DNA of 64,000 nt from the human T2T-CHM13v2.0 reference genome, Homo sapiens. Below are positions 1 to 64,000 of the stretch, piece by piece. The stretch lies in the NCBI RefSeq assembly GCF_009914755.1, contig NC_060930.1; one strand, written 5' to 3'. Made by a program: the position numbers and the translations under genes. Position 1 is the first letter of the stretch. Every line of letters starts with the position of its first letter. The notes beneath the pieces were generated by a model that was not told where the DNA came from, made no database searches, and saw only the letters and a list, made by a program, of their open reading frames with translations.

Positions 1-479
1 ACTTATGTTTACACTAAGAAAGAGAATATGCAACGCTTTTAACCAAATTTTGTCATTAACTCAGCTGTAATTAAAATATTCTCTACCTCAGAGTTTTGCA
101 TCTTTAAAAATGGAAATATAATATAATTGATTAGGTGCCAATCAGTTTTATTTAATCTGATTTGATTCCTTAAGTAAAAGGGTTAAATTTTTAGAAATTT
201 AAATTGTTTTTATTAAAGAGGGAAAAGGAAGCTAAATAATTTTCCAGTGTAGCTATGTAATTAACTTAGCTGCTGAAAGATGAAGGCATGGTTTACAGGG
301 AGAATATGGAGTAGAAAAGAAAAAATAAAAGATAAAGGAGAGTTATAATCTAGAAACTGGGAAAAAAGGATATAGATTGACTATTACCAAAATAGCGACC
401 TAGACTTGTTGTTTTTTCAAACTATAAAAGTTTATTCACTGCAAATAGTTAAATAATATAGTAAAAACTGTGTAATTAA

Positions 480-2060
480 TACTTTAAAATCACTTTTACG
501 TTGACACAGTAAAAAGCATCTTAAAGTTTGTATGACTATCTTTCTAGACGTTTTCCAATGCTATACATGAGTAAACTTAACAGAAGTCATGTAGCACTGA
601 TTGTCTTTCTTATATGAACATTTGATACACGTCTTTTGATGAACAAAAGCAATGATTTCTCTTAGGCATTTATCTAGGTTCAGAATTCCTGGGTCAAAAG
701 GTGATAATATATCCAGCTTTAGTAAATACCGTCAAACAGATTTTCAAAGTGGTTGTAAAAGTAGGTGGTTGTTTCATTCACATTTTCCTTTACCTTCTCA
801 TCAATTGTTGGTATTGTCAGTATTTTACATTTTAGCCATTCTTGTGTGTTTATAGTGATATTGGAGCGTGCAATTTTTGTACCTCCTTTTTTTTGTATTT
901 CCAAGGTGACTAATGATGTTGAGCTGTTTTCAAATGTTTATTAGCTACTTGCATTACCTCTTTTGTGAAGTTCATATTCAAGTGTTTTGTGAAATTGTCT
1001 ATCGGATTATCTGTCTGGTCCTTATTGAACTGTAGTAGTATATTACTCTAAATATTATAGCATACACATTTAACTTATTACAATCTAATATAAATAATCA
1101 GTTTTACCAATTCTATTTATGCTCATCACCTTTTTTGTGTTGTTATTTTTATGAATATTAGTTATACATATATTTAAACATTTATAGAACATACTTATTT
1201 TTATATAAACTTACTTTCATCTTCATTGCTGTCTTTTCTTCTGGTATCATTTTCCTTCTGACCAAATAATTCCCCTTAGCATTTTAAAAATGCAGGTCTG
1301 CTAGTAAAAAAAAAAAATTGTCTTTGTATTACAGAGACATTGTGGTTTATAGGATTCTGAGGGGACATTTATTTGCTTCCAGCACTTTCTTTTGGCTCCT
1401 ATATTTTTAGAGAGATGTCAGCTGTCAATAATATTGTTTCTCTTTTGAAGGTAATATGTGTTTTTCCTCTGGTTGCTTTTTACACTGTTTTTCTTTGGTT
1501 TTCAGAATTTTGAATATGATGCTACTTCAGTATATTATTTGATTTAATTTTATTATTATTTATCTTTCTTGGTGTTTGTAGAGATTCTCAGTTCTATGAT
1601 TGAATATCCTCTGTTGGTATTTTTAAAATTCATTATCTCTTCAAATATTTATTCTGCCCAATTCTTTGTTACATCTCTTAGAATTCCAATTATAAGTAGT
1701 TTAGTTCATATATATTTCACTAGTCTCTTACAGTCTTTCCTGTGTTTTTCTTTTTTCTCTCTGCGTGTATCTGTATAAATAATTCTTTTTGATCTGTCTC
1801 CCAGTTCACTAATTCTCTTTTTGCTTATATTTAAATTTACTGTTATTATCATGCATTCATCTAATTTCACATATTATATTAATAGTTCCAGTTTTATAAT
1901 TTCTATCTTATTATATTTTGCGGAGTCAAATTTTCTTATAAAATCCCTGAAATTTTACTGTTTTAGCCAGTTTTCTGTATTTTCTTAAACATACTAGTCA
2001 TTGTTGTATCCTTTTCTGCAAAATCTGGATCATCTACAGATCTGTTCTATTTTTTATTAT
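480..2060 (-). mobile_element. Degraded old L1 (L1M/L1ME-like) fragments
   Basis: T-rich antisense L1-like motifs, e.g. gactaatgatgttgagctgttttcaaatgtttattagc (~908) and gcaggtctgctagt...gtcagctgtcaa (~1290-1430); boundaries approximate. Confidence 0.55.
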
Positions 2061-2094
2061 ACTGTACTTTCTTAGATGAATTTAATTAAATTAA

Positions 2095-2399
<305 letters not shown>

Positions 2400-3600
2400 C
2401 TTGAGATAAATTTTAAAAGTTGAATTTAAAAAATTATATTCCAGACATTGTGCATAAAAATATAGATTTTTAAGTTCTTCATGTCATAATACATTGTAAC
2501 AGGGAGTGGGTCCGTATTTTCATTTGTGAAGTAGATACAATGGGGGATGACCATCTTAACCTAATCAGGGATTAAGCCAAGCTATGTCCATAGTCAATCT
2601 ATATCTATTTTTCCCAGTTTCTAGATTATAACTCTCTACGCATATGGTGATTAGTAGTTTCCTCTCTAGTGTTTTTTTTGTTTCTTAATACCAAAACACT
2701 GCCAAAAATTAAGATCAGTATTTTAGAGGATTGTCATTTAGGATTTTATTCTACTGTTTTTTTTTTATTTAACCAAATTCATAATGAAGCAAACGCCTGG
2801 TGGGGAAAAGTCATTGTGTGTTTGAAGCCCTCATATCTTCAATTTTGTTACTGTAGTAGCATCCCTCTGCTTTGGCAAAACATGGATCTTTATCCACTAG
2901 CTATGGCCAAAATTAGCAAAGGTCTCAGGAATAATGTTACTATAGATGGTCAGTATACTTCTTTTGCATAAAACTTACTGTTGTATAATAAATTACAACA
3001 AACAACAGCTTAAACTGATATATTTATTGTCTCTTGGAGACAAGAAATATATTGTCTCAGTAGTTTGAGTCCAGCTTAGCCTAGCTATTTTTTCTGGGTT
3101 CCACAAGGCTACAGTCTTGCTGTTGGCTGGGCAATGTTCCATTCTTGAGCTTTCAGGGCCCTCTTCTAAACCCAGGTGGTTGTTGGTAGAATTCAGTACA
3201 CAGTGGACAGCAGCACCCAATGGCAAACAGCTTTCCCCTGCAACTTCTTTGAGTGGTTTTGCAGCAGAATGCCTCCAGCAAGGTAATTCCTTAAGAACAA
3301 CTCTTCTTGGCACCACAGAAGGAAGATGTGGTAGGGTCCAAAGGGTGATTTCCAGCAAGTCTTTCCAGTGTGATACTACGGTGATTTCTTGGCCATTTAG
3401 GTGCCAAGCCATGCTCTTTCCAGCAAGTTTTGGAGCTCAGTCATGGGGATGGGGACTCTTCTTTGGATGCTCTAACACAGCCCTAGAAATATGGCTGATT
3501 CTTATAACTACTATTCCTCTCTTCTTTATAGTTCTCTTTTCCCCTTAGTAGATAATCCCTCATTATTCAAGTGCCCTGTTATAGTTAATAGTTCATTTTA

Positions 3601-4230
<630 letters not shown>

Positions 4231-4849
4231 CTGACTGATACACACTGTATTGATTTTAATGACTGTTTTCCTGCCACCACCAATTATTATGACATAATCT
4301 ATGACCGTTGTTCCTTGCTATGAAGACAGATTTATAGCAAATCTACAACTTTCCTAAAGCACGTTAACGTAAGCCACTTAAAATAATCACAAAGAAAGTG
4401 AGAGATAGAGATGGAATTTTTTTAAAAAAGGGCTAATTTTGTAAATAATAAAACTAAGAGTAGAAAAAAGCAAAATAATTTGTAAGAGAAAAATAAATAT
4501 AGAAGATCAAAGTACATCAAGGGAAGATGACTAGAATATAACTGCATATTTATTTTCAACATAGTTATTAGGAAAAATTAAGCAAAAAAGTAAATAAAAC
4601 CAAAATTCAAAGTGACACATATAACATCCTAGACAATCAAACATACTTTAAGAAGTACATGGCCCAAATAAAAGGAATTCAATAGGCTCAAATAAAATGA
4701 AACAGGTAAGCACAGAGTTAGCAAGTGTCAAAGTCTTTTTCTAGCCTAAGGGCTTCAGTCAGACCTCAGGTAACTTGAACTGAAATGAATATACAAGGTT
4801 TCAAGGATATGATACAAAGCTGCAATCTACACAATCCACGTTCCTTATA

Positions 4850-5430
4850 AAACTGAAAGTGCACACACTCTGTGACCCAGTAATTCTGTGCTTGGAAGTA
4901 ATTTCATAAAGGTCAAAACTGAAATGCCTCTAATATGTATCAATAGAAAATTAGGTTATTGCAGTATATTTATATAAGGAAGTACAATACAGCAGTGAAG
5001 ACTGTATTAGAACGATATTCAGCTATATGAATAAATCTCTTTATCAGATTTATTATATCTTTCAGTTTTTTCAAAAGTAAGTCACAGGATAATACAGCAT
5101 GAATTCATTACAGTATGAGTCTACTTATGCAAATTTTAAAAGCCACTGTCACAAGCAATATCTTTTTACGAGATGCATAATTAAGTTGTATAATTATAAG
5201 TTCCAGCAAAGGTATGTTTAATACAAAATATTGGATCATGGTTATGTCTTCAGGAGGAGAACAATGGCATAAATGCAGACAGCTTCTGAGGAACTATAAA
5301 GTTCTGTATTTTAACTTGTGTTTTGATAGCTCAGGTGTTTATTATATTAACATCATAAGCTACAGCTGAATATATATAAATTCATGCACACACTTGTTTA
5401 GACTTTTTATGCATTGCATGTTTCATAACA
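4850..5430 (+). mobile_element. Old L1 (L1ME-like) 3' fragment
   Basis: tgacccagtaattc..., aatacagcagtgaa..., aagtaagtcacag resemble L1M 3' UTR. Confidence 0.5.
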
Positions 5431-5548
5431 ACATTGGTTTACCTTCTAAAATACAATCTTGAGAGAGCATGAAAAGTTCTAAATCAATTAATATGAAACT
5501 ATCTAAACTATTCTAAATCATTTTGATATAAAAACTCTAGGGATGCTA

Positions 5549-5852
5549 TTTTTTATTTTTTTTGAGACAGAGTCTTGCCCTGTTGCCCAGGCTGGAGTGC
5601 ACTGGTGCAATCTTGGCTCACTGCAACCTCTGCCTCCTGAGTTAAAGTGATTCCCCTGCCTCAGCCTCCCGACTAGCTGGGACTACAGGTGTGTGCCACT
5701 GCAGCTGGCTAATTGTTGTATTTTTTAGTAGAGATAGGGTTTCACCATGTTGGCCAGGCTAATCTTGATCTTGAACTCCTAACCTCAAGTGATCCACCTT
5801 CCTCGGCCTCCCAAAGTGCTGGAAGTACAGGCGTGAGCCACCACGCCTGGCC
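5549..5852 (-). mobile_element. AluS
   Basis: Full dimer; flanking gggatgcta duplicated on both sides. Confidence 0.95.
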
Positions 5853-6776
5853 AGGGGATGCTAATTTTGGCTTCATATTTTACTTAACAGGTTTGTCCTA
5901 TGTTTGGTGGGGTGGAGAATAAGTAAGTGTGTAGATGTCCTTGATTCACCCAATAGCCAACCATCTAACATGTGCATTTCAAGAGCTTTCTGATTGTAGA
6001 AATATCAGTGTGGCTTGAGTTCTTCAAGAAAGAGTAAAAAGAGAGGAAACCCATTGGTAACATGGCATTAGAAGCATCTCTATTTCATTGGAGAATACTA
6101 CTCTGATTTGTAGCATGTTACGAGAGTGCAATCATTTTCACCTTTCAAAATTCTCAGAATTGTTTAAATATCATTAAGTTATGTAACAGCCACAAGTTCT
6201 CTTTTAAATAAAATATTTGAAAGTAGTTCTTACCATTTCCCTTGAAATTATTTGATTGTTTTATTATGTATTCAATAAAATGTTCTATGTACAGTGGTTT
6301 TGAACGTGAGTGTATATGTGTGTGTGCATAGGCACATGTATATATTTGGGAGGAGAAAAAAAACAAGAAAAATAAGAATACTGAAACAATGGCTGAAGTG
6401 TTCTACAGATAAAACTGTTAAAGCATGGTGAGTGTCATGGATAAACAGTCTAAGGAATGCGACCTTGAACTAACAAATATCATTTTATGTAAAAGTTCAC
6501 AAAATTAATTTTATTTTCATGGGTTGTATATTAAAGAAAGAAAACTATATATCAGAATCTATATATGGTCACAATTAAAATTAGACAGGCTGACTACTGG
6601 TTTTAAGTTTAGACTGTTGAGTTGATAGCCCCAAGTATTTTACTATTTTCTATTTTGTAATTCCAAGTGTTTAATGTTTTCTCAAGTTATTCACTACATG
6701 TGATTGTCATAAGAACCATGTATTATGGAAGTGATTGTTATTGGCAGGGGCTGGGTGTTTGGGATTGGGGGGTGGG

Positions 6777-6780
<4 letters not shown>

Positions 6781-6823
<43 letters not shown>
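6781..6823. repeat. (GA)n microsatellite
   Basis: ~21 perfect GA units. Confidence 0.98.
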
Positions 6824-6827
<4 letters not shown>

Positions 6828-7584
6828 TATGAGAAACTCAGAAAAACATACTCAGAAAAGATATATTTTGTCCAAGATCAGATTTTAGGCGACAGGACCT
6901 GAACTCAAGCCAAAATTTCTTGGCTTTTAGTTCTTCATCACTTTGCCTAAGGAGTAGGATGGCATGATGATTTATTCAAGACTAATCTGGAAACAGTGTC
7001 TTCAGGTAGAATTGAAGAGGAACGACTAGAAAAGAGAGACAATTTAGAGGGCTGTTAACGAATTCTGGATGGAGGTAACAAAGGCCTGGATTTAAATGGT
7101 AGCTGTGAAAATGGATCCTGCTTTCAGCTTTTTAACTGTGTCCCATGTCCTTTTACACATTTTCTGTGAGAACTAGTTTGATTGAGAGTCTTTACAATCC
7201 TTTTAAAGGTCTCTCTGGTGTTTTTTACAATGAGCCGAATGCTTTGGGATAATCTCTCTGATTTATCTGAGCTTAGTAAAATGTTCAATAAAAGTGGACT
7301 ATTTGAATTCAGTGAAAGAGCACAGACTGCTGTTAGAATTTTGGACTGTTTTCTAATTTCTACATATAAAAGGATGACAAACATTCAAGGAAAATAATAT
7401 GCTCCATGGATTTCATCCCTCTGTAAAACAATGAAGTTTGAGATTTGGCCCCAGAGCTTTTGTCTATTTGCAATTTCCTCTGTTTCAAATCCACATTTCT
7501 TCCTATCGCCTTGGTTTATTTACACCTGGACACGTCCAACTTTAGTTAGGTAAATATCTCCTTGTAGATTATAATGTTTACTTG

Positions 7585-7730
7585 TGCATGGTAGCATGCA
7601 AAGGGCACTAATCTAGAACTTGCAAAGCCTGCATTCTAGACCAGACTCTGTTACTTTCTCGAGTTAAATTGCTAAATTACTTTTGTTAAATTGTTCAGCC
7701 ACATGGCGTCTGTGTCCTCGAAATGGAGTT
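7585..7730 (+). mobile_element. MIR fragment
   Basis: gggcactaatctagaac...cctgcattctagaccagactctgttact core-like. Confidence 0.45.
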
Positions 7731-8172
7731 CTAATTTTTATACTAATTTTCTTTTGCTTGCAGATATATTTAATAACACCAAGGAAACAAAAACTAAGTA
7801 TATAGTTTAAGTCCTTTGTAGCTGGTAAATCAGGGGCAAATATATCTTATCATTTATTTATTTGTTAAAAAAACATATGGCCAGATTTGATGGCTGGTAT
7901 GAGGTTACAACTATTGATTCAGGGCTGATGACTTGGGAAAGCTAATAAGCAAATCTTTGTGGCAGATTCTTCAGATTGACTCACTAAGTACTATTTCCAG
8001 TCCCCTTCTACATGCTTTTCTCTTCCACAGGGGCTAGACAACTAATGAGCATGTTTTCTGGATTCCTTTGCAGCTAGATTTATGCACGTACTCCAGGATA
8101 TTTTCAGCAGACAAACCCACATAAGACTTGGAAGCCAAAGATAAACAATGTGAGATGGCAGCTACACCTAGA

Positions 8173-8986
8173 GTGCTAGTTTTCCAGAGAAACAAAACAA
8201 TATGGTGTTGTATATATGTACAGTTGACTGACCCTTGACAACATGGGTTTGAAACTCACACGTCTGCTTATATGTGGAGTTTTTTTCAATAAATGCAGTC
8301 AGCCGTCTTTATCAGCAGGTTCCACATCCACAACTCAAAGCAAATGGAAAATACAGGATTAGTGGGATACAAAACCTCCATACATGGAGTGCTGACTTTT
8401 CGTGTCCTTGAGTTCCACAGGGCACACCGCAGGACTTGCAGGACTTGAGTATGCACAAATGTTGGTATTCTTCCTGCAGATACCAAAGGACAGCTGTATA
8501 AATATATGCATAGATATGTATGTATATATACATACATATAAATGTGTGTGCACACATTTAATACTATTAAATAATTGGCTTACACAATTATGACAGTTAG
8601 CAAGTGTGAAATCTGTAAGGAAGGGTTGCAGGATGGAAATTCAGTTAAGAGTTGTAGTATTGACTCCAAAATCTATAAAGCATGTTAGCATGTTGGAAAC
8701 TCAGGCAGAATTTTTATATTGCAGACTTGATGCAGAATTTTTCTCGTTTTTTGAGAAATTTTTCTTTGCTTATAAGGCCCTCAACTGATTGAATGAGGCC
8801 TTATGAGGGTAAGGAGCATAATCTCCCACATTATGAAGGGTAATCTGCTTTACTTAAACTCAAGTCAACTGATTATAAATGTTAACTATGTTGTAAAAAA
8901 TACCTTCAGGGCAACAATTATACTAGTGTTTGATGAAACAGCTGGGCACCACAGCCTAGCCAATTTGACATATAAATTAACCATCA
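8173..8986 (-). mobile_element. MLT2-type LTR (interrupted by a Tigger2-derived MITE)
   Basis: ttttccagagaaaca..., aggccctcaactgattgaatgaggcc, ends cctagccaatttgacatataaattaaccatca. Confidence 0.85.
8221..8496. mobile_element. Tigger2/MER8-like non-autonomous DNA transposon
   Basis: Termini cagttg...cagctg flanked by TA on both sides; left end resembles Tigger2, body resembles MER8. Confidence 0.8.
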
Positions 8987-9948
8987 TGACTGGGAAGATT
9001 ATATTTTGGGAAGCTTTGTTAGCATTTCTACCATCCAGGGCTTAGTAGTGTAGATGCCAAACAACATATTACAGGACTAGTGGGGCTTTTTCAATATTCT
9101 TATGTAAAAACCAAGCTGATTTACCAATGCTTCCAAGACAGTTTTTTTTTTTTTTTTTTTTTTTAGCTCTTAATAACATCTTGCTAGTTTAAACAAATTA
9201 TAGAAAGGATACTGTTGTCTGCAATTAAGAATGCTGGCCAAAATAGAAGTGCCTTCAAGTGATATAACGTCAATTATATGGAAACTAGAATTGATTTTCT
9301 GACCTAGATGGAGCTTGGAACAGTGAGGATCTGGTTAGCATTAGAGAACGAGATACTGATAGTCCATGAGGGACAGAGGTCTGCTTAAATTATGCCTCTT
9401 GTCAATTCAAATGCATTTTTTCATAAAGCCAAGGCTTTTGCAGACTGAATGGATATGGTAGTTGTTCATTTTGAAAGTCAGAATGCATATGAACTTATGA
9501 GATCAGCTGGCTATTTCTGACTTCCATAGCGATCTTATGGGGAAAAAAATAACATAATTAAGATTTTAAATGTTTGGCTGGAATAACTGCCACCAGATAA
9601 TATCCCATGATTGAACAAAAAAAAAAAAAAAAAAAAAGGAACAAAGAGAGAAGAAAGAAGAAAGAAATGTGTCCCCAAAGGGCAACACTGACATCACCGA
9701 AAATAAGATGCAGAATTTAGTTTTTAGTATTACTGTATTATAATGATTGGCTAATTGCATTCACAACTTTGCGAAAGTTAGGAAGGATTGTGCAAAAACC
9801 TGTTAAATATGAGTTTGAATGGGTTTTGAGGCAGAAGAGGGAGAAACAATTATTGACAAACTTATTTGTATAGGGAACTAAAAAATTCTGGACTTGTGTG
9901 CCAGAAAGAGCAGCAGTGGCTCTGTTGGCTTTATTAGTTGACTGATAC

Positions 9949-10096
9949 TTCTTTTTTCTTTTTTTTTTGTATGTTTTTAGTAGAGACGGGGTTTCACTGT
10001 GTTAGCCAGGATGGTCTTGATCTCCTGACCTCGTGATCCACCTGCCTCGGCCTCCCAAAGTGCTGGGATTACAGGCGTGAGCCACTGCGCCTGGCC
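9949..10096 (-). mobile_element. Alu left monomer only (AluY/Sc-like)
   Basis: tttttagtagagacggggtttcactgtgttagccaggatggtc...gccactgcgcctggcc. Confidence 0.9.
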
Positions 10097-12705
10097 TCTA
10101 CTTCTCAGACGAGGTTTGTGCTCAATGAAGTTTACATAACAAAAATATCCTTGTAGAAAAATGCAGAGGAAGGAATGCAATGACTTTGAGCGATAGGAAT
10201 ATTGAAGAGCATTTAGTATGTACACCCCATCTACCCTCAAATACAGTCCTCAGAGTAACCCAAAGAGTACATTTTCTATGGCACTTGGGATAGCACTAGA
10301 ATCTTTGAAAAGCAGTGTGACGATTGTTCCCTGTAGCCTGAAATAAAAGTAGGAGACGTTGCCATTGAAGTGGGCTTTTTATTTCATGTTTGAAGAGGCT
10401 AAATATCAGTATTCCACTGCCAGATAAAATGGCATGGTTATAATGATGGGCAACAAAGAAAGAATGGTAAGCAGAATATTTTGGTCCACCTAGATCTTTG
10501 TCAACCTCCAATATGTCATAAAGGCTTTGGTACCAAAATAGATAGCCAGGTTCCTAAGTCCTTCCTAATTGCTATTAATACTTCTCTCACTCAAAAAAAT
10601 TTTTAAAAAGACAAAATAGTCTACTAAACTGAGGCCTAAATTGAGCTGCAAAATGGCCAATTTTATTACCCACTCAATTGCTAAACCCAAATAAGTTTAG
10701 AGATACAGCACAGCTTGCAGGAATGCAAAGCCAGATCTGTTGGAAGAAGATGTTTGAAACAGCCTAAGTATATAAAATAAGATTTCTTTTTAGCCTTGCT
10801 CAAAAAACCTATGACCATTCACCAAAGTAATTGTGCAGTGGAAAAGGTACATAAACAGATTGTTTTTAGATATTGGAAAATAGGCACAGAGTTACTGCTA
10901 ATCTTCTGGGTACTGAAAAAGCTATTTTTTTCCTTGTAAGGAAGAGCTAATGAGCATAAAGTAACAAAATTAAGGACTGACTTAAAAGATATAGGAATTT
11001 TCATCTACTCCTCCCAATTTAAGTGACCGGATTGCCTATATAGAAGACAAAATGGTTTAAACTGATGCTTTTAATATCTTATGGGGTATATGATTCTTTA
11101 ATAATACAAATAAGTACCATATGTCACCATGACACTTTATATGCAGTTATTGTTTTTTGCCAACTTTCTATTTTGATAAGTTGAGAACACTAGAAGGAAT
11201 TTATTTCATCTGGTCAGGCAAATACTATACCTTCAGTGTCTAACTTTAGAAATATGTTATTTCTCTACCTCTGGACCATAATTATATCTGCAGAGAATCT
11301 TATAATTTCAACATCACCCAAAACATCACACCAGTCCTTTTCACTGATGGAGTGTGTGAATAGAATATAGGGAGCAAGAAATAACAGGTACCTAGATGCT
11401 TTGATAAGAGACATGCATTCAGGAGGGTAAGATGTAATTCTAAGGAAATTTAGAATCCCAAAAGGATATCAATTTTTCCCAAGACCCAATAGTTTGAAGT
11501 ACATTGGGATCTTGTTTTCAATGTAAAAATCACACTGCTTTTAGCTATGTCCAGCCTTAAAAAAAATTTTAATTTGAATTTTGGAAGCAGTAGATATTTG
11601 GTATATCTGTAATCTCAACCTATCTATTGGATAATTAGGCTACTAGTTTTTAATTGGGACCAAGCACAAAAGAAGACCTTCTAGCTTCCTCGGGCTGGAG
11701 GACAAGCAGTTCTTCCACTTAGTCTATATGAGCAAACAGATTTAGCGATGTTGGACATGTTTGTGACCCACTGGGATACTGAAAGGAGCCTGTGACAAGC
11801 CTGAAGAAAAGAATCATACTACCAGCTTCTAGGTTTTAAGTAAAGCTATATCCTTTAAAAATACTATACTAGTTTGAAAAATAGCACTTGCCTCTGTTAG
11901 ATATTCTATGGATATTCATGAGATGCCATTTAATCATGTGACCTGAGCTTCCCATCATGGTTTGTGTTATTTAATCCACAAAACACATAATTTTTGGCAA
12001 GCCAGGAAGTGGTATACATGAGAATAAACTCAAGAAGATGTTGAAGGTATGAGAAAGGGAAATGAATAGGTGATCACTTTCTCCATGTGCTTGCTCCTGC
12101 TGCATTGCTACCTCTTCCTCAACCAATTCTTGGAGCTTCAGGGAGTTCTATGTGCCTAATGACTGAGGATGATAAACTTGAAATCTAGCTGTGAATACCT
12201 CTGTAAGATGTTCTGGCACCAATCAGAAGTAGAATACTCTAGAAATATAATTTATAATTAACCTTGGATGACAGTTCAGTAAAGAAATCCTCTCAGTAAG
12301 CAAAACTTTGAGGAGTATAGATATTTTTTCTCTTTGATTAGAGGGAATGATGAGCATGGTGTGGCTTTATTTCAATTTATGAGGTACGGTTTTTGGCCAG
12401 ATGATCAGGGATTTGAAAGGACAAGTTTGGGAGATTAATAGTAAGGTTTGAGGGAAAATTATGTAAATTGGTCTCACATTTGAAATATCTGTGCCCCATG
12501 TAAATGATCAGCAGATGGTTCTGTCTACAGAGGAATCTCTCAGTAATCAGCTAAAAGATTCACTTTTGTTTCTGTCAGGCAGTCTCTTTTTGCACTCATC
12601 CCAGCTCTTATTTTATGTGATCATGAACAATGTTCCACAATGAAAGTCTACAGATAGGCTTATGAGCATGAGACAACCCTCCTCAAGGGTGCTCTTCATG
12701 TTGGT

Positions 12706-13025
<320 letters not shown>

Positions 13026-13244
13026 ACTGATGTTGGTATTCTTGAGTACCCAACCTGCCATGTGTGGGATGTACATCGAACATTTGCTATAGCACCATAA
13101 TTTGGAGAGAATAATCTTCCACTTTGGAGAAGGTCAGTTATGTTGGAGACTTCAATTTTGAAAGGGCAATGTCTTGTCCTCATTATAATTGACTCTTATT
13201 CTGGATATGAATTTTTCCTTTCTTCCTAACATTTATTTTGTCTT

Positions 13245-13283
<39 letters not shown>

Positions 13284-13429
13284 TGTATGTATTTATTTAT
13301 ATAGTTTTTTAGATATGAGGTCTTGCTATGTGGCCCAGGATTGTCTCCAACTCCTGAGCTCAAGCAATCTTCCCTCCTTGGTCTCCCAAAATGTTGGGAT
13401 TTCAGGAATGAGCCACCATGCAGAGCCCC
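13245..13429 (-). mobile_element. FLAM/Alu monomer with (TTTA)n tail
   Basis: tcttgctatgtggcccagg...ctcctgagctcaagcaatc...tcccaaaatgttgggatt. Confidence 0.85.
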
Positions 13430-14306
13430 TAACTTATTCCTGCAGAAACTTTATTCATAAATATATTTTCTTATTTTCTGTTATAAAAACCAAATGAGCA
13501 AAACAAAATATAGTTTCTGACCAATGAATTTGTTTTGCAACAGAAGAAGTAAGGAGATTTTTTAGTGCTCATGGAATTTATTTTTTAAACTTTTTAAAAA
13601 TTCATGTATTCTATTACCAAATAGCCCTTACCTTATAAAAATAAAATCCTTATTTAAGACGAAATAATGAACCAGATGGGAAAAATGCATTAAGGAGTTT
13701 TGGTGTTTCCCTACAGAATGCAGAACAGGTTCTTAACCAGCAAATGATATATAGTGACATTTCCCCATAGCTGGAAGGCACGGATCTGGGAACCAAAGGG
13801 TGAAAGAGAGAGAGCTACTTTTTTGCTTCCTATTCTTGTAACTTTATACAGTACTGGTATAGAAATCTTATAAGACAAGAAATCAATACCTCCAACAACG
13901 GTTGTGTCGCTGCCCTTGAACAAAAAGTTGAGACAATCAACCAGCCATTTTTTTGCTTGCTTTTCCTGCCACTGGATGGTCATACCACCAGGCAAACATC
14001 TTGACTCAGTTAGCAAGTGATGTGCACATGATGCAATACAATGAGAGGAGGGAGAATCATGCTTGCAACACAATCTATGCTAACTATGAATTAAATACTA
14101 TCTCTATCTCATGCAGACAGGACTGCACAGGTATCTTGGGCATAAAGTTTTTTAAATTTTCTCTTCAGTTAAAGAACTATAGCTAGTCAAGATGCTTCCT
14201 GAGAGAAAATGGAATAAGAAATGGATATAGGTATAGTGAAAAGAAGGTATAAATACAAACCACGGTCTTGTGAAGAATTCCAGAAATAAAAGCAATAGCA
14301 GCTACC

Positions 14307-14694
14307 TGTATTAATTCGTTCTCACACTGCTATAAAGAACTACCTGAGACTGGGTAATTTATGAAGCAAAGAGGAGTTAACTGACTAACAGTTCCACAGG
14401 CTGTACAGGAAGCATGGTTGAGAGGCTTCAGCAAACTTACAATCATGGCAGAAGATGAAGGAGAAGCAAACATATCTTCACATGGCAGCAGAAGAGAAAG
14501 AGAGAGAGCTAAGGGGAAATTGCTTTACACTTTTAAATAACCAGATCTCGTGAGAACTCACTCACTATAATGAGAACAGCAAGGGGGAAATCCTCCCCCA
14601 TGATCTAATCCCTTCCCACTGAGTCCCTCTCCCAACACTGGGAACTGCAATTAGACATGAGATTTTGGTGGGGATGCAGAACGAAACCATAGAA
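14307..14694 (-). mobile_element. MaLR solo LTR (MSTA-like)
   Basis: tgtattaattcgttctcacactgctataaagaactacctgagactggg...aaaccatagaa; 5-bp TSD ctacc at 14302-14306 and 14695-14699. Confidence 0.92.
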
Positions 14695-17600
14695 CTACCC
14701 ATAGTGTTTTCTTTACTGAGTTATGTGTATACTCAGATGCATTCACTTTTTTTCAAACTCATTTCCTTATTAATTAATATAATGTAGTGGATAATTAAAT
14801 GTAATTTAGTACATAAATTAGAGGACACCTTGCCAAGATAGTGACTGAACTATGGACAAAAAAAAAAATCACCTAACAATGCATGTGGCATCTGATGAGA
14901 ATATGGACCTCTTTTGTTGAGGAGTGAGCATATTTCATTTGAATGATGATAGTTAAAGTCTATTAGGTAAGATACGTGATTTTTGCTAGAGTTGCTTTGC
15001 TTTTGAGTATGGGAAGATGTTTGGGAGATGACTAATCAAAAATTTGTTTTGTGATTAAGACTGCATTTCAACAGTAGGGTATCTTTTAGAACAATTTCAG
15101 GAAAGTAGTAGCATCTATTTAGTGATTGTGTTATTCCTGGTTATATAGCCTCCAAACTTATTTCCCTGGCCATTCAGAATATCTGAGAGTTACCTAATTC
15201 TCTATTAAATTCCATCTGATAGTGTGAATTCTAATAACTCAAACTTAGAAAAAAACAACTGACTGACTAATTTATTCATTCATTGCTTCATAGGACAAAT
15301 ATTTATTACCTACAATGAGGTTATCAAGTGGAAAACTTTTTCTTTCTCCAGAAGTATAAAATAATATTCAAATTTGGAAAAGTAGAAAGCAAAAAGTACT
15401 CTACTTTTTAAACAGGGAAACAGATTTCCTAAGAATTAATTCTGCTTCTCAAACTATTCACCTTTTCCCACTTCTTGATTCTCCTTCCCCCATCTATTGA
15501 AAGGAGAAAACTAAGGGTAATTATAAAGATTAGAAGACAGTATCAGAGTCCCAATTTATTGTAATGGAATTAGGGATAACTGTTTGGAGAATGGAGAATA
15601 ATTATCTTTCTATCAACAAACAGAAAATAATATGCTGGATAATAATTAGTAAGAATGATATTTTCATACTTGGAGGTAAGATTGGCATTTTAAGCCCTAT
15701 TTGAACATGCACCAGGCCCGGTAAAATATGCTGAATCCATATAAACACTGAAAAGAAGAAATGGAAAGCAAGGGAGTGGGAAAGAGAGACAGGTCAGAAG
15801 AGGATTTGCCAGTCTTTTCCACTCTGCCCCATCATTTGGCATGCCACCCGTGGAAAATCTTAGGTGGGGCTGCCAGTGCCCCACTCAAGAGACTCAATAC
15901 AGAGTCAGAGGGAAAGGCAAAAGAGATCAAGTCAGGGAAATTCTCACCTGCCAGGGAGATGTGCTATGGGGAAGACCCCACAGGTCATGCCTAGAGAAGA
16001 GTATCATCAGCAAGTAAATGATAGCAGGGACCAACAGCTGATTACAGTTGTATTCCTATTCAGTAAATAGATGTTGAGCATTTTCCTGTCATTCCTCTGG
16101 CCAGATCTAAATCATAAAATAGCTAAAACCTGAAAAAGAAAAGGATAAAAGTGAAAGAGCAGATCACGCTCAGTCTCACTTGAGTTCCCTTGGGCCAAAA
16201 TCTGGTTGGCACTGGATTTCTACTATGTCACTGTGGTGCAGATGACTGCTAAACTACATATGAGTTTTCAGATTTAGACTGGACTAAACATAAATTTTTT
16301 TAATTACCAAAAGTGGCCAAATATAATTTTTTAATTACCAAAAGTGACCAGAAAAAATACAGAATAAGTCTGACATGTTATTAAGAGACAAGAAAAAAAA
16401 GATGTGACATACCATGATTGGAAGCCAATTATTAGAGAAAAATTGTTTTATGTTTACAACCCGTTGAAGTTCAAATCGTTTGACAATCCAGTTGCATTTG
16501 AGAAATGGTGGTACAAACACTTTTAGTGGAGTAACCAAAGTGATTCCTTACTGAGGTACAGAATAAGGAGAATTTGATTTTGCCAGGTAAGTTGAAGAAG
16601 ATTTTCAAAGAAAGGCTTGACAATGGAACTATGTCTTAAAGATAACGAGGAAATTGTCCAGTGAAAGAGAATATGGACAAGATATTAATCAGGTGGTGCA
16701 GAAAATGTTGTAAGGTTGAATTTTTTTTAGATTAAACCATGGAACAGAGAAAATGACAGGAATTAAGATGGAAAAAGTGGTCAGGGTGATGGTAAGTTGT
16801 CTGAACCTTTTGGGCCAGGAAATACCATGATCGATGGCATATTTTTGAGAGAGCTATGTTGACAGTCTGGATTTTGCTTTAGAATGGAAGAGCGTATGAA
16901 AGAGACAATCACGGAGGAGTCTGAAGAGATAGATTATGATCATATAAACTGAGATAAGTCAGAAAACGTGGAAGAAGAGCAGTTACACATGATTTTCAGT
17001 GACCTAAGTGTTAGGACTTGCAGGCAGCAATAGGCTGTATGAAAAGAGCACTATTGAAAATGATAATGAATGTTCTAATCTGGGCTAGGTTTACGGTGAT
17101 AAATCTTGACTAAGTAGAGGCATTGCATATAAACACAAGTAACTTTTCGGTAAGATGAAAAATTATTTCTTTTTCTCCTTTCCTTCTTTCCCTTCTCCTG
17201 TCTTTTCTTTTTTCCTCCCTTTCTTGTACCACCATCACTTGCTTATCTTCCAGTCTTTCTGTTTCTACTTTAATCTCCAACTGATTTCAAAACAAGAATT
17301 TGAAGTGGCTAATAGTTAATGTTCTTCTCTTTGTGTTGTTCTAACATTTCTAATGCCTGATTACTATCCAATCTTCTTTTCCCTTATTTTTGGAACTCTG
17401 TTAAATTGTACTGGGAAACTAAGAACTGTGTTTATTTTATCTTGCTGTGCATTCATAAACAGTAACATTCTCATATGCCTGTTGAAATTGTTATTAAAAT
17501 AATCACATTGAGCAGTAGCCAATAATCAATTTATGTGCCACGCTAAAACTTGACTTTAGAATTTAGAATCACTTCTATTTACCCCATTAAAATTATTTAT

Positions 17601-19219
17601 AAGAAAGATTATATTTATGAATAATTTTAGATATAATAAAAAATGTTAACTCATAATATGCAATGAGGGAAACAAACAATAAAACAAAACTAGGAATGAA
17701 TTTAAGAACAATGATTTGGTAAGCAAAAAAGCTTGACTGCTTTTGCACTTGAAAACTATTGACAAAAAATTACCAAAACCAAAACCAATGAACCAAACAA
17801 ACGAACGCCACACATGAAAAATACTGTCTTGGCCAGTTGTTTCTTGGATCCATCTAAAATGTGATTTATTTTTCTCATCTGCTATATAAAAAGGTGAAAT
17901 TTGGTTTGATGTGGCCCAGTGCCATGCAAAAGAGAGATATACCAATATCTAGCTTATTTGACAGATGGTATTTAAACCAGAAAAAAAATCAATATGTTTA
18001 TTTTTCATCAAGCTAAGGTCAATAGAAATATTTCTGTGTAATGTAATACATCATCATATGATGTCATCTCGAGAAGTTCAGTTTAAATAAGAAAGAAAAA
18101 TGTGTAGCCCAGGTCAAAACCACAACAAAGCCTCCAAAGAAATACAACACTGTAAGTTGTATTCAGATGTAGGAATGCTGACTAATTGCTTTCATTAGGT
18201 AACTTCTGGGATATGGCAATTCTGGCATGTTTTCTTTGGGGGGGATTATAGTATGTGGGGTGGAGGCTTAATTTGGTTTACATAAAAATAATGCCAGCCT
18301 CCCACAAAAACAAAGCCCAATCAAAGGGACATAAACATGCTGTAAGAACTTCATAGGTATTCCCAGAAAACGAGACCTTTACTTAGCATATCGTCACCAC
18401 TCATAACTGCCATCAGGACTTGACTCACTTAGAGAAGTATTGGAGATTTTCCTGGTCACTGGTTAGCTAATTGGCTCTCCTGTGGGGATATAGGGTAAGT
18501 AGAGGAAGGAAACTCAGTTTCCTGATATTCCTGAAAACTCTTTAGAAATATTGCACATTAGGAATTTATCTACTAGTCCTTTTGGGTATTACTAAGCTTA
18601 ACAGACTGATCTGGATTATTCTAATGTCCAAGTGATACTATTATATAAATTTAGCATCAGAAGGAACAGATATTTTCTTCTCCATATAATGTGGGTGAAT
18701 ACTTAAACCAATTAACATCCTCAGAGAAGAAAGTGGAATAAATAAAGTACCTTTTTACAATGTGGAACATTAAAAAAAATAAGAAAAAATTATGCAACAT
18801 ATTTTACACTTGTTCTGTAGTATAATTTAAGGAAACCATCGAGCATTAATCTGGTGCATTAAAAATCCCGTGGTGTCAGTATAAAGTTAAAAGCAAAATC
18901 TTTTATTAATATTTCTTTCCAAGGTGTGTTATAAAGAATTAGTCAGAGGTTTTAAGAATAAACAATGAAAGGATTGTGCATAAGCATTTTATGAAAAAAA
19001 TGTTTTTTGTTTCAAAAAGATCTTTCATCTTCAAAGATTTTAATAGTCAAAGTGGGTTAAAAGGTGACAGCTCTTACCTACAATCTTTTCAGGTACTTGA
19101 ATGTAGAGAACTTTTTTCAAAGAACCTATAAATACCCTTCATGTTTTTATCCTTGAAGGTGTGAGGTATCCAGTTAAATGTCTCCAATTGGGCTGTATAG
19201 TTACTCACAAACTACATAT

Positions 19220-19628
19220 TTTCATGCGCGTCCATGTGAAGAGACCACCAAACAGGCTTTGTGTGAGCAATAAAGCTGTTTATTTCACCTGGGTGCAGGT
19301 GGGCTGAGTCCGAAAAGAGAGTCAGCAAAGGGAGATAGGGGTGGGACCGTTTTATAGGATTTGGGTAGGTAAAGGAAAATTACAAAGGGGGGTTGTTCTC
19401 TGACGGGCAGAGTGGGGGTCACAAGGTACTCAGTGGGGGAGCTTTTGAGCCAGGATGAGCCAGGAGAAGGAATTTCACAAGACAATGTCATCAGTTAAGG
19501 CAGGAACAGGCCATTTTCACTTCTTTTGTGGTGGAATGTTATCAGTTAAGGCAGGAACCAGCCATCTGGATGTGTACATGCAGGTCACAGGGGATATGAT
19601 GGCTTAGCTTGGGCTCAGAGGCCTGACA
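19220..19628 (-). promoter_or_regulatory. HERV-H 3' LTR (LTR7), 409 bp
   Basis: Minus strand begins TGTCAGGCCTCTGAGCCCAAGC and ends CATGAAA; intact TATAAAA at 19350-19356; AATAAA polyA signal; PPT agaagacaggaa adjacent (19629-19640). Confidence 0.97.
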
Positions 19629-20254
19629 TTCCTGTCTTCTTATATTAATAAGAAAAATAAAACGAAATAGTGGTAAAGTGTTGGGACGGTGAAAATTTTT
19701 GGGGGGTGGTATGGAGAGATAATGGGCAATGTTTCTCAGGGCTGCTTCGAGAGGGATTAGGGGCGCGGCGTGGGAACCTAGAGTGGGAGAGATTAAGCTG
19801 AAGGAAGATTTGTGGTAAGGGGTGATATTGTGGGGTTGTTAGACGAAACATTTGTCTTTTAGAATTATTGGTGATGGCCTGGATACAGTTTTGTATGAAT
19901 TGAAAAACTAAATGGAATAAGAGAAGGAGAAAAACAGGTATTAAAGGACTAAGAATTGGGAGGACCTAGGACATCTAATTAGAGAGTGCCTAAGGAGGTT
20001 CAGCACAGCCTTGCCAGTAAAGATTATTTACTTTAAGAGTTAAGAGTGGCGGTTTGGGGATAGCACCAGGAGATATCAGCTGTGCTGGCTTGGAGAAACA
20101 GTGTAAACTGGCAGTGTAAACAAGAGCAGGGCATGTATGAGTAGTTGAGAACGGTGAATAGGAGTATGACTAGACAGAAGATAGTAGGGATGACAAGTTA
20201 TTTGGGACACAGTCCAAGTTGGTTTGGTGTCTGGAATGAGACTGGGGCCTAATA

Positions 20255-20525
20255 AAAAGGAGCTCAAATGGGCTATAACTTGTAGCATTCCGAGGACAGG
20301 CCTGAATTCTGAGAAGCGAAAGTGGTAAAAGTATTGTCCAGTCCTTTTTAAGTTGGTGGCTGAGCTTGGTGAGGTGTGTTTTTAAAAGACCTTTAGTCCG
20401 TTCTACTTTTCCTGAAGACGGAGGACCGTAAGGGATATAAAGGTTTCACTGAATACTAAGAGCCTGAAAAACTGCTTGGCTGATTTGACTAATAAAGGCT
20501 GGTCTGTTATCAGACTGTATAGAGG
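20255..20525 (-). pseudogene. pol: HERV-H integrase core remnant
   Basis: Manual translation SIQSDNRPAFISQ...*...SSGKVERTKGLLKTHLTK...YSPFELL with an in-frame stop. Confidence 0.85.
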
Positions 20526-21422
20526 TGGGAAGGCTAAACTGAGGAATTGTGTCTGACAGAAGGGAAGAAATGACTGCGGTGGCCTTCTCAGACCCTGTAG
20601 GAAAGGCCTGTACCTATCCAGTGAAAGTGTCTACCTAGACTAAGAGGTATTTTAGTTATCTGACTCGGGGCATGTTGAGTAAAGCTAATTTGCCAGTCCT
20701 GGGCGGGGGCAAATCCTTGAGCTTGATGTGTAGGGAAGGCAGGGGGCCTGAATAATCCTTGAGGAGTAGTATAATAGCAGATGGAACACTGAGAAGTTAT
20801 TTCCTTGAGGATAGATTTCCACGATGGAAAGAAAATGAGAGGTTCTAAGAGGCGGGCTAGTGGCTTGTACTATAGCATAGCCTGCCTTTGCTGGTGTGTG
20901 GCGATTAGGCCTGGTGGAACTGCCATCAATAAATCAAGCGTGATCAGGGTGAGGAACAGGAAAGAAGGAAATATGGGGAAATGGGGTGAATGTCAGGTGG
21001 ATCAGAGAGATACAGTCATGGGGGTCAGGTGTGGTATCAGGAATAATGTGGGAGGCCAGATTGAAGTCCGGGCCAGGAACAATGGTAATTATGGGACTTA
21101 ACAAAGAGTGAGTACAGCTGAAGGAGCCGGGGCGCAGAAAGTATATGCGTCAGGTATGAGGAAGAAAATAGATTTTGGAAGTTATGAGAAATGTAGAGAG
21201 TGAGTTGAGCATAGTTTGTGACTTTTAGGGCCTCTAAAAGTATTAAAGCAGTGGCAGCCGCTGCACGCAGACATGAGGGCTAGGCTAAAATAATAAGGTC
21301 AAGTTGTTTGGACAGAAAGGCTACAGGGTGCGGTCCTGGCTTTTGTGTAAGAATTCTGACCGCACTAAGCATGCTAGGAAGGAAAGGAGCTGTTGTTTTA
21401 TAAGGGATTGAGGTTTGGGAGA

Positions 21423-22362
21423 TTAATCGGACATGATCAGCAGGGAAAACACTTGTGTTTTTATGAGAATTATGCCGATAGGTAACAGATGAGGATGAAA
21501 TTTGGGCTTGACTGAAGTAATGGGGGCTGTCTGTGAAGGCTTGCGGCAGTACAGCCCAGGTAATTTGCTGAGCCTAATGGGTGTCAGGGTCAGTCTAAGT
21601 GAAAGCAAAGAGAGGCTGGGATGAGGGGTGCAGGGGAATAGTGAAAAAAGCATCTTTAAGATCGAGAATGGAATAGTGAGTTGTGGAGGAAGGTATTGAG
21701 GACAAAAGAGTGTACAGCTTGGGCACCACAGGATGGATAGGCAAAACAATTTGTTGATAAGGTGCAGATCCTGAACTAATCTGTAAGACTTGTCCAGTTT
21801 TTGGACAGGTAAGATGGGGGAATTGTAAGGAGAGTTTATAGGTTTTAGAAGCCCATGCTGTAGCAGGCAAGTGATAACAGGCTTTAATCCTTTTAAAGCG
21901 TGCTGTGGGATGGGATATTGGCGTTGAGTGGGGTAAGGGTGATTAGGTTTTAATGGGATGGTAATGGACATGTGATCAGTTGCCAGGGTAGGAGTACAGA
22001 TGTCCCATACTTGTTGGTTAAGGTCGGGGGATACGAGAGGAAGACGCAAAGGAGGCTTTGGGTTGGGGAGAAGGGCGGCAATGAGATGCAGCTGTAGTTC
22101 AGGAATAGTCAGGGAAGCAGATAATTTGGTTAAAGTGTCTCGGCCTAATAAGGGAACTGGGCAGGTGGGGATAACTAAAAAAGAGTGCATTAAAAGAGTG
22201 TTGTCCAAGTTGGCACCAGAGTGGGGGAGTTTTCAGGGGTTTAGAAGCCTGGCCATCAATACCCACAACAGTTATGGAGGCAAGGGAAACAGGCCCTTGA
22301 AAAGAAGGTAATGTGGAATGGGTAGCCTCCGTATTGACTAAGGGGATGGACTTACCTTCCAC
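21423..22362 (-). pseudogene. pro-pol: HERV-H protease and N-terminal reverse transcriptase, frameshifted
   Basis: ORF track: LVNTEATHS (DTGA motif degenerate), [42 protein letters not shown] in a shifted frame; no YxDD segment seen. Confidence 0.92.
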
Positions 22363-22458
22363 TGTGAGAGTTACCCAAAGCTCGGCATCCGTGATGGTCT
22401 ATGGGGCTTCCGAGGTGATCGGGCAGCGTCAGTCTTCAGCTGCTAAGCCGAGAAGGAG

Positions 22459-22743
22459 TCAGAGAGCCTTGGGAGTGGCTGCCAGGTGAGTTGGACAGTC
22501 TGATTTCCAGTGGGGTCCCACACAGATGGGACGTGGCTTAGGAGGAATCCCGGGCTGCAGGCATTCCTTGGCCTGGTGGACAGATTTCTGGCACTTGTAG
22601 CAAGCTCCTGGGGGAGGAGGTTCTGGAGGAACGCCTGGCAGCTGCGGTTCAGGCGTTTGGAAGTTCTTGTGTGCTGGAGATGTGGCTGGGGTTTGTCTCA
22701 CAGTGGAGGCAAGGAATTGCAACTTTTTTCTATTATTGTACAC
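22459..22743 (-). pseudogene. gag: HERV-H gag nucleocapsid remnant
   Basis: CCHC knuckle CYKCQKSVHQAKEC; second knuckle degenerate (RPICVGPHWKSDC). Confidence 0.9.
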
Positions 22744-23709
22744 CTTGAAGGTGAGGTTAATTAAATCCTTTTGTGGGGTTTGAGGGCTGGAATTTAATTT
22801 TTGGAGTTTTATTTAATGTCGGGAGCAGATTGGGTAATAAAATGTATTTTGAGAATAAGACGGCCTTTTGGCCTTTTAGGGTCTAGGGCTGTGAAATGTC
22901 TCAGGGTTGCTGCCAAAAGAGTCATGAACTGGGCTGGATTTTTATATGTGATGAAAAAGCCTAAACGCTATCTGATTTGGGATAAAGAAAAAGGAGCATT
23001 AACCTTGACTATGCCTTTAGCTCCAGCCACCTTTTTAAGAGTAAATTGCTGGGCAGGTGGGGGAGGGCTAGTCACGGAATGAAACTGTAAGCCGGACCAG
23101 GTGTGAGGAGGGGAGGTGATAAAGGATTATAGGGTGGAGGAGCGGAGGCTGAGGAAGAATTGGGACCTAGCTGGGCCTGGTGAGGAGCAGCCTGGGGAGG
23201 AAGGGAGAGGTCAGATGGGTCTGTAGAAAAGGAAGATTAGAAAGACTCAGTGATGCTTGGGGTTGGGACTGAGGGGACAGGTGGGAGGGAAAGAAGGAAG
23301 ATTTGGGATGAGTTGCATTGGGAACAGAGACTAGAGAGGGACCAATGTGTAAAAGAATGCCTGGACATCAGGCACCTCAGACCATTTGCCCATTTTACAA
23401 CAAGAATTATTTAGATCTTGCAGGATGGAAAAATTGAAAGTGCCGTTTTCTGGCTATGTGGAACTACTGTTGAGTTTGTATTGGGGTCAAGCGGCATTGC
23501 AGAAGAAAATAAGATGCTTAGATTTTAGGTCAGGTGAGAGTTGAAGAGGTTTTAAGTTCTTAAGAACACAGGCTAAGGGAAAAGAAGGAGGAATGGAGGG
23601 TGGAAGGTTGCCCATAGTGAAGGAGGCAAGCCCAGAGAAAGGAGAGAGTAGAGACACGGAGGGAAGGGGTTCGGGGGTTCTTACCCTCCAGAAAAGTGGG
23701 AAAGGGGTC

Positions 23710-23908
23710 AGGGCACAGAGATATGAGGTCGGGGCATGGAAATAAGGGATTGGGGCACAGATATATAAGAGGTTGTGGTGCGGAAATAAGGGATCGGGGT
23801 GCAGAGATATAAGAGGTTGGGGTGTGGAAATAAGGGATTGGGGCGCAGAGATATAAGGGGTCGGGGCATGGAAATAAGGGATCAGGGCACAGAGATACGA
23901 GGTTGGGG
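23710..23908. repeat. ~44-bp dimeric tandem repeat (about 4.5 copies) in the HERV-H leader
   Basis: Alternating ggggcacagagatataagaggtt and ggggcatggaaataagggatt units. Confidence 0.9.
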
Positions 23909-24373
23909 TACTTGCCCCTCCTCTAGAAAAGTGGGACTTGCCGCTAAGGGTGAAGGACCAAGGCAGGTGTCCCTGTGTGGTCTGACACCTCTGAAACGTG
24001 GGTGAATAATCAGAGAGGCGTCCCTGCAATGATTAAACACCAAGAAAAGGCTGCCTTCCCAGTCCGTGACCGGCGCCGGAGTTTTGGGTCCACAGATAAA
24101 ACGTGTCTCCTTTGTCTCTACCAGAAAATGAAAGGAATTGAAATTAAAAGAAGGGAGAGATTGAAGTGTGGCGCCAAGATTGAAAGGAGAAAGAGGTTGA
24201 GGGATAGTGAGGGAGGCTGGAGAAGAGAGTAAAAAGAGGCCACTTACTGGATTTGAAATTAGTGAGATGTTTCTTGGGCTGGTCGGTCTGAGGACTTGAG
24301 GTCGTAGGTGGACCTTTCTCACGGAGCAAAGAGCAGGAGGACAGGGGATTGATCTCCCAAGGGAGGTCCCCCG

Positions 24374-24391
24374 ATCCGAGTCACGGCACCA
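24374..24391 (-). promoter_or_regulatory. Primer binding site complementary to tRNA-His
   Basis: Minus strand TGGTGCCGTGACTCGGAT, 2 nt from the 5' LTR end. Confidence 0.95.
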
Positions 24392-24393
24392 AA

Positions 24394-24806
24394 TTTCATG
24401 TGCGTCCATGTGAAGAGACCACCAAACAGGCTTTGTGTGAGCAATAAAGCTGTTTATTTCACCTGGGTGCAGGTGGGCTGAGTCTGAAAAGAGAGTCAGC
24501 AAAGGGACATAGGGGTGGGACTGTTTTACAGGATTTGGGTAGGTAAAGGAAAATTACAGTCAAAGGGGGGTTGTTCTCTGGCAGGCAGAGTGGGGGTCAC
24601 AAGGTACTCAGTGGGAGAGCTTTTGAGCCAGGATGAGCCAGGAGAAGGAATTTCACAAGACAATGTCATCAGTTAAGGCAGGAACAGGCCATTTTCACTT
24701 CTTTTGTGGTGGAATGTTATCAGTTAAGGCAGGAACCGGCCATCTGGATGTGTACATGCAGGTCACAGGGGATATGATGGCTTAGCTTGGGCTCAGAGGC
24801 CTGACA
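24394..24806 (-). promoter_or_regulatory. HERV-H 5' LTR (LTR7), 413 bp
   Basis: Matches the 3' LTR except 9 substitutions and one 4-bp indel (manual count); ACAAAAGA motif at 24700-24707; TATA reads TGTAAAA at 24524-24530. Confidence 0.97.
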
Positions 24807-25339
24807 CATATCCCTAAATGTTTATAAAGATCTAATGTAGTATAAAGTTTTTGAGAAAATTAGTAATTTATTTCAAGGAATATTCACCCATCATCTACTA
24901 AGAGCCAGGTACCAGGAATACAACTTAAGAAAATGGATAATACCTATTCTATGCTATGAAGACAATCATGTGGAAAACCATGTAGTGCAGAGTTTTACTA
25001 AATTCTAGCCTCATAGTTCTGACTGTGTACAGCAGCGTATCAGACATTTTCATCTGGATGTCTTATGTTTATTCAAATTTAAATATCCAAAACCAAACTT
25101 TTCACTTCCTTCCCAGAAATAAAAACCCCTCCTTCTTCTGCTCATGTTCTTTTTTAAAAAAACTACTCAAACTCATAAATTAGAAACTTCACATTCATTT
25201 GATTTCTCTTCCTCTCTTTTATCCTTTTATGTAGCCATTTGATTCATTTTTCTATCCTTTCAGTTTATCTAGTTATTCAAAAATCCTGATGTTTTTGTTT
25301 TTAAAGTATTTTTATGCATTCTCCCATTATCATTCAAGG

Positions 25340-25495
25340 AGAAGCAACTTTATAGCCAGAACTGAGTTCCAATCTTGGCTCATCCACTTACTAGATGTGT
25401 GTCTTTAAGAAAGTTAGGTAACATCTCTGTAAGCCCAGGTTTCCTCAGAGGCTTGTTTTGAGTATTAAGAAGATAATGTATGTAAAGCACTAGCA
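25340..25495 (+). mobile_element. MIR
   Basis: ctgagttccaatcttggctcatccacttactagatgtgtg...gataatgtatgtaaagcact. Confidence 0.75.
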
Positions 25496-26483
25496 GACAA
25501 GCCCCTAAACGTGAGCACAGGAAGCATACAGGCTTTCATTATTGTTCCCACTCCCTGCACCTTAGTTCATGCGCTTATCACTTGTGCCAACTTCTGCCAA
25601 ACTTTTTGAGCCTCTCTTCCTAACTGTGGTCTCCTCTTACACTCCAGTTTTACCTTTCACTAGCATTTTACCTTTCTTTCTGCAGGAATCTTTTTTATCA
25701 AAGTGGTATGATTTCCCATTTCCATTAGGATAAAGAATCTTTCAAATCCAATCTTTTTTCTCCTATTGACACCTCCTACCTAGTGAATCCTCCCTCCATC
25801 CAGGCCAACTTCCCTGGCTGGGTTTCCATGAACATACCCAGAGGACTGCTGTACTTTGCTTCCTTCTTGGCCTCTGCATCAAAATGTGAGGGTTGCAGCT
25901 AACATATAAAATGTGAGCTTGTGTGAGTGTGTAATTGAATTCATCATTAAAAACACTCTAATGAAGAAAATGTTAGTCCCAGTTGATTTCAACAATTTTG
26001 AGGAAATTTGATATCAATTTTGTAAAATGTTTTTTTCCGGAAAACAGAGCAGAAATAAAGTAGATATGTCACTTGTTTTATGAGGCCAACATTTCCTAAT
26101 ACCAAAATCAGGAAAAGTCATGATGATATTCTATGGTTTTTTTCCTAAGATTTTTATAGTTTCACATTTTACATGTAAGTCTGATTTCTCAAATTTCTTT
26201 TTTAAAAACGTGCAGTGATATATAGCATGATGCTTTCTTGGCTTTGTTTTTTGTGAGTTTGTGGGGTTTTTTGACATATGGATTTGCAGTTCAAGCACGG
26301 TTTTTGGAAAATACTGTCATTTGAATTGCATTGTACTTTTTACACAAATCAGTTGACCACATTTATGAGTCAGTTTTCTGAAATCTCCATTCTATTCCAT
26401 CCTTTTATGTGGTTATTCCTTCGCCAATACTGTACTGTCTTGAGTATAGTATCTTTCTAGTATATCTTAAAATATGACATTGT

Positions 26484-26766
26484 GGCCAGGCTCATACCTG
26501 TAATCCTAGCACTTTGGGAGGCCAAGGTGGGTGGACTGCTTGAGCTCAGGAGTTAGAGACCAGCCTGGACAACATGGCAGAATCTTGTCTTTACAATGAA
26601 TACAAAAATCAGCTGAGCATGGTGGTGCACGCCTGTAGTCCTAGCTACTGGGAGGCTGAGGTGGGAGGTTGGTTTAAGCCCAGGAGGTGGAAGTTGCAGT
26701 GAGCATTGCCACTGCACTCCAGCCTGGGCAACAGAGCCAGATCCTGTCTCAAAATAAAATAAAATA
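26484..26766 (+). mobile_element. AluJ
   Basis: gcttgagctcaggagtt, aagcccaggagg; (AAAAT)n tail. Confidence 0.92.
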
Positions 26767-27964
26767 AGGCACTGAGAGTTCTCCAACTTGGTGGGTTTTT
26801 CCCCAAGGTTTCTGTCTGTTCCAATTCCTTTCCCTTTGCATATAAAATTTAAAATCAGGTTTCCTATAACTTTAAAGCATTCTGCTAGGATTTTCTTAGA
26901 TTGTACAAAATCTGTAGATCAATTTGGAGAAAATTGGCATCTTAATCATATTAGGTTTTCCAGTCCATCGGTAGTACATGTTTCTCCACTTACTTAGTAT
27001 GCAGATCCTAAATTCTATATTTTTTTAGAATTATACACAGGTATTTATTTTTGGAAAGTATTATAAGTAATGTGGTATTTTAAAATTTTTGATTTGCAAT
27101 GTTTAATAGTGGTGCATAGAAATATGACCAAATTTACACTGCTGATCTTATATCCTGTGCATTAGTAAGCTGATTGACTTCTAGGAAATTTTTAGAAAAT
27201 GTTTTGGAATTTTCTACAAAGACAAATATTTCATCTAGGGTAGGGACAGTTTTAATCATTTTCTTTTCCAATGTGAATATCTTTCATTTCTTTTCGTATC
27301 TTATTGCACTAGCTATGACTTTCAGTAGATTATTGAATAGCTGTGATAAGAGTGAAAATCTACGCAGAGTTCCTAACCTTAAGTGTATTTCACTTTCATT
27401 GTGAAGTCTGATATGATTGCAGGTTTTTATAGATGTTCTTTCTCATATTAAGGGAGTTTTCTTCTATTAATAGTTTTCTAAGAGTATTTTTGTTTCTAAA
27501 AGTTTGTTTTTAAATCAAGGATACATGTTAAATTTTGTCAGATGTGTTTCCCTTACGCCTTGATTTAATTATAAGGTTTTGCTTGTTTAGCCTGTTAATA
27601 TGGTGAACTGATTTTTCAAATTATAAACCAGCTTTACATTACTGAGGTAAATCCCATTCATTCTTGATGCATATTTCTTTTTAAATACTGCTGGGTTTAA
27701 TTTTCTATTTTGTTGAGCAATTTTTCTCAATGTGCTTTTATTTTCTTGTAATCATTTTGTCTGATTTTGCTACCAGGATAAGGTTGGTCTTACAAAATGA
27801 ATTAGGAAACATTTACTGTTTTTTTTTATTTTTCTGGAAATTTTTTTTGTGGAACTGGTGTTCATTTCAACTTTAAATGTTAGACAGAATTTGCAAGTGA
27901 TATCATCTGGGCCTAGATTTTTCTTTTATTTTAATGAGGATTTTCAACTATAAATTCTATTTGA

Positions 27965-27971
27965 TCTATCG

Positions 27972-28011
<40 letters not shown>

Positions 28012-28016
28012 GTCTA
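27965..28016. repeat. (TCTA)n tetranucleotide STR
   Basis: Visible tandem array. Confidence 0.95.
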
Positions 28017-28082
28017 TTGAACTGACTGTTGCCTACTTCTTTTCACATGAGTTTTGATGGTTTGGGTCTTTCAATAAATTAG

Positions 28083-28406
<324 letters not shown>

Positions 28407-29037
28407 TAGGTTGTTGAATTTATACACATGGAGTTGTCTACAGTATTTCCTTATTATCCTTTGAATGTTCACTGGGTCAGTCACATTATACGAATTCTTT
28501 TTCTATTTTTAATTGATACATTCTTTTTTATTTCTTGGTTAACTGGAAGATTATCAGTGGAGGTTTGTCAATTTTACTTATCTTTTTTGAATTTTTACTA
28601 AAATTTATCAGTGGAGGTTTATAAATTTCATATCCTTTCAAAAAAGCAGCATTTGTTTTTAATATTTTCTCTATTATCTTTCTGTTTTTAGATGTATTTT
28701 TCCTCTTTAAAATTCCCTTTTTTCTGCTTGTGTTTGGTTAGTTTACTCTTTTTTTTATCCAGTTTCTTAAAGTGGAAACCATTTTTCTTTTCCAATATTA
28801 GCATTTAAAGTTACACATTTCCCTCTAAGCTGTTCTCTGGCAGCATCTGTCAAAAATGTTTTTATATCCCTTACATTTTGATACATTGTATTTTAATATT
28901 CACTGTAAAATATTTTCTAATTTCCCTTGAAATGTCTTTATTTACAAATTATGTAGTGTGACTTTCAATTTCCAAATATTTGGCGAATTGATTTCTTGTT
29001 TATTTTAGTTGTTAATTCAGTTTAATTATGTTAGTGA

Positions 29038-29344
<307 letters not shown>

Positions 29345-30413
29345 CAGTTTAATTTTTTATGGTAAAAACCTACCTTGAATAATTCCCATCAGGTTTAATT
29401 TACTAGGTCTTGTTTTGTGATTCACAAATACAGTCTAACTTGGTGAATGTTTCATGTGTACCTGAAAAGAATATATATTATGCTATAGTTAGGTGGAGTT
29501 TTCTACATGATAGTGTTCAAATATTCTATATCCTTACTGATTTATTTTTACTTCTTTTATCAATTACTGAGAGAGTTGTGCTAAAGTCTCCAGGTATACC
29601 AGCTTTGTCTAGTTTTTCATTTCCTTCAATATGTTTTGTTTTATGTATCTAGAATCCCTGTTATTAGGTACATATGCACTTAGCATTGTTATGTCTTCTT
29701 GAAAAAATTGGCATTTTTCCCCTATATGATATCTTTCTTTATTCCCAGTGATTTGTTGTTGTTGTTCTAAAGTCTACTTTGTCTTCAGTTTTTAAAAAAA
29801 TAAATTGTGTTTCATCTTATATCCTTATTCATCTTTTATTCTAAACCTTTGTTCATCATTATATTTACCATTGGTTTCTTTAAATAGTATATTTTGATGT
29901 CTGGTTTCGTTTTTTATCTGACCTGAAATAACTGTCTTTTAGTTAGTATGTTTAGACCATTTACAGTTAATGTAGTTATTTCTATGGGTAGATTTATTTC
30001 CATCATTTTATTATTAGTTTTCCGTTTGTCAATCTACTGTTTTTTAATTCTATGATCTTTTTCCCTGTCTTTTTTTGAATTATTTGAGTTATTTTAGAAT
30101 TTAAACAATGAACCAATATTTTTACTATATTTCTTTCTGTTTGTGTGTATGCAGTTTATGTGGAGACTTTCTTTAGGCATTGCAAAGCATAATTTTGGGG
30201 GATTGTAACATACATAGAAATAAATAAGTACATTTATATATACAATATTTTTGTCTATTTAAAAAGTTACTCGACAACCTCTTCTTTCCTTAGAGTAGCT
30301 AAACATGCCATAAGTTGAAGCACAATACTTAGGTACACTTATATTTCATACAAAAACTTTGTTTAAAGTTTTATTATACTGATATTTATAAAATTCTTCT
30401 AAAACGTACTTTG

Positions 30414-30500
30414 GTGTATATGCATATGTGTGTGTATATATATGTGTATATATATGTTATGTGTGTGTATATATGTGTGTGTGTGTATATATACACACAC
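30414..30500. repeat. Mixed (TG)/(TA)/(CA) microsatellite
   Basis: Alternating purine-pyrimidine tract. Confidence 0.9.
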
Positions 30501-31856
30501 AAAGTAAATTTTAAATTCAGTGGGCCTGAATCTTTATGGAGATAATTTCTCATATTTAATTTATACTTTTTAAAAAATTTTAATTAAGTTGTATAAACAA
30601 TTTTGTATTACATGCTTATTCCACACCCCTAAATGTGATCTCTATTTAATCAGCACATAATATTTAGATTGTGTCCTCACCAAGTTCAATTCAATTATTG
30701 AGGAATACAAATTTTAGTCTTACAGGGACCGCTTCAGAAATGCAGAAAGACACCTGAAAAAATAAAGAAAAAAGAAATGATTTTTAAAACGTGTACTTTG
30801 TTTGAAAAAAAATTAAAACCATGCTACAGTTTACACATAATCAGAGAGAATTTGTGTTTTCTGATTGACCAGAGAAATTTTGTTTTCTGATTGTACCTAG
30901 AGAGATCACCAACTCTAGGAGCTCTCAGTCTAGAGAAGATACATTGTTAGTGATCCATGAATAGAAAAATAAACATTCAAAACAAATATTGATTACTGAG
31001 CCCAGAGACACCGCAACAGCAATATCGAATAAAATAAATCAGATATCCAAAAATATCAGTCAAGAGATTTCAGTCTTTTTCATACCCTTTCATAGTTTAT
31101 TCCAATGATCTGTCCTTATCCATTAAAGAATTAGTCTGTAAATAAGTATAGAAAATAAATAATGGCTTACATTTATTAAAATATATCAATAAGTTCTTGT
31201 TACAGAAAATGCTGTTTGTTTTGAAAAAAATAATTTTTATGTTTAAAAATATTTTTAAATATTCAAACTAGTGGTATAACTGTGGTGGGGCTTCCTGCTT
31301 GTAAGGCGTTGCTAAGAATAAATCTGTAATACCCAAAAAGAAATTGATTCTTTAAATCAATCTGTTTAGTTTAGATATAGCTGTGATTTTACTTTTAAGA
31401 TAATATCAAATTCTGATTGGAATGACCACCACTTGTGTTTCTGAGAATAAAACTGTATGACTCACAGAAAACACCCAAGAAAAAGAAATGATCCAACAAA
31501 CAAATAAATTGCTATTGCAGGCTAAATATCTTCCCTTTTTTTAAAAAAAAAAAACAAAACAGTTTCACTTTGAAGAGAAGTCCTCTGTTAAATTAGACAA
31601 ACTGACAGAGACTAAAGAGTACACTTCTTTCTCCTGTTGTTCCTTGTTCTGTGTGAATCATCCTTTGTTCACTGAATTACTGTTAACACCTTGGCACCAG
31701 AGATGATTAGTTCTTTGGCAATTCTGTTCTTTCTCCTTCCTCGGTAAAACAATGCAGACGTGCATTGCTAACAGAATGGTTTCAGATGAAGCTAGGCCTG
31801 TACTGATAATCCTAGGTAGACAGAAATACAGGCACTGAGATTCAGTTCTGCCCTGG

Positions 31857-32720
31857 TGTTGGAAGAGGCAATCTGCCATGGGCCTTGAGCTTCCTCTGCT
31901 TCTTCTTGCTGAGAAGGCCAAGAATGCGAAGCCCCGACTATGCTCTTCCCTGTATCAGTTCTGAGTTGTGCTTGCAGTGAGCGACCTTGTGGAATGGGGT
32001 AATGTCTATCTTCAGTTCCAGGGCAAGCTTCCTTCCACTAACAATAAGAAAAACCATAGAGCCTCACAATTGGTAGTTCTCTCCAAGAATGCAACCCACT
32101 GCACATGTAGGCATATAGTATGGGTCCTGTTATGGACTGAATTCTGACCCCCAAAATTCATATGTTGAAGCCCTGACTCCCAGTGCGATTGTTTCTGGAG
32201 ATAGGGTTTTTAGGAATTAATTAAGATTAGATGAGGTCATAAAAGTGGGACCCTAATCCCCAAGGACTGTGGCCTTATACGAAGAAGAAGAAGAGATCTA
32301 TCTTTTTGTCCTCTCAAGAAGGCAGGAAGTGAGCCCTGTCCAGCCATAGACTCTGCTAGTACCTTGATCTTGGACTTCCTATCCTCCTGAACTGTGAGAA
32401 AATAAATTTCTGTTGTTTTAATCACCTCAGCCTCTGATGTTTTCTTATGGCAGCCTGAGCTAATATAAGCTTTTTGTGTTGCTCTTATGGTTTTGAGCAG
32501 AAGTATGGGGAACTGCCACAAACATAAATGTCTAACTACTGCTTTTGTTGTTTAATAGAGGCTTTTGTCTGTTGCTCAGGACTCTCATCTCTTTTGCCAG
32601 GACCCTTGAAATAGTAACAGGCTAACTTGCTGGCTTATAAGTAGAATAAAACCTTAGAATGTTTACATTGCTTGACTCTAGCCCGCTCTCAGCCTAAAAT
32701 CACCAGCAGCTAGCCACTGT
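31857..32720 (+). mobile_element. Old LTR remnant (ERVL-like, family uncertain) split by an MLT1
   Basis: Starts tgttggaagaggcaatctgccatggg; aataaa at ~32645; continues either side of the MLT1. Confidence 0.4.
32128..32466 (+). mobile_element. MLT1A-like MaLR LTR
   Basis: tgttatggactgaatt...aaattcatatgttgaagccct...accttgatcttggacttcc...gtgagaaaataaatttctgttgttt. Confidence 0.9.
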
Positions 32721-35540
32721 TAATGATGATGATGATGGTGGTGGTGATGGTGAGGATAGTGATGGTAGCTCCTCCTGCTTCTGTAGCTATGACTATGACC
32801 TGTTTATGTACTAGATACCCAACACTTTGTATATATTATCCTAACAACAACTCAATGATCCTAACAACAACTCAATCAAGTTGCTAACGTGAATTAAGGG
32901 GAATTAATGAATTTGATTTATATTTTTAAAAGATTATTCTAACTGCCGTTAGAATGGGCAAAGGGGTCAGAGTAAAGCTAATACCTGCTGTAATAGTCTG
33001 TGGAAGACATAATAGAAGCTCCAACTTGTGCTTTGTCTACAATAGAAACTATACTGCATCTTAATCTGTTAGTGGTTTTAAAATAAATATTTGTGAGATG
33101 CTTATAGTCCAGTTACAACACAGAAAATGCAATACTACTCAATATTATTCTACTCATTTTGTTGTTTCAGGTTCCATAATTTATTTATCTTTCTTTATCC
33201 ACTAATTTCACACAAATCAAAGAAAGTAAAGGTTTAACAATTGTATGTCCAAAGCTCAAACTTTTATTCTCAAGCACTGTCCAGAAGTATCTAAAAGACA
33301 TTCACCTCAAGTTGTAGCTAGCTTTACAGAATGAAATCTGAATCCTTCAGAAGTCTTTTCATTATGGTGACCTACATTAAGTAGTAATAAGGGTAATCAA
33401 ATTGGAATATTTTTATCATAGAAATATACTTTCAGACCTTTAAAATATTCTTTTAAGGATTTATTCATTTCCAAAATGTATTTATAACACATTATTGGCT
33501 TATGCTATGTTTATGTCAGAAAACAGCTTTAATTTTACATCTTTCCTCAGGAATCAGCTATGGCCAAACCTGGTCTCTTTTCTCTCAAGCTGGCTAGATT
33601 TTCCCCTCTTGTCACATTGTTCTCATAGAGGCTATAGAAAATGAATGAGTCTCTGGCTTTCACTTCCTCACACTTCCTCAGGTTAAAAGGTTATGGTAAT
33701 CTCTATTTATAAATGGCTGTTTTCTGTTCTTCTCTTGTGCTCATAAGAAGGCAGCAATAGATACTTACAAAGTCACCTGCCCAAGAGGGCTTTGACTGGC
33801 TCTTGTAAATTCTTTCCTTTAGCTTTCTAGGAGCCCCCCAACCCTGGCTCCCTTGTTTGCCTCCCACATTAGTACCGCATAGTTTAATACTCAAGTGTAA
33901 GGCTCTTTGAATCAACCACCTGCTCTCTATGACTTGTACACCAAATTTTGCTAAGAACATGCTGTCTCTGTAGTGTTTTGTTTTGTTTTAAATTGCTTTT
34001 TAGGGAGATGTGTTTGCAGCACTACAAGAAATCTGTAGAAAAGTTTAGCGAAGAACAGAGAGTAGAACAAACTATTCATTCTGTTATTGTTCTGAAACAT
34101 GTCACCAGATACTGAATAATAAATGCCAAAAAAAACCTAAAATTTTAAGTGAAAGAAAAAAACTCTTCTTGAAAACTGTGCCAACTTCTAGAAGAAAATT
34201 ATTTACTAATTGCATTTTCTATTTATACATGTTATGGGATTAAAGATGCCGCAATGTTTTTATAAAAATTACTTTAATAAATTGCCTAAAAAATAGTTGG
34301 AGCTAATGTGGCCAAAATCATGTTGCTTTATTTATGGTTTACTCATTTTTATTTGCTTATATTTTAAGCTGTTTGAAGACATTGATCATGTTTTCTTGTG
34401 GTCTGTAGCTTGATGGGACTCTAGTTATTTTGAATGTTTATTAGTTATTGATTCACCATGATCTGATAACCAATTCCAATTTAACTCCTTGTTCTGGCTG
34501 TTCTTTTTATTATTCTCTTTTCTGGAAGCCTGTCTAAAAACCAGGTCTGAAGTCGTTATTCATAAGTAGTCAGTCTCTGTGCTCAGATTATCTGCATTAA
34601 AAGATCAATAGGACGTGGCCCCAGGACAGTCGACTATACTATTTCATTAACATAGTAACAAGATGGGAGGCTAATAATAATATTGCCTTGCTAATAGGTT
34701 TAAAGGGAAAATTAATTAGTTGATACTTGCAAAGATAATCTACATAGTCTAGCTTTTTTCCTTCACAGAAATGCACACATCATAAAGGAAACCCAAACAT
34801 TGTTATATACCACAAGCCAATGTCAGATTTTAAAAGCTAAGATATTCAATCTGAAGTTATCTGTCATATTTTTAATGAATAATTCAACATTTAACCCATT
34901 AATATTAACCTTTTCATTTTAAATACAGCCCAATGTCAAATATATATCAAAAAAACCTTTAGACTTAGTATGCCCTTTGACCAGAACCTCAGCTTCTAGA
35001 AATTCATTCAATGAAAATCATAATGAATATGTGCAAAGGTCTAATGAAAAGAATATAGATTAAAAACTGTATTTAGAATAGTGAAAAATAAACAAATGTT
35101 CAAAAGCAGGGGAAAAGCTAGGTAACTTATATAACAGTAAAAAATTCAAATACTCTGCCACCATTATGAAATTATATGATGGAAGAATATTTTCTTCTAC
35201 AAAAACAGCTTCTACATATTGTTAATAAAAATGTTTATGATAAATCTGATCCCTTTAAAATATGTCAAGTGATATGTAGAGTCCATTTTAAAATATACTA
35301 ACAAAAACAGAAAGAGAGAAGATAAAGAAGTAAATGTTAAAAAAATGATACTTGGAGCTGAGTGATGATCACAGAGGGTTTATTACACTATCCTTTCTTC
35401 TTCTCTGCATAGTTTAACATAAATTTACATAATACACAGTTAAATTTTTAAGAAATGCCTTAATTTCTGCTTAGAAACAACTAGAGGTGCCTTTGTTTAG
35501 AAAGAAAACCAAATACCTGTTTTTGCGTAATTTTAAAGTG

Positions 35541-35548
<8 letters not shown>

Positions 35549-35585
<37 letters not shown>

Positions 35586-35596
35586 GTGTGTGTATG
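35549..35596. repeat. (TG)n microsatellite
   Basis: ~17 perfect TG units plus degenerate flank. Confidence 0.95.
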
Positions 35597-35936
35597 TGTC
35601 AATCTAGAAGGGGAAAACTGTCAGCCAATCACAGTACTGTCCAATTTAACACTTGTAATAACTACCTGCACAAGAGCACAGAGGGCTAGGCAGTTAATTT
35701 TACTGAAAGATATTCAAGACATGAAATGAAAGAAAGTTTATTCAAATGATAAAAATAGTATTGCTGAGACAGCCAATGAGTTATGTAATGAATGGAGGTA
35801 GCTGCAAAACTTTGGTGAGAACTCATAGGTTAAATTTGAATAATTATCTGTATCCAAGGTCACCTACAACAGATTTCAACTCTATTTACACACTTTAGGC
35901 AGAAAAATGTGAAATTCAGAAATGAAATTTAAATAA
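35597..35936 (+). repeat. Left arm of a 340-bp inverted repeat
   Basis: Reverse complement of 37172-37511 with 20 substitutions and no indels. Confidence 0.97.
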
Positions 35937-37171
35937 ATTAAATATGTACACACACATACACACATATACATGTGTGTGCATATAAGTATGTATGTGTGTT
36001 TACTAGAATATGATAGGACTATTCATAAACTTTAACTTATGATCTTCCATATTTAAAAACAATTCTGCAGTCAACATTTATTACCTTTAGAATTTGAAAA
36101 AAATAATAATGATTATAAAAAAGTATAAATCCTGGTAACAAATTTTATTTCTACAGTATATAGAGACTTTAAATGTGTAAACCTTTAGTTTACCCATTAC
36201 CCAAATAGTTAGAGATCAATGAATTTATTTATAATACGGGATTTTAATAAACAATCTTTTCAGCAATTTGTGAATATGCTTCATTGATTGTGGAATCAAT
36301 AGGCTATTTCTAATGAATCTGGCATGTTAATGAATAATGGTTTGATCCAAATATTACATTCAAAGCAGTGAGACATTTATATTCCAGCAGGCAAGATCAT
36401 TTAAACCATTTAAACCCTGATTAGTTAACAGGCTGTATTCATGAGAAAGGTGTATTGATTTCAGTGGCTTTATTGATTTTAGGTCTGTTGAACCTAGACA
36501 CCTTGCAAATTTGTGGGCTGACTTCATTGACTACATTTCGATCTAATATATAGTTGTTTTTAGAAAGTGCTGTAAAAAGTTTCTGGCATCTGACCTTCGC
36601 TATATGGGATTATTAACCTGTAACTTTTTATTATTTTCAGATGCCTTTCATAGAGGAATGATAAAATCATTAATTTTAGCTTCTGTTATGTACAAAGGGT
36701 AAAGCATAAGTTAGGTACTGTTGAAAATTCAACTATTTAAAAAACATTATCCCTAAGAATTTGTTTGTGATTACAACCTTCTACATGAGAGTTGATTAAA
36801 AGAACCTAAGTCAAGCTGTTCTTCCACAGTGCTCTCTGACCACAGTGGCTTACCTGGCAAAAGGCAATAAAATATTAGAATAACATGGATCTGATGACTA
36901 TTTTTCTTTAAATTAACAGTATTTAATAATCATTTATATTTTATGTGATTATTTTAACTCTCAAATCAAATTTGCTGAGTTTTCTATAATGTTTTGATTC
37001 TAAATCTTTTGATAAGAATTCAATTTAAATTTGTCATATAGTTCAAGAGAAAAAAACTAATTCTGCTCTTATTATTTACTATATTGTGAATAACATGAAG
37101 TCTTCAAAAATTGGAAAAATAATTGTCTCACAAGTCATTTAATTACAGTTATCTAGAGTGATTAATGCAGA

Positions 37172-37511
37172 TTATTTAAATTTCACTTCTGGATTTCTCA
37201 TTTTTCTGCCTAAAATGTGTAAATAGAGTTGAAATCTGTTTTAAGTGACCTTGGATGTAGATAATTATTCAAATTTAAGCTATGAGTTCTCGCCAAAGTT
37301 TTGCATCTACCTCCATTCATTACATAACTCACTGGCTATCTCAGCAGTATTATTTTTATCATTTGAATAAACTTTCTTTCATTTCATGTCTTGAATATCT
37401 TTCAGTAAAATTAATTGCCTAGCCCTCTGTGCTCTTGTGCAAGTAGTTAATACAAGTGTTAAATTGGACAGTACTGTGATTGGCTGATAGATTTCCCCTT
37501 CTAGATTGACA
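37172..37511 (-). repeat. Right arm of a 340-bp inverted repeat
   Basis: e.g. gcctagccctctgtgctcttgtgc (37417-37440) is the reverse complement of gcacaagagcacagagggctaggc (35668-35691). Confidence 0.97.
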
Positions 37512-37929
37512 TAGATCCATGAATCAATTCAATCATGAAATAAAGACAGAAAAAACAAACAAACAAACATCTATTGACAGCCTAACATATGCCAGGGGTG
37601 CTTGCTAGATGATTAGCTTAGCAGCTATGGGCTTCAATGTTGGATTTTATTACCTGAGTCAGAATTCTTTATTTGCCAGTCACCAGCTGTTTGACCAATG
37701 ATTTAACTTTTCTATTCATTGTTCTCTTGAATGTAAAATGTTTAACTACTAGTTTCAAGTAACTGCTTTTAGGATATTTTTTACAACTAAATGAATTAAT
37801 ATATCTGAACCATTAGAAGAGCATCAATTATGTAAATCTCCCAATATACCAGCTATTGATATTTCATACTTCCCAGAATTTACAGTATTTTATTATTTAA
37901 ATATTGTTTGATTTGGTTATTTTTAAGTT

Positions 37930-40470
37930 ATGTTTATATCTTATGCACTGTCAAAGAATAATACAAAAGATCATGCAATGGAAAGAGAAACTCACTCTCC
38001 TCTCCGGTCCATGGTCCTAAGTCTCCAGAGATAAATAGCCATCTCTGGTTCTGTGGGCATAGTTTCACACATATTCCATGCATATACATGTATATACTTC
38101 CTCTTTTCTCTTTAATACAAATCAGCACATGCTAATAGAAACTGGCCTATACCTTACCCTTGTTTCACTTAATATATTTTGACAGTTTTATATTTCACTA
38201 AATATAGGAGAAGCTCATTCATTTTGACAGTGGCCTTGTGTAAACATAACCAGTCTCTTCATTCATAGATTCTAAGCTGTTTCTTTCTTTTTTTAAATCA
38301 TAATCAATGCTGTGATAATCATGTACATATATAGAATGATTAGATAATGTTTATATGTGTGTGTTTGTACACACACATATTCAAATACACATATATATTG
38401 ACATACACACATCTATTCACACAGATATATTCAAATATGTGTAAACACACACATATACTGTGTGTGTGTTTATTTTAATGCATGGATAAATATATCTGTT
38501 GAACAAATTCATGCAATTAGATTTTCTAGTTCAAAGAGGAATGTATTTTAAATGTTTTATAGATATTCTTAACCTGCTGTACATACTAATTTTGCCAATA
38601 TACGTTTTCAACAGAGTATGTGCTTATATGTGATTCACCACATAATCATCAACACAGTCATTTAATTTCCATATCTGTGAAAGGATGTATCTCACTATTT
38701 GCTTGGCATGATCCATTGCATCTTAGGAGTTTACTTACTTTTTTTGCCTTCTTTTAAAAAATTAATATATTAGAAAATTTCATTTTAATAGTATATCCTT
38801 ATCTTAGCTATTTTGCTCAGTTTCTTGTTTATATTTTATGATTTCTGTTATAATAGTTGGTTTTTCAAAGGCTTTTAGATTTTATGCAGTTAAATGTAAT
38901 TTTGTATGGCTTCTGGATCCATAGGCATTTCTAAAATAATTTCTCATGTTTACCTTAGCACATTTTCAATTTTATATTTTATATTTAAGTATTTTATTCA
39001 TGAAAAAGTTATTTTGATATACATTATAAGTTAAGAATCAAGATTTTAGTTCCTAAATAAAAAGCTCAGTCAACTCAAAAGAGTTTGTTAAATTAATCTT
39101 ATTGTTGCACTGCTTTAAAATGTTATTTTGATTATTTATTAAATATTTAAATATTTGTGCTTTTCTTTATTCTGTTCAAGTACTCTGTTTCTTCTTGTGC
39201 CAGTGCCACAGTTTTAGAATTGCTATAGCTCTTTACATTATGATGCATAATTGAATTAGTCCCCATTCATTACTCATCATTTTTCAAAGTTTTCCTAATT
39301 ATTCTCAAACAAATCTTAGTGTTAGCTTTGTTATCTTTCCAAAAAATGCTGCTGACTTTTTAATTGAGATTTTATAAAAGTATATTCTTTATTTTTAATA
39401 GGATTCATTAGTCTAATACATAGAAAATATAACTATTTTTAGTTTCTATGTAGAAAAGCAGTTTATTTTTACAGATTAATTTCATATTCAGCCTCCATCA
39501 TACTGAAACTTACTGTAGTTTCTAAGACTTTTTAAAGCTAATTTATAAATGTTTTCCAGGTATAAAATCATAAAATCTTCTAAAATGATAGTCTTCCTCT
39601 TGTTTTTCAGTTTTTACACTTATATTTTATTCTACTCTCCAGTTAAATTTTCTAATATTTGTGTTATAATGTTAAACAGTAGTGGTCCTAATGACATATT
39701 TTTATTGTTTCTGATTTTAATGCCACTTAGACAAATGGTCCTCAAACTTTAGCATGGAACAGTTCATACAAAGGGCTTGTTAAAACACAGATTGTTGCTC
39801 TCCACACCAGTCTTGATTCTGTAGGTGTGGGATGGGGGCAAAGCATATATATTTCCAACACGTTCTCAGGTGCATCTGACACACTCGGAACAAGGCCCCA
39901 CTTTGAGAACTACCATATGTTATCAGGCTCTTTAGTATAAAGCTGACTTTTGCTTCAAAATATCATGTACTTTTGATAATGTTAAGTGACCCTTTATTCT
40001 TTTTTATTAAGAGTTTTGTCAGAAATGAATGTGGGAGTTTTTCAAATGACTTCTGGGAATTCATAGAGCTGACAATATTGTTTTATTTCCTTTTCCTATT
40101 AACGTGATAAATTTCAATAATAGCTGTCCTAATACTGTAAAACCTTAGCATGCAATAAATTTGATAATGGCATTTTGCATTTTAATATGTTACTACTACA
40201 TTATAATTGACACTGTGAAGTTTTTTGTAAATGTCATTGAGTTTTCATTACTATATTTTTCTGCATTGTATATTGATGTTAAAAATCATTCCATAAATAT
40301 AATTTGAAATATTTTCTTCTCTACATATGTTCTAGAAGTAAAGTTATCATAGTAAAGTTATCAGTTTCTTGATGTTTTGATAGATTTCACTAAAGACATT
40401 TTTAGGATTGGCATTCTTTGTTATTTTCTTTTGTAGGTAAATACTGATAATTTTTACTTTTCTTAAAAAA
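37930..40470 (-). mobile_element. Very old L1 (L1ME-like), antisense, fragmented
   Basis: T-rich with ttttccaggtataaaatcat, gagttttgtcagaaatgaatgtg; interrupted by MER5A. Confidence 0.65.
39731..39913. mobile_element. MER5A (hAT-Charlie MITE)
   Basis: tggtcctcaaactttagcatg...gggcttgttaaaacacagattg...cactttgagaactac. Confidence 0.85.
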
Positions 40471-40487
40471 CCAATTGCTTTAGCAAT

Positions 40488-43755
<3,268 letters not shown>

Positions 43756-43945
43756 GAAACTGCTTGTAATTACATTCCCACATGAACAAACAATATGTAG
43801 TAATTTATGTAAAAGCACATATGTATGTACATGTGCGTTAAAAAAGTATGAAAACATAGTGACTATTATCTCCACCTGAAGAGATTTGGAATCATTTTTA
43901 TCCATTTCCTTATGCTTTTCTGTATTGCTTATTTTTCTGTTATTA

Positions 43946-44290
<345 letters not shown>

Positions 44291-44355
44291 AATCTGATTT
44301 CCTTAAACTATCAAAATAAATACTAATTTAATGGCCTCTAGTAAAATATTGTAGG

Positions 44356-44547
44356 CATAGATCTGAATGTAAGAATAGTTTATATAGATTGTTCCTAGGC
44401 ACCTAACAATGAATCTGTTACCTACTAATTCCTAGGCACCTAACAGTGAATCTGTTATCTACTAATTTATTCATAGAATCTGAATAAAATAATAGTTTAT
44501 ATAGTTTGTTCCTAGGCACCTAACAATGAATCTATTATCTACTAATT
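44356..44547. repeat. Compound local tandem duplication
   Basis: Three copies of ttcctaggcacctaacaRtgaatctRttaYctactaa; two carry an upstream aatagtttatatag extension. Confidence 0.92.
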
Positions 44548-45399
44548 CAAAGTGTATGCTATTCCTGCAATATTTTACTTCCTCTTCAAGATAGATTTTA
44601 TTCTATTTATAAGTGAGTTTGTTCCTAAGGGCATAACTTTAAAAGGGAATAAAAATGTGCTCTTCTATAGTATTTTCTTATTTTGATAGATATATTTGTT
44701 ATTTGTGAAAGGCTTTCATTTCACTTATATGTGGCAGTTCAGTTGACATTAATAAAATAACACTTTACTTTTTACTCATTATTTTATAGTATGCATAATC
44801 TGTTAGGTTATAAGCTCTCCTAGTATTTTCTTGGTTTCTTTTGGGATATGAAATATTTCTGCATAATTCTTATGACCTATCGTAAGAAACTGACTTGTCT
44901 TAAGAGAGTCAACACTGCCATATTTGTTCTTTGCCACTATTCTTACACATTAGTAACTTTCTACTATTTTTACTTTACAAAGCATCTTTTGTTTCTATCA
45001 CATTTAAGATAAAATCCAGATAAAGCAATCCTTGGTTTCAGCATTAGTTAATTTCTAACAACAGTAAAATCAAATAGTTTCATCCGCAGGTGTATTTGTT
45101 TTTCACATTTTCATCAACCCTGAGGGAGGAACACAAGTAAAGTCTTGCAACATTGCCACAGTGTGTTATTTATATTCCCACTGGGTACCATTCATCCTAT
45201 TTCAGTTAGAGCCAACTATTTTCTAACACATTTAGATCGTTTTATAATTGTATTCTTACATGATTTACTACCATTCTTTGGTTTAATGGGGCTTATTTTA
45301 GGTCTGGTATTGAAGATAGAACATAATATTCCTTTTTCAGGTAACCAAAATATGTATTTTAGCTATTTAATGTAGTTGTTTGTTGTAGAGATCATGGTA

Positions 45400-46670
45400 C
45401 CTTCTAATGGATATAATAATTGTTTTAGGATAGGATATTCTTATTTTTATGTGAGTAAATATTTAATAACCAGCTCTTTGAAAGGAAAGTAAAATGGCTC
45501 TGATTTTTAGCATTAGAGATTTTCCTTATGTACGTAGTTCTATTCTGGCCTATTTCAAGATACCAAAGTAACATTAAATGGTTTTGAACAATTCTGAACA
45601 TTGAACAATTGGCACTCACAAGTTAGTTCTGCCATGCCATAGCGGGCTCCTATATTTCAAATGTGATCTGAATGTTGGAAAGACTTAGACTGTTCGTACT
45701 TCAGCTTATCTGAAACCCAGGATTTCTATTTTGGAGGATCCATATTCCAATTTGGTCCTTGTGATAGGTTTGTTTTATGCTATCCAAACTGGCAAGGATC
45801 TTTCCTGTTTTCCTGCCATCTAGCTATTCTAATACAATTAATTTAATAGATTAATTCTAACTTACTGTTATGTAACATATTGTTTTCTTTATTTTCCAAA
45901 AGCATGACTTAGACAAGAATCTTCATATATGATTTTATATTTTGGTCCAAAAAACAATTGCATGAGAGCTATTTCTTACAAATATTCTTACAAAATAATT
46001 TAAATGTATAGACTAAGGAGGTTTTGGGATTAAAATAAGAAGTTGGAATTTTTATCTATACTACTTTTTATTATTACCCCTTAGGATAAAATATGTTGTC
46101 AAAGTTATTCTTCTTTCTCTGAATTATAACCAATAGTGATTACTTTAGCTTTGCACATTTTCACAATTTTATCATTTTGCTAAGCTCTCTAAAATTAGAA
46201 ACATTTGTCTGACTAAGGATTTTAAAGATCCATCTTTAATTTGTTCAAGTTCCATGAGCCAGCATGACGCTAATGTTTGACTTAGAAGGAAAGGGGTAGG
46301 GGTTGTAGCTGGACACTGGATTCACTGATAGGATCCTCAAGAAATAGTCTAAGAAAACTCCTGGGTGGATGTCTGGTTTTGCTTAGGTAGATGATTACTT
46401 GGACTGGCACTATCTTTGTTGTACGAACTTTGGCTAAGAACCTTAATGCAATCTTTTAATCACCTTCTATCTGATTTTGGTCTTCTATTTCAACCTTTGT
46501 ATTCCTTAAAGCAATAGTGCTGAGGTATCCATTGAATATCATCTTACAGGATTGATTAAACAGAAATCAAAAATAATTTGGAGAGCTCTCTGTTGATTTC
46601 TGGTATCCTCACTTTCATTTCTGGATCTAGGTTGTATCTATGATTTCTTTTACTCTGTACAATATTTATG
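45400..46670 (-). mobile_element. Possible ancient non-L1 LINE reverse transcriptase fossil
   Basis: ITRTKLEYGS at 45736-45765 (minus) resembles the LINE RT C-terminal motif IRxKLEYGS; weaker RT-like motifs upstream in the expected order. Confidence 0.4.
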
Positions 46671-48010
46671 ACAAAAATCTACTTAAGTGTGACACTAAAC
46701 TCACCATCACCAACAATCAGATAGCAATGTGAAGCCTTGGGAAATAAATTTAGTATTTCTAAATATAGTATTTTACCACACATGCTTAACAAAGTTTATA
46801 TGACCTCTTATGACCACAGAAAGTACAACATAAAATGATATGAGCATAGGAAGTAGATATCTACAGGATACGTGATAGCAATCTACAAGCCTGTAAATTA
46901 CTATTTTTTTGAGCTGATAAGGAAAAAGAAAATTTGTTCACTTTGGTAACCAAGGAAGAACAATAAAGTCATAGGTTCAAATGTAAGAAGCAATGCTCAG
47001 GTTAAACATTATGATGGAAAATGGCAGATATTTTCAAATATTAGAAAAATGTTTATAGGAAGATCAATAATCCACTATTTTTAATTCAATTTGAAGGACA
47101 TAATTCCCCTCCCCCTTACTTGAAGCTTAGGAAGATGTTAGCTACAAGGTCTTTTTAGAGAATTAAAAAGAAGAAAACCTGCTTGATTTTCCCTTAAACC
47201 CATGTTCTTATACCAATGTTAGAATAAGATAGCAGCTGCTCTCTCAAATCATTCAAAACCCAGGAGACGTGGCTGTACTTGGTGATTGTAGCTAACTCAG
47301 CTGCTCTGGGGTTAGAGTTGCTTCCTCCTCTTCCTGCTACCACAAATATTTGGGAAATAATGTGCTGGGAGAAGGCACAGCTAGGATCTACAGCTGTGTT
47401 GGTAACCCCATCTCTTCATGGATTGGTGCTAACAAATAGCCTCTGAGCTCATAAGACCCTTTCTTGTAAGAAGACAACACTGTTACCACACACGTTTCCC
47501 TTCATGTAGAGGGGTCTACATTTCTGTAACACTCCTGGCTTCTTCCAGGGAAGGAAAAGAGAGTTACTTTACTGATGAGTTAGGAGGATAAAGAGTGTAC
47601 AGTCTTTTTCTCCCTCCCTTCAGCTTAACTAACACAGATTCTGTACTGCAACACCATGCCTTAATTGTAATGCTTCATAAACAAGGGAGTTGTGGAGGGA
47701 TTTTATAGCATTGCCTGTGATTGGGAGTACAGTGGGGGAAATGTCTATCAAATTATGCCATTTGATATTAGAAAGTCCACTGTTACAACATACATCTTTG
47801 CTATGCCCTATATTTTTACCTAATTTTTTTTTTACCTAATTGATTACCAAATTTTCACTGGTAATCAATGATATTTTGCTCTTTATACATATGAATTCTT
47901 TTTATCATTTAACAAATGGTTTAGAACTCAGACTGAGAGCAGTGTCTGTTATTTATTGGGCTCTGTATGTTTTAGAATAAAAGCATAATTCTTGGGAAAT
48001 TGAACAAGCT

Positions 48011-48270
48011 TGCTTTCTTTTTCTTTTTCTCTTTTATTTCTCTCTTATTTCCTTCCTTCCTTCCTTCCTTCCTTCCTTCCTTCCTTCCTTCCTTCCTTCC
48101 TTCCTTCCTTCCTTTCTTCCTCCCTCCCTCCCTCCCTCCCTCCCTTCCTTCCTTCCTTCCACAAGGTCTCACTTGTCATCCATGCTGTAGTGCAGTGGTG
48201 TGATCATAACTCACTGCAGCGTCAAACTTCTGGGTTCAAGCAGTTCTCCTACTTCAACCTCCCACATGGC
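48011..48270 (-). repeat. (CCTT)n/(CCCT)n tract forming the tail of a truncated AluJ/FRAM
   Basis: Pyrimidine tetramer array 48050-48160 followed by acaaggtctcac...gtgcagtggtgtgatcataactcactgcagc. Confidence 0.88.
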
Positions 48271-48562
48271 TGAACAAGCTATTTCTAAGCCTCCATCAAG
48301 CATGCAGCACCATCCTAAGTAGATGTTATCCAACTATGTCATAAATTATTGAAGGTATAAAGGGTCCTTTTATCTTAAGCATTATTTTATCTAAAATTAA
48401 TTTGATATTTTTCAAATGTAATTTCCAAGACCGTTACGGTACAGAAATAAATTGATCACTGGGTATCACAATATAAGCCCTACACATACTATAACTTAAT
48501 CTAACACTTATGGATAAAAGGACAGGAAAAGAAGGACATATGTAAAATGATTCTTATCGTAT

Positions 48563-48601
48563 GTGTGTGTGTGTTTGTGTGTGTGTGTGAGTGTGTGTGT
48601 G
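48563..48601. repeat. (TG)n microsatellite
   Basis: Imperfect TG array. Confidence 0.9.
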
Positions 48602-49789
48602 ATAGGGACCATTACATAATGCCTACCATCATTACATTTATTTTTTCTGTGGCTCAGGCATTGAAAGATTGTGTTCAGACTCTGGATAATTGCCTACACG
48701 ACCATTATGCCAGCTCTCCCATACATACTGTTCTTGCCATATTCTGGATATCTTCTAATGCAATGCTAATCTTTTGGCAGTGTACAATGTGAATACCTCT
48801 TGATACTTTCCGAAGTAGTGATTCTGAACTTCTTTGAAAAGAATGAAGAATTATTTTCCCAGGAACAAACAAAAACTCAAAAAGCATATACACAGATACA
48901 AAAATAAATTTTAAATGCAATTTAAGAGAATTTATGAACCTTCTAAAATCCACAAACATGATTTAAAAATCAAGCACTTAAAAAATCCAGTAATGTGTTT
49001 TTTGGTTTAGAAAATATTTGATTTAAGTGTGTCATCGAGGCTATAATAAACTCTTGAGTGAGCACAAGGAGACTGACAAAATACGATTGCTTTATTATCT
49101 TCCCCGCTCCTCCAATATTTGATCCTCCCAGATCATTGCAGCTTGCCTTCTGGGACTGACATTCCATAGAAAACATCCTCTTTGTGTAAGTATGACCCTA
49201 CACAGGAGATATTTTTTAAAGATACGCTGGTGCATATTTCATGTTAAGTTGTAAGGTAAACAAAAGAATGTTTATTTTGTAGGAAATTTTCTAAAAAACA
49301 TTGCCATGATTATCTCACTAGGGAAAACAATAATTAATATGTTTCTGTTTTTAATAGTGAGTGCTTGTTAAATTTTATAAATAATCAGAAATTATGCAGT
49401 AGAGCTACTGACTTTGGGCTATGAATTTTTTTTTAATTTCTATGTATGCATTACATTTGTTTCATCAACATTACATGAAACCACTAAGGAGAAACTAAAC
49501 TTTTCCTTCAGATATGACAGCTTTAGTCCTTTGACATAAGTGGTGTCTTAGCTACTGTATTACAAAGCACAGAAAAATAATGTTTCAACTGCGATGAAGA
49601 AGCGTTATTATCATTATACCTGTCCCCTGATATATTCGCCTCACTTTGGGTCCACAGGAGAGGGAATAAGGAGAACGGTTGTGGTAAAATTCTCTCTTTC
49701 TCTCTTCCTTTTCCCTTTTAGAGCACTGGGTGGAGATTAAGTCTTTGATTCAGTCATGTGATTGAAACAGAGATTATCTTTCTTGTTAA

Positions 49790-50120
49790 GCTGTAACTTA
49801 CATTCTGTAAAATTTAACCTTTTTGTGCCAGTTCTGTGTGTTTTGACAAATGAAGACACAGAATAGTTCCATAACTCCAAAACATTCTTCTCTGCCTCCA
49901 GATAGTCAAGCACTCTCCCTTCCACTTCCCAGCACCTGAAACCACTGCTTTGTTTTCTATTCCTATCATTTTGCCTTTGCAAGAATATTATTAAAATGGA
50001 ATCAGTATATAGCCTTGTCAATCTGGCTTCTTTCACTTAGCATAATGCATTTGAAATTTATCCATGCTGTTGGATGTATCAGTAGTTCTGTTTTATTGAT
50101 TAGTAATATTGAATTATATC
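49790..50120 (-). mobile_element. L1MC/ME 3' UTR fragment
   Basis: ctggcttctttcacttagcataatgcatttgaaatttatccatgctgttg. Confidence 0.8.
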
Positions 50121-51590
50121 ATCACTTTGAAAATAGGAGAAAGGTTCATGCAATAACTTTTTGATAAAACCTGGCATTTTCAGAATTATAAATTTAGGGC
50201 CAGAGACCTTTCTCCTCCATGTTAAATGAAGTGTGATGATGAATCTTTTGTGTGCCAGCCAGTGCTTTATATGATCTCACTGAGAATCTAGCTTGTTTGG
50301 GGTTTCTTTCATAAAACAAAATGCCAAGACACTTGTTTATCCGCAGATGTTGCATTTCTACCAAGAATCAGTCCCTGCCATGTCCTTTGGTCTCACAGTT
50401 CGAGTAGCAATAGCAGGTCCAACCATCCAGTACTAAGAATAAAATGCCATGAAAGTTAAATTAGAGATTTGTTTGCGCTATGGTCTAATTGTTTTCAATT
50501 AGAAAGATAGACTAGAGAGTATAGGAAAAAGATAGCTGGAAAAAAAACAGTTTGCAACTCTTCCAGATGAATTTGGCTGCGTAAGTCTGTTATTTTGACC
50601 ACCGATCATTTTATCCATACCAAAACAGGTCTTATTGATCATAGTTTAATTTTACTTCACTTTTACGATGACTAGTTTTTCTAATGAAAGTGATGAAATT
50701 AGATCTGAAGTGTTTCAATTGTATAAGATGTATCAGATCTCTGAAACTCTGTGCAATGCATATTTGAATAGGATTTGATTAAACTAGGCAATAGTGATTT
50801 ATACCTATTGTGATAGGGGGAAATAGAAAGGAAGGTGCCAGTACAGTTTTGAGATACATAGGGTGCCAGTTTACCTTTTTACTGCTTTAAAATACAATCA
50901 ACTGTTTTCTTAGTTTCAGATGCTCAACAGAGCTGACATTCACAGGCAACAACAGTAATAACATTTATTTGTTGTTACCTATAAGGATATATGATTTGGG
51001 AAGCATGTTAGAATTAAAGTAGCATTCACAGCAGAAGGACAAGAATATAATAGGTTGAAAGGCCTAAGAAACACAGGACTCATCTATTCTTTCAAAAACC
51101 ACATTCCCATGGGGCAAGAGGGCAGAGGATATCATTTCATTCTGGCTCTAAACTAGAAAAGTCGGTCTAGACCAGTGTACTTTTATCCGGACCTATCTGA
51201 CCTTGGTGTAAAATGATTATGGAAAAACTGTCATCAGTGGACTTGCTCTGTTGCTCTCCCTTTGGTAATACGTTTCCAAAATGCAAAAAGACAACTTAGA
51301 TGAGCCCATTCTGATTTTTGCCTAAGGAATTTATATTTGAGGCATCCAAAAATCATGATTATTGACACATCAGCTGGACTTATTTATTCATGTTCTGGTA
51401 GAGGAGGCAGAACAGCTAATAGAAGGTTTTTGTTTGTTTGTTTGTTCTTATTGCCAAGAAAGTGCTTTAATAGAAGGGGGAAAATTTCCTATCAGAGAGA
51501 AATTTTAGGGAAAACTATATAAAATAACATATTAGGACATTGCACCTGCATTACAGATTATGCACAGTGTTGCAACAAAATAGAATTAAT

Positions 51591-54500
51591 AGGAGGGGAA
51601 GGAACAAGGTGGTTGACTGGAAACATCCAGCACTTGCTTCCTCCACAAAGAAGTAAAAAAATAGGGAAGAGACAATTACATTTTGAATAGAACATCTAAC
51701 AGATAATACTGAAATTCAAAAGAGAAATGACAGGAAACCTGATACATGCAAGGAATGGGAAGCCAGGCAGCCAACTTTGCCTGGATTGACTGAGAACCCA
51801 AAGAGGCTCCCCTGTGTGGAGAAAGGGTAAATGAGAGAGCCTCAGTGGTCCACATTCCCACCAGGGTCTCCTGCAACCCTAGCCACGGGAAAACCCCTCA
51901 TCCTTTGCTGGTCCTGAGACTTGCAAAGGGAGCCACCAGATACTGCATAACAGCGTTGCTCTATGGAGGGAGCTTATGCTGGGTCCCACAGACACCTTGA
52001 GACCTAAGAAGCTGCAAGGCAGTGCCATTTTGAGAGCCTAGCCCAATTAGATTATATCATGCCTTGGGACCCAACAGCCCTAGAACCTCCACATTCTTGG
52101 AACCCCACTGAAATTACCCTGTATTCACCTGGGAGGGCTGTAGTGGCACAACACTGGCTGGACCTGGCAGTGGCAAGGCCCCAGCACTCTAGCCCACACA
52201 GAATCCTACACCCCAGGGAATAGACAGGGCAATGCAACAAAGAAGCTGCCCCTAAAACAAAGGAAACCAAGTTTGTGCTACCTAGATTCTGAGAGTCACT
52301 TTCCTGGGGCTGCTCCCCAACTACCCTGTCCCCACCCACAGCAGCAGGGCCACTGAGCACTAGCATGTTTCCTGAAGACAGGCTTTCCCTGTGTACCCTT
52401 CCTGCTGCTGTTGCAGGGGGCCAAAGTACATGCTCTCCATAGTCTGAAAGCCACCTGCCTGCCTGGGGATACTCCCACTGATTGCAACCCTGTCCCCCAA
52501 CAGCAGGGCTGCTGAGCATTTGCATGTACCCTGAGGAAAGCCTCTCCCTACCCACTGCTATGGATCTCCCTTCCCTACCCACCATAGCCTGTGCCATTAT
52601 GCACCACAGAGGGGCCTCATGACAGGCCTGCCTGGCCTGGCACTACACCTTCAGTGTCAGAGTAGGTCATCTGAGAGACTGAGGATTGCCCTTTCCAGCC
52701 TATCACCACTGGCATCTGTGTACTTCTCCTGGTTACCTGAGGAAGGGCCTAAGGAATTTATATTTGAGACATCCAAAAATGCCTCCAACCAACACCACTG
52801 GTGGCACCAACCTGCACATACCATCTAGGGGCTTGGGTACTGACCTTCCCAGCCCACAATAGACACTACTAACACTAATGAGTGCAGCTTAGGAGCCCAA
52901 GAGTGCCTTACCATCACTACTACCATTGCCCATTCTAGGCATGCAGCTCACGAGCCCTAGGATATGCCCACTCATCTCCTTGACCCCTGCCACTGTTGGC
53001 ACATGAGTGAGCTTCCAGGAGGCCCAAGAGCTAGCTCACCTGTACCTGCTAACACCACTGCCCATGTATGCCCCCATGGAAGCCCAAGGATAGACACAGT
53101 TGGCTCACCACTGGCCTCATGGAGCCTGAGGTCTGACCTACCTGGCGTCCTTATCCTCAGCAAAGCCTCAATACAGCCATCACTAAAAATTGCAGCTAAG
53201 CCACTGAGGAAATCATAGATGCCACTGAAGCAATTCAACGCCAAAAAATCAAAGGCAATAACAAAATTCTAAAAATATCAAGAGAAAAAAGCATCTGGTT
53301 ATATAAAAGGGAACCTCCGTCAGACAAATATTGGATTTCTCAACAGAAACCTTACAGACCAGACAGGAACAGGATGATATAATAAAAGTGCTGAAAGAAA
53401 AAAAACCTGTTAACCAAGAATACTACACATAGCAAAACTATCCCTCCTAAATGAAGGAGAAATAAAGTCTCTCCCACACAAGCAAAAACTGAGGTAATTC
53501 ATCACCACCTGACTGGCCCTACAAGAAATACTTAAGGGATACCTACACCTGGAAATGAAAGAACAATATCTATAATTGTGAAAACACAGAAAGGGACAAA
53601 ACTCAGTGGTACAGCAAAGACAAAATTAAAAAGAACAATGACTCGAGCATTACCACTAAAAATCAATGATAATAAGAAAAGAAGAAAGAAAATATATACA
53701 AAACAAATAAGAAAACAATTTTTAAAATGATAGGAATAAGTTCTCACATATTAATAATAGCCTTGGATATAAACAAATTTAAATTTTCCACATAAAAGAT
53801 ACATACTGGCTGAATGGATTAAAACAAACATGACCCAACAACGTGCTATCTGTGAGAAACTCAATTCATTTGTAAAGACACGTATAGACTAAAAGAAAAG
53901 GAATACAAAAAAAAAATTCCGTACAAATAAATGGAAACCAAAAGTTAGCAGGAGTAGCTATACCTATATCAGATAAAACAAACTTTAAGTCAAAAATAAT
54001 AAAAAGAGATGAAGAAGGTCATTATATAAAGGTATCAATTCAGCAAGAGAATAAAATAATTCTAAATATATATGCATTCAACACCAGAGCACCCAGCCAC
54101 ATAAAGCAAATATTATTAGATGTAAAAGAAGAGATAGACTTCAATACAATAACAGTCAGAGATTTCAATGTCCTGCTCTTAGCATTAGATGGTCTAGATG
54201 TAAAATCAACAAATAAACATTGATTTTAAACTAGATTTTAGAGCAAATAGACCTAACAGACATTACAGAACATTTTATCCAACAGATGCAGAATACACAA
54301 TCTTCTCATCAGCACATGGAATATCCTTCAAGATAGATAATATGTTAGGCCACAAAACAAGTCTCAATGAAATTTTTAAAACTAAAAATTATATCATCTA
54401 TCTTCTTAGACCACAGTGGAATAAAACTAGAAATCACTAACCACAGGAGCTTCAAAAACTGTGCAAATACAAGGAAATTAAAAATCTTTCTCTGTGAATC

Positions 54501-55758
54501 ACCGCTGGGCCAATTAATAAATTAAGAAGAAAATCAAAAAGTTTATTGAAATAAATAAAAATGGAAACACAACAAATTAAAACCTATGGAATACAGGAAA
54601 AGCAGTGCTAAGATAAATACCTACATAAAAAAAAATCTAAAAATGTCTCTCAAGGAGCTAGATAGCCAAAAACAAATTAAACCTAAAATCACTGGAAGAA
54701 AAATAATGACTATCAGCAAATAAATAATACTAAAGATCAATAAAATAAAAAAATTATATTTTTGACAAGATAAAATTGATAAATTACTAGGTAGTCTAAC
54801 CAAGAATAATATAAAAAATATTCAAATAAACAAAATTAGAAATGAAAAAGGAGATATTAAACTGATACTACAGAAATACAAAGATCATCAGAGACTATTA
54901 TAAACAACTATTTGCTAACAAACTGGAAAACCTAGAGAAAACAGAAAATTCCTGCATACATACAATCTACCAAGATTGAATTAGGTATAAATAGAAAACT
55001 TGAATAGGCCAGTAATGAGTAATGAGAATTAATCAGTAATAAAAAGTCTCTACCCTGAAGGAAAAACCCTGGACTGGATGGCTTCAATGCCAAATTCTGC
55101 CAAACATATAAACAAGAATTAACACCAATGCTCAAACTATTCCAAAATTTGAAGAGGAGGAACTTCACCCTATCTCATTCTAAGAAGCCAAGATTACCCT
55201 GGTACCAAAAGCATACAATGACACAGCAAACAAAGAAAACTACATACCAAAATCCCTGATTTACATAGATGCGAAAGTTGTAACCAAAATACTAGCAAAC
55301 CCTATAGAAAAGGTGATGAAAATCCACATAAAAAAGGTAACATATGATGATCAAGTGAGATTTATACCAGGGATGCAAGGATGGTTCAACATATACAAAT
55401 CAATAAATGTGATACATCACACCTCATATGGACAAAAACCATATGATCATAGATGCAGAAAAAGCATTTGACATAATTCAACATCTCTTCGTGATGAAAA
55501 CTCTGAACAAACTAGTCATAGAAGGACCATGCCTCAGTATAATGAAGGCCATATATGGTCAATCCACAGCTAACATCATACTGAATAGTGAAAAGATGAA
55601 AGCTTTTTCTCTAAGAACCAAAGAAAGGCAAGAATGTTCACACTGACCACTTCTATTCAACATAGTACTGGAAGTCCTAGTAAGAGCAACCAGGCAAGAA
55701 AAAGAAATAAAAACATCCAAATAAAAAAAGAAGATGTCAACTTGTCCCTCTTTGCAGA

Positions 55759-55790
<32 letters not shown>

Positions 55791-58205
55791 TATAATATAT
55801 AATATATATTATATATAATATATACGTATATATTATATATACGTATATAATATATATTATGTATAATATACATATATTTTATATATATATATACACACAC
55901 ACACGCACACACATACATATATATATACATATTTTTTTTTGAGACAAGGTCTTACTCTGTCACCCAGCGTGGAGTGCAGTGCGGAAATTTTGGCTCACCA
56001 CAACTTCCACCTCTCAGGCACAAGCAATCCTCCCACCTCAGCCTCCTGAGTAGCTGAGACTATAGGCATGCACCACCATGCCTGGCTAATTTTTGTATTT
56101 TTTGTAGACACAGGTCTCTCCATGTTTCCAGGCTGGTCTCAAACTACTGAACTCAAGCAATCCTCCTGCTTCAGTGTTGACATTATCTTATATTTAGAAA
56201 AACTTAAGGACTCTCCCTGAAAATTCATAGAATTGATACATAAATTTGGTAAAGTTGCAGGATACAAAATTAACATACAAAAATCAGTAGCATTTCTATA
56301 TACCAATAATATATTAGCTGAAGACAAATTAAGAAAGAAGGCAATCCCATTCATAATAGCTACAAAAAATACCTAAGAATTAATTTAACCAAGGAGATAA
56401 AAGATCTCTACAAGGAAAACTACAAAACAATGATGAAATAAATTAAGACATAAATAAATGCAAAGACATCTTATGCCCATTAATTGGAAAATTAATATAA
56501 TTAAAATGATCATACTATACAAAGCAATCTACAGATTCAATGCAATCCCTGTCAAAATACCAATGACTTTCTTTACAGAAATGTAAAAAAAATCCTAAAA
56601 TTTGTGTGAAGCCACAAAAGAGCCTGAATAGCCAAAGCAATCCTAAACAAAAAGAACAATGCTGGAGGCATCACACAATTTGATTTCAAAATATATTACA
56701 AGGCTATAGTAACCCAAACAGCATGATATCAAACACACAGACCAATGTAAGAAAAGAGAGCACTCAGAAATTCACATATTTACAGCCAACTTATTTTTGA
56801 TAAAAGTGCCAAGAATATACAATAGGTAAAGGACATCCTCTTCAGTAAATGATGCTGGTATAACTGGATATCCATATGCAGAAGAATGAAAGTAGGCCCC
56901 TATCTCTCACTTTATACAAAAATAAACTGAAAATGAATTAAACACTTAAATGTAAGACCAAAAACTATAAAACTGCTAGAAGAAAACATAGGGAAAACAC
57001 TTCAGAATAGTCTTCTAAAAATAAGATTTTATGTCAAAGACCTCAAAAGCCAAGGCAACAAAAAACAAAAACAGACAAATGAGACTATATTAAGCTAAAA
57101 GATTCTGCTCAGCTAAGAAAACAATGAACAGAGTTCAGAAGCAACTGGTTGAATCGGAGAAAATATTTGGATGCTACTCTTCTGACAAAGGACTAATAAT
57201 GAGAATATACAAGGAACTCAAACAACTCAATAGCAAAACACTAATCACATTTAAAAGTGAGCATGAATAGACACTTTTAAAAGAAGATGTACAAAATGAC
57301 CAACAGTCATGTGATCATTAGTCATCAGGAAAGTGCAAATCAAAATCACAATAGAATATCATCTCACCCTAGTTAGAATGGCTATTATAAAAAGTACAAA
57401 AAATAATGTATGTTGGCAAGGATTAAGTGAAAGGGAACTCTTACACACTGTTAGTGGAAATGTAAATTACTAAAGCTGTTACAGAAAACAGTATGGAGAT
57501 TTCTCAAAAACAACTAAAAATGGAACTACAGTACAATCTAGCAATTCCATTACTGGATATTTATCCAAAGGATAGGAAATCATTATATGAAAGAGATACT
57601 GGCACACCCCATGTTTATTGCAGCACTCTCCATAATAGGAAAGATAAGGAATCAATCTAATTGTCCAGCAATGGATGAATGATAAGGAAAATATGGTCTA
57701 TATACACAATAAAATACTATTCAGCCCTAAAAAAAGAAATTATGTCATTTGCAACAACATGGATAGAACTGAAAATCATCATTACATTAAGTGAAATTAG
57801 TGAGGCACAAAAAGGTAAATATCACATGTGCTCACTCATGTAGGAGGGAAAAGAGTTGATCTCATGGAGTTAGAGAGTAGAATGATGGTTACCAGAGGCA
57901 GGGAAGGATGTAGCAGGAGATAGAGACATTGGTTAATGGGTATAGACATAGAGTTAGATAGAAGGAATAAGTTCTAATGTTTAAGAACAGAGTAGGGTAA
58001 CTTTAGTTAACAACAATGTATTATTTCAAAATAGTTTGAAAAGAGAACTTAAAATGTTACCAACACATAGAAATGATAAATACACAAGGTGATGGACATC
58101 CTAGTTCCCTGACTTATTTATGATACATTTTATGCATGTAACAAAATACTGCATATACCCCATAAATATGTATAAATATTAGGTATCAATAAAAGCAAAA
58201 GAAAA
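51591..58205 (+). mobile_element. Near full-length L1MA-type (L1MA3/4-like) element, inactive, most of ORF1 deleted
   Basis: GC-rich 5' UTR 51591-53230, ORF1 C-terminus ~53250-53560, ORF2 remnants ([14 protein letters not shown]), L1MA-type 3' UTR ending ccccataaatatgtataaatattaggtatcaataaaa; imperfect TSD agaattaa. Confidence 0.93.
55759..56172 (-). mobile_element. 5'-truncated AluJ with expanded (TA)n/(CA)n tail inside L1 ORF2
   Basis: ~170 bp TA-rich tract then gagacaaggtcttactctg...actcaagcaatcctcc; L1 resumes at tgacattatcttatatttagaaaa. Confidence 0.9.
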
Positions 58206-59989
58206 TAATAAAAGAATTAACATATAGGAGTAGAGTTATGAATCAGAGAGGAGCAGGAAAAATTTACTAAGATGGCAGAATGGGGTGGACCTCATTTGGT
58301 ATTACTCATGACAAGGAATTTCTTTCTTGCTCACTCACTCACTTTTGCTATATCTAAATATCTATATTATTCTGTGTGTTTACCTTGATATTTATATGTA
58401 TACAGTTTTCCAGATCATACAAAAAATTTAATTTTCTGCAATTTAAATAAATTGAACTCACATTAGATCACTTTTGCTTCTCTGTTTTCCAATGGAGTGT
58501 TCCAGATACAGGCAAAAAAAATATGCCTTTCAATTCTTATAGGACATTTTCATCCATGCACTCTGGTGTAAATTACCAGTTTATGTCTAGAACCAGCAAG
58601 TTACTTTTTTCAGATGTATGTCTTATTTTTCCAACAAGAAAGCAAATTTCTTAGAAAGGTATGATATTTTCTTATGGGTTTCTTGATCTTCCTGATTATT
58701 GACATCTTGACTTTCGCATCATACACGTTCTATAGGTATTATCACATTGATTAATTGAGCTCAAAGAACAGACTTGAGGTAATAGTTAAACTATGTCAAA
58801 TATTATTTACCTACTTGTTTCTCAAGGCAATCTCCCTCTTTATTGATATTCTGCGTCAACGTTATTTGACTGGTTCTCACTAAATAATCCAAGTCCCCCA
58901 TAAAATTGACTAATCAAAGCTAAATTGTTACATTCCAAGATACTTCTATTTGAGTATGAAAATTTATTTAAGACCTTTAAGACCTCCAAGCATAATTTCT
59001 AACAGTGGGATTTCAGACCATATGACAAGCCAGTGGGAGACTCTTTTTGAGCAGTCGATGCTTCCTGTGTGTTGCCATACATATACAGCTACCTACTTAC
59101 CTGTTATCATAAATGGGGCTCACTTTCTTTTCTTTCTCCCCTTCCCCTAAATTCTCGATTGTCATCCCCAGGGGGAAAAAACACTTTTTTGTTTCAATAG
59201 CTCATTATTTTAGACAACTGATTTTTAATTTGCCATAAATAGTGCAATAGGCATTCGTTCTGTGATACTTACAATCTGGAAGTTAATCTAAATTTGCTAT
59301 TCCCTCTATAAATTACCATTTATCCAACTGAGATATTAAATAACAAAGTTTCTCTCTCTAATGTCTTTTTTGTATGTTTGTTTTAGCAGTCCTAAGGTTT
59401 CATTTCTGTTGTTGGATTGTATTAGTTCATGTAAATGCTTTTGTATCATTGATTCCTGGCTAAAAAGTATCTCAAAAAGTTTAGGTCATATTTCATATCT
59501 AGGTGATGAATCATTGTGAGTTTTAGTTTTTGTGTTGTTTATTTTTCTGAGTTCTCCATATATTTTACAAATGACAAGGTATCATTTATATTGGTATTAA
59601 ATAATTTGTAATAATTTGATTTGTTAAAATTATTTATTGTAACAATGTATTTAAATAATCTATATTTATTTAAAACTATTACTCTGAACTACAAGGTACA
59701 ATTATAGTGATTTTATGAAATTACTTTCAAAAATTTTGGCATATTGGCAAGTCAGAGGAAATGCTACTTTGGCAAAATAGTTTATCAACTATTGGCATCA
59801 ATAACTTTTTTTTCCTGACAGATTTGAATTTATATAATGTACTTATTTTATTACTTAAAATTATCAATGCCTACTAATTTTTTCTTAGACAACTTTGCTA
59901 AGGTAGCTGCCACAAAAAGCATTAATCTACAAATAAAGTTTTTTAGTTTATTTATTCAAAAGTGAAAAACAACAGAAACATTGGAAAGA

Positions 59990-60500
59990 AAAACCAGGGT
60001 TTGAGTCTTATTCCCCATGATTTAATAATTCTGTGAACTTGGGAGATACACTTAATACACTTTAACCTGTTTACAGCATCAAAGGGCTGATATAAAACCA
60101 AATGAGGCAATAAATTAGGTATTTTGCGAATCATAAATCTAACATCCCAGTGGATCTTCTTAATTTCACAGTAGTTATACATGGAGGCCAGTACTTCTTT
60201 GACATCTAATGGGGGTTTTGAGAATATCCAGAGAGACTAATTTTGCCATGGAATTTGGTATCCTCATGATGCTTACTCTGGCTGGACAGGAATATTGATA
60301 CATCTTCTTCAAGCAGCTTGTAGAGCTTGTCACAAATGGAAGAAAAAGTAGAAGTATACTGTGATTTTAACATGGAAACTGATATTGAATGATCGGTGGG
60401 CTTTTCTGAGGCATACTTTTGGTAATGCCCCAACAGAACTTGGGGGCCTGTAGAGGGTATGAGTTGTTCCTGCCCGATCAAGAGAGTAATATCCACAGTA
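59990..60500 (-). mobile_element. Possible ancient RTE-X/L4-like LINE RT fossil
   Basis: Across frames: TGPQ, *RRCINIPV, ISL/LDILK, FMIRK...QPFDAVNR, in the order of LINE RT motifs PGPD, W..IIPV, RPISLLD, AFDxVxR. Confidence 0.4.
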
Positions 60501-60926
60501 TATATTTAACTACTTGTTTCTTAATGAAATTAGGTTTTCTGGTAGTATAATTGTATTCACTATTTTATTAAAATCAGAAGACATCGTTGGTGTCTAACAA
60601 TGTCTCAGAAAGAATAATATTGTCTGTTGTTTATAATCCCTTCTTTAAAGGTGAATTCTCTGTCTACTAAATTGGAAAAGCAGAGAGAACAAAATTGTTC
60701 TACATGGGAAAAAGAATGGAGAAAAGGTCTGGGAAGATGCTAGGGTGGAGAGAAGGCAGACGAATGTATGGCTCAGTAAGATAGGGATAGGGATGAAGAG
60801 ACCTTGATGTTTTTTGGGGTTTTGGTTAATGTGGGGCAGGGAAAGAAGAGCAAGAGAGGAGGGGTCAGGTAGCTAAAGATGAGGAGAAGTGAGGCAATGG
60901 GGAATAATGGGGAATGGAATTGGTTC

Positions 60927-61232
60927 TTTTTTTTTTTTTTTTTTTTTTTTTGAGACAGAGTCCCCAGTCTGTTGCCCAGGCTGGAGTGTAATGGTGTGGT
61001 CTCGGCTCACTGCAACTTCCACCTCCGAGGTTCAAGTTATTCTGCCTCAGCCTCCTGAGTAGCTGGGATTACAGGCTCATGCTACCATACCCAGCTAATT
61101 TTTGTACTTTTAGTAGAGACGGGGGTATATCACTGTGTTGGCCAGGCTGGTCTTTAACTCCTGACCTCATGATCCATTTGCCTCTGTCTCCCAAAGTGCT
61201 GGGATTACAGGCATGAGCCACTGTACCTGGCC
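60927..61232 (-). mobile_element. AluS
   Basis: 25-T tail; TSD gga(a/g)ttggtt 60916-60925 and 61233-61242. Confidence 0.95.
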
Positions 61233-62604
61233 GGAGTTGGTTTTTAATAGATACTGCTGCTTCTTCTCTTCACAATGTGATCATTAGTGAAGTCCATTTA
61301 TTGCTTTAAATTTTCATATTCAATTAAATTACCCTTTTCCTGTTTCAAAAAAAAATGTTATGTAATAGCACTGACTTGTGGCAAACTTGAAAGCTTTTCT
61401 TTCATAGATTATTTATGGAATAAAATTAAGTATAGAGAAAAAGAAAAAATTTGATCTTAGTCAGATGATATCTTTTGACTCCTATTATAGACAATAAAAT
61501 CACGTCTTAAAAGTCAGAGACAATAATGACAGCATGATCACAAATCTTTGTTTCAAAGCATCTATCAGTAAGAGAAACAGAGTAAATTGGAGTAAGGAGA
61601 CTTGTTTGATCTGCCTTTGAAGGTAAAATTAGAGCTGCTTATAGGAATCAAAAGATTCAGGAGTGTCAAGCTAAAACTATGAGAAAGGCTCCAAGAGGAA
61701 TAAAATGCTTCTTCTATTTAAGAACATACTTGTAGAGAAGTCTCTGAAAGCTATGTTCTATTGAGCTAATCTATCAGATTAGATTTTGTTTTGGTTTTAT
61801 AGATATGGTGGCTTTGGTTTTGTTTTTCCACATTAAGTTAAAGAATGGGCTTAATATTTTGTTAAGAGTCACTGTGAACATCATATTTTGGATTCTAAAT
61901 TACCTACCCTGATGATTAAAGAATTTCAGGAATACTGATTTAGTAGACTTTGAAAGGTAAGATTAAATGAAATTCTTTCATTTATTTTTCTCCACTATTC
62001 CTCTTTCCTTTGTTTCATAGTCGCTTTTCATTTAATCATTTTCTAAGAGCTTACATTTTTGCTCAATTGAAGATTATCCCATAACTAAGTGATGCATATA
62101 CAAATACTCAGTGCTGGGAATTATTTCTCTTTAGAAGGAGAAGCAGAAATTAAATATTTAGGCTTTTGCAAAATGGCTTGTTTCTTTTGTTCAAAGTGAT
62201 TATGTATCCCATCAGAATGGAACGTGGATTAGGTGTTTGAATGCTTTGTGCCTCAGGCTTTTTTACAAATACATGTTACTAAATGTAAAAATAACTTCTA
62301 TTTTTCCAAACTAATTAGTGAGATTTCAGGACACATTGTTCACTCACAATTTTTTTCCCATGGCTTACCATTAATCTCTATCTGAATTACTGACTATATG
62401 ATCAATGAAGATTAAACATACAATAAAATTTGTTCCTGGAATTTGCCTTACTTATGGTTAAAGCATTTGTGTTGTGAGGAAAGCATTTTTTTTCCACAGA
62501 CACTAAAGTGTTCAGTAATTGATAGCCATCTGAATGTTATCTCTTTAAGGCTTTAAAGAAACATTTAAAATCTGAAATTGGAGGCAAATTGGGGAAATTC
62601 TGTT

Positions 62605-62830
62605 TTGTATCAATGAGTTCTTAATGCTTACTATGTACATCCTCTCTCTCCATATATATATTTAGTTTTAATAACCCCAATGATGGAAGTATTATTATCT
62701 TCATTTATTAGATAAAGAAGCTACAACTTACAGAGATTTGGTAACTTTCAAAATCCATCTAAGACACATAACTTTTAAGTGATTAACCTTTATTTGAACC
62801 CACGAAGCTTTCTCATGGACCCAGAGCTCC
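62605..62830 (-). mobile_element. MIR
   Basis: aatgcttactatgt...tattattatcttcatttattagataaagaagct...tttgaaccc. Confidence 0.65.
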
Positions 62831-62965
62831 TACAATAGTGCTATGTGATTCACTTCATTTCTTCAGCGCTTCTGACATTCTTTTTGACCATCATTAAGCT
62901 CATAAAAAGGAAATTTAGTTAATATTCTATTATATATGTTAAGAAATGGAAAGATTGTTATATAT

Positions 62966-63792
62966 TATAAACCAAAAATAAAATTCTAAGGCCCCTCAAC
63001 CATCCAAACGGACTTTTTCCTCAGCCAAAGCACTCAAGTTTAACCAGAAAGACTGACTTAAGTCATGATGGGAAGTGGGGGTTGGACATCTCTTATTATA
63101 CCTCTCCATCATTAACATCAACACATACTTTAAGTCTGATAAAAAAACATCTTACAACCTATTCTTTCTGAAGCCTACTAACTGAAGGCTTCCTCGGCAA
63201 ATAAGAACTTTGATCTCCACAATCCTTTATCTCAACACATACATTTCCTTTCTATTGATCCCAAGTCTTTAGTAAAGTCAACCAATTGTCAACCAGAAAA
63301 ATTTTAAACATGCCTATAGCCTGGAAGCCCCCAATTTCCAGTTGTCCCACCTTTCTGGACCAAACCAATGTATTTATTAAATGTATTTGATTGAAATCTC
63401 ATTGGCCTCTTCAGTCCCTATGTAGTGGCCTGGGATTCAATCTGTGAGGTGGGGGGCCTGTAATCAGGACTCCATCTTGCTTTGCTTTTTTTTTTTTTCC
63501 TCCATTTTTTTCTCTTTTTGCCTGATTAAATTGTGCTCTACTTACCCTTCAGTGTGTCTGCATGCCTAAATTTTCCTGGTTGTGTGACAAAAGCCTGGTT
63601 TTAGCTGAACTAAGGAGCAAATTCTGCAACATCATGTCTCCCTAAAATGTGTAAAACCAAGCTGCACCCCAACCACCTAGGGCATATGTTCTCAGGACCT
63701 CCCAGGGCTGTGTCACAGGCCAGGCTTACTCATATTTGGCTCCGAATAAACTTTTAAAAATATTTTACAGAGTTTGACTCTTCTTATTGACA
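62966..63792 (+). mobile_element. MER4-family (ERV1) solo LTR containing a nested insert
   Basis: Starts t(a)taaaccaaaaataaaattctaagg, ends aatattttacagagtttgactcttcttattgaca; 4-bp TSD ATAT at 62962-62965 and 63793-63796. Confidence 0.9.
63403..63631 (+). mobile_element. 229-bp ERV1 LTR remnant nested in MER4
   Basis: Begins TG, ends tagctgaactaaggagcaaattctgcaaCA; 4-bp TSD TCAT at 63399-63402 and 63632-63635. Confidence 0.8.
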
Positions 63793-64000
63793 ATATAAAT
63801 GCAAAAACGATAAAGAAGACAAAGTATTTTAGCTTTGTAATATAAAACTATTTTGTTACTGTTAAATTTGGATTTATTTTTGTTTCTGACCAATTATTAA
63901 AAATAATTCATATTTCATTAGCACTCACAGGTGAGTGTAAACAGGTTCAGGTTATGTGGAGAAATGAAGAGGTCAGTTACTTAAAAATTCACTGAGGCTG

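What the first reader, a model, noticed from the sequence alone, without database searches (positions are those of the whole stretch)
35597..37511. 340-bp inverted repeat of unique-looking DNA enclosing a 1.2-kb spacer: candidate invertible cassette or long RNA stem
Seen: the arms 35597-35936 and 37172-37511 align as reverse complements with 20 substitutions (14 transitions, 6 transversions) and no indels (~94%); the spacer is 1235 bp; I recognise neither arm as Alu, L1, LTR or MER. Established: close inverted repeats mediate recurrent inversion by NAHR, can be homogenised by gene conversion, and when transcribed form dsRNA that drives ADAR editing, back-splicing or exon skipping. Inference: either a primate-era inverted duplication or an older pair kept similar by conversion, making the spacer a flippable unit. 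Wobble-compatible mismatches are split 8 (+ strand) to 6 (- strand), so there is no evidence from the arms alone for selection on an RNA stem.
Basis: partly seen in the sequence, partly recalled or inferred. Interest (0 to 1): 0.8.

Follow-up and report, generated by a model that had tools for sequence, protein, structure and literature searches.

The report
Small inverted duplication of unique DNA
A 340-base stretch of single-copy human DNA sits twice, head to head, around a 1.2-kb spacer in a gene desert on chromosome 6; it is most likely the harmless scar of one old rearrangement, not a mobile element, a switch or an RNA gene.

Summary
Arms 35597-35936 and 37172-37511 are reverse complements: 340 nt, 20 substitutions (14 transitions, 6 transversions), no indels, 1235-nt spacer.

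Arms, spacer and both flanks are single-copy in the 3.1-Gb assembly. The same search found thousands of candidates for young repeats and old repeats at 66-80% identity. So this is not a transposon family.

- Homology stops sharply at all four ends.
- Mismatches are spaced at random, so there is no sign of a recent conversion tract.
- No Rfam family reaches its cut-off, no ORF exceeds 57 aa and no Pfam family reaches its cut-off.

Best reading: a neutral local inverted duplication made once by break repair or a replication template switch. The K2P distance of 0.062 puts it roughly at the ape/Old World monkey split. Breakpoints lie at TG/CA microsatellites.

It could still support rare spacer inversion. 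I found none in one 65-genome inversion table, and the longest identical tract is 64 nt. An arbitrary 200-kb control block held a similar unique inverted pair, so the class looks ordinary. Cross-species and population tests could not be run. Interest is low.

The parts
35597..35936 (+). Left arm of the inverted repeat (340 nt)
   Evidence: It has only two places in the genome.
37172..37511 (-). Right arm of the inverted repeat (340 nt), reverse complement of the left arm with 20 substitutions
   Evidence: It has only two places in the genome. No dinucleotide array lies within 40 nt of either edge.
35937..37171 (.). 1235-nt single-copy spacer. No ORF exceeds 57 aa, and no Pfam or Rfam family reaches its cut-off.
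   Evidence: besides itself, only microsatellite matches to its first 67 nt..
35549..35599 (.). (TG)n microsatellite, 25.5 copies, abutting the outer edge of the left arm. Its last three bases are the first three of the arm.
   Evidence: TRF; sequence.
35946..36003 (.). Compound, self-complementary (AC)n/(AT)n/(TG)n array 10 nt inside the inner edge of the left arm
   Evidence: 35947-35970; self-inverted 35946-36003; only sub-threshold microsatellite-type miRNA matches.

Best explanation
This is a small local inverted duplication of ordinary single-copy DNA. It was made once by a non-homologous rearrangement and has drifted neutrally since. One 340-nt segment was copied in reverse orientation about 1.2 kb away. 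Two routes give the same present structure. (a) A replication or break-repair template switch (FoSTeS/MMBIR type) copied the segment into a TG/CA microsatellite. (b) The roughly 1.2-1.6 kb segment was inverted through staggered breaks whose fill-in duplicated one breakpoint region at both ends, as in the Drosophila model. In either case the breakpoints lie at TG/CA microsatellites, which are sequences prone to stalling and breakage. Shown: the repeat, its uniqueness, its sharp ends, its neutral-looking substitution pattern and the microsatellites at the left arm. Inferred: the mechanism, the age (about the ape/Old World monkey split) and the lack of present function. Today the pair can at most support rare inversion of the spacer. 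It would form a long double-stranded RNA only if the region were transcribed, and nothing here suggests that it is.
For: Each arm has 2 of 2 scored places in 3.1 Gb, and the spacer only itself plus microsatellite matches. Both flanks, 33500-35540 and 37512-39600, are single-copy apart from a microsatellite. Sensitivity controls with the same tool gave 6991 and 2536 first-look candidates for two roughly 330-nt repeats at 81-90% identity. They gave 4666 and 7072 candidates for old repeats scored at 66-80% identity. Homology ends abruptly at all four edges even at word size 7, as expected of a discrete copied segment. The substitutions look neutral: a ts:tv ratio of 14:6 and 0 or 1 CpG, with random spacing (longest identical tract 64 nt against a mean of 57 under random placement, P=0.27; variance P=0.49). 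Divergence is p=0.059 and K2P=0.062, with a 95% interval of 3.6-8.9%. The left arm is bracketed by a (TG)25 array and a compound AC/TG array, while the right arm has none. TG/AC-type arrays cover roughly 0.6% of the window by my own arithmetic, so two of them at the edges of one arm are unlikely to be chance. This argument is post hoc. Ranz et al. 2007 (PMC1885836, passages read) found inverted duplications of non-repetitive sequence at 17 of 29 inversions. Their median size was 321 bp, and they often came from one breakpoint only, which is the same anatomy as here. An arbitrary 200-kb control block of chromosome 1 held one further genome-unique local inverted pair, so such scars appear common.
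Against: No other species and no other human haplotype could be examined. Age, polarity (which arm is the parent) and the choice between routes (a) and (b) therefore rest on inference. The array on the inner side of the left arm has the opposite strand polarity, (AC)n, to the outer (TG)n and is separated from the arm by 10 nt. The picture of a single split microsatellite is therefore not clean. Zero indels against 20 substitutions is slightly fewer than I would expect for neutral DNA. By my rough estimate from a recalled indel:substitution ratio, about 2 are expected, which gives P about 0.1. Lack of function is argued from absence of evidence: there is no annotated gene, Rfam match or ORF, and expression and editing data were not available.
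Confidence: 0.75

Rival explanations
1. Live invertible unit: the arms still recombine (NAHR), so the 1.2-kb spacer is found in both orientations among people or has flipped repeatedly in primates.
For: [quoted passage not shown] The arms here are 340 nt and close together.
Against: The supplementary file of the 65-genome study (PMC12350169), which includes its inversion table, holds no identifier beginning chr6-1402 or chr6-1414. These prefixes cover my recalled GRCh38 estimate and the T2T coordinates. The file was cut when stored, and very small events may not be genotyped. One search also reports that repeat length is the main driver of recurrence and that 72% of recurrent inversions have repeats of 10 kb or more. 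The smallest repeat among 24 validated NAHR inversions is 654 bp (PMC6748972, passages read). The longest perfect identity here is 64 nt, below the roughly 130-230 nt minimal processing segment I recall for mammalian recombination.
Confidence: 0.1
2. Old inverted pair (pre-primate) kept 94% alike by gene conversion.
For: Close inverted repeats are known to convert. The absence of indels in the arms would fit homogenisation.
Against: Mismatches are spread as expected at random, with no long identical tract. No weaker homology continues beyond the arms, as it would around a converted core of an older and larger duplication.
Confidence: 0.06
3. A single-copy non-autonomous DNA transposon with 340-nt terminal inverted repeats.
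For: The anatomy (long terminal inverted repeats around a 1.2-kb core, 1915 nt in all) resembles a class II element.
Against: There are only 2 places for the arm and 1 for the core in the genome, although the search finds families at 66-80% identity. No target-site duplication is visible: the 8 nt outside the two ends differ. No ORF exceeds 57 aa and there is no transposase-like Pfam match. The arms are less diverged than I would expect for two ends of a human DNA transposon, given my recollection that such activity ended about 37 Myr ago.
Confidence: 0.03
4. A transcribed long hairpin: the arms pair into a roughly 340-bp double-stranded RNA that is edited by ADAR or processed into small RNAs.
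For: If transcribed, either strand would fold with 326-328 of 340 arm positions paired in register. Arm duplex energy is about -525 to -530 kcal/mol.
Against: No gene is annotated in the window (hub table). No Rfam family reaches its cut-off, and the sub-threshold matches are microsatellite-type miRNA models outside the arms. Wobble-compatible mismatches number 8 against 6, which shows no strand bias. Any inverted repeat folds like this, so the fold itself is not evidence.
Confidence: 0.04

Closest known systems
Inverted duplications at inversion breakpoints (staggered-break model; Ranz et al. 2007, PMC1885836)
   Same: An inverted duplication of ancestrally unique, non-repetitive sequence flanks a segment. 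Its size, 340 nt, is close to their median of 321 bp (range 46 bp to 1.9 kb). Only one breakpoint region is duplicated, as in 12 of their 18 cases.
   Different: Their cases flank large Drosophila inversions proven by outgroups. Here the enclosed segment is only 1.2 kb, and whether it was ever inverted is unknown.
Replicative template-switch rearrangements (FoSTeS/MMBIR; Hastings et al. 2009, PMC2621351, search listing only)
   Same: A nearby segment is copied in inverted orientation, with sharp junctions and at most a few bases of shared sequence. The first three bases of the arm continue the TG array.
   Different: Described cases are mostly recent, pathogenic and larger. This one is fixed, old and tiny. 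The junction microhomology cannot be verified without the pre-insertion allele.
Inverted repeats that mediate polymorphic NAHR inversions in humans (PMC6748972; preprint 10.1101/2021.12.20.472354)
   Same: Two inverted copies more than 90% identical flank a unique segment.
   Different: The arms are shorter than the smallest validated case in PMC6748972 (654 bp), and no polymorphism was found in the one table searched.
Segmental duplications and genome-wide maps of intrachromosomal repeats (Fernandez-Luna et al. 2024, PMC11794170)
   Same: The pair meets that map's thresholds of at least 200 bp and at least 80% identity. The map lists 627,791 inverted pairs in T2T-CHM13.
   Different: It is below the classical segmental-duplication length of 1 kb. 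The pair lists themselves are not in the one small spreadsheet held, which I did not open, so I could not confirm that this pair is listed.
Short template-switch microinversions between human and chimpanzee (PMC8755829)
   Same: These are local, inverted and copied precisely, and they are tied to inverted repeats.
   Different: They are 17-33 nt long with 3-75-nt flanking repeats, an order of magnitude smaller.

Membership tests
Class II (DNA) transposon with terminal inverted repeats | Belongs to a family with several copies in the genome | tested here: not met
   The arm has 2 places and the core 1 place in 3.1 Gb. Controls found families at 66-90% identity.
Class II (DNA) transposon with terminal inverted repeats | Target-site duplication directly outside both ends | tested here: not met
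   The flanks read differ. The left flank is a microsatellite that could have erased a duplication, so this is not decisive on its own.
Class II (DNA) transposon with terminal inverted repeats | Transposase gene or its remnants in the core (autonomous forms) | tested here: not met
   The longest stop-to-stop frame is 57 aa. In 12 of 12 frames scanned, no Pfam family reached its cut-off.
Segmental duplication (classical definition) | At least 1 kb long and at least 90% identical | tested here: not met
   Identity is 94% but length is 340 nt, with no extension.
Inverted-repeat-mediated (NAHR) polymorphic inversion locus | [quoted passage not shown] | tested here: met
   340-nt arms; the threshold is the one used.
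Inverted-repeat-mediated (NAHR) polymorphic inversion locus | Both orientations of the enclosed segment seen among haplotypes or species | tested here: inconclusive
   No entry in the supplementary file of PMC12350169, but that file was cut when stored. The Cell 2022 paper is not held. No haplotypes or other species could be read.
Inversion-coupled inverted duplication (staggered breaks) | Inverted duplication of non-repetitive sequence at the two ends of one segment, tens of bp to about 2 kb | tested here: met
   compared.
Inversion-coupled inverted duplication (staggered breaks) | Outgroup has one copy and the enclosed segment in the opposite orientation | not testable with these tools
   No primate or other vertebrate genome is held.
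Structured RNA gene (miRNA or long hairpin RNA) | Match to a curated RNA family, or substitutions biased to keep pairing on one strand | tested here: not met
   No Rfam match reaches its gathering score. Wobble-compatible changes number 8 against 6.
Structured RNA gene (miRNA or long hairpin RNA) | Evidence of transcription | not testable with these tools
   No expression data are available. The hub table lists no gene in the window.

The most novel reading that the evidence does not exclude
The pair is a working micro-switch. The 1.2-kb single-copy spacer lies in the middle of an 8-kb stretch free of interspersed repeats in a gene desert. It could carry an orientation-sensitive regulatory element that has toggled between orientations in primates or people through recombination between the arms. 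Alternatively, the unit could be transcribed in some tissue into a roughly 340-bp near-perfect double-stranded RNA of non-repeat origin.
Probability: 0.04. Interest if true: 0.6.

Novelty: new member of a known kind. Interest (0 to 1): 0.15.

Why it matters
On its own it matters little. It is one more small, fixed inverted duplication in non-coding DNA. It has some modest uses. It is a clean example, with both junctions intact and no transposon involved, of how unique-sequence inverted repeats arise at microsatellites in the human lineage. Such scars can polarise small ancient inversions, as they do in Drosophila. The arbitrary control block suggests that pairs of this kind may be frequent, so a genome-wide count of non-transposon local inverted pairs would be more informative than this single locus.

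Tried and rejected
- **Transposon reading:** rejected on copy number, the missing target-site duplication and the lack of protein remnants.
- **Retrocopy of a local transcript:** I considered this because an AATAAA motif spans the inner end of the left arm and is followed by A/T-rich and AC-repeat sequence. I set it aside because a retrocopy landing 1.2 kb from its source would be an extreme coincidence. The last A of the motif also lies outside the homology.
- **Two independent insertions of one repeat:** rejected because the arms are co-terminal, ungapped and unique.
- **Gene conversion:** no tract signal.
- **Rfam:** the only matches are low-scoring microsatellite-type miRNA models at 35930-36009 and 38346-38499, plus one weak scaRNA match across the TG array. 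All fall far below their gathering scores.
- **Base-rate survey of 1-2 Mb of random genome:** only one 200-kb block could be fetched.
- **Population inversion catalogues:** only the supplement of PMC12350169 could be searched. The Cell 2022 inversion paper is not held and the supplements of its preprint are closed. Supplements are not held for papers added after August 2026, and I did not request those of the 2026 ultralong-read study (PMC13629690). These unseen tables could bear on whether the spacer is polymorphic.
- **Repeat map of PMC11794170:** the one spreadsheet held (182 kB) is too small to contain the pair lists, and I did not open it.

Full report
**1. The observation**

The repeat finder gives arms 35597-35936 and 37172-37511, 340 nt, 94% complementary, 1235 nt apart. 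My own count gives 20 mismatches, 14 transitions and 6 transversions, and no indels. Arm G+C is 32-33%, with 0 and 1 CpG.

A sensitive self-comparison of 34000-39500 (blastn, word 7) returns the same ungapped alignment (E 5e-123). It finds nothing beyond any of the four arm ends. A 340-nt match at 94% cannot arise by chance.

In the whole window it is the only inverted pair above 91% identity. The remaining pairs of about 300 nt are 75-90% identical members of one abundant family, and there is one direct LTR-like pair.

**2. It is not a repeat family**

The assembly that holds the window (3.1 Gb, 24 contigs) could be searched.
- Each arm finds two places, itself and its partner, and the loose first look found only those two candidates.
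- The spacer finds itself plus five short microsatellite-type places, seven alignments in all, matching its first 67 nt.
- The flank 33500-35540 finds only itself.
- The flank 37512-39600 finds itself plus matches confined to a compound microsatellite and one short 51-nt match.

The search is sensitive enough for this to mean something.
- Two repeats of about 330 nt from the same window gave 6991 and 2536 first-look candidates, with copies at 81-90% identity.
- Two old repeats, at about 32119-32467 and from 40486 on, gave 4666 and 7072 candidates, scored at 66-80% identity.

The arms are therefore not members of any family that the tool can see down to roughly two-thirds identity. The hub's mask list agrees. 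Its shortest listed stretch is 208 nt, and none overlaps the unit.

**3. Other things it is not**

- *Protein-coding.* Stop-to-stop frames in the unit reach at most 57 aa. In 12 of 12 frames scanned, no Pfam family reached its cut-off, so there is no transposase remnant.
- *A transposon insertion.* The bases just outside the two ends differ, so no target-site duplication is visible. The microsatellite on the left could have erased one.
- *A known RNA family.* Rfam at a permissive threshold gives nothing near a gathering score. The 14 weak matches are microsatellite-type miRNA models at 35930-36009 and 38346-38499, plus one weak scaRNA model across the TG array. The miRNA-model matches lie outside the arms. 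The scaRNA match runs 48 nt into the left arm.
- *A selected RNA stem.* If transcribed, either strand would of course fold, with 326-328 of 340 arm positions paired in register. That is true of any inverted repeat. The mismatches that would remain G:U pairs number 8 on one strand and 6 on the other, so there is no strand bias.

**4. What the arms say about history**

The substitution pattern looks neutral, with a ts:tv ratio of 2.3 and almost no CpG. Mismatches are spread as at random. The longest identical tract is 64 nt against a mean of 57 for random placement (P=0.27), and the variance of tract lengths gives P=0.49.

So there is no footprint of a recent conversion tract. There is also no weaker homology around the arms, which would be expected if they were the converted core of an older, larger duplication.

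The distance is p=0.059 and K2P=0.062, with a 95% interval of 3.6-8.9%. I recall human-macaque divergence as about 6.5% and human-orangutan divergence as about 3%. Neither figure comes from a tool. On that basis the duplication dates to about the ape/Old World monkey split, with a range from the great-ape ancestor to early anthropoids. As an internal yardstick, the LTR-like pair in the same window differs by 3.1%, about half as much.

**5. The junctions**

The left arm is bracketed by simple repeats. A (TG)25 array at 35549-35599 runs into the first three bases of the arm. A self-complementary AC/AT/TG array at 35946-36003 starts 10 nt after the arm's inner end. The right arm has no dinucleotide array within 40 nt of either edge.

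TG/AC-type arrays occupy roughly 0.6% of the window by my arithmetic. Two of them at the edges of one arm are therefore unlikely to be chance, although I noticed this after the fact.

I read this as breakage or fork stalling at microsatellites. Two routes give the same present structure.
- (a) A template switch copied the right arm, inverted, into a compound microsatellite.
- (b) An inversion of the arm-plus-spacer segment through staggered breaks was followed by fill-in, which leaves one breakpoint region duplicated in inverted orientation at both ends.

Route (b) is the pattern that Ranz et al. documented for 17 of 29 Drosophila inversions. The duplications there had a median of 321 bp, and in 12 of 18 cases came from one breakpoint only (PMC1885836, passages read). 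In every version I worked through, two of the three breakpoints fall next to a TG/CA array. The arrays therefore support a break-driven origin but do not choose between the routes. Only an outgroup can do that.

**6. Can it flip now?**

It is not excluded.
- npInv reports that repeat length scales with inversion size (PMC6044046, section 10 read).

The evidence against is stronger.
- The same preprint finds repeat length to be the main driver of recurrence, and 72% of recurrent cases have repeats of 10 kb or more.
- The smallest repeat among 24 validated NAHR inversions is 654 bp (PMC6748972, passages read).
- The longest perfect identity here is 64 nt.
- The supplementary file of the 65-genome study holds no identifier beginning chr6-1402 or chr6-1414 (PMC12350169). 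The nearest entry shown was chr6-141865913. The file was cut when stored, and the GRCh38 position I searched is my own estimate from a recalled miRNA coordinate.

This is a weak negative. Other catalogues were out of reach.

**7. How ordinary is it?**

A published map lists 627,791 inverted pairs of at least 200 bp and at least 80% identity in this assembly, mostly transposon pairs (PMC11794170, sections 6 and 7 read). This pair meets those thresholds, but the lists were not available to me.

As a small control I fetched an arbitrary 200-kb block of chromosome 1. It contains one local inverted pair of 186/188 nt, about 91% identical and 791 nt apart. Its arm also has only two places in the genome. 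Still, it suggests that small inverted duplications of unique DNA are not rare.

**8. Verdict**

The feature is best explained as a neutral, fixed, primate-age inverted duplication left by a single break-repair or template-switch event at microsatellites (confidence about 0.75). The rivals rank as follows:
- a still-active invertible unit (0.10);
- an old pair kept alike by conversion (0.06);
- a transcribed hairpin (0.04);
- a single-copy transposon (0.03).

It is a new member of a known kind and of low interest. The decisive tests, orthologous loci across primates and spacer orientation in pangenome haplotypes, are simple but could not be run here.

Noticed in passing
window 19220-19628 and 24394-24806: A direct repeat pair of 413 nt at 96.9% identity bounds a masked element of about 5.6 kb. 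It looks like the two LTRs of an endogenous retrovirus-like insertion, about half as diverged as the inverted-repeat arms. A 44-nt tandem array lies inside it at 23702-23909.
   Followed up: no
window about 32468-40485: The inverted repeat sits in the middle of an 8-kb stretch with no interspersed repeat detectable in the genome search; only microsatellites match elsewhere. Whether this repeat-poor island is conserved non-coding DNA could not be tested.
   Followed up: partly
window 38346-38508, also 35930-36009 and 30414-30492: These are compound, self-complementary TG/TA/CA microsatellites. They give sub-threshold matches to microsatellite-derived miRNA families such as mir-297 and mir-466, with a best score of 39 bits against a cut-off of 90.
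   Followed up: no
G000:C1:50169090-50169275 and 50170067-50170254 (L019:9090-9275, L020:67-254): In an arbitrary control block there is a second genome-unique local inverted pair: 186/188 nt, about 91% identical, one 2-nt indel, spacer 791 nt. The sequence on both sides of its right arm looks L1-like to me, which is recognition from memory and not tested, so its origin may differ.
   Followed up: partly
window 35622-35650 and 35770-35782; partner 37326-37340: The left arm carries three CCAAT motifs, two of them in an AGCCAAT context. In the right arm, one of the three is lost through the mismatch at 35776/37332. No test of binding or promoter activity was possible.
   Followed up: no
window 32119-32467 and 40486-42500: Old interspersed repeats whose copies elsewhere are 66-80% identical, with 4666 and 7072 first-look candidates. 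They are not among the 20 longest masked stretches listed by the hub.
   Followed up: no
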